Shown here: positions 1 to 51,798 of the stretch, piece by piece
Numbering within the stretch: the stretch's first letter is position 1
Layout: every line of letters starts with the position of its first letter
DNA from: Bigelowiella natans CCMP2755
Lineage: Eukaryota; Protista; Cercozoa
NCBI GenBank assembly: GCA_000320545.1
Contig: ADNK01001920.1
Coordinates: forward strand, 1-51,798
Direction of reading: 5' to 3'
DNA: 51,798 nt
Made by a program: the position numbers and the translations under genes
The notes under the pieces: generated by a model
Told to the model about the DNA's origin: nothing
The model's database searches: none
Seen by the model: the letters and a program-made list of their open reading frames with translations, nothing else

Positions 1-268
1 CACACGTACAGCGATGTTCGAACCAGCATCTTACGGCATTTGCAACGTCGTCAAGGGAAAGAGTGTTCAGGCATGAAGAGGCTTCTTGCTACCTGAGTCG
101 TCAGCTTAGGCTGGCACCCGAGAAGGAAGTTTTCGGGCTTGAGGTCAGTGTGGATGATTGAGCAGCGAGAATGCAAGAAATCAACACCCCTGTTATTGTA
201 ATAACGACGATGATGGCGACGGTGATGATAAGGAGAGGGGGGAGGAAGATATGGCAAGTTGGAAATTC

Positions 269-304
<36 letters not shown>

Positions 305-501
305 AAGATTCATATTAGACGCTCTACTCACAACAGCATCTGCTTTGCAATGTGACGGGCAGTCTGATGATATACAGTAAGGGGGAGGGGTCAGTGTAAA
401 AATGGACACATGCGCACTTCCTACATGTATATTACATATATGAAAGAAATGCATTCCCTATCATTTCCGTCATTATCGGATATATTAATATAAATAAATA
501 A

Positions 502-539
<38 letters not shown>

Positions 540-669
540 GTATGGTTAGTACGGTATGCATGAAATGGGCACACGCTCTCACAGGAGCAGCTGCTGCAAC
601 TGCCAATCTATGCTGCTTTTACAATCCCTTCTTCCATCTCCTCATCGTGAGCATAAAGGAGGAGAACAA

Positions 670-731
<62 letters not shown>

Positions 732-1261
732 GTATACCTCGATGGGAACGCCTTTGAAGTTTGTCTTCTTGATGAGATTTAGCAGAGATTTGGCCATCAC
801 CTCGAAAACTTCACGGCCAAATAGACATAAGGCAAATCATTAGGGTGATGACTACATCTCGTATCCCAAAAAAGAGAGACGGGGGAGGAGGGGGGGGGGA
901 GAGAGAGAGAGAGAGAGAGAGAGAAGGGGGTTGGAGAGGTGGCTCTTGCTGACTGATGATATGCTGGTGTCGTTCATGATCATAGATCATATAGATTCGA
1001 TAGCCCTCAGGTCACCACCTCGAAACACGCTATATTCTTCGCATCTAGCGGACTACCCCCGTACGTGTTACTACTGCTACTTTGCTTTACCACTCTTCCT
1101 CCTCCTCCTCCTCCTCCTACTACTACTACTACTGCTACTACTACTACTACTACTACTATTACCCAAGCACACGTGGCGTCCATTGGGGCCAAGGACAGCA
1201 AAACTGTCTAATAAATCAACTACGAAATCCTGAGGGGGGAGATCAACACATCATATTATAC

Positions 1262-1318
<57 letters not shown>

Positions 1319-2272
1319 ATAGACGATAGCGCCGAACGCATTGTCCGCGTAGTATTGTGCGCGTACGCAACCACCTTGCCACCCCCCTCCGTTTCCTTTA
1401 TCTGGCGCAGTATTCGCTACCTTTTGATTGCAACGAAAGGGGGGGGGGGGGGGAACGGCATTTTGGTATATACGCAAAAGGGCCCAGGCACGGAAACACA
1501 ACGCTGTCTGAGCGCTCTGTCACAAAGCAAAAGTAGGGAACACCTCATCTTCAGCAGCCTCAGTGTACCTAGAAGAACAACCGAAGGAAAATGACTTTAA
1601 TTGCTCACACCCTTGCTACTTCTGACAGTACCACCCCACACAGATACGACGTTCATATTACTTTGAATCCGATTTCTGGATCTTAAGCGCGACCACCTTC
1701 CGGGGAGAATCGAACGGCTGAAACCCAAATAGGATGAGAGGGGAAGGAGAAAGGGGGGGGGGAGAGTGTGGGGCGATTAGTTTTTCGTGATACTGAACAT
1801 ATATTCGAGTTGTTTCGTATGTTGGTGGTTGGCTGTGCGTCATGCCCAATGTTGATTGTTTTTATATCACAAAAGATATATTGCACAATAGCATGCGGAG
1901 ATAATGCTCCAAGATCGTCGCATACAGGGCAATTCGTATACATTTGTTATGAACGCCCTAGCTGGGAGAGCACGTACCAACATGACGTCAGTACATAGCC
2001 AAACCGTAGAGAAGTGGCCAGCTCCCAACTTCCGATGTACCTACACAAGAGAAAGTGGATTCGATATTCATATCATTCCCTCTGACCTCTCAGAAGGATG
2101 TGTGTTTGTTATTTTACTGCCTCTAGTCGAAAAATAACGATGGGTTTTTAGTCTATTGTGCCATAGTGACAAATAGCAATAGACGGGATAAGAACAGCAC
2201 TGCGACTACCATATATCGATTGTTGTAAATGTCGCCGATTTGAACGGGGTGGTACCTGAAAAGTCAAAAATC

Positions 2273-2355
<83 letters not shown>

Positions 2356-3034
2356 CATCAACGTCTTTGGTGACTCATCATCATCGTCGCCTTCGTCTTC
2401 GACGCTGCCACTAACTAACCCTCTTCCCCAATAATTACCCTCCAGGTTTGTAGTCAACAAGATCTTCATGTTCGCTTGAGTACTCTCCTTGCACTTCTCC
2501 ATCTTCGCCCTGCGGCGGTGCAGTCTGATCGAGGTTTCCTTTCGCATACTGCCCCCCTCCCCCACTTCCCTCACCGGCATTCTGATTCGTCGCCATCGTT
2601 ACGTCGAAACCGTTGTTTCCATCAAGATCATCGTCGTCGCGGTCACTGCTCTCCATAGAATATCTGGTAAAAAAACGATGGGAGGATTTGGACGCCATCT
2701 TGGGATTGTAGTGCATCTTCCTTGGCCTGTTATTCCTGGTTCTAGACGCGGTGTGGTGAGACGGGTGCCGAGACGATCGATAACTAGGCCTCTGCCGACT
2801 GTGTGAAATCCTCTCCCCATCGTCCCACTCTCCTAGACCAATCTCGCGCGACATATAGTCGAATTCAGCGCCGATGGATGACTTTCTACGTCGTCCTGGA
2901 TGCGGGGAGGAGAGGAGGAGGAAGGTCTCCACCGAAAGCAGCGTGACGAGGATAAATCGAATCCATCGCATACGGCTAGCTCGCACGGCACTCGTTTTAC
3001 GTCCTGCCCAGCCCTCCTGATGAGAAGTAAGCAT
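1..3034 (-). CDS. SRPK: SR-protein kinase (SRPK family), multi-exon, 3' end beyond the window
   Basis: GT-AG spliced exons give EDLVDYKPGG|YHPVQIGDIYNNRYM|VHRKLGAGHFSTVWLCTD...VVALKIQKS...YTEAAEDE...DFVVDLLDSFAVLGPNGRHVCL|VFEVMAKSLLNLIKKTNFKGVPIE|TARHIAKQMLL|GVDFLHSRCSIIHTDLKPENFLL. These are the SRPK signature and kinase subdomains I-VIb. The last visible exon ends at about 93. Confidence 0.93.
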
Positions 3035-3431
3035 GGGAGGGGGGCGGAATCACCGTCGCTGCGTGTTCTTGCTTCTGGGGGGGATGTGAGGTTTGCCATG
3101 CGATGGATGTTTCCGGTACAATTTTTTTCCTTAAAATTGTCGGCACGAAAAAACGCGGGAAACCGGAAGCCCGATCCAATCTTCTCGGCGGCACCTAATT
3201 TTCGCTATCGTTAAGGCAGATCCCTCGCGCCTTTTGGAGTGTCCCGTCAGCGACGAAGTTGGTGATTTTTAATGATTTCTGGAATATTTATGTCATCGCA
3301 ACTTAAAACTTGCCTGTATTTGTTATTCGCCTCAACTTGGTCGGGAGATCTAAGAAATTGCAGTATAGATTTATGGAGCGACAAGGTTTTATCGGGCTTT
3401 CGTAGAAATTTCGGGAGCTTGTGCAACATCG

Positions 3432-5274
3432 ATGGAGTCAGTGCAGGCGGCAGCGCCCAATCGTCCCGGTTCAGAGGATGCTACCAATGACACCTACACC
3501 CAGGATATGATTTATTCTTTCCAAACTCTGTACGTGACCTTTCTTTCCCATGTCCTTTATCCGGTCTTGTAGCGCAAGGTGGATGGATTTGACTTGAATA
3601 ATGATGGGGCCAGGAATCGAGTCTCCCTTGGCGAGTGGGACGAAGAGAGGGGCTATTGCAAGTTGCTCAAGCAGTGCGGCAAGATCCTCGACACGATGGG
3701 AGAGGTTGGTGGCGATTATACCTGCCCGTCCAATTGTCTGCTATTTCCCTTTTCATTCTCACGTTTCCTTATTTCGTTGCAAATCACAGAAAGTCGGCTC
3801 AATAAGAATCCTGAGGATCGAAGAGGTGCTCTACGTGATGGAGAGGGGCATGATGGAGCTCATCCATAAGTCCACCGGATTTCCTCTGTCACTACTTGAG
3901 GTTTAGACGCACATTAAAGAAATTATTATGTCCCCCTTCGCCGCCCCCCCCCTTCTCTAAGGAGTAGCCCAAATGTGCTCGATCCAAATCACGAGTTGCT
4001 CTTCCCTACGATTTGAACTATTTTTCGACAATAACCAATTTAGGCCCGTGTCATTCTTGCGAATCTCAGATTTACTCACATGACCTCTGGAAGTGAGGCG
4101 GGGGCGGGGAACGTCCCTTACCGACTACACACGCCGCTTGAGTCGTATTCTATCTTCTCTCATCTCCGACGGTGAGAGATGGAGTGCAGCATTTTGTGGT
4201 GATAGGGTTAAGTAAGCTCAATGATAGTACCTATTATATATCTCCACCTCCATCATCTAAGCCTCATCGTCTTGCAGACACGGTTATATAGCACGCAGAG
4301 GCCATCCTCTCCAGTTATCATCTAGCCGCGACAACAACACCCGCAGCGGCACATCAACGGCTACGGACCTTCATCAACAAAGAACAACGGAGACGATTGC
4401 TACGTCACAAATGCAAACATCGCGCGGCATAGAGTGCTATAAAAAGAGCAAGAGGAGGAAAAACGGAGGAGCTGTTCATTTTGAGGCTACCAAAAAGAAG
4501 TACTGCTCCGCACGGCAGAAGAAGAGACAGCAGCACCCTGAGAGATCTGCTACGTTCTCCTCATCATCATCTTCCGCATCAAATGCAGGCAATGCAGAGC
4601 TGTCGCGAGGTTGGTATCCAACGTTTGACTCGTGGCTACTAGAAGGAAAGAGCGCGGAACCATCCCAAGACAGAGCTCAGAAGTCCTCAGCGTCACAAAA
4701 GCCGTTCCATGAGATGAGCGAGGCTGACGGCAGACACGATAGCACCCGCTTGCGACGTCTTCATCAGGCAGAGGTAGAGAGACAACGTGAACGCGACAGA
4801 GAAGTTCTACAAATGTTCGGCCGCCTGCAGCGATGCCACACAACGGATAATATTGCTCCTGGAGACATTCTTCGGCGCAACGTTCATAACGATAGCAAGC
4901 TGTTTGGCCTGGCGTCGTATGACACCTTCGATCTTTGGGACTCAAGACCTGCGGCAGGGAGTTTCTTGTCAAGCTCTGCTCAGAATTCAAATGCGGTATC
5001 TGTTCCCCCGCCAAATGCAAAGGTCATCATTGTTGGAAAAGAGGACCAGCAGGATATGGGCCGGCTGTTGCGCCAAATATCAGCATATCTGACAGCTTAT
5101 GGAGAAGCGCATGGAGGGGATACTGCCACCGACAAACGCCAAAGTTCGCAAAGGAGGCGGGCGCAGATCAAGTCCGTGATCATTGCAAGTGGGACATCTC
5201 ATCCAACCTTCTTCCGCTGCAGACCCTTCAAAGTCGCTAACCTAGTCGATGATGGTGGAAACGCCAATGGATAA
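3432..5274 (+). CDS. TSEN54: tRNA-splicing endonuclease subunit Sen54-like, about 5 exons
   Basis: Phase-compatible exons give SLGEWDEERGYCKLLKQCGKILDTMGE|KVGSIRILRIEEVLYVMERGMMEL...PLSLLE|ARVIL...YSIFSHLRR|HGYIARR. This matches the Sen54 N-terminal EEALYLxERG and YxHLKRLGY motifs. The last exon runs into ORF 4411..5274 (FDLW...PPPNAKVII...TFFR). Confidence 0.8.
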
Positions 5275-5421
5275 ATAGTTTGGAATCATTTTATTGATTT
5301 AAATGAAATGCAACGATGATGATGATGATGATGATAATGATGATGATGATGATGGTGGTGTTGGTGCTGAGAATGGAGCAGTCTTCACACGTGCGTGGCG
5401 AACGATGAATGTTACGGTCGC

Positions 5422-5458
<37 letters not shown>

Positions 5459-6071
5459 ATCGAATGAATGCGTAGCGCTCGTTCAGCACGTAAATATCGA
5501 TATATAATCCAAAAAAAATTGGGGTTTTTGAATACGCCATCAGTCGCGACAAACGCAATCAGTGACGACGAATGCCTTGTGCGTTGAAAGGCATAGAGGT
5601 TACAGAAGCGCGCAGTGTCGTAGAGATATATTGCTATATGTGTAATAGTTTATGTTACTATCAATGCTGGAATGGCACTGTGAAGCTGCATCTAGTAGGT
5701 TAGCGCTGTGTAGTTTGTGATTGATCTTGGCGGCAGACAATGCGCCGATAACTATGCCAGCGCTGGGACACCAATGCATTCATCCCCCTCGATCAGAGCT
5801 CTGGAATTTATAATGGTTGTGCATGACAATCTATAACAAATACATACAATCTAGCAATAGGCGAATATGTGAAGCCCGTCCACTTAAGGAACACTTTGCA
5901 CTCACGTTGCGCCCCCGTTGCATGCACACATGCACGCTGTGAATTGGTTGCAGGTCATGATGTCACAAACGACAGCAGATAATACAATTCTGCGTAACGG
6001 TTGTTCTTCTATTATTATATCAGACCAAAATTTACTTGAATTCAGTATCTTATCTGAGATATCGCCTCTGT

Positions 6072-6149
6072 TGCATTTTTTGTTTCTCAGCCTTCATCGC
6101 CAGCATTTAATTCAGCCGTTTCAGATGTCGGTTTCATATTAGATATGCA
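6072..6149 (-). promoter_or_regulatory. Candidate eukaryotic SECIS element (type II-like) in the 3' UTR of the MerB-like gene
   Basis: Minus strand reads UGCAU-AUCUAAU-AUGA-AACCGACAUCUG-AAA-CGGC-UGAAUUAAAU-GCUG-GCGAUGAAGGC-UGAG-AAACAAAAA-AUGCA. AUGA (6137-6134) is followed by 12 nt and then AAA. There is an apical mini-helix CGGC/GCUG, CAUC/GAUG and CC/GG pairs in helix II, a closing UGAG (6089-6086), and helix I UGCAU/AUGCA. Folded by eye; helix II has mismatches. Confidence 0.65.
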
Positions 6150-6286
6150 CGTGTTAAGCGAACGAATCAGGACCATTCTAGAAAATCGTACGATTTTCGT
6201 AGCCTCTGCTCTATCTTTCCATTCCTGCACCCTAAAGAAGTCATTAGCAAGATGATATTTCTAAAAGTTGGGGCGAATTTAACAAT

Positions 6287-7171
6287 TTACGGAAGTTCCC
6301 AAAATGCCGAGGTTAGGCCCACAGAATGGAACTTAGCACGTATCTCCTCCACCGATTTTCTCTCGAAATGAGGGCATGCTCGGTTTCCGTAGAACAGCGA
6401 TGCTAATGCTGCTAACTGCTCCTCGCACACAATCGCGTAAGAGGACACTGCATTTTCGTCGATGTGTTTTCCGAGCTGTTCTTCATCTGCGAAGATGGCA
6501 AGTCTTTCATATCACGTGTCCACCAGGTCGTCATACCACTCTCTCAACGGAGCCGTAAAACATACCAATGCCTTCGGGTGCGAGGTGGAAATAATCCTTC
6601 CCTCGTGTAAGCTCATGTGTATTGATTCCCCGCTCTGGTGGCAAGTGGTGCTGATATAGCCCTTTTCGGAAAGGTTGTCGCCAGTATGTCCCAGTATGAA
6701 ACACAATCCCCATGTATCCCAAACTCAATTTCCAAATCTTTGAACGTATCTTGTGTTTCCTTGTCTTCCCTGATCTAACGCTACCCCCCTCTCTTCGGAG
6801 CCAAAGAATTGACCCAACTCTTGACCCTCCTCCATTCCGGCCTGGACGATATCAGCGCCAACAGCAGTCTCACAATAAGGGATTAGCGAGTTCTCTAGGC
6901 GAGTAGCAGCCGCTGACACAGCCTTCACGTCCAGAAGAGCGTAATGTGGGGTGGCTAGGTTGGAGAAGGGATGTGACATGAGGATCTGGTTAGTAAGCAA
7001 ACCGCTCGTGCTCCTAGAGAGAACGACATCGTGATCGCATTCCAGCTTGCGCAACGCAGCCCAGGTCTCTGCTTTCGAGAGACCAAACGCCTTTGCAAAC
7101 TGAGCCCAGTGTGGAGCTCGGCCGGACTTCAGCAGCCAGGCGTAAACAAAGTTGCGCCCTGGGGGCGCCAT
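6287..7171 (-). CDS. MerB-like (alkylmercury/organomercurial lyase family) protein, 294 aa, with two in-frame UGA codons (predicted Sec149, Sec220)
   Basis: One frame from ATG 7171 to TAA 6287-6289, interrupted only by TGA at 6725-6727 and 6512-6514. Translation: GRAPHWAQFAKAFGLSKAETWAALRKLECDHDVVL...ILMSHPFSNLATPH...FGN*VWDTWG...STTCHQSGESI...VCFTAPLREWYDDLVDT*YERLAIFADEEQ...QLAALASLFYGNRACPHFERKSVEEIRAKFHSVGLTSAFWELP. MerB-family motifs lie on both sides of each stop. Confidence 0.85.
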
Positions 7172-7441
7172 TCGCGTCGCTCGAGCAGAGGTGGTTCCGG
7201 CAACTTTCTACAGCTCTTGGTTGTCATAATTCATAAAAAGGAGAAAAATGAAATAATGCTTTTAAATGTAAAAAATGATCGAAGAATTACCAGTATAATC
7301 CAGGGTGCTTTGATAGTACGCCAAGCAAAATCGGATGTCGCTGGAAATAATATCGTGAGTAATTGTGCTTCCTCCGTCGAAGAAATATCTTAGAAATTTC
7401 GTCCTAAAATATCCCAAATCTCACACACACGTCCAGGTCCA

Positions 7442-8499
7442 ATGCGAGCTACTCGCATCGACGTCGTTGTCAACCTATGGTTTCTCCTACTGCTAACGGC
7501 CTCGCCATCCGCTTCTTCCTCCTCCTCAACCTCTGTACTGTCGAAGGAAGAGGCATTCCCACTAGTGAAGGAGCAGGGGGAGAGTATTGCTGATGTGTAT
7601 TATCACATCGCGAAACAGATGTCAAAAGAGGAAAATGGTGCTCAGGGGCAGGTAGCGCACGTGCTTTTTTAATTGGCAACGATCGATACTCAATCTTCCG
7701 GACAATCGTAGACACTCGGATGGCTTTATCTCTTGGCGGCTCTTGAGTTTAGCCCATCTAATTCGACTCTTTTGGGTAAAGAGAATCACTAACGTTGTCG
7801 TCGTCTTCGTCGTCGTTGTCATCATCACTCAAAGACCCTCCTCATCAAGCACACGTAAGCAATGCCCCCTCCCCCCCCCCCCCGTCTCGACTCCCAATTC
7901 CCTGTCAGAACCCGTGATCGAGAGCTATGTGAGGAGCGGTGACGTTGCTCTTGCGTTGGCGCACACCAAGGCCGCTCTTTCTGCGGTAGTTCGTGCGGGA
8001 AAAACTGGAGGCAAATTCGACAAGAAGTAGTACATAATGCACATGGTGATTGACGGTGTCACGTAGATATAGTTGGCACCTGCTTTTTACCCTGTCTCTG
8101 TACGGGGGCGCGGCAGCAAATCGAGTGAAAGTCCACATATAACCCTAGGGGGGGGACATTGGCTCAGGGGTATCTAACATCGATCCAGAGGAATCCCAAG
8201 GTTGTCAGGAAAAAACACACGGAGGAAATTTGAAACAAGCAAAACCTGCCAAATACATGCTCCCGCATGTTTACATGTTGGCCCCACACAATTTCTAAAT
8301 CAGCAGCAAATGAGTGATAAGTTGGTATGCGACTAGATTCTCAATGTGATACTGCTCCTTCTATCTTCCATCCCCTCATCAGGCAAAGCATTTGTTCAAA
8401 GACTCGCCAAAATTTAAGGAAGCTACGGAGGGCCACATCCCCGCCCCAAAACTTACGCTCCCGTTCTCTACTGTCATTGCAAGGTAGCATTAAGCAATC

Positions 8500-8537
<38 letters not shown>

Positions 8538-8864
8538 CATCTCAGTTGCCATAGCGTTTGAATGCTGCCCTTATATATTCCTTTGCTGTGGTTTGTTCTT
8601 TTTATGTGTGTGTGTGTGTGTGTGTGCGTGTGTTTGGGTTGTCGTGGTAGGTGGGATCTTTATGATGCATATACTGGAATCGATAAAGATGTCAGCGGCG
8701 ATCTATACGGGTCAATAATCCGCGCCTACAACATCTTCGTAATGGCACACCCTTCAATACTTGACGAGATCTGATTCAGTTCTATATACAAAACAACACT
8801 CAAACTCGACACGAAAGGATAATATATTTTGCGCGCGCGCGCGCGTGTGTGAGTGTGTTTGTGC

Positions 8865-8908
<44 letters not shown>

Positions 8909-9103
8909 GAAAGAAATCGGGAGTATCTGCAGCAGCAGCAAATGGGGCGAAATCATCAGACGATACCCAGCTCAATCACGAGTAGTAACACTCACCACGC
9001 ACGGAAGTGCTTTTCTCATAGTGGTCGCAGGCATGCTAACGACGTTGCTTCTTTGTCGTCATACGGAGAGATATAGACCTTCTGATTTAGCAATCAAAAT
9101 AGT

Positions 9104-9166
<63 letters not shown>

Positions 9167-9667
9167 AAATATGAATATATCTGAACGTGCTATATGCATT
9201 TTGTATCACGAACAGCCATAACTTTTAGTAATATACCGTGTATAATTTTTATATATTTATGGTACGACTTAAAAACGCACGCATTTGCGTGGCTACTACT
9301 ACTACTCTTCAGCTTCTACGACTGGCAAATGCAGCCTTTAAAGGCCACTGGAAAGTAAGTAATATCAGCCGTTTGTGCCTCTGACGATGACAATGGCCAC
9401 GGTGACGATATTGTGTGTGCGCGCGCGCGCATGAGCATATATATGATTTATATGTTATCCGAATTGAGATCCCTGCATCGTTGGTTTGTGCTTGAAATCG
9501 ATGCAGAGGCAATGCTGCAGCTGTAGGCATGTGCGATCGATCGGCTTTACGGTCTTCTTGTGTCGTCGGAGTCATTTTGTGAATGCACGTTCGTGTTGAT
9601 CCAGGTATTGGAAAGGCTTTGAAGATCTACCTATCTTCCACAGGTGAAAGTGGTTGCTTACCGCAAG

Positions 9668-9708
<41 letters not shown>

Positions 9709-11959
9709 TTACAATATTCATAGCTGCTGCGTGTTTGTGCGTGTGTGTGTGTGCCTCAAGCCATCGTTCTTTTGTTGTCGCTTTTGTTTACTACAAATAC
9801 AGATTGCTACGTATCTTCCGCTCTGCAGCGGCACGGTTTTTAGTTTCGTGCGGTCTCTCTCAAAGCGACGCGGTGATTGAAACGCACACACGCAAACTTA
9901 CGACACCCATTGTACGCCACTCAACCAACAGAATGCGCCACTATGAAGACGATTGTAGCTCAGTTATGTGCATGTTTGTATATATTATGCACGCACGCAC
10001 GCACATACACATCCACAGCAGGAAAGAGAGGGCACGAGGGGAGAGAGGGAGGGAGGGAGAGAGAGAGAGAGAGAAAGCGCACAAAAATACACACACTGCG
10101 GTATGCATGTGGTTAGGAGCTGAAGGCACGGTCTCGCACCGTTGTGTGGGCGTCAGTACACACGGTACAACAAAGGCACCTCTACTACTACAAACTACTG
10201 CTACACGGCGATTATTCTCAATATGCTGCTTTCTTTCCATGCAGCCATACATGAGAATGCAAGAACAAATATCTCCCCCCCCCACCCCCCTCCCGACCCC
10301 GCACCATCCCCATCATAGGGTGCAAGCACGCACGGCCCTCACAACACGGAGGATTCGATGGTGGGAGGTAACGATGGACGAGTAGAATTACGACAAATAG
10401 TTGGCAAAAAGGGAGATGGGAGGGGGGGAGTTGGAGAGGAAGGAAAAGATGGGTGATATATGTCATCTTAAGCCAGCCCCCCCCCCCCCGCCCTCCCCCC
10501 CTTCCTACCCTTTCTACTCTACTCTCTCTCTCTCTCTCTCTCTCTCATATGTGTGTGCTGTTGTTTGACCTACGTTAGGAGTCTTTTACGTGAAAGTACC
10601 CCCTCAATCTGGTATGATCATCACCGGATTATCAATTCCTCAGAAGGCGAAGCAGAAGAGGAAGAAGAAGAAGAAGAAGAACTAGAAGAATTTATTACCC
10701 AAGCCATTTTTTCCAATCCTAAGCCTTTTTTACCGCTACTACAAAGAGCAGCTATATGAAGAAATCTTCGCTTATGGGGCCTGTCACATCCTCATATGTT
10801 ATTTATGGAGAACCGTGCGCAGGGAGGAGAGATCTCTACTTTCCGTCGCACCATTTCCGATAACGATTTTACCACGCACACGCGAGCAATGAACAACGAA
10901 TGAAGCATCGATGCAAGACCTACATGAGCAAGAACCACATGGGAGACATAGATTTTGCCCCGCATTTGGTTTTGTTGCGTGCGGTTTGTCTTGCCTGGCC
11001 GCCGTCCTGCGATGATCCCCGTTAATATTTTTGCCAGGGAGCTTGGTTTTCTCTGATCCTAGAGGGAAGAACTCTGTCATGCAGGTACGCCTCACGCACT
11101 CGTCGCGTTCCAAATGAATTCGCAGTTGATTGTTTGGATTTCGATGCCAGTCGCCTGCCCATGTCCCCACGCCGCCATTCCACACGCTCTACCAGGTAGT
11201 GGTGGTAGTAGTAGTAGTAGAAGTAGCGCTACAAACAGCAAGCTGCGCGTATCTGTTGTTGTTGTTGTTGATGATGATGATGATGGTGATGGTGATGACG
11301 ATGATGATGATTCACGCACTGCATGGCTTATGATTTCTCGCCACCTCTCGTTGCACTACTAGGTTGATCCGTACGAAGGGCTGATGATCATGTTCCCAGG
11401 GTGGCTCGTCCATCAGGTTGTCGTTGTCCTCGTCATCATCATCTGCACCTACCTTCTTTCTATCCCCGTTTTCCATTTTGTTCTACTATCAGCGCTCCCT
11501 AGCGGTTTTATGGTGATCTTCATGATTTCCAAAATCTCTGTGATTCGGTCCTTCTCTCTCTCTCTCCCCCCCCCCCCCGTCCTCCCCGCTCTCCTCCTCC
11601 CCCTATAAGGTTGCTCCTTCGAATGGGTTGAATCCTCAGGCGAGTGGGTACAGGTCGGCTGCGCCGTGTTGTTTGCTAGGATTGCAATATATGCGGTTGC
11701 TACTCGCAAGTTTTCGTTTTCGCAAGCTCTTTAATTACGCTGTTTTCGGTATGTATAATGGTGCTGGTGCCATATGTACAGGGTTTCGATTAGCTATAAT
11801 CTTAACGGAGAATGGGCTGAAACCACACCAGCCATTTTTGACCACGTTGTAGTCGGAGCTGGTGGTGAGGATAAAGACGATAGAGAGCATCAGAAAAAGA
11901 CAACGATGGACCACAATGCTCCTCCCGACGCAAAGCACCAGCCTAAAACAGAGCTATAA
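7442..11959 (+). CDS. Secreted or ER-lumen putative 2OG-Fe(II) oxygenase (TIGR02466/PF13759-like), multi-exon
   Basis: 3' exons give TVVWASVHT|GASTHGPHNTEDSMVG|GVFYVKVPPQS|GSLVFSDPRG...|VDPYEGLMIMFPGWLVHQ|VAPSNG...YR|VSISYNL...KTEL*. The first exon has a signal peptide (VVVNLWFLLLLTASPSA). Middle exons between 7900 and 9650 are only partly resolved, so linking exon 1 to the rest is inferred. Confidence 0.75.
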
Positions 11960-12035
11960 AAGCGATGTGTATACACGAGGACAATGGCTGACGTGTGATT
12001 CTTTGCTTTCCTAGTTATTCTACGAATATATGATA

Positions 12036-12084
<49 letters not shown>

Positions 12085-12127
12085 TGAGACGAATGTAATA
12101 TGATTAAATCTCTTCAATGTGTATATT

Positions 12128-12191
<64 letters not shown>

Positions 12192-13066
12192 GGGTTAAAA
12201 TGTGCGTGAATGTGCGTAGGTATCTAATCTAAGCTGAAATATTCCTACTACATTGCGGTATGCGCACGCAAAATGTTGCATCATGTGACACTGCTATGTG
12301 GTCTGCCATGTGTACCAAGTTTGTATGTGTGTTTTGCGCATGGTGTGCAGTAGGAGAATGAGAAATCAAAGGTGATGTCCCAGTAGGCGCACCGGCTAGC
12401 CGGCTCAGCGGCGTGTCTAGCCAAGCACTGTTTACCTAGTTAATCGTTGCAGAATTTGTTACTAGTTTTTGCACTATATGGTCAACGTAAGCATCAGTGC
12501 AGCACAGCAGAAACCCCTTGTTTTCTGGCTGCAGCACGCACAAGCCACCGCACACTGCTAGCTAGCACACATTGTGACGTTTGTTCTAGCTAGTGTTTTG
12601 TGGTGAATTGTGTAGTCGCTACGAACCTGTAGCAATGTATACATGGCATGTTTCCTTGAGTGTCGCACATAGCAACGTACAAGGATTCCCTACACATGTC
12701 TTACCACATCATTTAGCGTGTGCAAATCGTACATACATTCGAGTTGTCTGTAATGGAGCCTATAGCCTATAGGGCTATTTTAGGGCTATGTTCTGCATAG
12801 CAACACTTAACCACATACATCCAGCGTCCTATTGACTTGTATGTCTACACACGTATTTATACGTTCTTGCCTGTAATTGCAAGCGCGCACAATGCTAGAA
12901 CGATGACGTCAAGTTGCCTGTGGTAAGTCAATCCTACTACAAGCTATATGCGACATATGCAAAACGCACACATAAGTATCGGCACACTGTGCTACAGTTT
13001 CATACACAAACACATCCGTGAATGGTACACGGCTGCTGTTGGATATTGCGGGAGGAGCAATCGGCT

Positions 13067-14732
13067 CTAACGACAAGCTAATTCACCAGCACGGTCAATT
13101 TTGTGGCATTCATTATCATTGCTGCCTTTCGCGACTGCTTGGTGCTGCGATTCAGTTCGCAGCATTCTCTGCGAGTTCTCGATGCAATAAAACCTCCCTG
13201 TGTCAGTTACTCCGATGAAATCTGATGTCCGCAAAACAACCAGGAATTACCAACTACGATCCAAAGAAAGATATCAACGGACTGATGAATTTGGACTTAC
13301 AGACGGTTTTTCATATCAAACGCCGACACTGCCAACGCATACAAACAAAACATGCAAGATCTCGCTGCTGCGCAGCTTCCACAACGCAGGAGCACAACCT
13401 CGCTTATCAGCTTATCCTCCCTGCCTTATTCTCTTACAGTGTTATCGTTCGCATGTGTTTTTGGGATGGGGATGTTCTTACTCTCTCCTCCTACACCATG
13501 GCCCTCTCCAGATGACGCTGCCGTTGGCGTTGTATCAATACCAATCCAGCGGGAATCGCCTCTGAGGCCTTGTCTGGTGAGATGAGACCCCACGCGCTCT
13601 TTTCCCTTGCCCAGGCCGCAGGTAGCGAGAAGGATCTGGATGGTGATAACCGGTAGATCGACTCCTCACGCAAATGAAATAGACAAATCCTACCCAGAGC
13701 TGCCATGCTAGGTCCTCTCTCAACTACTACATGCATGCCTCTTCTCTTAGCTTCTCTTCTCTTCACCTCCCCCGTCTCTCTCCCTCTCTCTCTCCCTCTA
13801 TCCCCCCCCTCCTTCACTCTTTTTGTCAGCCTGCACCCTCATGATGTCTTATGGCATTCTTCTGCTTCTTGACGTCTACCTCGTGATCTAGACTCGCGAC
13901 GTACACGGCATTCCTGTGCAAGAAGCTGGGTCTCAACCCAATGATCTCATACTTGGTAATGTTCTAAACAACAACAGCAGCAACAACAACAATAGTCAGT
14001 ACGGAGCTAACAACGCCAGCCTAGCAGAGGTGTGTATTAACCCGCAGGACGAATACAAAAAGATGCTTCTCACTGGGGCTTATTATCGGTATTTTTGGCG
14101 CTGTCGGGGTGATGATTAATTAATCCATAATTTCGCTTTGTCAAATGATCGATCATATGCGTAACTATAAAGCATTGATATAAAATGGTCAGCCGATGGC
14201 ACCTCCTCATAGAACCACACACCATGCATACACACCATTAATCCATACTCTCAAACACGATGGCAAAGCCATGAGGAATGACCTGCAAACGCGCGAGAGT
14301 AGACCACTTCCGCATGTCGAAATAGAACAACGTGCGGTCCGTCCCTCCGGACGCTGTGCGGGGAGGAGTTCATAGATTGGGAAAGGGGCAGGAATCAATA
14401 CAAACGCCAATTTTCAATAATTTATGAAAACAACGATACACTGCGCGGCGCGCGTGCAATATTAATTGCAAAAAAGTACAAAACGTGTTTGTGTGTCCAT
14501 ATGTGTGTTTAGGATGATGCTGCAGCTCCTGGCAAAACGATGTGGTAAGTAACGGAACATAACAATTATTCTCCAGTAGGAAGTCGCAAATACAATGCCA
14601 AATATCACATCTTTGTTGCTTGACCTATCATGTTGTCTCCCACCAGCGCCAGGCCGAGAGAGTCACCGTTTCCAACCTGATGGAAGTGAGCCGCGGCTAT
14701 GTTTATAATTGCAATGTGTACGCGTATGTGTT

Positions 14733-14792
<60 letters not shown>

Positions 14793-14985
14793 GAGAGTGA
14801 GAGAGAGAGAGAGAACACTTCGCATGTTACGCAGAAACCATATTTTAATGGCGCTAGTGTGCACTACCGCAAGCCTTTTTTGGCATCCTTTCGACGTGCG
14901 AATATCGTAAACGGAGACGTAGTTGCTCTGTGCAGCAATTGATTGCAGAGTAGAGCACACACACACACACACAAAAGATAGACAA

Positions 14986-15021
<36 letters not shown>

Positions 15022-16665
15022 TTTGATATATTGTACGAGGACTGGTGACGTCTTTTGCCGTCTGTACGTATACACTCTTCTAAATCCAGCGCATCGTCGA
15101 GACCGCAATCATCATGGCTACCATCCATCGTGCTAAATACGTGCTTCCTGACCTCCGTGAGGACGACGATGTTGCCGCCCCCCCCATGCTTGCTGGAATC
15201 TGCGCTTCGTTCGGGGACAAATTGGACTTGTGTGGGGAGGAAGAGACAGCCAAACTTGGAAACCTGAGTGCACGTATTTAAGGATGGGCATGGCAGGAGC
15301 TTTGCTGCTACTTCCATGGGGTGATTGAGGTGCGATCGTTCTTTTATGATTGCCCGTGGTACTCACGCATAGGAAAGAACCTGTTTATCTCCATCGAAGA
15401 CCGTCAAAGCCTGTTGCCAGTGCGATACCACGCAAGACTAGAATGTGTGTGTTTGTGTGTGTATATGTGAGTGTGAGCTGTACAGGGCTCATTACTACCG
15501 CTGCCATTACTACCATCATCTTCGTTATACTGTGTGATGATGGATAGATGGATTATCTGTGTTATTTAGATACGATAGCAATAGCAACCACAACAATTAC
15601 CTGTTTATCGTCTGATGGGTTCAAAGCGATCCCGTGATAGCTATTTACATGATGATGATGATGGTGGTGGTGGTGGTGGTGATAATAGCAGTAATGATGG
15701 CACACGTTTTTGGAAGTTTCTTTGTCTACATTTTTCCCCCCGCGCGCCAATCGTAAATGTGTACGTCGCATCGCTCTCTCTACCCCCCCCCCCCCCCCCC
15801 TTCTCTCTCTCTCTGTCTCTCTTACCCCGACTCCTTCAAGCCGTCAAGCTGCAGCTTTAAGTTCCAAGTAGATGCGAATGTGAGCGATTTGCATTTATCC
15901 CTTTCTCCTGTATGCCTACTGACCACCTGCTTTCTTTCTCCCTCCCCCTTGTCCACATCTTCCAGTCGTCGGCGCTTGGCATTCCTCGATGGCTCCTGCC
16001 CACCCACGGACGAGTCGAAGAGCGAGATAGAGCATCCTCCGCTTGAGTCTGTGCATGCGACACGCAATTTGCCCTTCTCTTGAGATCTGAGAGCGCAGGT
16101 GGTGATACAATGCAGTTCCTATGGTAGGATTAGAAGGCACCATCATTAAGCAGATGGTAGCTCTGACATATTACGGGCATGTATGTTCTTATACGTCGTA
16201 CGTTCAAATGCCTCTACCAATCCTTACGACTATACTACAATATCATGTATGGAATGAAGGCGATAGTCTGGACCTTTTGGTGCCGTTGAAGCCGCATTTT
16301 GCTAACCTTCGGAGCGCCAGATGGGATGGTCATCGGTTTGGAAACTCTCGCGTCCTCGTGATCTGGTATGGCCGCCGCACCGCTCTTCTTGTCTGGAAGC
16401 TCAAATTGAACATGATACAGGCCTGTTCCTGATCCCACGAACACGGAATCTTCGCCAGCGCAAGCAACCTGAAACATGGGCCATGATCTTTCGTGCAAAG
16501 ACGGTGTTTGTTGTTCTTCTCGTCATCGCTCTCTCGAAAACAATGTCAGCTAGATTGACCTACCCTATCTGGCTGCAAGGCCCCCCCCCCCTCGAGCTTG
16601 AAGTCGCTGGCAGGGAGAGGGTGCTGGAACACGAAGGCAATGTCTCCTCGAGCCTCAGGCTCCAT
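13067..16665 (-). CDS. WD40-repeat protein of an uncharacterised plant/algal-type family, multi-exon
   Basis: Exons give MEPEARG...; LRVACTDSSG; ESG|YHGIALNPSDDKQ|SCVVSHWQQALTVFDGD; VLTE|SNYVSVYDIRTSKGCQKR; ASGGTDRTLFYFDMRKWSTLARLQ|NITKYEIIGL...VYVASLDHE|...GLRGDSRWIGID...|DFIGVTDTGRFY...ACR*. These are beta-propeller-type repeats with canonical splice sites. Confidence 0.75.
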
Positions 16666-17054
16666 TTCAGCCTGCTCGTTGATTGGGTTGACTACTCGTA
16701 GCCTGCCTGCCTGCCTGTACAACTGCGACTTTTGTGCGCATTTTCACCGACAAATCATTGTCGCTATTTCGAATTGATGGTGGTTTTATTTTTCAGAAAA
16801 TGACTATGTTTTGGCATTGCGTCAAGGGAAAAACCACAGAAATTTTTATGATAATACCGGTAATACGATGTGATTCGATGATGACGGGATTGACAAGCAC
16901 TCTTCCGAACCGCCCCCCTGCGTGAAACCAGACCTGCGTGAAACCAGACCTGCGTCAAACAGCCCCACCACCATCACCATCAACGACACCACCATAACCA
17001 TATTGATGATAATGATCCTTTCGTCTAATTCTATATCTCTGTTCTGTTAACTAG

Positions 17055-17817
17055 GTGACATCAAGAAGCACCACGCAGAAGATTCCCACATTTGGCAGGA
17101 GGGGGATGCGGTACGCGCCTTCTACTCCGACAGCAATGAATTTCTCCCGTGACAATTCCGAAACTATTTCTTCTAGGTCATGTCAAAATGGTCCGGGGAC
17201 TCAAGATGGTTAGTAGCTATATACCTACAACTCAATCGTCTCATCCTATGAAATATGTTCTCCGTGTTTTTCAAGGTATAGAGCTGTAATCAAGCAAGTA
17301 GTCAAGCCAAGCGAGCTATACCGTGTCCACTACGAAGGGTGGGTGTTGCGGATGATAGATTCATGGATGAAAATAACAATGGTGACGATGATGACAATGG
17401 TGACGATGATGACAATGGTGACGATGATGGCAATGGTGGTGATGGTGATAATAGCGATAATGATTATGAGGAGGAGGAAAATTAAGATTGTTATTCGTGC
17501 TATTAATCTACGTTACATAGCTTTGGAGACGAGGACGATGAAGAAAGGAAGGATGTGTATTTAATGGACATCCGCGAATTCAAAAGTAATAGCATATAAA
17601 TTATAGTTATTATTGCCACGCCGCATTGTTGCCAAAGGCTCGACGACCGCATCGTCTTTGCCGCCGCCTCGCCTCCTCCCTCTTTCTTTCCATTTTTTCT
17701 CTTCCCACAACAAAACATAGAAATTAAGGTCGGGGTACCTCCGCAGTTTTCCGTCAGCATTCTGATGATAAGCATTTGTTAAAAACATGATGTGTGTGTG
17801 TGTGTGTGTGTGCGTGC

Positions 17818-17852
<35 letters not shown>

Positions 17853-18431
17853 CTTCTCACTCACTACACATACCTTTTAGACGTGCCCGCCGTTGGAGAG
17901 GAATTATTGGTAACACTCATGAGCTCCTGATTTTACCCATGATTCGTTATCCCTCATCTTACTTCCGTTGAGCATATTCCCTTCTTCTTCCTCTTTGTCC
18001 TTTGCTTCCTTAATCGTCTCCCTGACTAATATTGATGCAGGGAAATGTGACAAGCCTGCATCACTTCGGAGCGTTCGTGGATTTCGGGTCTGCTTTCTCC
18101 AATGCTTTAGATCTTATAGCCTCATTTCTAACAAACAATCTCAAGTCGTGAAAGTCGCTCGATATATTTTCGCAGTAGTTAATCTTCCCCCCCCCCCCCC
18201 CACCCCCCTGCCCTTTCTCTTCTGAATGATGAACTCTTATCAGTGGTGAGAGGGATGGCCTGGTGCACGTTTCTCAGATGCTGGAGGTTCTTTGCTTGCC
18301 TCTTAATATACTGCGAACGCGCGGAACGATGTCACTAATATTGTTTTGATGGAGATGATTTTTATCATCCTTGCTTGAACAAATGTCTGTTCAGAAAGAA
18401 ATGTACCCACCAACACACACACACACTAGTC

Positions 18432-18471
<40 letters not shown>

Positions 18472-19235
18472 TAACATTCGACAACAAATCATCAGGGGTT
18501 ACCAACGCGGGGGTGTTTGTGCGATTGGCTGGATATGCGAGAGATGGTAGTATTTGAGAGCATGCAGCGCAAACAACAGAGAAATCCCGTTACGTATCGA
18601 ATAGGATATTGTAGTAATGCAATGGTATGATTAATTTGGCCAGCCATGTCCCTTGCTGTAGTATAGCTCTCACCCTTTCTTCAACCAGTGATTATTTTCT
18701 TTGAGGACCGACTTTTCCACCCCACTCCCCCCCCCCCCCCCCCTATTGACGCCGGGGAACGTCTAGCCTTTATCCCAGGAAGATCGCTCACAGACGAGCA
18801 GAAGGTTTGTGCATCATCCTTGCTTAGAGTTGCTGGTCCGAGTAGCTTTAGTACCTTCTACTCGTACTGAAGATTACGGATTTGTTTGCTCAGGAAACAT
18901 TGAAGATGGAGGCTATTGTGCTGGTGAAGCTGGATCGGTGAGAGACGGGGAGACAGGGGAGGGGGGGGGGTAGGGATAATGCGGAATCATGAAATATTTT
19001 AACAAATGCACACAAACACAATCGCACAAAAGTTTAATGTATGATCTTATTGTACATGCGGGTACACATAGTAACACTCATTTGTATAAACATAATGACG
19101 CACCAGGGTTGACAATGCACGCCAAAGAACAACCCTGTCTATGAACGACACGAGGTGTGGAGTGATTGGAACTTTCACACCAAGTGGAATAGTTGCAGTG
19201 CAGCCGCTGCAGCAAGATCAGAAGAACAAGGATGA
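17055..19235 (+). CDS. Tudor-domain plus S1 RNA-binding-domain protein; start exon unresolved (about 16800-16920)
   Basis: Tudor: WQEGDA|VMSKWSGDSRW|YRAVIKQVVKPSELYRVHYEG|FGDEDDEE. S1: VGEELL|GNVTSLHHFGAFVDFG|GERDGLVHVSQM. Second S1-like unit: VTNAGVFVRLAGYARD|AFIPGRSL...VLVKLDR|VDNARQRTTLSM. Confidence 0.7.
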
Positions 19236-19907
19236 GAACGAGGAGGCAGCGGAAGCAGCATAGCAGGTGTGTAAATGTCCTAATGCCAGTGAACAATAAC
19301 AGTTTTTAAAATGGAAATCGACGCTATATTTCGTGGATATCATGCTGTTACACATTTATTCATAGTGCGTGCGCGGCGTGCGGCTGTTTGCGAGCTTTTA
19401 AGGGTTTGGCACATGCTTCTTGGCCAAATTATGTGCTGACGCCCCTCCCTCCACAGCATCATGCAAGTACACAGCTTTGAAGCGCAATGTAATAACACAA
19501 ACAAAAAGAACGACAAGCGCGCGCTTAATGGGGAAGTTAGTAAAAGCCAAATCCCTACTGCTAGACTGCGTGCCTTGTCTCGCACGGCTACAAACGATGT
19601 GCCAATGCTAACAATCCATCACGTTTGAATAAGTTTGAAGTGATGCAGCAGAGCCATCTAGCCTGCACTTGATATCAATTAGCACACCGATCTCCTGACA
19701 TTGCAGTAGCTTCAATAAACAAATACACTGTACGTGTACTATGTTCTAGTAGCTGCTGCTCAGCATGTTGCGACACGCAACGGGCAGTGGCCAATCCCCC
19801 TGACTCCCTGCTAATGCGGAAAGATGCATCTCTATGATGAGCCATGCTCCGGTCGGAAGCTGCGCGTATGGCTGATGTGTGTCTCGTCATCAGGCGGCGT
19901 ATTCGGT

Positions 19908-21125
19908 TTATCTCAATCTTTTCAGGGTGTCATCGACTATGTGCAAAACGTCTTCAACCCGAACTACCATCCCCCCCCTGTTGAAGTCGAAGTTCTCGGG
20001 GTCCACAAACCAGTACCTGATTCACCGGCGCACACCGCCAAGAACAAACAAGACATGTCACTAGTGATACTTCTGAAACAAACACACTCTGCGTGGGAGA
20101 AATGCACTGCTCCGTCTTTGTTTTTGGTTTTCACAGGTGTTTCTGGTCGCTGAACGTGATTCGTCTGACCTGTGCCCACACGCCTGAGACAGGCCGTAGT
20201 AACAATACGTGCTAGTGCGCTTTCCAGCGTGCGGTTTCGTTGAGAATTTATACATCGGGATGAACTCGACAACGACGGTGCCCTAGAGAAAGAACGACGG
20301 CAACAACAATAACAACAACAATAACAACAACAACAAAAACAATAGCAATGAGGGCGACGATGATGATGACGATGATTGCTCTCAAACGCACCGGCTTGGC
20401 AAAAACCATATTCGAAAATGCTCCGCCATGTGGGCCTATGATCATCAGTGCTCTTCGGAAGAGATCTCTCGCATCTTCCCGGCTTGTAAAGCGAAATCTC
20501 TCCACCTCTATGGTGGCGCCCTGTATATGCATGGAGTGGATGATGGTCGCCATGGTCATTTCACAAAAAATTACTCGAATAATTTAGAAATAGATGTGCG
20601 TGCGTGCGTGCGTGCGTGCGTGCGTGATAAGTGACAATTAGTAACTTTGGAGAAGGCCTCTAATAGTAGAAACATCGTTTTAAAAATATGCTTCGGCGTG
20701 GCGGATTTCGGCTGTGTCGTAGGTGCAAAATCATCGCTATTTCAATGAAGTTCAATGCGGATGAGCTTTGATACCGTTTGTTTATTATGCTGATCAACGC
20801 GGTAGGAAATGGCCCTGGAGAGCTGCTGTTGCACATGCTTTGCCAGAGATCTTTGTGAGCACAACAAGAATAATATCAGTGATGATGGTGATGATGATAG
20901 CAAAAGCTAACAACGATGACATGAGCCAACAATCTATAGATTGCGTTAGTGTCTGCACGTGCATGTACAATGAGTCCGTGGAGAAAGACTACACAACGTG
21001 CATATGTGCCGTGCATTTCTCATTGAATTGGTGATTTGGTGCCATAATTCGGTGAATGAACTGACCTTCGGCCTCCCCTATCTGAGAGCGTTATGCCATT
21101 ATTCGCGTCGCATCGTGACCGTGAT

Positions 21126-21178
<53 letters not shown>

Positions 21179-21658
21179 AAAAATTAGTTGAATTGAGGTG
21201 CGCGAATACTTTCGTCATCGGCACGGCATCAGCACCATCACTCATCATCATCATCATCATCATCATCGTCGCAGTCTCCTACATACACAGCATGACGATG
21301 CGGTCTCTGCGTGAGTCATGGAATACTCCAAGAGCCTGCAACCAACATCAAATAGCCATCCACCAATGTTAAACAACTCTAATTGTTATCAACGGTAGCA
21401 GCTGTAGTATTTCTCCTCTACTATTTCCCATGATTCTCTCCTCTAATTACGAACAAAAACACACTTTTCCTCCCCCCTCTCCTCCTCCTTCTCCTCCTCC
21501 TCCTCCTCCTCCTACTACTACTACAGCAGCAGCAGCAGCAGCACATACTACAAAGACGTCGTAGTTGTCATAATACCAGTTATGAGCGACAACAACACTG
21601 ACATCGGAGAGCTATCGTATGACTGCGCGAGGCATGCACAGGGAAGGGAGCGAGAGAG

Positions 21659-21704
<46 letters not shown>

Positions 21705-22344
21705 CCAACGTGAGAAGGACATCAAACACCTTCTGGACAGGGAGCATTGCACCCCTGGGATATTGGCCGATGCGAGACCCTCCTGTTTCCACCATCCAAC
21801 ACATTGATAATTACTATTTCTCCTTAGAGTTTATGGTTTCTCCCATCTAAGCTTCCATTTACTTCACGCGCGGCCTTTTGCGAATTGATCATCGAAACGT
21901 CTTTTCTCTATAGCTCGGTGTGCGTGCGTGTGTTTGTGTGTGTGTGTGAGTGTGTGTTCTTCAGCTCATAACACACGCCCAATCTAGGTGTGTCTTGTTG
22001 CTCGTAGTCGTCTGTTTTGCATTGTTCGTGATAGTACACATAATGATAAATCCACAAGATATATAACTCCTCACCAGCCAAAATGGGAGCCGGGTGGAAA
22101 TCGGGGTACATCACCGCTTTACTGCGATAAATGAACCTGCGTGCGAAGTGCATATATTGTAGTGCGCGTTTATAAATGGCTTGATAAGCATACAATTCAG
22201 CCGTTCCACTGGAAATCAGAGAACGTGTATTCAGTCTTCTTCTTCTTGTTGTTGTGTTGTGTTGTGCGGAGGGTGATCGTGTCGATCACTACTTGGCTTT
22301 CACTGGCCAACCCATCATTGGCAAAGTGCGCTTCCACAAGCCTG

Positions 22345-22391
<47 letters not shown>

Positions 22392-22412
22392 GTACAAAGA
22401 ACAAATCAACTA

Positions 22413-22443
<31 letters not shown>

Positions 22444-23049
22444 TTATTTATTTGCTGTTGTGGCAAATACTGACCAAGTTCTTCGAGAAACCATCTTGGA
22501 GCTGGGCTTCTTCCTAACCATAGTGCAGAATACCAATGCAGTATCAAGCACACACACACACACACACACACAGATACACACAGGCATACACACACGCATA
22601 CACACCGTTACCTACAAAAAACGGGAACGACGACTACGAGCAACAACACGCACCTAGATTAGTGATGAGGGAGACGTTCTTCTGCACCCATTCTTCCGAC
22701 ATCATCCTACGGTATCGTCGTTGTCAAAGGAGGAGGGACGCGATGAAAAATCAAGATCAGACGCGATGAAAAATCAAGATCAGAGTGCGTTCCAGATAGA
22801 GTGCAGATATCAGCGCTAATCCTCCTCCTCCTCCTCCTCCTCCTCCTCCTACTACTACTACAGCAGCAGCAGCAGCAGCACATAGTACAGAGACGTCGTA
22901 CTTGTCATAAACTAGGGCCAGCTTAGGAAGGACGTCGATAACAAAGTGCTGTATGAACAACACACACACGCACACACCCATTAATCAAATGTTTGGCTGA
23001 TTTTAGCATGTGTGCACAGCGTAGAGCGCGAGAGTGAGAGGGGGGGGAT

Positions 23050-23117
<68 letters not shown>

Positions 23118-24070
23118 GGATGTAATCCAGAGAGGCAAGTGTGCGGTGAGCAGCGACCTGAAACGCAGTTGCTCCCCACCCTCCCACAGCCACCGCATAA
23201 CTTTTCAGGATTACAGAGGGTGGGGAGGACAAACACCAGGAAGGACCGAGATAGTAGGTATGAGATCAGATTAAGAGAAAGAGAGAGAGGGGGAGGGAGA
23301 GCAGAGACCATATCGTTTCACCATTACCGCTTCTACTAGCACAAAATAAACACGTTATCACTGGTTACTGAGAATGCGTTTATACACGCAGATCTGGTTG
23401 GTTTGTTGTACTCATCATCATCATCCTCATCATCACAACAACAACAACAACAACATCACCATGAGCGCCATCACCACTCTTACTCTCCCACTACTCGTGT
23501 TGATACCCAATATCCTTGTGCTGAATCCCAGGTGCAGTCTTCTCGTAGACGCCTGGAATATGATGTCGGGTGGTTGGTACGATGATAGCAGCCATCATGC
23601 CAACTGCTTTCTCATTCCCCTCGCCCCCCCTCCCCACCCTGTTGTCTTACGTGGGTATCCATTCCACCATCGAGACATCGAATAAAAGTATTTGTCCTTT
23701 GATCGCAGGGCAGGACCGAAGATGCCGTTATCACCTAAGTGTGCCGGTGATATTGCATGGTGATGATGCATGGTGATATTGCATGGTGATGATGCATGGT
23801 GATGATGCATAGTGATGATGTTGATGACGATGATGATGGTGGTGGTGGTGGTGGTGAGGCGCCGGTGGAACACACAAAGACACACACACACGCACGCGCG
23901 CGCGCGCGACACAAACACATCCACATACCCTATATATATAGTGTTTTATATATATCGTATATTTTGTATTTCACACTCGCCGACCCGCAATGTAACCCGC
24001 GCGCGCGCCCTATATATATATATATCTCAGTATAAACCCTCCCCCAAAAATATATTTAAATAATATATAT

Positions 24071-24111
<41 letters not shown>

Positions 24112-25554
24112 TATACACATATATAATATTTTATTACATTTATATTCATAAATATATAATTTATTGGTGTACCGATGAAGCCTTGTTCAATCCGCAGCAC
24201 GTAGGCTTTACTGAAATGAGGGAACCTGCATTAGGGTTAGAAATCATCACCAGATAACACTGACTGCTCCGCGACGCTTTCTTCCTCGCAGACAAATGAT
24301 GGGGGGGCGGGAAGGGGAGGAGGAAGGAGAAAACGGGATTTGGTATCGAAAAGCATTATGACATCAGCCGTAAATGTGCACGATAGGTGGTGGTGGTGGT
24401 GGCGGGGAGGAGATGCTCACCAACCAAATTGAATGTCAAATGTGGTCAAGCGGTCACACATGTTCAGGCAGTGTATACCAAATAGTATAGTTCATTTGCA
24501 ATAGGAAATAAATCATCTAGGTGTCCCCTTCACAGCATGATCATCATCTTCATCATCAGCAGCGTCATCATCATCATCAGCAACAGCAGCAGCATCAATT
24601 TGCTACAAGACCATAGATCCATCGTGAAGTTCTCTTTAGATCGGGGAGGATCGATCTTAGAGCGGATAAGAGGAGTTGATGCCAGTAGGTGCTGCTGCGG
24701 TACGTCTTCGAGCTTATCTGTGAGCCATGAAGATGATAAATGATAATAACAATGATGATGATAACGATTCTCACACCCCTCCCACCAAGACCCCTCCCCG
24801 CCTCTCCCTTCCCCATCACATTACTGTACCTATTTTTCTAGGTTTTGATTTTAAGAATTCGTCTTCGGTAATGAGGTCGGTCGGTTGAGGCCTGTTTGAA
24901 AGGAGATATAACCAATCGTCAGGGAGGATGGGAGGGGGGGGGTAAGATATATGGCTCGTATTTCCTGTAAATATGAGATGCAAAGGCGACATGCGCTTAA
25001 TCATCCGCACTGCTTTACCGTTCTGAAATCCACGGTGATAAATCAAAGGGTTCCCATGCCGTCTTATTTAGCATTTGCTGTGAAATGGCGTGGCAGAGGA
25101 GCAATCAAAAGATAATATCTACACATGAGCACTCATCAAGTTTCGAGTACCGTCGGCTCTCCAAACCCTTCTTCCTCTATTTCTGGTGTCGTTGCTCCTG
25201 GACCTTCGTCTTCACTCGGGTCAAAGAACCTTCCGACTTCCGAGGAGAGGACGATGCCCCGACCTCGCGGCATGGAAGCCCTTCCATCTGAATCGCCCTT
25301 GAGCTATTAATGCATAGGAACGAACGACTCAGAGAGGGAGAAGATAAGCAGCCATAGAATGCAAACTGTGCAATAGCATAAGCTTTAAGCCTCCACTCTC
25401 CCCAACCTGTGAAAATTGCGTCTCCCAAACACAGCAGATTCTTCTAATATAAAACCTGAAGCTCGCTGAAGATGACGATGACACAAAGAGCGGATGCTAC
25501 CAATAGCACGGCTGTACGAATGTTGGGATTGTGAATCCCTACCAGCGTCTGCAT
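19908..25554 (-). CDS. Glycosyltransferase family 61 (DUF563) type II membrane protein, multi-exon
   Basis: N-terminal anchor MQTLVGIHNPNIRTAVLLVASALCVIVIFS. Internal motifs GWGATAFQ|HFVIDVLPKL and DARDLFRRALMIIGPHGGAFSNMVFAKP|GTVVVEFIP...CYYGLSQACGHR|YWFV...LKRLR*. The GPHGG(A)xxN and VVEF motifs are typical of GT61. Some 5' exons are uncertain. Confidence 0.8.
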
Positions 25555-27428
25555 GTTCTCTTTAAATTCGCTAGCCTCAAGGGCCAGAGCATAACAGACG
25601 ACCAACAGCGAGTTCTCCACGTCGAGGGTGAGGGAGGCAGAACATCCGGGAGACGACGAAATCTGCTTGGCCGCGTTCCGAAGTGAGCTGTTCCATAAAC
25701 CCCCGGCAGTACAGAACGAACAACGGATAATCCCCGGTACTACTACTTCCTCACTAAATGACAGAATGATGACATCGAGCCGATAAAAGAACCACAAACA
25801 CCTGCGACGACCTACGACTTCTCTTTTATGGCTTCTGCGAGTTTCTCGCCCAAATGGCCAGCGAAGCTGCAGGTAAACCTTCTCGGCAGGACGTTTGGTC
25901 TAACGGAGTGCCACAAGTACCGAGAGAAACCGAGCGAGGAGAAAAAGTGGCTCCCGAATTCATCCGTTGGACGAGAGCAGCAGCACATTTGTTAACAAAA
26001 ACTTCATGCAATATCTTGCAAGCGGCAACAAATTTGAGAAGTCTTTTGTCCGTGTTGAAGTGTTGAATGCTTAAAACAAACTTATTACTCTCTTCCTAAA
26101 ATCTTACCACAACTGTGCCTCAGTGGCATGAGATTGTGTATGGCGACATCCTCATGATTTTGACGTTGGCAAGTTTTATGAGATATGCGCGACCGCTCAT
26201 TCCACTACTCGTGGGTACGCGGCTGGACACGAGGCCTCTTCTTGCTTTTTGCTGCATGCGGTTTAACGTACAGAAATCGGATTGGAAGTAAGACACGAGC
26301 TGATCATGTGAATGACTTTTTGTTCGCTATGATGCGATTTCTTCCCTGAGACTAAATCACAAACCTATTTTAGATGTAAAATCAGGTAATTTTATGAAAT
26401 TTCTAAGCAAAGCGTTGCATTTTGCGTTCTGAAGACATTTGCTAGATTTCCCGTTAAATTCACCTCGTTTCGGAAAGGAGAGACTGGTCTCCTTCTCCTG
26501 TACGCGTATCCCAAACGGCCCTGTCCAGACATATCAAACGCCAGCTGACTCGAAGGTCTATTCTTTTAGGCTATATTCTTATATTGCGTCTAAATATTTT
26601 TCGTGTCGTATTTATAAATATCCGTCTGACCGCCAATTTTTTGTCTCAACAGTCTACTGGAATGTCTCGTGGGTTTCAGCCTTCCAATATTCATCCAACT
26701 GCCGTCCAGAATAGCCGAAAGTGGGCTAAATGATGAGTTAGATTTTGCACTAAAAATAGAAATATTAATCAGTCTCGATGAAAAAAGGGAATTATTTTTG
26801 CTAATTTAATATTTTGTTCAATATTTCTTGCTATGAATATAATTTTCAAACAAGGGATTCGTCTCCTATACCCTGCCCACACCTCGCTCCCTTTTTAGGA
26901 TAAGGGTGTAGATAGACATCTTTCAGAGGGCTACTCAGGAGGTATCACTAAAACTATAGAAACTTAAAACAACGCAATATTTTCTGTTGGTTCAAACCCG
27001 GTCCTTGCCTTGTCCTTGTTTTTCACTGACAAGCAATAACGGAGTATTCTCATGCTTTCTGGAAAAGTGTATTTAATTACGGAACTAGAATCTTCGGTTG
27101 AAGTAGTGGACACTCTCCTACTGATGGGCGTTAGTCAAATAACACACCACTAAATGGAGGAGGCTTATAACATTGACATGGTTGCAAGAGTAGCCTCCTC
27201 ATGGCCGCAAGCATTTGGGCAATTTCCCCTTGCGCAAAGCGGGAACGTTCAGTGCGATGGGAAGCCGTCCCTTCTTTTTCATTTTCACTGTTTCATATAA
27301 AGTCGTACGCCATATCGTTCAGAGCCCCTCAACGAGGCTACTAATGTAGCCTCCGATTCCTTCATTTCATTCATGGTATACCCTATCGTCAGGCTTGGAA
27401 AGGACCTCGCTGAAAGCATCGTCTTAAG

Positions 27429-29777
27429 ATGGTGCTGGTATCTACCCCCAATGATTTCCGCCAATCCTATTTTCCCCTTGCCGGCGCGATGATAGGGTCA
27501 ATTCTGACGCTGCTCGGAGGTCGATTTCCGCGTTTGTGGAACTCCATAGTCGGATGTGGAGTGGGATGGGCAGGAATGATGTGGTTCGTGTCCTTCGACA
27601 CGACCTGGGATCAAGTTCCCATTGTCCTGTCGCTTCTCGGTAGCGTTGTAGGAGCATTGCTCGCACTTGTAATGGGGCCCACATGCAGTGGAATCACCAT
27701 TGGGTAAGCAATAGTCGATTGTGGCTGAGCACCTGGCTTTGCGCTCTTAGATAGATTTATAAATGTTATGGCGATTTCCACCTCCATGGTTCTTTTTTTT
27801 GTGGAAATAGCGTTTTGCAGTTGCACAGTTTGATTGTGTCCCCCGTTTCTTGCAGATACTGTGCTGCTATACTTGTGATCCTGCTGACGAACGAGCAAGT
27901 CTTCACCATCAACACCTTCGACGAAGCTGCGATATTCATCATCGTAATGTGCATGGTGAGTTGCATTTCACTTGCAGACAGAAACACGCGAACCGTGTCA
28001 TATGCGCTTGCTGGCTGCTGGCCACGTCGTTTATCACTCATTGCCTACTTGTCTCCCAGGCGGGGCTAGTATACAGTCTGTACAGACCCAAGAGCTCGCT
28101 TCTATTCGGTAGGTCCCTCTGCTGCTCAATCACCGTTTTTCTTCTACTTTCTGCTGAACGTCGCGTCGCTAGTTGGGGCGTTTATTTTATGATGAGAAGA
28201 AGAGTGATCCGAGATAGGAGATGCGAGAGAACGAGAGGGTGTTGATATGATGGTGATGTAATCGTTGGGCGCCTCTCTTGTAACCAGGGTCCACAATATC
28301 CGGGGCGTTGCTCAGTACTACCTGCATCGACGTCTACGGCAGCCAGAATTTCTACAGGATTTCGACTATGTTTACCATCTTCAAGTCCCCAGGGGTGCGT
28401 AAAGAAAGCACAATCAACATTGAGAGAATCAACCACCTCTGCCATCATTTCTCTCATCTGCTCCGCCACTCTTTCCAATCATCTTGAAGTCATATAAGTA
28501 GCTAACCGCGCAGTTTCCCTCCCCCTTTTTCCTATCCGCCTCTTTTAGGTCCGGCTTCCACGCACATGCGACATGAGCTGCTTCTACATGATGATTTTCT
28601 GGGGGCTGCTCAGCATCCTCGGAGTCGCCGTCCAATCGTTGTCGCTGTACCTGGTAGCATCATGAATCGTCAATCCCTGCTCCTGCATCTATCTCTCTCA
28701 TCGTGGCGCGGCGTGGCGTGATGTCCTTGCGCGGTTCCGCATCCATTTAGCCTTTGCCCCGCACTATTTTTAACTGAGCCCGCTTTTGCTGCTTTGTTGC
28801 AAGGCTCCGGTGGAGGAGGATGAATATGAGAGCATACCCGAAGCTCAAGGTGGTGTGTGGTTATCCCCCCAATCGAAAAACTAATGACGACTATGTCTTT
28901 CTTTCGCACTGTATAGACCCCTCACTGAAACGCTATTGCACTGCATTGAATAGTCCCCAATACCACAGAATGCATCTCTCCACCCCTTCTCGTCCTTGAT
29001 AATAAAAACAATAATTCTCCAGATGAAGATGATATATCATTGTTATTCCCAGGTGCAGTGTGGGCTCCTATGGGCAATAGATCCAACCAGTCAAATCTCA
29101 CCCGCGAGGAGCAATCCTTTGCCAACTTCAACTCCTTCGGGGCCTCCTCCTCATCCGGAGAACTTGGCAAGGGAGAAGCAACCCACAACTACCTATCTCA
29201 AGACGACATGCCCGCCACCATGCGCTCGCTCTCGACCAAACTCAGCGCGCAGTTCAATAAGCTGCAGAAGCAATTCGGGTGGGCACGGAGCGGATAGGGG
29301 GAGATGGGGGGGGGGGGGAGAGAGAGAGAGAGAGAAAAGTTTGTTGCTTAGGCTTGAGGGGGGGGGGGGTTGGATGTAGATGTTTCTGAGTGAGTAGGGT
29401 TTTAATGTATTTCCTTTTTTTTGCCTACATTTGCCGCAAATTCGTCGTCAAGCAACTGATTCGTCTCTCCCTCCCACCACCCCTGCCCCACCCCCTTTTA
29501 TCCTACAGGTTTCAGCTGAGCAACAAGCGCAACCAGCATGAGCATTTGGTAATGCTTATCTCAAACGCCATGTCCCGCATTCAGCTTGAGGCGGACCTCG
29601 ATCCGAGCCAAGAGTAAGTTTTCCACCACATCAAGCAGTTTTCTCCCCTACATATCACAGTTCCGCGACAACTTTCGCTCACAAATCCGCGCCGTTGAAT
29701 GCCCGTGCTTTTTAAGATGAAGTCGACCCTGACCTCTCTCCCCGCCCCCTAAAAATACCATTCGTCTGCACGCCCCA

Positions 29778-29812
<35 letters not shown>

Positions 29813-32800
29813 CTCATAACTGCCATTCGTCGTTAGGCTGACCATGGAAGAGATCGAGACGCTCGCCATGAAGCGAGTCCACGACAAGTTGTACGAAAAC
29901 TACCTCAAGTGGTGCCTCCACCTCGAGCGCACGGAGGTCTACACGCGCAGCCAGGGGTCCCCGGAGGGCCGCGTCCTCATGGAGAACATGGCGCTCATCA
30001 TGATGATCTGGGGGGAGGCCGCCACGATGCGGCACGTCCCCGAGTCGCTGTGCTACATCACGCACAACATGCTCAGGGAGCTCCGCACCAAGCGCGTGAG
30101 CTACAACCGGGAGCCCGGCAGCTTCCTCGCCTACGTGATCCGCCCGATGTACAACGTGCTGCGCTCCGACAACCGGGACATCTACACGAAGCGGCGGAAC
30201 TACGACGATATCAACGAGTTCTTCTGGACGCAGCAGTGCTTCGACTACTCGTACTGCGAGGCGGAGTACGCGCCCGGCACCAACGACGGCGACTCGAAGG
30301 AGGCCGAGCGGTCCATCGCGGTCGGCCTCTCCAACGCCGAGAAGACGTACATCGAGACGCGGTCCTGGTGGCACCTCGTCACCACCTTCTACCCGCTGAT
30401 CCTGTTCTACGTCGTCAGCTTCCACTTCCTCGTGTGCCTAGCCTGGGTGCTGCACCGCGACGCCAAGGGCCTGCACAACCACACCCTGAGCAACGTCACG
30501 ATGGTGTCCTTCGTGGTCACGATGTCGATCGCGCTGCTGGTGAGGGAGTTCCTGGAGCTCTACATCCGGAAGGGGAAGGACCTCCCCAACTACTCGCGCT
30601 CGGGGTCAATCTTCCGCATCTGCGTCAAGCTCACGTTCGCTCTCGCCATCAGCTTCTACTACTACCGGATGCTGTTCTGCACCGGGGACCAATGCAGCGA
30701 CGCGTGGCTTAAATACAGCGTGATCTCCTGCGCCTTCCTCCTCCCCCTCGCCGGGCAGATTCTGACCCTGATGTTCCCGATCGCGGCGCGCTGGGGAAAT
30801 CAGCTCCTCACCTCGCGCTCCTGCCTCTGGATCACGAAGCTGTGGTGGCCCAACATGGAGCAGTACATCGGCAGGGACACCAGTGAGAGCGACGGAGACT
30901 ACTTCCAGTACCAGCTATTCTGGGTGCTGCTGCTGGCGTGGAAGATGCTCATCAGCTACAACTTCCAGGTTGTGCCGTGCATCAACCCCACCCTCTGGAT
31001 ATGGGGGCAGGTCCACTTCTTCTCCCTGCCCACCCGAATCGCCTGCATCGTCGTGACATGGGTGCCGTTTTTCATCGTGTACATGTTCGATATGTACATC
31101 TGGTACGCCGTGTGGCAAGGGCTGGCGGGGCTCGTCGTGGGCATGCGCAACCGCGTTGGCCAAATCCACCAGTTCTCGCTCGTCCCGGCGCTCTTCTCCG
31201 ACTTCCCCGCCGAGATGGGGGAAAAGCTGTTCCAGACGCGCAAGCCTGAGCCGCTCATGCAGCCGAACCTGAGCATCGCTGACAAGGGAGGCAAGCCCAA
31301 CGATTTCGCCGACGGGCTGCAGCTCGAATCGACGACCCTCACCTCGTACGGGTCCATCGAGGACGACGAGATCGTGAGCAAGATGCACCAAAACCGGGAG
31401 CGCTTTCGCGTGATCTGGAACGAGATGATCTACGACCTGCGCGCCACGGACCTGATGTCCAACTCCGAGCAGTTCGTCTTCGAGTTCCGGCAGATTGAGT
31501 TCGGTAAGCTAAGCACCTTCCAGACCCCGCTCTTCGTGTCCACCAGCTCCATCAACGCCTCCCTCCAGTTCGTCGCCGCCACGGCCGCGGCGTTCAAAAA
31601 CTCCATCGTCGGCCGGGAGGAGGAGCAGCACCTGGACAGCAAGTCCGCGGCCGTCATCGCGTCCTTCATCGAGTACTTCTCGCAAACCACACGCCGCGAG
31701 TCGGTGTCCGACCTCTGGAACCTCGCCATCACGCTCGTCCGCGCGCTCACCCCCTCCAAGGCCCACGAGGCGCTCGGCGTGTTCCAAAACATCATCGAGG
31801 GCATGGCCTACCCGCGCCGCGACAACCCGTACACCGTCCTGTTCCGCAACATCCACTTGCAGAAGGTGGCGGGGCTGAAGCCGAAGCTGCTGATGCTCGT
31901 CCGAGGCGCTCGCCTCGCCCGTGCTGCCTGGAAGAAATACCGCAAGAATAAGAGGACCCCCAGCAGCAACCACTCCGCCGCCTCCCGCTCATACAGCAGC
32001 AATTCTCCTTCAAAGGGGGGCAAGTACCTGAGCGTTTCGTCCTCATCTACGTCGGGTTCGGATATCCACAAGTCTCCCTCTCTTGGCACCCTCAAGCTCA
32101 AGGAGAAGCTGGACCAGGACCAGAACTTCTACCCCTCCACGCGCAGGAAGAAGTACCACCCGGACGTCGAGAAGCACATGGCCCTCCTCAAGGACCAGCT
32201 GCGAGCGCTCCTGAAGAGCATCGTCGGCCTCCTGTGCCAAAAGCAGGAGCCCGCGCGACAGCTGGACACTCACCTCGAGGAGGTGGTGGGCTTCGTGGAC
32301 GAGCGGTTCGGGTCCTCCGACGAGCACATGCGCCAACTCGACGACTTCCTGCTGTCACCGATGTGCGACGTGATCCTCAACTCCCTCTACACCTTCCTGA
32401 CCGTCTCCAACGAGTTCGTGCCGCAGAACACCTCGGCGCGCCGGCGCATCCTGTTCTTCTGCAACTCGCTCTTCATGGACATCCCGGGCGCCCCGCCGAT
32501 CGAGCAGATGCACAGCCTGAGCACCCTCACGCCCTTCTACTCGGAGGACGTGCTGTACTCGAAGGCCTACCTGCAGAACAAGACCGCGCAGGGGTTCTCC
32601 GTGCTGCTCTACCTGCAAACGGTGTACCCCTCCGAGTGGCAGAACTTCTGCGAGAGGATGGGGATCAAGACCGGGGACGCCTCCATCCTGGAGTGGGGCT
32701 CCCAGGAGCTCCAGATGGAGGTGCGCCTCTGGGCGACGAGGAGGGGCCAGACGCTCTTCCGCACAGTCGAGGGGATGATGATGTACGAGAAGGCGGTGCG

Positions 32801-35188
32801 CGTGCTGGCGGAGCTAGAGACTCTTCCAGGAATCGCCACCGACATCAAGAACACGATGGAGGGCAAGGGGCTCAGCAGCAACCAAGCTAACTCTCCCAAC
32901 TCCGACGAGAAAACAACATCCTCAGCTCACCGGACGCCCTCCTCGGATGTGCTAGCATGCCTCAAGTACCAGTATGTGGTCTCCTGCCAGGTCTATGGCC
33001 GCCAGAAGGAGGAGAACGACCCCAAGGCGAAGGACATCGAGTTCCTACTGCACAAGTTCCCAAATCTCCGCGTCGCGTACATCGACAACAAGAAGGAGGA
33101 GGGGAAGGGCGGCGAGCTCAAGAGCAAGTACTACTCCTGCCTGATCAAAGCGGCGCCGAGGAAGGACGCGGCCACCGACGACCTCAGCTCGCCGATGATG
33201 AGCGAAGAGAAACCAACGTCAACCCGCAGCTCCTCTACCATTGCCCGCAAGAACGCCGAGGCTGACGACGAATGGAACGATGATGGCGACGACGGGCAGG
33301 GCAGCGGCGGCATCGAGACCGTGTACCGCGTTGAGCTCCCCGGCAACCCCATCATCGGGGAGGGTAAGCCCGAGAACCAAAACCACGCCATAATCTTCAC
33401 GCGCGGCGAGTTCGTCCAGGCGATCGACATGAACCAGGAGGGCTACTTCGAGGAGGCGGTCAAGATGCGGAACCTGATGGAGGAGTTTGACAAGCGGGAC
33501 AGCCGCAAGCCGACCACGATCGTCGGGTTCCGGGAGCACATCTTCACCGGCGGCCTGAGCTCCATCGCCAACTACATGGCCATGCAGGAGGGCTGCTTCG
33601 TCTCCCTCGGGCAGCGCGTGCTCCACGATCCGCTCAAGATCCGGCTGCACTACGGCCACCCCGACCTCTTTGACAAGCTCTTCTACATGACGAGGGGCGG
33701 GGTTTCGAAGGCGTCCAAGGGGATCAACCTCTCCGAGGACATCTTCGCCGGGTTTAACACGGTGCTGCGCGGCGGGCACGTCTCCTTTAAGGAGTACATC
33801 CAGTGCGGCAAGGGCCGTGACGTCGGCCTCCAGCAGCTCTACAAGTTTGAGGGGAAGCTCAGCTGCGGGAACGCGATGCAGAGCCTCACGAGGGACATGT
33901 ACCGCATATGCCGCTCCGTGGACTTCCTCAAGCTGATGTCGTTCTTCTACGGCGGCATCGGCTTCTACATCTCGACCCTGCTCGCGGTGTGGGGGCTGTA
34001 CGCCTTCTGCTACCAGCGCGTCCTCATCGCTGCCCTCAACCTGTCGCTCCCCAAGTCGTTCATCGGCATCTACACCGTCGGCTACTGGATCGGAACGATG
34101 GGGATACTGCTCACGCTGCCGATCATCTGCTCGATCGGGCTGGAGCGCGGCAGCTGGAAGGCGATCTGCAAGGTGCTGTACATGCTCATCTCCGGGGGCC
34201 CGCTGTTCTTCATGTTCCACATGGGGACCAAGGCGCACTACTTCGCCCGCACCATTCTGTCGGGGGGGGCCAAGTACCGGCCCACCGGGCGCGGCTTCGT
34301 CGCGGACCATACCAAGTTCGCCGAGCTGTTCCGGTTCTACTCGCACTCGCACTTCCAAGGCGCCGTGGAGATGGTGCTGCTGCTGATTCTGTACGGGATC
34401 TTCGATCGGCGCGTCAAGCACTACTGGGCGGTGACCTGGTGCGCGTGGGTGATCGTGCTCTCCTGGCTCTCGGCGCCCATATGGCTGAACCCGATGACCT
34501 TCGACTGGGAGCAGGTGGTGAGCGACACCAAGGACTTCATGAAGTGGATGGGAAGGCCCGAGGGCGGGAGCGACCGCTGCTGGAGGACGTGGTGGGTGGA
34601 GGAGAACAACTTCGTGGACCCCCTGCCCTTCTCCAGCAAGATGCTCTGCGCGATCCTCTCGCTGCGGCACTCGGTGAGCGCGCTCTGCATCTTTTGGTAC
34701 TCGGGCGTCGGCTTGATGAGCCCCACGGTGTGGGGTTGTGCCGGCTTCATGGTGATGATCGTCGGCTACTACTCTCTCGCCAATAGGCCCGTCGCCGCCT
34801 CGCAGCTGTGCTTCGTGAGAGGTCTCAAATCCCTCTATGTCACGGTGACGTTCGCGCTGTTCGTGATTCTGCTCGTGATCTCGCCCCCAACCAAGCACAC
34901 GATTAAGAAGACCCTGCTCGTCTTCATCGCCATCGTATACCTTCTGTGCACATTCTCCTCGTTCAGCCTGTCCTTTGGATATCGGTAGAGTCCATTCACT
35001 AGAAGAGTAGTAGCAGTAGTAGTTGTTGTTGTTGTTGTTGTTCTGGTGGTGGTGGTGGTGGTATTGGGGGGGGTGGGAGCGTTACAGCCGAGGTATTTAT
35101 TTAATAAAGGACGAAACGAATTTGATGATAATGTTTATGGTTTCTATGTTATCTGAAGCCTATTCCCCTCATTCGCTCTCCCCCCCCC

Positions 35189-35226
<38 letters not shown>

Positions 35227-36056
35227 GTCTCTCTCTCAGATTCGGCGCAGTGCAAGCGCTTTCTCGGCTGTACGATTACATCATCGGGTTGACGCTGCTG
35301 GGGTTCGTCGCTTTTGGTTCGTTGCTGGTCGTGCCTTCTTGGATCCAGACTCGACTCCTCTTCCACAATGCTTTCTCCAAGGTGACATGCCGTGTGGGTG
35401 GGTGGGTGCTGCGTTCTTTCGCATGCTTGTCTTTCGCATGCTTGTCTTCTCCCTCCATTTCCCCCTCCTCTGTATCATTCCTCTCTCTTTTTAGTGTATA
35501 CTCGCAGTGGTAGCAGCAGTCGTAACTGTTACTATATCCAATTCAGGGTGTGTTGATCGATGACCTCTTGAGGGGGGGAGGCAACCAAAAACAGCAGCAA
35601 CAGCAGCAGTCCGTCGAGGTCAAGACGTCCTCGCTCCAACAGGAGCAGCAAATGATGATGGCCTTAACGAAGCAGCGAGGCCCATCGCCAGCCGGGAGAC
35701 ACAGCTATCAGAAGGCCGTCAGCTCGCGCAAAAGTAGCAGCGCAAGTATAAAGACGAAGAAAGGCCCAGGTAACTGCGCCGACACCATTTCGCCCGAACC
35801 GCCTCTCCCTTCCTCCTCTGATGTTTGGCCGTGCATCCTACGCTCATCGTGCGCTGTGCCGCCCATGCTCATCATCAATCGTACGTGCATTCTCCCTAAT
35901 CCTCCCTTTCTTTCTCGATCGATACGATAGGTGGGGGACCCGCAAATATGCCGGTTGACACCTCTTTCATCTCCAAGGCTTCGTGAGTCCGCCTACACGC
36001 GGTCGGGCCAGGAGGTGCGAAGAATTAGCCATGCCATCAGCAGTATGAAGGAGTAA
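27429..36056 (+). CDS. 1,3-beta-glucan synthase (GT48, FKS/callose synthase family) with an N-terminal DUF4203/TMEM198-like membrane module; the 5' end may extend upstream
   Basis: FG|FQLSNKRNQHEHLVMLISN, IWGEAATMRHVPE, RRNYDDINEFFW, ARRRILFFCNSL, LTPFYSEDV, GEGKPENQNHAIIFTRGEFVQAIDMNQEGY, GFREHIFTG, RLHYGHPD, NLSEDIFAG, GKGRDVG, QTRLLFHNAFS. Main exon 29837..34984, three further exons ending at TAA 36054-36056, and eight phase-compatible upstream exons from 27429. Confidence 0.95.
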
Positions 36057-36539
36057 CTTCATGTGCGGATTGATGGATGGTGAACCGCCCTTACATACGT
36101 ATAGAAATAATAGTTATAGTTGTAGTAGTAGTAAAAATAAATGTTATTATGAGATCATTATTAAGTCTCGAGGAGCGTTCGCTTCTGAAACAAACACGCC
36201 AAAGCAATATCATATATAAACACTGTATAAGCCAACCACCAATCGATAGCAATTAAGATTAGTCCTTATTATAAGAAAGAAGCTCGTCCGTGCAATTAGA
36301 GAGAGATAAGTCTTCAATGTATTTTTTTTTCCCGGTCGTGACTCCGAATCATAGAGACGATTTATGAGCAGCTGTTGCTGCTATCCATTAACAATTCAGT
36401 ATACAATATACAAATATGTGACGGTCAGCCCGTTGGTATGTCTGTGAAAGTTGCACCAACTGCTATTTAGATGTATCAAGTTCTGTCTAACACCAGCGAC
36501 AGCATGGCAATTTACTGAAATAATCCATATCGCATAAAT

Positions 36540-37230
36540 TGCTCTGTGCATCGGCGCTGCAGTCCCTCATTGCATGCATGTTGACTGAACTAAGCTAGTA
36601 AGACGGCGCACTCCAGACTGCACTTATGTGGTGCGCTCATTCTGCAAATGAAATTGGAGAGATTTAGAGATTTCGCTTGTGAGCACTACACCTTGACACG
36701 GCTAAACGGATCCCAAATTCGAGCTCACAAGCTAGCTAGCTAGCTAACAACCAGGCTAGCAGGGCCGCCAGTCCAGCTAGCCAGTAGCAGTGCTAGCTAG
36801 CTACCCAGACTTCATGACTGACAACTCTGAAACTACCGTCTAGCCGTGCTAGGGTGGCAGTTTCTGAGGCCTCGCATGCGGGTGCGCTGCGACGCACACG
36901 TCTAGCTAGACGTGGATGTGCCGATGCCACTTGCCAGCTTGCCTGGCTGCGCTTCTGGCTGGCGGCTGGATTATCGCTGTCTAGCTCTGAGCTGTGTGTG
37001 CTAGCAAGGTTGGACATGCCGGCATGCGCATCGCTGTGGAATAGTGGAGCAGGTTTGGGCTGTGCACACACACCTGGTCAAAACTGCATAACTGGCCACA
37101 CTGCTAGACTGGCATTCAACATTTTTGAGCCTTTTGGTTCAGCTGCAAGCCACAAAAATGAGAGTTGGACCTTGAAATCAGGCTACCAGGCGCATTGAGT
37201 CCAGCATGCTGAACTGCATGCACGCACACA
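36540..37230. repeat. Degenerate CTAG/TGCA-rich putative repeat hosting the LTR insertion (continues at 43941 to about 44900)
   Basis: Non-coding, no intron-type microsatellites, dense in GCTAGC, TGCA and CATG. Similar texture at about 12250-13000 and 47800-48070. No termini identified. Confidence 0.35.
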
Positions 37231-37556
37231 TGTAGCGCGTACCACTACGCGGGCACAAGTCACGTGCGACAACAAAGGGGTTGTCGCGGATATAGAATAT
37301 AGATAACGTAGATATTAATACAGCATGGGCACGTGGGTTCCGGCGGGACTCATGGCAGCACACCGGAAGTGTGCTGCCCCACGTGCGGCGGCATTCGCGA
37401 AAGCTTCGCGAATGATTACGCAGTGCACGATTTAATAAAAATATAATCTTTAATAAAAATAAACACAACTCTTCAAAAGGAAGCAAACGTGCCTTCCCCC
37501 CCCCCTGCCTACTTGTGCACGTAGCGCCTCGGCCTGTGAACACCTTACGCGCAACA
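37231..37556 (+). repeat. 5' LTR
   Basis: TGTAGCGCGTA...TACGCGCAACA; identical by eye to 43615..43940. Confidence 0.95.
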
Positions 37557-37561
37557 ACCTT

Positions 37562-37579
37562 TGGCTTCCACACACGGGA
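37562..37579 (+). other. Primer binding site (tRNA identity not resolved)
   Basis: TGGCTTCCACACACGGGA starts 5 nt after the 5' LTR. The leading TGG is complementary to a tRNA CCA end. Confidence 0.6.
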
Positions 37580-37595
37580 AACGATTTGACTAACA

Positions 37596-40436
37596 ATGTC
37601 ACAGCAGCTAGAAGAACAGCAGGACTTTGGCTCGCAGGCCGTGCAAGGGCACGAGCAGAAACAGGAAAGGAAGGGCGATACGGACGCTAAGGAAGGAGGA
37701 GGAACACCTCCACAGGCACCGCCGGGACCAGCACCCGGGATTAAGAAAGCAGATGCAGCAGCAGAGGCACTGGAGAACTTCTACGAGGCGGACGACGAGG
37801 ACGTGGCCGCCGAAAGCAAGAAGGTCGTAATGGCATTACGAGCCTTGCGACCCAGGGCGAGCAACTACGCCAAACTGAAAGTATCGATAGAATACAAGTA
37901 TCAGACACATGATGTTTGGGCAGCTATCATGCAGGACATCATGGATTACGAAGCAGACTTACCTCCAGAGTGGGCAGCTTTGTTTAGGAACGACGGGGGT
38001 CTGGGCGCCTCGCGGGGGACGACCCAGAGCACCGTCAAGCAGCAGCAGCCGGTACAGCGGAACACCCAGTTCATGTCTGTTAAAACAGCACCGGTTATGA
38101 TAACGAAATACAACGGGAAAAGAGGTGAGGCAAGGAGGTGGTGGAAGAACGCTAGGAGTATACTCTGCGACTTTACCCCTAACCCCACCGAAAACGACAA
38201 GCTCAAATGGCTAGCTATAATAAAGCAAGCCATGGACCTTTACGAGACAGGCAGGACCCGGATCAGGCAGCTAGAGAAAATACACACTACAGTTAGTGGG
38301 CTACGAGACGTTGAGGCGATAATGAAGGCTTTTGTAAATGAACAGGATGCTAACTCCCTACCCCAGGCTATTAGAAAATACAGAGCAATGATGCAGCATG
38401 AGAGAGAACCTGTTAGAGACTTTGCCACGCGCTTCCAGGATATGATCGACGAACTACATGATTTTAATTACAACACAGGTGATGATCAGGCAAGGTTTGA
38501 AGAGTTCAAGTTAAAGATAAAGGAATCCACTTACGTTACGGAGAAAGGCTACACCACGATGGAGGCAGCAGTGCAGGCTATATCCCTACGCGAGCAGGAG
38601 CAGGACCGCAAGTTTACCAGCCCTAAGGTACCTGGCATAGGAAACATTAACGCTATTAAGCCGCAGCGAGACTGGTACAAGGACAGGGAAGGTAACCGAC
38701 GTTGCGGATACTGCTCACGTAAAGGGAAACACACCGCTAAAGACTGCAGAGACAGGAAAGAAGGACGACCCAGGATGACGATCAGGCAGCTCAACGAACA
38801 CTACGAGAAGTTAAAGAGAAAGAAAGGCAGAGGACAAGGATATAACAACAGCAAATGGCAAGGCAGCAACAACGGGAAGAACAATAAATATAAGAACAAA
38901 AAGCAGAACAGTATCAATGCTATACAGCAGCAGATAAACGGAATATTAGATCACCTTAAGCAGGCGCCGACGAAGACAGCAGTACCAGCAACGCAGGACC
39001 AAGACAAGCCCATGACCCTAGACGACATAAAGAACTTAGGAGTATGCAACATTAATGACGAAGACGCTAACAGGACTATCAAAGTTGCTATGACCAAGGT
39101 TAAAGTTAAAGACAGCTACGGAGACTACAAGAAACTACCTGCCCTTTGGGATAGTGGCAGCATGCCGAAGTCCTTCATAAGCCTAAGCACAGTAAGAAGG
39201 TTAGGACTATTGGATCAAGTGACTAAGAAAGAACGTAAATATGCTCAAGCAGACGGAAGCTCTTCCATGAAGACCGTCGGTGAGCTAATGCTAAAGCTAC
39301 AGATACCTGGCAGCGACGCGGAGACCCAAATCAAGACCCGAGTAGCCATGACTTTATCCATGGAACTACTCCTCGGACAGGATGCCCTAGAAAAATTAGG
39401 GGGGATCATATCATTCTACAATCACAAGATATACTTTGCTAAGTTGCCAAAGAAGTCAGGCAGGACCATCAGCCAGAACATGATACGGCTTGACGAGTGG
39501 ACCTCTGAGTCAAGCGTTAATGCGTTAGAGTTTATGGACCTAGCGGACAACAAGCTACCTACACCTACCGAGCTACGGAAGAAGAACCCCGGCAAGACCA
39601 TCCGACAGATAACGGAGCTACTGGACAAGACCCCCCCAGCTGATGATTGGGATATCGACAAGGGCAAAAAGTACATTAATAAAATATTAAACGAGAAGTA
39701 CTCTGACATCACCAAGCCGACGACGAAGCCCTCCAGCAAGCTTACCCCAGTAAAGATCGAGCTAAAGAAGGGATACGAAGAGTGCATCATCAATGACCCA
39801 GAACATAGGCGACCGGAAGCGGACTGGGAAAAGATAGAGTGGCAGATCAATGAATGGGCAAAGGAAGGGAAGATAGAGCCAAGCAACTCACCATGGAACG
39901 TGAGACATGTGCTAGCTAAGAAACCTACTTACCCTTTCTTCCGCCTGGCGCACAACTTCATCCGCCACAACCGAGTAATAAAGAGGATCCAGACACCTAC
40001 ACCAAGGATAGATGACGTTATTGAACACGTCATAGGATACAAATACTACTCTTCCCTAGATAAAAATGAATCATACATGCAGACACCCATCCACAAAACC
40101 TCCCGCCCCATTACCGCGTTCTCCAGCAGGCACAGGAAGTGGCACTTCGTCGTATTCCCTTACGGCCTAAGCATATCAGGGGATGCGTTCAGTAGTCAGA
40201 ACTACAGGGCATACACACATGATGGGATGGCGTCTGTGTTGTGGGTGTTTGTGTTTGTGTATGTGGATGATGACATAATATGTACCAACACAGTCGTCGC
40301 TCAGATCTTCCTCCTGGAAAATATATTTATTAGGTTTGCACACTTCGGTTTTACTATAACTACTCCTCGGACAGGATGCCCTAGAAAAATTAGGGGGGAT
40401 CATATCATTCTACAATCACAAGATATACTATGCTAA
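37596..40436 (+). CDS. Retrotransposon gag-protease-partial RT, frameshifted at the duplication junction (40357/40358)
   Basis: Zinc knuckle CGYCSRKGKHTAKDC, aspartic protease ALWDSGS, RT motifs FPYGL and YVDD. An out-of-frame tail follows AHFGFTI. Confidence 0.9.
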   Translation: MSQQLEEQQDFGSQAVQGHEQKQERKGDTDAKEGGGTPPQAPPGPAPGIKKADAAAEALENFYEADDEDVAAESKKVVMALRALRPRASNYAKLKVSIEYKYQTHDVWAAIMQDIMDYEADLPPEWAALFRNDGGLGASRGTTQSTVKQQQPVQRNTQFMSVKTAPVMITKYNGKRGEARRWWKNARSILCDFTPNPTENDKLKWLAIIKQAMDLYETGRTRIRQLEKIHTTVSGLRDVEAIMKAFVNEQDANSLPQAIRKYRAMMQHEREPVRDFATRFQDMIDELHDFNYNTGDDQARFEEFKLKIKESTYVTEKGYTTMEAAVQAISLREQEQDRKFTSPKVPGIGNINAIKPQRDWYKDREGNRRCGYCSRKGKHTAKDCRDRKEGRPRMTIRQLNEHYEKLKRKKGRGQGYNNSKWQGSNNGKNNKYKNKKQNSINAIQQQINGILDHLKQAPTKTAVPATQDQDKPMTLDDIKNLGVCNINDEDANRTIKVAMTKVKVKDSYGDYKKLPALWDSGSMPKSFISLSTVRRLGLLDQVTKKERKYAQADGSSSMKTVGELMLKLQIPGSDAETQIKTRVAMTLSMELLLGQDALEKLGGIISFYNHKIYFAKLPKKSGRTISQNMIRLDEWTSESSVNALEFMDLADNKLPTPTELRKKNPGKTIRQITELLDKTPPADDWDIDKGKKYINKILNEKYSDITKPTTKPSSKLTPVKIELKKGYEECIINDPEHRRPEADWEKIEWQINEWAKEGKIEPSNSPWNVRHVLAKKPTYPFFRLAHNFIRHNRVIKRIQTPTPRIDDVIEHVIGYKYYSSLDKNESYMQTPIHKTSRPITAFSSRHRKWHFVVFPYGLSISGDAFSSQNYRAYTHDGMASVLWVFVFVYVDDDIICTNTVVAQIFLLENIFIRFAHFGFTITTPRTGCPRKIRGDHIILQSQDILC

Positions 40437-41351
40437 GTTACCAAAGAAGTCAGGCAGGACCATCAGCCAGAACATGATACGGCTTGACGAGTGGACCTCT
40501 GAGTCAAGCGTTAATGCGTTAGAGTTTATGGACCTAGCGGACAACAAGCTACCTACACCTTCCGAGATACGGAAGAAGAACCCCGGCAAGACCATCCGAC
40601 AGATAACGGAGCTACTGGACAAGACCCCCCCAGCTGATGATTGGGATATCGACAAGGGCAAAAAGTACATTAATAAAATATTAAACGAGAAGTACTCTGA
40701 CATTACCAAGCCGACGACGAAGCCCTCCAGCAAACTTACCCCAGTAAAGATCGAGCTAAAGGAGGGATACGAAGAGTGCATCATCAATGACCCAGAACAT
40801 AGGCGACCGGAAGCGGACTGGGAAAAGATAGAGTGGCAGATCAATGAATGGGCAAAGGAAGGGAAGATAGAGCCAAGCAACTCACCATGGAACGTGAGAC
40901 ATGTGCTAGCTAAGAAACCTACTTACCCTTTCTTCCGCCTGGCGCACAACTTCATCCGCCACAACCGAGTAATAAAGAGGATCCAGACACCTACACCAAG
41001 GATAGATGACGTTATTGAACACGTCATAGGATACAAATACTACTCTTCCCTAGATAAAAATGAATCATACATGCAGACACCCATCCACAAAACCTCCCGC
41101 CCCATTACCGCGTTCTCCAGCAGGCACAGGAAGTGGCACTTCGTCGTATTCCCTTACGGCCTAAGCATATCAGGGGATGCGTTCAGTAGTCAGAACTACA
41201 GGGCATACACACATGATGGGATGGCGTCTGTGTTGTGGGTGTTTGTGTTTGTGTATGTGGATGATGACATAATATGTACCAACACAGTCGTCGCTCAGAT
41301 CTTCCTCCTGGAAAATATATTTATTAGGTTTGCACACTTCGGTTTTACTAT
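39364..41351 (+). repeat. Tandem duplication of a 994-bp unit (39364..40357 and 40358..41351)
   Basis: AACTACTCCTCGGACAGG...GGTTTTACTAT occurs twice back to back, with about 7 substitutions between the copies. Confidence 0.93.
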
Positions 41352-43563
41352 TAGACTGCAGAAGTGTACATTCCTAGCTACAAGAATCAAGTGGTGTGGA
41401 TATTACCTGGAGCAAGGCCGCATCACCCCAAACCCCGAGAAAGTAGCAGCACTACAGCAAGCCCCTAAACCTAAGAATGCAAAGGAGTTAAAGTCATTCT
41501 TGCAGACTGCAGCTTGGATACTACGTAGGTTCTCCCCTACCTACGCTAGGACTGCAGCTGCTTTTACTACTGCTTACCGGAAGGAGAACTCTGTAGGCCT
41601 CAGCTTCGCTAAGGTGTGGGCCAAGGCTGGCCTTGATGCCCACTTCGATAACCTAATAAAGTTATGCAGCAACACCCTATTGAATGCTAAGCTAGACACT
41701 ACTAGACCAGCTACCCTATGGACAGACTGGTCTAAGCTAGGTATGGCTGCTGTACTTACCCAAGACCAGCAGATCATACGGGTGTGGGGCAGGGCCTGCA
41801 CAGCAGCTGAGGCCAAGTACAGCCCTACAAAAGGAGAGTATAAAGCCATGACTGAGGCGCAGAGGAAACTAAGATACTACCTGCTGTCGGTGCCCAGCTT
41901 CACCTTAATGACTGACCACAAGCCCCTCCTAGGCATCGACCGCAAGCTCGAAGCGCCTAACGATGAGTATGCAGCTATGAGGGCGGACACGGAAGAGTTT
42001 AGGGACAAGAGGACAGTGGTCTACGCACCAGGAGACAAGCAGCTTGCTGACTATTTCAGCAGGCTGTTCGAAAAGAAAGTCCCTACCCAGGTCACCCCTA
42101 TGGTTAACGCGATTACCTTCGAGGACGGCGACTTCCTGCCTGAGCCAGAGGAGCTCCAGCACCTTCAAGAACACCTGGATAAATACAAACACAAGCATGA
42201 GGTACTTAGTGATAGGATATATGTATACACTAATAATGTTAGGCGTACCTACGTGCCACGGCGGACCAGGGGAGCCCTTCTCTTTACCGCCCATGGACCT
42301 GCACACGTAGGAGAAAACCATATCACTGCTCTACTCTACCATTACTACTGGCCCTACAAGCTAAAAGAGATAAGGACATACCTGCGTGGCTGCAGGTGCT
42401 CCAGCTTGAAGGCGGCAGGCGTCGCCACCAAGGAGTCCAGCAAGAGCCGTGCATCTAAGAAAATCAAAGCAAGGAACTTCTTAGATATCGTGCAAATTGA
42501 TGTTTATAAGTACGATGGCTATCACTACCTTACCTTCGTTGATGTGGCCACTGGAAAGTGCTGGGTTAAAAAGATTATCAAGGTCAACGTTGCTAAGAAG
42601 AACAAAGGCTTATATAAGCAGAGGCTTACTAACTGCTACCGTACCTGGGAGTCTGAGCTCCAGGCTATCCCTGATGAAGTTAGCATAAACAAGATACCAA
42701 AGAAGTTACATGTGGATAATGAGACCTCTCTTCTACAGCTACCACACCCTAATATTGATGCCTCACCTGTACACTATGCCCAGTCCAACTCCAAGGTAGA
42801 GCGACTCCACCGCACCTTGGCCAACCTAAGCAGGATAAATAGCACCACACCAGACAAGATACAAGGGTTAGTAAACGACACCTTCACGTCTGGGGGAGGT
42901 ATCAAGGATAAGGAGAGGGAAGAAGGCGACGACAACGACGACGATACCGAGAGCGAAGACGAGAAGGTCCCGTACGATGGCCGAGTTCTAAAGGAAGGAC
43001 AGTATGTTAGGGCCAAGGTAAATCTGAGATCGAGAAATAAACAAGACCCCTTCTGGGGTGGCGTTGCAAAGGTTACCGAGAGGAAGGGGAGGAAGCAGTA
43101 CTACATCTATGATGGGAACAGGGTCACCTTGCGCCACATCAGTCACCTAAAGAATTATGATATCGGTGAGAAGCTCCTAGAGGATGTTAAAGTAAACCCT
43201 ACTGTGTGGGAGCGAGCAATGCCTTGTTTAGGACCCCGACCTAAGTTCGATGTGGAATATGGAAACAATAAGGTCAGGGTGAACGACGATTGGCGCATGA
43301 AGATTGTCTATCTAGGCTACCCTGGATTACGAAATATGGAGAGGGTAGCTATGAAAATAAAGGACGGAAAATATCAGCTACTCTACCTAGCTGTTCCCGA
43401 CTTACCCTTTGAGCACTGGTATAAGGTCCTGGGGGACCTTGATGCAGAGGGCTGGTATGGACACGAACCTAAGGACGAAGGTGAGTTCTGGGTAAGCGAC
43501 AAAGGAGATAAGGTTAGAGAGGAATCTATTACCTGGTGGTTGGTGAAGTTCCGAAAGCGATGA
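40474..43563 (+). CDS. Retrotransposon pol: RT, RNase H, integrase and a C-terminal extension
   Basis: YVDD, KCTF, RNase H (WTDWSKLGMAAVL, YSPTKGEY, TDHKPL, ADYFSR), integrase (HGPAH...CRC, QIDVY, HVDNE, SNSKVERLHRTL) and an SH3/GPY-F-like segment RHISHLKNY. Confidence 0.92.
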   Translation: MIRLDEWTSESSVNALEFMDLADNKLPTPSEIRKKNPGKTIRQITELLDKTPPADDWDIDKGKKYINKILNEKYSDITKPTTKPSSKLTPVKIELKEGYEECIINDPEHRRPEADWEKIEWQINEWAKEGKIEPSNSPWNVRHVLAKKPTYPFFRLAHNFIRHNRVIKRIQTPTPRIDDVIEHVIGYKYYSSLDKNESYMQTPIHKTSRPITAFSSRHRKWHFVVFPYGLSISGDAFSSQNYRAYTHDGMASVLWVFVFVYVDDDIICTNTVVAQIFLLENIFIRFAHFGFTIRLQKCTFLATRIKWCGYYLEQGRITPNPEKVAALQQAPKPKNAKELKSFLQTAAWILRRFSPTYARTAAAFTTAYRKENSVGLSFAKVWAKAGLDAHFDNLIKLCSNTLLNAKLDTTRPATLWTDWSKLGMAAVLTQDQQIIRVWGRACTAAEAKYSPTKGEYKAMTEAQRKLRYYLLSVPSFTLMTDHKPLLGIDRKLEAPNDEYAAMRADTEEFRDKRTVVYAPGDKQLADYFSRLFEKKVPTQVTPMVNAITFEDGDFLPEPEELQHLQEHLDKYKHKHEVLSDRIYVYTNNVRRTYVPRRTRGALLFTAHGPAHVGENHITALLYHYYWPYKLKEIRTYLRGCRCSSLKAAGVATKESSKSRASKKIKARNFLDIVQIDVYKYDGYHYLTFVDVATGKCWVKKIIKVNVAKKNKGLYKQRLTNCYRTWESELQAIPDEVSINKIPKKLHVDNETSLLQLPHPNIDASPVHYAQSNSKVERLHRTLANLSRINSTTPDKIQGLVNDTFTSGGGIKDKEREEGDDNDDDTESEDEKVPYDGRVLKEGQYVRAKVNLRSRNKQDPFWGGVAKVTERKGRKQYYIYDGNRVTLRHISHLKNYDIGEKLLEDVKVNPTVWERAMPCLGPRPKFDVEYGNNKVRVNDDWRMKIVYLGYPGLRNMERVAMKIKDGKYQLLYLAVPDLPFEHWYKVLGDLDAEGWYGHEPKDEGEFWVSDKGDKVREESITWWLVKFRKR

Positions 43564-43569
43564 AGGTCT

Positions 43570-43614
43570 AAGGGAATAAGGAAGGAAGGAAGGAGCAACG
43601 TGACTTGGGGGAGG
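43570..43614 (+). other. Polypurine tract region
   Basis: AAGGGAATAAGGAAGGAAGGAAGGAG...GGGGGAGG immediately before the 3' LTR. Confidence 0.7.
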
Positions 43615-43940
43615 TGTAGCGCGTACCACTACGCGGGCACAAGTCACGTGCGACAACAAAGGGGTTGTCGCGGATATAGAATATAGATAACGTAGATATT
43701 AATACAGCATGGGCACGTGGGTTCCGGCGGGACTCATGGCAGCACACCGGAAGTGTGCTGCCCCACGTGCGGCGGCATTCGCGAAAGCTTCGCGAATGAT
43801 TACGCAGTGCACGATTTAATAAAAATATAATCTTTAATAAAAATAAACACAACTCTTCAAAAGGAAGCAAACGTGCCTTCCCCCCCCCCTGCCTACTTGT
43901 GCACGTAGCGCCTCGGCCTGTGAACACCTTACGCGCAACA
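43615..43940 (+). repeat. 3' LTR
   Basis: Identical copy of the 5' LTR, preceded by a purine tract. Confidence 0.95.
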
Positions 43941-45555
43941 CACATGCCTCGTGAAAATTTCCATTTGCAACATTTTTTCTGCTTTTTTGTTCAAAAAATT
44001 GCAATTTTCCATGAAAAAATGCCCATTTTTGCGACTTCTGGGCAAAAAATGGATTTTGCTCATTTTTTTGGATTGGCTGCCATTTCTTGTGCATTTGGTT
44101 CATCAAAAAATGGCGAGGTGTGCGCGTGTGGAATCAGTTGATCCACGTGATGAAAGCATTGCATCTGCAAGCAACTTGCACACTTGCGCGCGCAAAAACT
44201 GAACCAAAAGACCATAAGACCTCATGAAAATTTTGCATTTTCACTGCAAAAGCATGTCAGCGCGAGCCAGCCAGCGTTTTTCCAAAATTTGAGAATTTTC
44301 CAGTTCTTTTGACAGCAACAATTGGCACACTCCAGCACTCCTGAAAACTCTCATCGAGAGCTTCATTCAGAACCTGCAAAACAAATTGAAATTGAATCAA
44401 AACTTTTTGAGTTGGCTAGTTGGGTCACTTTTTCGTCGGATTGCGTGACCGGAAAGTGTGACCGGGCCAGCGGGTTTTGATCAGGTGTGGTTGGCGTGCG
44501 TGCATTCTGGCACTCTGGCACCACTGACCACTGACCAGCTCTAGAGCTAGCCAGTATAGCAGTGTGCGTGGCCACCATCTCAGATCTGTCTTGCCATTGG
44601 AGATCAAACGCTGATCAACGTGCCAAAGCGCTGCAGCCGCTGCTTTGCAGGGCTGCATTGGGGTCCAGTGACATCACTGCGTCCACAATCCAGCAATGTG
44701 CATGCACGCACACGAAACGACATTGCTGCTGTGCATTCACGATGCAGTCGTTCACGTGCACGCCTGATCGAGTGAACGTGTGACGGTCACACGCACAAGA
44801 CACGCGCCCCTCCAACAAGCACATCCGTGCATGCCAGGAGCAGAACTCAGATCTTCAAGCAGGACGCTCGGATGTGATTGGAACCAAACACGCCAGCACG
44901 TTCTGGCGTTGCAACATTGCACACTTCAATGTTCGAGAAAACATGTTTTGATTTGCCTTTCCACCCCCCCATCAATCCACGTGTCCAGTTTGAACAAGAA
45001 ACTCTTCATGCATCGCTTGGCAGGAACCACGCACGAAACTCGTTCATCATTCCAGGTCATGACAGACCACTCTAGCACTGGAAACCAAAAACAGAACTCG
45101 TTTTACGGCTCGCATTTGAGCGCGAAAGATGGTGTGGGCCCGCAAGGACGAGGCAGCTAAGCTCCCAAACTAGGCTCTACGTCACACGACCTTTCCTTCC
45201 CTGGAGCCGAACATCGAACAACTTTCTTTCTCTCTCTTCTGGGAGCCGAGCACAAAGTTTTCGTTTCCCATGTAAGACTTCATTCGATAGTTGTCGTCAT
45301 GTTAAAAACCCATGGAATTTCACTCATTTGCATTGCATTTTATTTTTTGGGGCCAGTAGGAATGTGGTCTGGGAAGTTTCTCGCATGATGAGAGAAGAGA
45401 AGAGTGGAAGAAAGAAAGAAAGAAGTAGGAAATTGAACATCGAGATTCTTTGGGTAAAATCCTTGAAATGCATGACTGATGAAGTCCGAAGTTAGTTGTC
45501 CATTCTCTGCCATTTTTCCTATCCGAGGGGGCCCGCAATTTGTAGCCCTACGAGC

Positions 45556-47704
45556 ATGCACTACTGTTATTCTTCGCTCCGAGCTGCTCGGCGCAGTCTA
45601 CGCTTGGTGGGATTCGGAGGTGCTTGCACGGCAATTGTTGGGGGGGGCGTTTGCATGGCTGCTGGCAGCCGGGGTGAAGAAGAAAAGCCTGTTGACATTT
45701 GTCGGAGCCATTATCCGAAGGTGAGTGGCACGTACATCGTGGGTGTTTTCCGCTGGTCGTGGGATCTTCTTTTGAGTTACATTGACGTTCTTAGGGCCTC
45801 AATGCAAAGTTCATGAACAATGGAGCCATAAAGTTCTTCGCAGGTCGGCTCTTTATTTGCCTAGGGTTCTGTTTCATGCGCTTGCGTAGGGGATGTGATA
45901 GTGGAGAGTTCTTTTGTGATGGTGGGAAGATCTATTGAGCTTTACTTAATCAGGAAAAGGCGGGCGGTTCGATGATCCCGAGCTCCGTGAAATAGCGGCA
46001 GAGAAGGAGAAGATTTGCCAGGCACTTGGGAACTTGAAAGTTATTTGCTCACTCCTCACTCTACAACAGCCAACAAAGAACTAATTCAACACCACACACA
46101 TGACATTAGACCATTACCAACAGCGACCTCGTCGTTTAGGAGTGCAGTTTAAACATATCTTCTAGCTGTGTCGCCAGCAAGAACGCATCACATAACCCGC
46201 AACATCCAGCACACCGCGACTTGTTTGTCGACGTGTTTCCAACCCGCTCAAAGGCTAACGTCATCGTTCTTTTCCTCCTTTCTCCCTCCGATTATCGGGT
46301 GTCTTTGGACTATATGACCAGGGACTTTCTGTAGCTGATGTAGGATCAGGAACCGGCATCATGCTTCCTCTTCTGAACAATGCTGTTGGCAAAAACGGCA
46401 AGGTTTGTGTTTCGTCGTTCAATTGTTGTGTGGTGGCGTAATAAATTCCTTGTAATTATCTCAATCCTCTTCATGACTGAAGAATGCGAATGTTTTTCCT
46501 CCGTGCTCGTATCGGGCAAATTTTTCCAACGTGCGAAGTATCTTTAAAGTGATATACTTTTGTTGATAGTTTAATTTTATTGTGCATCGTACTACGAATC
46601 ATCTAGATCTATGCGTTAGAGATATCGCCCCCCTTCGTGAAGTATCTTCGCAAGAAGAAAAGGTTTGTACTCTAATATGTTGAGCTCCATACCCTTAAAA
46701 TGATCCTGTGTAACATGTAAAATCGACGTGGAGAGAAGAGAAGCTGGACAACGTGCACGTTCTTGCATGCGATAACAAATCGACCAAACTTGCCTCGAAA
46801 TCCGTGGACTTGGTGTTTCTATGCGACGTGTATCATCACGTTGAGTATCCGCACACCTTTATGACCGACATTAAAAGGTACTACGATCATGTTGCGAATA
46901 CGAAATGTAAGATGACATCATGCAATACGACACTGTTAGACGGTTTGAGAACAACACTGATGATATTATCTTGGTATTGACACACGGCCAACGCCATGAT
47001 GCGGAACAAAGCTTGCATTTGAAACTCGGCATTTTTGTTTGACATCATTTTGAAGAAGTGGTGTGTTGTTCTGTCAACAGGAGTTTAAAGGATGACGGCA
47101 GATTGGTAATCGTGGATTTCTACAACGACCCGAAGCGGTGAATTGCACAATCTTATCGAATAGCCGCAGATTTTGAGACTGATATTGACGGCGTGAATCA
47201 CTGATTTTTCGAAAACGCAAAGGACCTGAAAGTGGCCTTGCCTGCAATTCTTTGTCGTTGTAGGGCTTTTTAAAATGAAGACGTGTGTATTGGTGGTGTG
47301 CAGAGCGAAGAACCACTCCCCAGAATGGCTGAGAGACCACATCCGAGCAAGTACTTAGTCCTCGTTGAGCGAATGCTGTTTTTAGGAGAAAACTGAAAGA
47401 CAATAATTTAACAGAAGAATGGAACTATAAATAGCGAAATAAAACAAACACACAATGGAGTAGTGTATTTCATTTTTGCTAGATTTGGGCCACCATGCTT
47501 CGGATCCTGAAAACATTGAATTTTCGTGACTGGAAGTACATGCACGCAAGAACACAGACAGACGAATAACGTATTTTGTGTCGTATGTGTATGTAAGGCA
47601 AAGGTGTCTTCCGATCGGAGATAGAGGGCGCCGGTTTTTCCTACATCGGAGATATTGTCCTTGAAGAGCTACAAGAGAACTATGTCATGATGTTTGCAAA
47701 GTGA
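45556..47704 (+). CDS. Class I SAM-dependent methyltransferase (bacterial-like Methyltransf_31 type), about 9 exons, possible organellar leader
   Basis: GLNAKF...ELREIAAEKEKICQALGNLK|GLSVADVGSGTG...VGKNGK|IYALEISPPF...SVDLVFLCDVYHHVEYP...|SLKDDGRLVIVDF...WLRDHIRA|...EIEGAGF...LQENYVMMFAK*. Ends in TGA at 47702-47704. Confidence 0.85.
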
Positions 47705-48497
47705 GCACAAGCATATGTGTCTTCGATCTGTGTGTACTCCCTCAACATGTACGGACCTAATATAGGTATTGCCGTGCACATGTATCTATTATCCTGTGTT
47801 TTGCAGCAGCATCATTCGTGTTGTAACTTAGCAAGCGCCACAGGCGTGTACCGTCGATGGAGCATGCTAGACGTAACTGTTCGCAGATGACTCACGCCCT
47901 CGCAGCATGGACATCTCTAGCTACCTAGATCTAGTACACGTAGTCACACTGCAGGCATGATGGTCATAATCGCAGGCTAGCAGGTGGCACAGATCTAGCT
48001 AGTCTGCATGTGCTACGATAAGTTAAATGCGAGATGCTCACTCGCGCAGTATGTGGCCAACGTAGCAATGGCATCTCAAAAGAATTAGAAATGACGTCAG
48101 AAATATTTCTGTCTTACAGCAATATCAATGATGCTTGTTTACTTGTTTTCTATACAACAAAAAGATGCGCCAGCTGGCATTAAAAAGGACAGAGCCAGAA
48201 GCGTTTCTTCAATGAGCACAGGTTCAATCCCCATTGGCTCCATGCTACTCGGACAACCATCACCTCATCAAACTTAACTCTGATTGCAACTTTTTATATC
48301 TCATATTCGATGCAGTTTTACTTTCGAAGATTACAATCTTACAATTTGGAGAAAGCATCTTCCAATGCTCCGAGGCGACGTAGTGTGGACCCACAGTAGA
48401 TAATTCTACGTGTATTGTCCACGTGGAAATTAAAAATTCATATTGGGTTTCATTACTTTGACTATACAATGGTGTGATAGGATAAGGCAGGTTGAGG

Positions 48498-49352
48498 TTA
48501 ACCCAAAGCTTTGGTGAGCTTCGTTGCAAAAACGCCAAAACTGTAATCATCCGATTTCTGGAAAAACCTTTCCCAGTTATCAAAAGGCTGAAGCCAAAGG
48601 TTGTTGTATATCTCTATTTTCCTAGATGGACCGTCTTCATCAGCAAATACAGAAGAATGCCCCCTCTTCTCATATCTGAGGGCTAAGAGGAAGATGACAT
48701 AGTGATACGCAGCGAAGGCAGCCAAGACGTGCCAAACCACGTGGAAATAAGGAATCACAGGGGAGAGTCCGCAAAGCTGGTGGTCCAGGCTCCAAAACGC
48801 TTTTGCTGTACCAAGCTCACCCACGATCATAAACAAAAGAATCTGCAGGTTCCTGCTTTTGGGTCTTGACAGGATAGTGATGGCCAGGGCAAGGAGTATG
48901 AGGACGGTGAAGGAGTGAAGGAAAATCTCATAGACTTTGAACTTTACATAGGCCACAACTACAGCTATTAGAAATGTAATAATTGCCGAATAAAAGTAGA
49001 CTCCTTTTGTTCCAGTAGTCACAGAGTGACACCCAGCAAGGGACACGAGATAGAGCAAGCCAAGCAGTAGCATCGGAAGCTCGTCCCAAAGCTCGCCCCA
49101 CCATCTCATCGTTCCGTGGAAAATTGTGGACCCGATTCCAATCAAAGCTAGGGTCGAAAAGAGCGCAGGGTAAATCCAACGCGTATTCAACTTCACGGTC
49201 TCAACAAATCCATAAAGGCCAAGAAACACGAATACGAGGCTGCTAATCGAATTCCAAAATTCTGCAATATATGGGCTTAATGTGTAGGACTCTTCGCAAA
49301 AGTCGACGGAAGAATCCTCCAGCCCCCAAAATCCTTTCGCAACAGCGTTCAT
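48498..49352 (-). CDS. Alkaline ceramidase (ACER3/YPC1-like, CREST superfamily), intronless
   Basis: GFWG...SSVDFCEESY...IAEFWNSISS, GIGSTIFHGT, DELPM and FHVVWHVL motifs, plus 7 hydrophobic segments. Confidence 0.92.
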   Translation of the reverse strand: MNAVAKGFWGLEDSSVDFCEESYTLSPYIAEFWNSISSLVFVFLGLYGFVETVKLNTRWIYPALFSTLALIGIGSTIFHGTMRWWGELWDELPMLLLGLLYLVSLAGCHSVTTGTKGVYFYSAIITFLIAVVVAYVKFKVYEIFLHSFTVLILLALAITILSRPKSRNLQILLFMIVGELGTAKAFWSLDHQLCGLSPVIPYFHVVWHVLAAFAAYHYVIFLLALRYEKRGHSSVFADEDGPSRKIEIYNNLWLQPFDNWERFFQKSDDYSFGVFATKLTKALG

Positions 49353-51128
49353 TAACCTTGTTGTAGTGTGCGAAGTTGGGCAGGTTGTGTTGTGTGTTAA
49401 GTTAGGAAGAGGGGTAAAGCGGAAATTTCGGCAATTAAGAGATGAGAATCAGCTTAATTAGAAAAGGCAATAGCTACTAAGCAACCAAATTATTCATTGC
49501 GACATGATTTTTTCCAACATTTAGGAAATTTTATGGTACATTTTAATGAATGTTGAAGAGAAATTTGTTCCCTCTTTAGGAGAAAACTACTCTATTGAGC
49601 CTCAGACTTATCATCCATCTCACTTTGAATAAATACTTGAGAAAAGAACTAATATATTATGTTAACGACATGGATAATCAGAGGATCTATAATATTTAGA
49701 ACGGCATTATTATGTCCCGATAAATACAGAAAATTACCTTCGTTCACTATGTTAAGAGTGTCAACGAAGTAGGGTACGAGCAAAGGCTTCCAACAACTTC
49801 TAAGGCAATTTACTGCTAATAAACGAACTATCCATGTCGTAGATAGAAAACCTTCAAAGGTTTGAAGAAATTCATACCCCACCTTCCTTTTCGAGTTAAA
49901 TGGAATAAGTTCTCGTCTGCCACGAGAAATTTCAGGCGGAATTTTTGGTTTACCTCATCCTCCTGGACTGGAAATGCGACTTCGAGGGATCTCTGTCTCC
50001 TCGTAAAACTGGGCAGACATTCCTGCAAAGTTCCAACAGCCACCCATTCTCATGCTTGAGCCTTAAAATCTAAAAAACGTTATACATTTTCGAAAAATGT
50101 TTACGAAATTTTGTTGTCTCACAAGAAGAATGCCTCACGGAGACTTTCGGACACATGCTAGTTACAGCGAAGAACCACAGAACATGTTCCGAAAAACGTG
50201 GAAAAGAGATGAAATCGCGACTAGCTTTTGAACCAGAAACATGTGAGCAGACTTGTAAAAAAAGCGCAACCGATATACAAGCAAGACTGCGACGTCCAGG
50301 TGAACTGCAGAGCCGCCCCCCCCCGCAGGGCTGTCGGCTAATTTTCCACTCGTTTTTCCTCGAACTATCATTAGCTGGGAGGTGCGGGGAACATGCATGA
50401 CATCGAAATGGCGACTGCTTTATGATGCGTTTATGGCTGAGGGTAGCTCAATGTTTATTCCGAGGTTCCGAGCAGGGCAGATCTCAGCCTATTTCCGGGC
50501 TGTGATTTCTTCCTGCTCCTGTTGTATCTCCATGTTGGGGAAGGGGGGAGGGGGCATATTAAATGCGTGTTTTGGGATATTTATTACGAGCCATCTTCCT
50601 TAATGGGTCTCTTTTTGGTTCAACAACAGAGCCCGAGAAAGGAGCTAAAATAGATATTTTGTTCTTCGTTTTTAGTTTTTTATTGGGCACACTGTAACAA
50701 CTGCCATACCTTCTCGCGCACAGGAATCAAGCATGACTATTTCTGGGACGGACAGTCACTATCTGCTGTGAAACATCGTTGCTTGTTGAGCACTGGAGAA
50801 CGAGAGAGTGCTTATTCCGGGAAGAAGTTGTGGTTTCTCTACAGCAACCTACATAGCAGAGAGCAAAAGCTTTCTCCTCTTTCCTCTCCTCCACTTCCTC
50901 GAGTCAATTCAGTAGCATGGTGGCACTCCTTCCAATGTACGAAGACCCACGCAAACCCTCTCCCGTCTGGGAGACAGACGAGCACATATCCCCACTCATC
51001 TAGATAACAGCAATTGCCTCTATCGCCTGCACGCGTAAAATGCATATTAGTGTTACGGTCATTTCGTCCACACCCCTTATCCCCCCCTTCTTAATTTATG
51101 TTCTTCTCTCTTCTATTACTCTCCCTAG

Positions 51129-51428
51129 ACTTGTGAGTGCCTTCGCTGTGTGCAGTCGGCCGCTGTCCCTTACTTCATCACAAGCGCGCTTACGGGGCCA
51201 GGCAACAGCGCCGAGACCCACGCCACGGCATTCTTTTGCTCACCGCTACAGCAATCTCCCCATCTCCTCTCCAGCGACGAAAGAAGTAGCAGCAGCCCGT
51301 ACGATCGATGATGGAGCTCTCATCAAAGACGGCAGTACTCGCAGGAGGGAGGTGTTCGCCAGGGCTCGAGAGGTGAATGCAGAGAGGCCTCGAAATGGGC
51401 CCATCCGAAGACTGTATCGCCGCTTACG
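51129..51428 (+). CDS. Probable exon encoding a transit-peptide-like region of an unidentified gene that continues past the window
   Basis: Open frame between a pyrimidine-tract AG and a CG|GTAG donor. Translation is Ser/Arg/Ala-rich (LVSAFAVCSRPLSLTSSQARLRG...). No domain recognised. Confidence 0.3.
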
Positions 51429-51798
51429 GTAGCAGCTGAGTTCAGAAACACATATTTTTACATCGTCTGTCAACGCATACAAACTCACTCTCTTGCTGTA
51501 TGGACGCGGGAGGGGCGGGTGGGGGGGGGGGGGGGGGGCCCATCGTTCCGTCCCCAATGTGCTAGTACTACTACGACTGGGAATCCAGAAAGTAGGTCGT
51601 ACATGGGATATTATTGCTGGAGAAGAGAGGGGGGCGTAGAGAAGGGGCAAGCAGAAGCAACAACACACAAACGCTCTTTATTCTTAGGGTGCGACAAAGT
51701 TTATAACACTCCACTTTGCTTATTTCCCATTCTCTCTCGGGGAAACATAAACGTCTTGTATTCTTAGGTGCGACACATATATATGTATAGTTCCCATC

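Follow-up and report, generated by a model that had tools for sequence, protein, structure and literature searches.

A candidate form-2 SECIS hairpin downstream of a MerB-like gene with two in-frame TGA codons in Bigelowiella natans

Selenocysteine (Sec) in bacteria is decoded by a SECIS that lies within the coding region. The eukaryotic selenoproteins SelL and SelP contain several Sec residues each, and their SECIS function resides in the 3' UTR. A selenoprotein that resembles MerB has been described from anaerobic bacteria, namely SaoL, in which a CU motif at the second site holds the single Sec (bioRxiv 10.1101/2022.07.06.499078; NF040728). In the searchable literature, this bacterial protein is the only MerB-like selenoprotein. 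Selenoproteins with multiple Sec residues are also found in algae, and these, for example PDI_e with its GUGUU motif, provide a precedent for the use of one SECIS by several UGAs (PMC7539508). The same survey of algal selenoproteomes predicted a total of 23 selenoprotein genes in Bigelowiella natans and does not mention MerB (PMC7539508).

The locus considered here is carried by contig ADNK01001920.1 of B. natans CCMP2755, of which positions 1 to 51,798 (hereafter, the window, meaning the whole stretch of DNA analysed) have the appearance of nuclear DNA, with microsatellites and ~47% G+C. Identical 70-nt stretches at 37353 and 43737 of the window (minus strand), 6.4 kb apart, adjoin open reading frames at 37596-40436 (946 aa) and 40474-43563 (1029 aa), which are probably tandem paralogues. 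The MerB-like gene and its transcript comprise the following features:

6287-7171, minus strand: MerB-like selenoprotein coding sequence, intronless, 294 codons including two in-frame TGAs (translation, transcript, Pfam, orthologues)
6725-6727, minus strand: TGA1, predicted selenocysteine in the MerB Cys96 column, motif GN-U-xWD (orthologue alignment)
6512-6514, minus strand: TGA2, predicted selenocysteine in the MerB Cys159 column (orthologue alignment)
6289-6287, minus strand: stop codon TAA (translation)
6054-6286, minus strand: 3' UTR to the end of the transcript contig, 233 nt (transcript contig L001, covering 7211-6054)

With MerB (PF03243; PDB 3F0P, 5C17), the encoded protein has in common the N-terminal domain and catalytic core, the C-x-x-D motif, and the second Cys position, but both cysteines are predicted to be replaced by Sec: U-V-W-D occupies the position of Cys-x-x-Asp (Cys96/Asp99) and a second U falls in the Cys159 column. 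Its likeness to SaoL consists of a MerB fold with selenocysteine at a metal-binding cysteine position. In contrast to SaoL, it has two predicted Sec residues, no CU motif (no Cys adjoins either Sec), and a candidate eukaryotic SECIS in the 3' UTR; the SaoL model NF040728 gives the protein 13.5 bits against a cut-off of 140. As in PDI_e, SelL, and SelP, more than one UGA per frame would be recoded via 3' UTR elements. Unlike in proteins of the PDI_e type, the two Sec residues are not part of one short redox motif but are 70 residues apart (the UGAs are separated by 213 nt), and a single active site is predicted to bring them together.

The transcript contig L001 (1158 nt; JGI sample 3300017095) aligns colinearly and without gaps to 7211-6054 of the window and differs from it by 3 SNPs, indicating that the gene is without introns and that the TGAs are present in the mRNA. 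This contig carries both TGAs as well as the entire hairpin described below, which lies 18 nt from the contig end. The gene is present as a single copy, and a search of the B. natans genome for a paralogue found none. In sequence comparisons, the three pieces of the read-through protein were searched and aligned separately and were never joined. The Pfam MerB model (PF03243) scored the 70-aa middle piece alone at 22 bits (E 1.8e-4; cut-off 27), a PDB sequence search with this piece returned no match, and no relatives emerged from a word search that used the C-terminal piece by itself. From the first piece, farther, full-length bacterial homologues were reached, with Pfam MerB scores of 47-99 bits, and the Cys-containing homologues P0041, P0033, and P0025 exceed the cut-off of that model. 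In an exhaustive profile search, 14 of the 17 nearest clusters (at 50% identity) end in ...GN, i.e., the underlying gene calls were cut at TGA1. Public gene calls likewise stop at TGA1, resulting in a 148-aa product, and an exact look-up of the 148-aa product of the window gave no match. Taken at face value, calls that end at TGA1 would fit a decaying pseudogene with TGAs that truly terminate translation and a hairpin devoid of function. This is exceedingly improbable given that identity of 43-50% is maintained past each TGA among orthologues from distant species, that the C-terminus (FWELP) is common to all of them, that the gene is transcribed, and that the frame is intact in two strains, the coding sequences of which differ by one synonymous and one Q/E change.

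Both TGAs are found in the same columns in the full-length orthologue contigs L004, L027/L028, L053, and L054, which represent four other marine eukaryotes, and TGA1 is retained in shorter orthologue contigs. Specifically, the TGA1 column contains TGA in L002, L004, L025, L026, L027-L029, L053, L054, and L055, while the TGA2 column contains TGA in L004, L027, L028, L053, and L054 and TGG in L055. In bacterial homologues from the MerB family, Cys is encoded in the column of TGA1 and one of C, R, or W in that of TGA2; the Cys of P0041 in the latter column occupies the same alignment position as the second catalytic Cys of MerB2 (PDB 5c17). The orthologue L055 shares 96.9% DNA identity with L004 but carries TGG (Trp) at the position of the second TGA (L004:643-645). 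This substitution, along with the W, R, or C of bacterial homologues at site 2, is compatible with decoding of the UGAs without Sec, for example by near-cognate read-through as Trp, in which case the hairpin would have no recoding role. Such decoding is nonetheless very improbable: site 1 is TGA in all eukaryotic members seen and is occupied by Cys in bacterial members, the alga is rich in standard selenoprotein genes that bear a SECIS, a SECIS-like hairpin is kept in the orthologues (L055 included), and the W, R, and C codons are each one base from TGA, a pattern that secondary loss of Sec would produce. The proximity of all three codons to TGA suggests repeated loss of the second Sec site within the family. 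Moreover, since site 2 varies across the wider family (U, C, W, R), classical MerB chemistry should not be assumed for its members. A hydrophobic leader resembling a signal peptide is present at the start of some orthologues (L004:67-110, L002:129-190, P0003, and P0005), and the B. natans protein, P0008, P0009, and P0013 begin directly at MAPxxRNF; the localisation of the family, as judged from these N-termini, may differ between lineages.

The comparative evidence makes Sec decoding, as predicted for both sites of the MerB-like gene, close to certain, and a SECIS must then exist in its mRNA; the gene needs one, given that both TGAs and the coding sequence downstream of each are conserved. The initial annotation had portrayed the locus as a bacterial-type gene placed under eukaryotic recoding. 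The MerB fold agrees with the first part of that description, but marine eukaryotes carry the Sec form widely, and the gene is for this reason not a one-off import.

The candidate for the SECIS is a hairpin in the 3' UTR with the following parts:

6072-6149, minus strand: candidate form-2 (type II) SECIS hairpin (sequence, MFE fold, pair probabilities, strict descriptor)
6149-6145 and 6076-6072, minus strand: helix I, UGCAU/AUGCA, 5 bp, with internal-loop sides of 7 and 9 nt
6134-6137, minus strand: AUGA, 5' half of the SECIS core quartet (sequence)
6119-6121, minus strand: unpaired AAA, 12 nt past AUGA (sequence)
6101-6118, minus strand: apical mini-helix CGGC/GCUG, 4 bp, 10-nt loop (fold, pair probability 0.98-0.99)
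6118-6115 and 6104-6101, minus strand: CGGC arm and GCUG arm of the mini-helix (sequence)
6086-6089, minus strand: UGAG, 3' half of the core quartet, with GA at 6088-6087 (sequence)

The minus strand of 6149-6072 reads as the initial annotation had stated, with UGCAU/AUGCA, AUGA-N12-AAA, UGAG, and a mini-helix, and its 3' arm between GCUG and UGAG consists of GC, GAUG, AA, GG, and C. The core quartet AUGA/UGAG is closed by the flanking pair A6133-U6089 and is placed so that tandem G.A/A.G pairs can form. Helix II has standard pairs at 7 of its 10 positions, the exceptions being an A.C and a tandem G.A/A.A, and these are the imperfections that had been pointed out before. The hairpin starts 138 nt past the TAA stop, close to the ~140 nt first given, on the strand of the gene, and the assembled transcript contig places the whole element within the mRNA. 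The minimum free energy structure of 6160-6060 (RNAfold) is exactly this hairpin, although its z-score is a modest -1.35. When three sequence contexts were folded with a partition function, pair probabilities were 0.95-0.98 for the paired segments of helix II and 0.98-0.99 for the mini-helix, and that of helix I depended on context, ranging from 0.1 to 0.99 with the flanks folded. In the second strain, the hairpin sequence is identical, and the sole SNP of the UTR, at 6156, is just outside of it.

The assignment to the type II pattern holds in that the geometry is that of form 2. With form-2 SECISes (GPx, GILT-like, DsbA-like; RF00031), the hairpin has in common AUGA...GA, an AAA 12 nt on, a mini-helix, a helix I below the loop, and a location on the coding strand of the 3' UTR. 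It differs from them in its weaker helix II (7/10 pairs, a 2x2 purine loop, and an A.C), in its 10-nt apical loop, and in being unscored by RF00031 and by models trained on the species. The SECISes of GPx, GILT-like, and DsbA-like genes in the same genome have AUGA, a spacing of N12-13, AAA, and a mini-helix of 4-5 bp, as in the hairpin; an in-frame TGA is present in the GPx and DsbA matches and absent from the GILT match. One GPx SECIS of the genome contains a tandem purine mismatch in helix II, and the GILT SECIS is as AU-rich as the hairpin and has a 9-nt apical loop. In a reference alignment of 9 SECIS elements, helix II is 92% paired as opposed to 7/10 in the MerB-like hairpin, which would be the weakest SECIS of the set.

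All five orthologue contigs that extend past the stop codon have one SECIS-like hairpin each, located 20-170 nt downstream:

L004, 1057-1117: SECIS-like hairpin
L027, 997-1065: SECIS-like hairpin
L053, 974-1018: SECIS-like hairpin
L054, 1011-1063: SECIS-like hairpin with a GUGA core
L052, ~491-540: SECIS-like hairpin

These single hairpins match the suggestion of the initial annotation that one SECIS would serve both UGAs. Across their length, the contigs L004 and L055 diverge at 3.1% of positions, but no difference falls in the ~95-nt stretch that holds the SECIS, and the hairpin is kept in L055 too. The hairpin of L052, the closest relative by C-terminal identity, contains a 2x2 internal loop in helix II; a 2x2 loop is likewise found in the B. 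natans hairpin, one position lower in helix II. A search for a chlorarachniophyte orthologue with a UTR found none. The GUGA core is present in the L054 hairpin (1011-1063), downstream of a MerB-like orthologue, and in a SECIS-like hairpin of the B. natans genome (L005:1146-1197, minus strand; G000:C2359) that follows a GPx gene with a TGA in frame. Additionally, genes for MsrA and GPx, with an in-frame TGA each, are arranged head to tail on one strand at G000:C3223:15212-19316 (L011, L014). Only one clear SECIS was found for this pair, downstream of the GPx gene, and the pair may represent a fusion or a shared arrangement.

The need for a SECIS in the mRNA does not in itself identify this hairpin as the element, and several scans bear on the alternative that the hairpin is a chance structure and that a different element of this mRNA, whether overlapping, non-canonical, or further downstream, acts as the SECIS. 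A loose energy scan for AUGA cores over 103.6 kb placed the hairpin 11th among 82 sites, and 5 of 400 dinucleotide shuffles of the UTR contained an equally good site. When extended down to 5250 with AUGA or any NUGA core, the loose scan yielded nothing better than the hairpin, which is also the only canonical SECIS candidate in the transcript-supported 3' UTR. A strict form-2 descriptor was then defined by AUGA, 12-14 nt to AAA, seven or more in-register pairs among 10 positions, a minimum length of 4 bp for the mini-helix and of 5 bp for helix I, and helix I loops of 3-10 nt, its thresholds being tuned with the hairpin already seen. Over 103.6 kb of the window, the hairpin was its only match. 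In 230 kb of other loci, it matched only the SECISes of GPx, DsbA, and the L004 orthologue together with copies of the MerB-like hairpin, and in 334 kb of reversed sequence it had 0 matches. A total of 3 matches were obtained in 4.14 Mb of block-wise dinucleotide shuffles of the window, which corresponds to ~1.7e-4 chance hairpins with all features per 233-nt UTR; because the thresholds were set after the hairpin had been seen, the true chance level is higher than this figure, and it stays small.

One element that could take the place of the hairpin overlaps it, with AUGA at 6097-6094 and GA at 6021-6020. This element has 9 consecutive pairs in helix II, an A-run at the right distance, and the best match in the UTR to one of the covariance models described below (R2, 5.5 bits). 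However, 4 of its 9 pairs are G.U, its apical part is 54 nt long, its 3' arm (6030-6019) is not covered by the transcript contig, which stops at 6054, its pair probability in the ensemble is 0.00, and it failed the strict descriptor. Candidates with AUGA 5958 or GUGA 5966 were likewise dropped, the grounds across these alternatives being poor helices, a place beyond the transcript contig, or zero pair probability. The occurrence of non-AUGA (GUGA) cores in the genome and in one orthologue leaves some room for a non-canonical element, as does the outcome at the selenoprotein-family loci L012, L014, L020, and L033, where a SECIS was sought and none was found; against this, the NUGA-core scans down to 5250 produced no better candidate. 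Taken together, a working SECIS elsewhere in the mRNA is unlikely, and the hairpin at 6149-6072 is probably the functional SECIS of the MerB-like mRNA.

The failure of the hairpin in every covariance model is a further point for a SECIS elsewhere, and its weight depends on how these models perform in B. natans. A check with Rfam SECIS models, as had been proposed at the outset, was negative: no SECIS match arose when all 4227 Rfam families were searched against 5300-7300 and against the whole window, and RF00031 (SECIS_1; gathering score 35 bits) gave no match at E<=10, whether in 2 kb or in 141 nt (6040-6180). As a control, the clear GPx SECIS of the same genome (L007:2103-2180) obtained only 12.9 bits with RF00031, which over the whole 91-Mb genome had a single match, sub-threshold at 24.8 bits. 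Models were also built from 5 (R2) and 9 (R3) reference SECISes. Neither aligns the full hairpin, and the top partial score in the UTR was 6.7 bits. Among SECIS-like hairpins left out of training, model R2 recovered that of L004 and those downstream of the GPx genes of L005 and L006, while R3 scored held-out, strong-looking SECISes at 6-12 bits and missed two, with noise in the window reaching 15 bits. A MAFFT alignment of eight SECISes was discarded for its incorrect structure, a model from 2 sequences (R1) was overfitted, and a weak R3 match inside the coding sequence (L001 721-805) lacks the GA. The negative results from covariance models weigh little, since RF00031 and R3 barely score good SECISes and noise in the window is high. 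Screening for SECISes with Rfam is close to blind in the B. natans lineage. The best new genome-wide matches to R2, G000:C2111:74220-74280 (25.8 bits; a 10-bp helix II with AUGA, AAA, and GA) and G000:C2538:117743-117800 (24.9 bits), may mark unannotated selenoprotein genes.

The initial annotation had also regarded the hairpin as independent support for Sec decoding. The hairpin is consistent with such decoding, but it is mostly the gene that lends support to the hairpin, and not the reverse. If the hairpin at 6149-6072 is the SECIS, its AUGA/GA core would form a sheared G.A/A.G kink-turn to which SBP2 would bind, and SBP2 would recruit eEFSec with Sec-tRNA(Sec), leading to insertion of selenocysteine at both UGAs. 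One SECIS element would in this way serve the UGAs at 6727-6725 and 6514-6512. The product would be expected to have two selenols at both metal-binding cysteine positions of the MerB fold, where MerB holds mercury, and these are predicted to meet at one active site.

The family that the hairpin would serve appears to be undescribed. It is reasonably likely that this family represents the first described eukaryotic MerB-like selenoprotein, widespread in marine protists, in which both metal-binding Cys are replaced by Sec and which is decoded in this alga via one unusually weak SECIS with a 2x2 purine loop in helix II. Because current SECIS models miss elements of the B. natans lineage, its selenoproteome is probably under-counted. 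If the proposed role is true, the SECIS is the missing piece that makes a gene with two apparent stops a complete, expressible selenoprotein gene, and a eukaryotic enzyme with two selenols at the mercury site of MerB would bear on the handling of methylmercury or other organometals by marine plankton.

What the first reader, a model, noticed from the sequence alone, without database searches (positions are those of the whole stretch)
6287..7171. Candidate eukaryotic MerB-like selenoprotein with both catalytic Cys positions encoded by UGA
Seen in the sequence: one intronless 295-codon frame whose only interruptions are two TGA codons (codons 149 and 220), with no frameshift and MerB-family similarity continuing to the C-terminus. 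Established knowledge: organomercurial lyase MerB uses Cys96, Asp99 and Cys159 (E. coli numbering). Here the first TGA sits in GN-*-VW-D, the C-x-x-D position. The second sits in WYDDLVDT-*, the second catalytic Cys position. The non-catalytic Cys in STTCHQSG stays TGC. TGA is an ordinary stop elsewhere in the window (methyltransferase, retrotransposon pol), so a global code change is unlikely. Inference: a di-Sec organomercury or organometal lyase. Sec-containing MerB relatives are known from bacteria, but I am not aware of this family among described eukaryotic selenoproteins. Gene callers would truncate it at 148 aa.
Basis: partly seen in the sequence, partly recalled or inferred. Interest (0 to 1): 0.95.

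Follow-up and report, generated by a model that had tools for sequence, protein, structure and literature searches.

The report
Algal MerB-like enzyme with two selenocysteines
A marine alga (probably Bigelowiella natans) expresses an intronless gene for a relative of MerB, the bacterial enzyme that cleaves methylmercury. Both metal-binding cysteines are replaced by selenocysteine read from TGA "stops". The same two TGAs are kept in relatives from many marine protists, so this looks like an undescribed eukaryotic selenoprotein family. It is a testable candidate for the unexplained breakdown of methylmercury by plankton.

Summary
On the minus strand, 6290-7171 is one 294-codon frame interrupted only by TGA at codons 149 and 220, ending in TAA.

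It is a real, expressed, unspliced gene. Three transcriptome assemblies give gene-sized contigs, with gaps in the flanking intergenic DNA. They show no joints and no differences, so both TGAs are retained.

All 10 full-length eukaryotic orthologues recovered keep TGA at both columns, and four partial ones keep the first. Purifying selection continues after each TGA (dN/dS about 0.12-0.43, mostly below 0.25).

Prokaryotic relatives have Cys at both columns. These align to MerB Cys96 and Cys159, with Asp99 and Cys117 also conserved. One Gemmatimonadetes MAG has Cys at the first site and TGA at the second.

The genome has tRNA-Sec, SepSecS, SelD/SPS and GPx genes with in-frame TGA.

A form-2 SECIS-like hairpin lies in the 3' UTR (6074-6149). 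It is only modestly supported.

The family spans Rhizaria, a dinoflagellate, Picozoa, a choanoflagellate and unnamed marine plankton. No Cys-form was seen in eukaryotes. It is absent from the 42-family algal selenoproteome survey.

Selenocysteine at both sites is very likely. Organomercurial-lyase activity is inferred, not shown.

The parts
6290..7171 (-). Coding sequence: 294 codons including two UGA (Sec) codons. Predicted product is about 32.7 kDa. Intronless.
   Evidence: Colinear with transcript-like contigs.
6287..6289 (-). True stop codon TAA, after the conserved C-terminal ...FWELP.
   Evidence: The C-terminal FW-x-L motif is shared with prokaryotic and eukaryotic homologues.
6725..6727 (-). 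UGA codon 149 = Sec, at the MerB Cys96 position (motif GN-U-x-W-D).
   Evidence: TGA in 14 of 14 eukaryotic orthologues that cover it. Cys in the prokaryotic relatives (ANC-x-WD). That Cys aligns with MerB C96.
6716..6718 (-). Asp152, at the position of the MerB proton donor Asp99.
   Evidence: Invariant D in the U/C-x-W/Y-D motif in eukaryotes and prokaryotes. Aligns with D99.
6641..6643 (-). Cys177 (TGC), at the position of the non-catalytic MerB Cys117.
6512..6514 (-). UGA codon 220 = Sec, at the MerB Cys159 position (motif LV-x-T-U).
   Evidence: TGA in 10 of 10 full-length eukaryotic orthologues. Cys (NT-C-SN) in prokaryotes. TGA in one Gemmatimonadetes MAG. Aligns with C159.
6872..7171 (-). 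N-terminal winged-helix-like domain (residues 1-100), containing the invariant LM-x-HPFS motif.
   Evidence: AlphaFold model of the 148-residue piece has pLDDT about 90 over residues 1-100. Residues 6-78 align with the N-domain profile of the prokaryotic MerB-like proteins. Structural matches for this piece alone are not significant.
6752..6871 (-). Variable, low-confidence insertion (residues about 101-140). It is absent from the prokaryotic relatives and is longer here than in other eukaryotes.
   Evidence: Alignments. pLDDT about 50.
6398..6736 (-). MerB catalytic core (Pfam PF03243 match), spanning both UGA codons.
   Evidence: 29.8 bits, cut-off 27. The middle piece alone scores 22 bits.
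6290..6511 (-). C-terminal part after the second UGA (residues 221-294). It includes a helical extension ending in FWELP that canonical MerB lacks.
   Evidence: Conserved from bacteria to eukaryotes. dN/dS is 0.12-0.43 in mid-diverged pairs.
7172..7230 (-). 5' UTR. The transcript contigs start at 7201-7230, and there is no upstream AUG in them.
5954..6286 (-). 3' UTR of about 280-335 nt.
   Evidence: Contig ends at 5954, 5992 and 6007. Raw RNA-seq reads pile up at 5926-6350 with the first mate on the minus strand.
6074..6149 (-). Best SECIS candidate (form 2). AUGA at 6134-6137; interrupted helix II; unpaired AAA at 6119-6121, 12 nt after the core; small helix III; GA at 6087-6088.
   Evidence: It is the best rule-based candidate in the UTR at -9.8 kcal/mol, and 13 of 200 dinucleotide shuffles do as well. 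Two GPx control candidates from the same genome give 4/100 each. Rfam SECIS_1 and my model R1 do not find it.
6010..6100 (-). Second, weaker SECIS-like candidate. It overlaps the first, has many G-U pairs, and its AA lies too close to the core.
   Evidence: It fails the spacing rule used.

Best explanation
This is a functional nuclear gene, single copy in a 91-Mb genome that scan notes call Bigelowiella natans. It encodes a 294-residue MerB-family protein in which both metal-ligand cysteines of the MerB active site are selenocysteines encoded by UGA: Sec149 at the Cys96 position and Sec220 at the Cys159 position.

Shown:
- The frame, the two TGAs, and unspliced transcription with both TGAs present.
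- Conservation of both TGAs across 10 full-length eukaryotic orthologues.
- Purifying selection downstream of each TGA.
- Cys at both columns in prokaryotic relatives.
- Conservation of Asp152 (Asp99 position) and Cys177 (Cys117 position).
- Sec-decoding machinery and other Sec genes in the same genome.

Inferred:
- The ribosome reads both UGAs as Sec, helped by a SECIS in the 3' UTR, most likely the hairpin at 6074-6149.
- The two selenolates and Asp152 form a MerB-type site that binds a soft metal bonded to carbon, with the Asp protonating the leaving carbon (protonolysis of a C-Hg or similar C-metal bond).
- The genome has no MerA above the model's cut-off. The very strong Hg-Se bonds would therefore probably make release of Hg(II) slow. 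The protein may turn over with help from thiols or selenols, or it may act close to stoichiometrically as a demethylating sink.

My odds: about 0.9 that both UGAs are Sec; about 0.4-0.5 that organomercurials are a physiological substrate.
For: - Frame and TGAs.
- Pfam MerB above cut-off across both TGAs; single copy in the genome.
- Transcripts: a 1158-nt JGI contig is colinear with 3 SNPs and carries both TGAs. Contigs of three runs cover 5954-7208, 5992-7230 and 6007-7201, with zero depth in the flanking intergenic bins, no joints and no differences. Raw RNA-seq reads lie at the 3' end.
- Orthologues: 12 of the 17 representative-search hits end in G/A-N just before a stop. DNA of 10 full-length sequences shows TGA at both columns, and four partial sequences show the first TGA.
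- Selection: dN/dS is 0.14-0.21 between the TGAs and 0.12-0.43 after the second, similar to the N-terminal part.
- Cys homologues: soil and marine prokaryotic relatives have Cys at both columns. An HMM of 10 of them scores 106.8 bits against the read-through protein (X at each TGA), with both X on Cys columns.
- One of these relatives hits Pfam MerB at 102.9 bits. It aligns to MerB structures with its Cys/Asp/Cys on C96/D99/C159. Its AlphaFold model matches only MerB/MerB2 among PDB chains at E<0.001.
- Natural Cys/Sec swap at site 2 in a Gemmatimonadetes MAG.
- Machinery: tRNA-Sec at 68.5 bits with anticodon TCA, SepSecS exons, SelD/SPS exons, GPx with TGA at the Sec site.
- SECIS-like elements: window 13/200, L014 1/100, L041 0/100 shuffles as good; GPx controls 4/100.
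- The eukaryotic sequences form one split with 100/99 support.
Against: - There is no protein-level evidence of Sec insertion.
- The window's SECIS candidate is weak: -7 to -10 kcal/mol, helix II interrupted, large internal loop, p about 0.065. Rfam SECIS_1 does not detect it. That model finds only one sub-threshold hit in the whole genome, so it is insensitive here. A covariance model built from one orthologue's SECIS does not detect it either.
- Two orthologues (L016, L017) have no AA-type candidate under my rules.
- PSTK was not found with TIGR03575. eEFSec and SBP2 were not searched.
- On function: the prokaryotic relatives are not in mer operons. No MerA lies above the model's cut-off in this genome. 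The protein scores far below the NCBIfam cut-offs for MerB and SaoL. A diselenolate site might bind Hg(II) too tightly for turnover.
Confidence: 0.8

Rival explanations
1. It is a genuine two-Sec protein of the MerB fold, but organomercurials are not its physiological substrate. It might instead handle another soft metal or organometal(loid) such as tin, lead, copper, or a selenium or arsenic species. Or it might be a metal-binding or chaperone protein rather than a lyase.
For: - The Cys-form prokaryotic relatives sit in unrelated, non-mer neighbourhoods.
- No MerA lies above cut-off in this genome.
- The subfamily has its own N-domain motif and a C-terminal extension, and scores far below the MerB and SaoL equivalog cut-offs.
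- The SaoL preprint notes that MerB binds other heavy metals and that one substitution turns it into a copper binder (10.1101/2022.07.06.499078).
Against: The full catalytic signature used to define MerB is kept, including the proton-donor Asp: positions 96, 99, 117 and 159 (PMC8261052). Selenolates have a particularly high affinity for Hg, and selenoamino acids demethylate methylmercury chemically (PMC10114901).
Confidence: 0.4
2. The UGAs are read through, but not as selenocysteine. They might be read by near-cognate Cys or Trp insertion, or by programmed readthrough.
For: There is no protein evidence. The SECIS candidate is modest. Two related peat-metagenome contigs (L018, L019) carry TGA at a conserved Trp column of a prokaryotic homologue, which shows that TGA can sit at non-Cys columns.
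Against: - In the eukaryotic clade TGA occurs only at the two catalytic Cys columns. It is never replaced by TGC/TGT in 10 divergent sequences, which is what an obligate Sec predicts.
- The genome has tRNA-Sec, SepSecS, SPS and Sec-GPx.
- TGA terminates other ORFs, and terminates this gene itself in some orthologues.
- Strong SECIS-like hairpins lie in the 3' UTRs of L014 and L041.
Confidence: 0.05
3. It is a pseudogene, or a gene whose real product is the 148-residue N-terminal fragment. The downstream similarity would then be a decaying remnant.
For: Gene callers and all public protein sets stop at codon 148.
Against: - Both TGAs are fixed at the same columns in lineages only 35-50% identical. 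There are no frameshifts or other stops.
- dN/dS is well below 1 after each TGA.
- Conservation runs to the shared C-terminal FW-x-L motif found in prokaryotic full-length proteins.
Confidence: 0.02
4. It is bacterial contamination of the assembly, or a very recent bacterial insertion.
For: The gene is intronless, and the family is otherwise prokaryotic.
Against: - It lies inside a 51.8-kb contig with eukaryotic genes: a retrotransposon pol, a 1,3-beta-glucan synthase and a ceramidase. Composition there is typical.
- It has 5' and 3' UTRs and gene-sized transcripts.
- It belongs to a eukaryote-only clade separated from prokaryotes by a long, fully supported branch.
- Named members come from EukProt sets for a dinoflagellate, two Picozoa single-cell genomes and a choanoflagellate.
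Confidence: 0.01

Closest known systems
MerB, organomercurial (alkylmercury) lyase of bacterial mer operons (Pfam PF03243; PDB 3F0P, 1S6L, MerB2 5C17)
   Same: Same Pfam family. Same N-domain plus core layout. The four signature positions correspond: 96, 99, 117 and 159 match Sec149, Asp152, Cys177 and Sec220. The closest Cys-form relatives model as the MerB fold.
   Different: Both metal-ligand Cys are Sec. The host is eukaryotic and the gene is monocistronic, with no MerA, MerR or MerT partners. It has an insertion of about 40 residues after the N-domain and a C-terminal helical extension of about 60 residues. It scores below the NCBIfam MerB cut-offs. Activity is untested.
SaoL, the MerB-like organometallic lyase selenoprotein of anaerobic bacteria (NCBIfam NF040728; Haft, bioRxiv 10.1101/2022.07.06.499078; PMC13188914)
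   Same: It is a MerB relative with selenocysteine at the Cys159 position, and databases truncate it at the UGA.
   Different: SaoL has one Sec, in a Cys-Sec dipeptide, and keeps Cys at the Cys96 position. It is bacterial, uses a bacterial SECIS, and sits in a conserved nine-gene sao cluster. Here there are two Sec, no CU dipeptide (the motif is T-U-Y/H) and a eukaryotic 3' UTR SECIS. The NF040728 score is 13.5 bits against a cut-off of 140.
Unnamed 'orphan' MerB-like subfamily of soil and marine prokaryotes (Acidobacteriota, Actinomycetota, Kiloniellaceae, Bathyarchaeota and Gemmatimonadetes contigs: L020-L040, L060-L064)
   Same: Homologous over the full length at 26-38% identity. It shares the LMAHPFS motif, C/U-x-W-D, T-C/U, and a C-terminal extension ending in FW-x-L. 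It is the nearest sister group.
   Different: These proteins have Cys at both sites, except one Gemmatimonadetes MAG with TGA at site 2. They lack the insertion. They are prokaryotic, and their function is also unknown.
Eukaryotic selenoproteins with more than one Sec (SELENOP; UxxU forms of SELENOW; PDI_e with GUGUU, PMC7539508)
   Same: Several UGA codons in one mRNA are decoded with a 3' UTR SECIS. Gene callers truncate them.
   Different: Those are thioredoxin-fold or Se-transport proteins with neighbouring Sec residues. Here the two Sec are 71 residues apart in sequence and are predicted to meet at a metal site in a non-redox lyase fold.

Membership tests
Pfam MerB (PF03243) superfamily-level membership | Match to the family HMM above the gathering score | tested here: met
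   29.8 bits against a cut-off of 27 over profile positions 18-122 of 126, read through two TGAs. This is indirectly much stronger: an HMM of Cys-form relatives scores 106.8 bits, and those relatives score 71-103 bits on PF03243.
Pfam MerB (PF03243) superfamily-level membership | MerB three-dimensional fold | tested here: inconclusive
   The whole protein could not be folded, because the tools take no read-through. The model of a prokaryotic sister protein matches only MerB/MerB2 (E 3e-10 to 6e-6, TM about 0.5). The window's N-terminal piece folds confidently as a winged-helix-like domain, but its PDB matches are not significant (MerB2 ranks 4th at E 0.49).
Canonical MerB enzyme (signature of Pitts & Summers / Lafrance-Vanasse as used in PMC8261052) | Cys96, Asp99, Cys117 and Cys159 all present | tested here: not met
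   Asp99 and Cys117 are present as Asp152 and Cys177. Positions 96 and 159 are UGA (Sec), not Cys. The chemistry is analogous, but it is not the canonical signature.
Canonical MerB enzyme (NCBIfam NF033555 / NF009710) | Score above the curated cut-off (200 / 193 bits) | tested here: not met
   The three pieces give no hit. Even the Cys-form prokaryotic relative scores only 54-59 bits. The pieces were scored separately, which lowers scores.
Canonical MerB enzyme | mer-operon context (MerA, MerR, transporters) and organomercurial protonolysis activity | tested here: not met
   It is a monocistronic eukaryotic gene. No MerA lies above cut-off in the genome (best 292.6 against 454 bits). The prokaryotic relatives are not beside mer genes. 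Activity cannot be tested with these tools.
SaoL (NF040728) | HMM score above 140 bits; Cys-Sec dipeptide at the Cys159 site; sao gene cluster | tested here: not met
   13.5 bits, E 0.05, for the middle piece. The motif is T-U-Y, not C-U. There is no operon.
Eukaryotic selenoprotein gene | In-frame UGA conserved among orthologues and aligned with Cys in homologues | tested here: met
   Both columns are TGA in 10 of 10 full-length eukaryotic sequences. They are Cys in about 20 prokaryotic sequences.
Eukaryotic selenoprotein gene | Coding conservation continues downstream of the UGA | tested here: met
   Amino-acid identity is 71-77% between the TGAs and 52-68% after the second in mid-diverged pairs. 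dN/dS is 0.12-0.43.
Eukaryotic selenoprotein gene | SECIS element in the 3' UTR | tested here: inconclusive
   There is a candidate at 6074-6149(-) with AUGA, AAA and GA at canonical spacing, and 13/200 shuffles do as well. That is comparable to the two GPx control candidates (4/100). Candidates in orthologues L014 and L041 are strong (at most 1/100). However, there is no Rfam hit, no hit with model R1, and no covariation test was possible.
Eukaryotic selenoprotein gene | Sec machinery in the same genome | tested here: met
   tRNA-Sec, SepSecS, SelD/SPS and Sec-type GPx genes. PSTK was not detected with TIGR03575. eEFSec and SBP2 were not searched.
Eukaryotic selenoprotein gene | Selenium found in the protein | not testable with these tools
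   This needs 75Se labelling or mass spectrometry.

The most novel reading that the evidence does not exclude
This is the founding member of a eukaryote-wide, obligately two-selenocysteine organometal lyase family. It would be the first MerB-type enzyme of eukaryotes, using a diselenolate-aspartate site to cleave the C-Hg bond of methylmercury. It would then be the missing enzyme behind the suspected but unexplained methylmercury degradation by marine phytoplankton and protists, and a molecular link between the ocean selenium and mercury cycles.
Probability: 0.3. Interest if true: 0.9.

Novelty: new variant of a known kind. Interest (0 to 1): 0.78.

Why it matters
- Almost all known eukaryotic selenoproteins are thiol-redox enzymes. 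A lyase-fold protein whose two metal ligands are both Sec, with no Cys-form anywhere in the eukaryotic clade, would be a new use of selenium in eukaryotes.
- MerB is treated as a prokaryotic enzyme. A review calls the question of whether phytoplankton can degrade methylmercury open (PMC10114901). This gene gives a concrete, testable candidate present in several marine protist lineages.
- The Cys/Cys (prokaryotes), Cys/Sec (a Gemmatimonadetes MAG) and Sec/Sec (eukaryotes) series is a natural experiment on what Sec adds to metal-carbon chemistry.
- Practically, every public protein set truncates the family at 85-204 residues, so it is invisible to annotation and to merB-based environmental surveys.

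Tried and rejected
- **Rfam.** Scans of the gene region, of the 3' UTR alone and of four orthologue contigs gave no SECIS hit. RF00031 gave only one sub-threshold hit (24.8 bits) in the whole 91-Mb genome. The model is therefore insensitive for this organism and its silence is uninformative. On inspection that single hit does not fold as a clean SECIS.
- **Generic AUGA...AA...GA energy scan.** It has many false positives in random 3-kb loci, so I replaced it with a rule-based scan plus shuffles.
- **Covariance model R1, built from the L041/L042 SECIS-like hairpin.** It recovers the L014 candidate (E 0.41) but not the window's candidate or the GPx candidates. I did not iterate it.
- **Second SECIS candidate at 6010-6100.** Rejected as the primary one, because of its AA spacing and G-U-rich helix.
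- **Long hairpin in the distal 3' UTR.** It has no GA/UGA core.
- **PDB sequence search with the 70-residue middle piece.** No hit. The mapping to MerB residues was made through a prokaryotic homologue instead.
- **Pfam and NCBIfam on the N- and C-terminal pieces.** Nothing.
- **Fold search of the N-terminal model.** Not significant.
- **The search for homologous proteins with the 148-residue piece.** Only two hits, because of its word and length limits.
- **Four look-ups of representative proteins.** No contig or no DNA.
- **PSTK (TIGR03575).** No hit.
- **Gene neighbourhoods of prokaryotic relatives.** No mer genes and no recurrent partner apart from DUF885 twice.
- **Read-through.** The pieces were searched apart. 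X-masked read-through was used only inside my own scripts.
Full report
**1.

Read on the minus strand, window 7171 to 6287 is a single frame of 294 sense positions followed by TAA.
- Its only interruptions are TGA at codon 149 (6725-6727) and TGA at codon 220 (6512-6514).
- The contexts are FGN-U-VWD and LVDT-U-YER.
- The Cys of STTCHQSG is TGC (codon 177).
- The Pfam MerB model, run over the genome in six frames with stops read through, matches 6398-6736(-) at 29.8 bits (cut-off 27). The match covers profile positions 18-122 of 126 and has "2 TGA" inside. It is the only MerB match in the 91.4-Mb assembly.
- Searched as separate pieces, as the operators' note requires, only the 70-residue middle piece reaches MerB (22 bits).

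**2. It is a real, expressed, unspliced gene**
- A 1158-nt contig from a JGI sample (3300017095) is colinear with the window from 40 nt upstream of the ATG to 233 nt past the TAA. It has three SNPs and both TGAs. From memory, samples in this number series are MMETSP culture transcriptomes; I could not check that here.
- Contigs from three public runs of the same organism, from different studies, cover 5954-7208, 5992-7230 and 7201-6007. Their total contig sizes of 20-40 Mb fit transcriptomes, not a 91-Mb genome. They have no joints and no differing letters.
- Depth is zero in the bins 5500-5925 and 7275-7416, and separate contigs start the next gene at about 7424-7495.
- A run on record as RNA-seq puts reads only at 5926-6350, with the first mate on the minus strand. 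That looks like 3'-end tags.
- The mRNA therefore runs from about 7230 to about 5954. It has no intron, a short 5' UTR without an upstream AUG, and a 3' UTR of roughly 280-335 nt.

**3. Both TGAs are conserved, and the sequence behind them is under selection**

A full HMMER scan of 1.84 billion representatives with the 148-residue N-terminal piece found 17 proteins.
- Twelve of them end in G/A-N at the position just before the window's first TGA.
- From the DNA behind them and from a metagenome scan I recovered ten full-length eukaryotic sequences: the window, L014, L016, L017, L041/L042, L046, L056/L057 and L058. I also recovered four partial ones: L013, L015, L044 and L045.
- Every one that reaches a site has TGA there: 14 of 14 at site 1 and 10 of 10 at site 2.
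- There are no other in-frame stops, and the real stop (TAA, TAG or TGA) follows a conserved FWELP-like end.
- The orthologues are only 34-51% identical to the window protein, so this is not shared recent ancestry.
- In moderately diverged pairs, identity is 59-72% before the first TGA, 71-77% between the TGAs and 52-68% after the second. The Nei-Gojobori dN/dS values are about 0.13-0.19, 0.14-0.21 and 0.12-0.43.
- A pseudogene or a 148-residue product is excluded.

**4. The TGAs sit on the catalytic cysteines of MerB**
- The same scans brought in about 25 prokaryotic relatives, 26-38% identical in the N-domain. They come from soil and marine metagenomes and from an Acidobacteriota MAG, Murinocardiopsis flavida, a Kiloniellaceae MAG, a Bathyarchaeota MAG, an Acidimicrobiia MAG and a Gemmatimonadetes MAG.
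- These are uninterrupted proteins of about 225 residues with ANC-x-WD and NT-C-SN motifs.
- In a joint alignment the first TGA column is that first Cys and the second TGA column is the second Cys. The Asp three residues after site 1 is invariant.
- An HMM of ten prokaryotic sequences scores 106.8 bits against the window protein with X at the TGAs. The alignment runs end to end, with both X on Cys match states.
- One prokaryotic member (L026) scores 102.9 bits on Pfam MerB. Its alignment to the MerB crystal-structure sequences puts its Cys-x-x-Asp on Cys96/Asp99, its FCHHC Cys on Cys117 and its NTC Cys on Cys159.
- Its AlphaFold model (pLDDT 81.8) finds only MerB and MerB2 in the PDB at E<0.001.
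- By transitivity the correspondences are Sec149 = Cys96, Asp152 = Asp99, Cys177 = Cys117 and Sec220 = Cys159. These are exactly the four positions used to define MerB in the survey of Christakis et al. (PMC8261052).
- The Gemmatimonadetes MAG has Cys at site 1 and TGA at site 2, with conservation continuing and a stable hairpin 11 nt downstream. That is a natural Cys/Sec pair inside the subfamily.

**5. The organism decodes Sec**
- The assembly holds a tRNA-Sec (68.5 bits; ARAGORN reads anticodon TCA).
- It holds SepSecS in several exons and SelD/SPS in several exons.
- It holds at least four GPx loci with a single in-frame TGA. One reads ...NAAPM-U-GITT, the classical Sec site.
- Notes from other agents of this scan name the genome Bigelowiella natans and list further selenoprotein genes. 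I did not verify the name independently.
- The literature reports 23 selenoprotein genes in B. natans (PMC7539508).
- TGA is not generally reassigned. It ends the retrotransposon pol ORF in this window, and it ends this very gene in three orthologues.
- PSTK was not found with the one NCBIfam model available. I did not search for eEFSec or SBP2.

**6. SECIS: the weakest link**

Rfam's SECIS_1 finds nothing in the UTR or in the orthologues. It also finds only one sub-threshold hit in the whole genome, so it is blind here.

I therefore wrote a rule-based scan with these criteria:
- an A/G-UGA core;
- a canonical closing pair;
- at least 6 of the first 11 nucleotides paired;
- an unpaired AA 11-16 nt after the core;
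- a GA on the 3' side;
- an inner length of 30-64 nt.

Results of that scan:
- The best candidate in the 333-nt UTR is at 6074-6149. It has AUGA at 6134-6137 and a helix II of 2 and 4 base pairs around a 2x2 purine loop. It has a five-nucleotide bulge ending in AAA (6119-6121), a 4-bp helix III and GA at 6087-6088. Its energy is -9.8 kcal/mol.
- 13 of 200 dinucleotide shuffles do as well.
- The same test on two GPx 3' regions of this genome gives 4/100 each. One of those candidates has the same layout: helix, 2x2 purine loop, helix, xxAAA bulge, helix III.
- Orthologues L014 and L041 have strong candidates (1/100 and 0/100). L056 and L058 have weak ones. L016 and L017 have none under the AA rule, though L016 has a clean GUGA...CCC hairpin.
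- A covariance model built from L041/L042 recovers the L014 element but not the window's.
That is not independent evidence.
- I rate this hairpin at about 60% to be the functional SECIS. A SECIS somewhere in the UTR is much more likely than that.

**7. Distribution and origin**
- EukProt names attached to truncated members are Gymnodinium smaydae, two Picozoa single-cell genomes and the choanoflagellate Acanthoeca spectabilis. Other members come from Tara Oceans and other marine metagenomes and metatranscriptomes.
- In an ML tree the eukaryotic sequences form one split from the prokaryotic ones (100/99) on a long branch. The tree is unrooted, so no donor can be named.
- All DNA-level orthologues are intronless.
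- Five of the eight distinct full-length orthologue lineages carry an N-terminal hydrophobic, signal-peptide-like leader of 11-26 residues before the conserved A-P-x-H-R-N start. The B. natans protein, L041 and L056 start directly with it. Localisation probably differs between lineages.
- No eukaryotic Cys-form appeared in a search that had no length filter.

**8. How it most likely works**

Established knowledge for MerB (Lafrance-Vanasse et al. 2009, as summarised in PMC8261052 and in the SaoL preprint) is as follows. Cys96 and Cys159 bind the mercury of R-Hg+. Asp99 protonates the carbon. RH leaves, and Hg(II) stays on Cys96/Asp99/Cys159 until thiols or MerA take it.

Here the same geometry is predicted with two selenolates. 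This is inference.
- Selenolates are deprotonated at neutral pH and are softer, stronger ligands for Hg than thiolates. Selenoamino acids demethylate methylmercury even without an enzyme (PMC10114901).
- Capture of trace methylmercury and C-Hg cleavage should therefore be favoured.
- Product release should be hindered. The best MerA-model match in the genome is an ordinary flavoprotein disulfide reductase below the cut-off.
- I therefore expect either slow turnover that depends on a thiol or selenol acceptor, or near-stoichiometric sequestration.

The main functional rival is a different soft-metal or organometal substrate. The Cys-form prokaryotic relatives are never next to mer genes. The subfamily is also distinct from both canonical MerB and SaoL by NCBIfam scores.

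**9. Comparison with what is known, and novelty**
- It belongs to the Pfam MerB superfamily.
- It is not a canonical MerB: the signature Cys residues are Sec, there is no mer context, and it scores below the equivalog cut-offs.
- It is not SaoL: there is no Cys-Sec dipeptide, no sao cluster, and it scores 13.5 against a 140-bit cut-off.
- SaoL is the only Sec-containing MerB relative I found in the literature. It has a single Sec and is bacterial.
- The 137-species algal selenoproteome survey lists 42 families and contains no mention of MerB or mercury.
- Further searches for eukaryotic or planktonic MerB selenoproteins found nothing.
- The library is incomplete: subscription papers such as the Aureococcus selenoproteome study may be missing. 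Prior description therefore cannot be excluded.
- I class it as a new variant of a known kind: a eukaryotic, obligately two-Sec branch of the MerB family.

**10. Verdict**
- Observation: confirmed.
- Confidence that the gene encodes a translated two-Sec MerB-family protein: about 0.9.
- Confidence that it cleaves organomercurials in vivo: about 0.4-0.5.
- Interest: 0.78.

Noticed in passing
L064:6415-6417 (Gemmatimonadetes MAG JAJDTB010000035.1), gene about 6000-6637: A prokaryotic member of the same MerB-like subfamily has Cys at the first catalytic site and an in-frame TGA at the second. Conservation continues to the FWEMG end. A stable hairpin starts 11 nt after the TGA (-30.1 kcal/mol, z -1.9). 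This is a candidate bacterial one-Sec form distinct from SaoL.
   Followed up: partly
L018:3472-3474 and L019 (same gene; peat metagenome contigs Ga0187782 and Ga0187784): Two contigs from different samples carry TGA at a column where all other prokaryotic homologues have Trp (…HLNEW…). The frame and conservation continue afterwards. This could be a TGA=Trp code, a shared mutation or a pseudogene.
   Followed up: no
window 29844-34988 (+): An uninterrupted 1714-codon ORF for a 1,3-beta-glucan synthase (Pfam Glucan_synthase 617.8 bits, FKS1_dom1). It sits in a 57-62% GC island, while the rest of the window is 42-50% GC.
   Followed up: partly
window 37596-43563 (+): Two long consecutive ORFs (946 and 1029 codons). 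The second has reverse-transcriptase and RNase H domains and ends in TGA. This is a retrotransposon. I only observed it.
   Followed up: partly
window 6181-6198 (-), inside the 3' UTR: A perfect 18-nt palindrome (GAAAATCG|TA|CGATTTTC type) forms an 8-bp hairpin between the stop codon and the SECIS candidate. Its function is unknown.
   Followed up: no
window about 5965-6075 (-), distal 3' UTR: A long imperfect hairpin of about 100 nt dominates the minimum-free-energy fold of the UTR. The whole UTR is no more stable than shuffles (z 0.19). It is not SECIS-like.
   Followed up: partly
G000:C2359:80119-80457 (L049), G000:C3223 (L055), G000:C1529 (L050), G000:C3163 (L054): Four glutathione-peroxidase loci each have a single in-frame TGA at the Sec site. 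The C2359 gene is followed about 100 nt after its TAG by a clean form-1 SECIS-like hairpin whose core is GUGA rather than AUGA. The C3223 gene has a form-2 candidate with an AUAAA bulge.
   Followed up: partly
L014, L016, L017, L046, L058 (N-termini) versus window 7157-7171: Five orthologues begin with a hydrophobic, signal-peptide-like leader of 11-26 residues before the conserved A-P-x-H-R-N. The window's protein, L041 and L056 lack it. This suggests secreted or organellar versus cytosolic versions of the same selenoprotein.
   Followed up: partly
G000:C3323:19615-20997 (+): An uninterrupted 487-residue ORF gives the best match in the genome to the MerA model (292.6 bits against a cut-off of 454). 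It is probably an ordinary flavoprotein disulfide reductase, but I did not examine it.
   Followed up: no
L048:1101-1155 (-) (G000:C1943): Model R1, built from another organism's SECIS-like hairpin, gave its best hit (18.1 bits, E 0.002) about 350 nt downstream of an Rdx-family (SelT/W/H-like) gene, on the same strand. The hit lacks a clear AUGA core.
   Followed up: no
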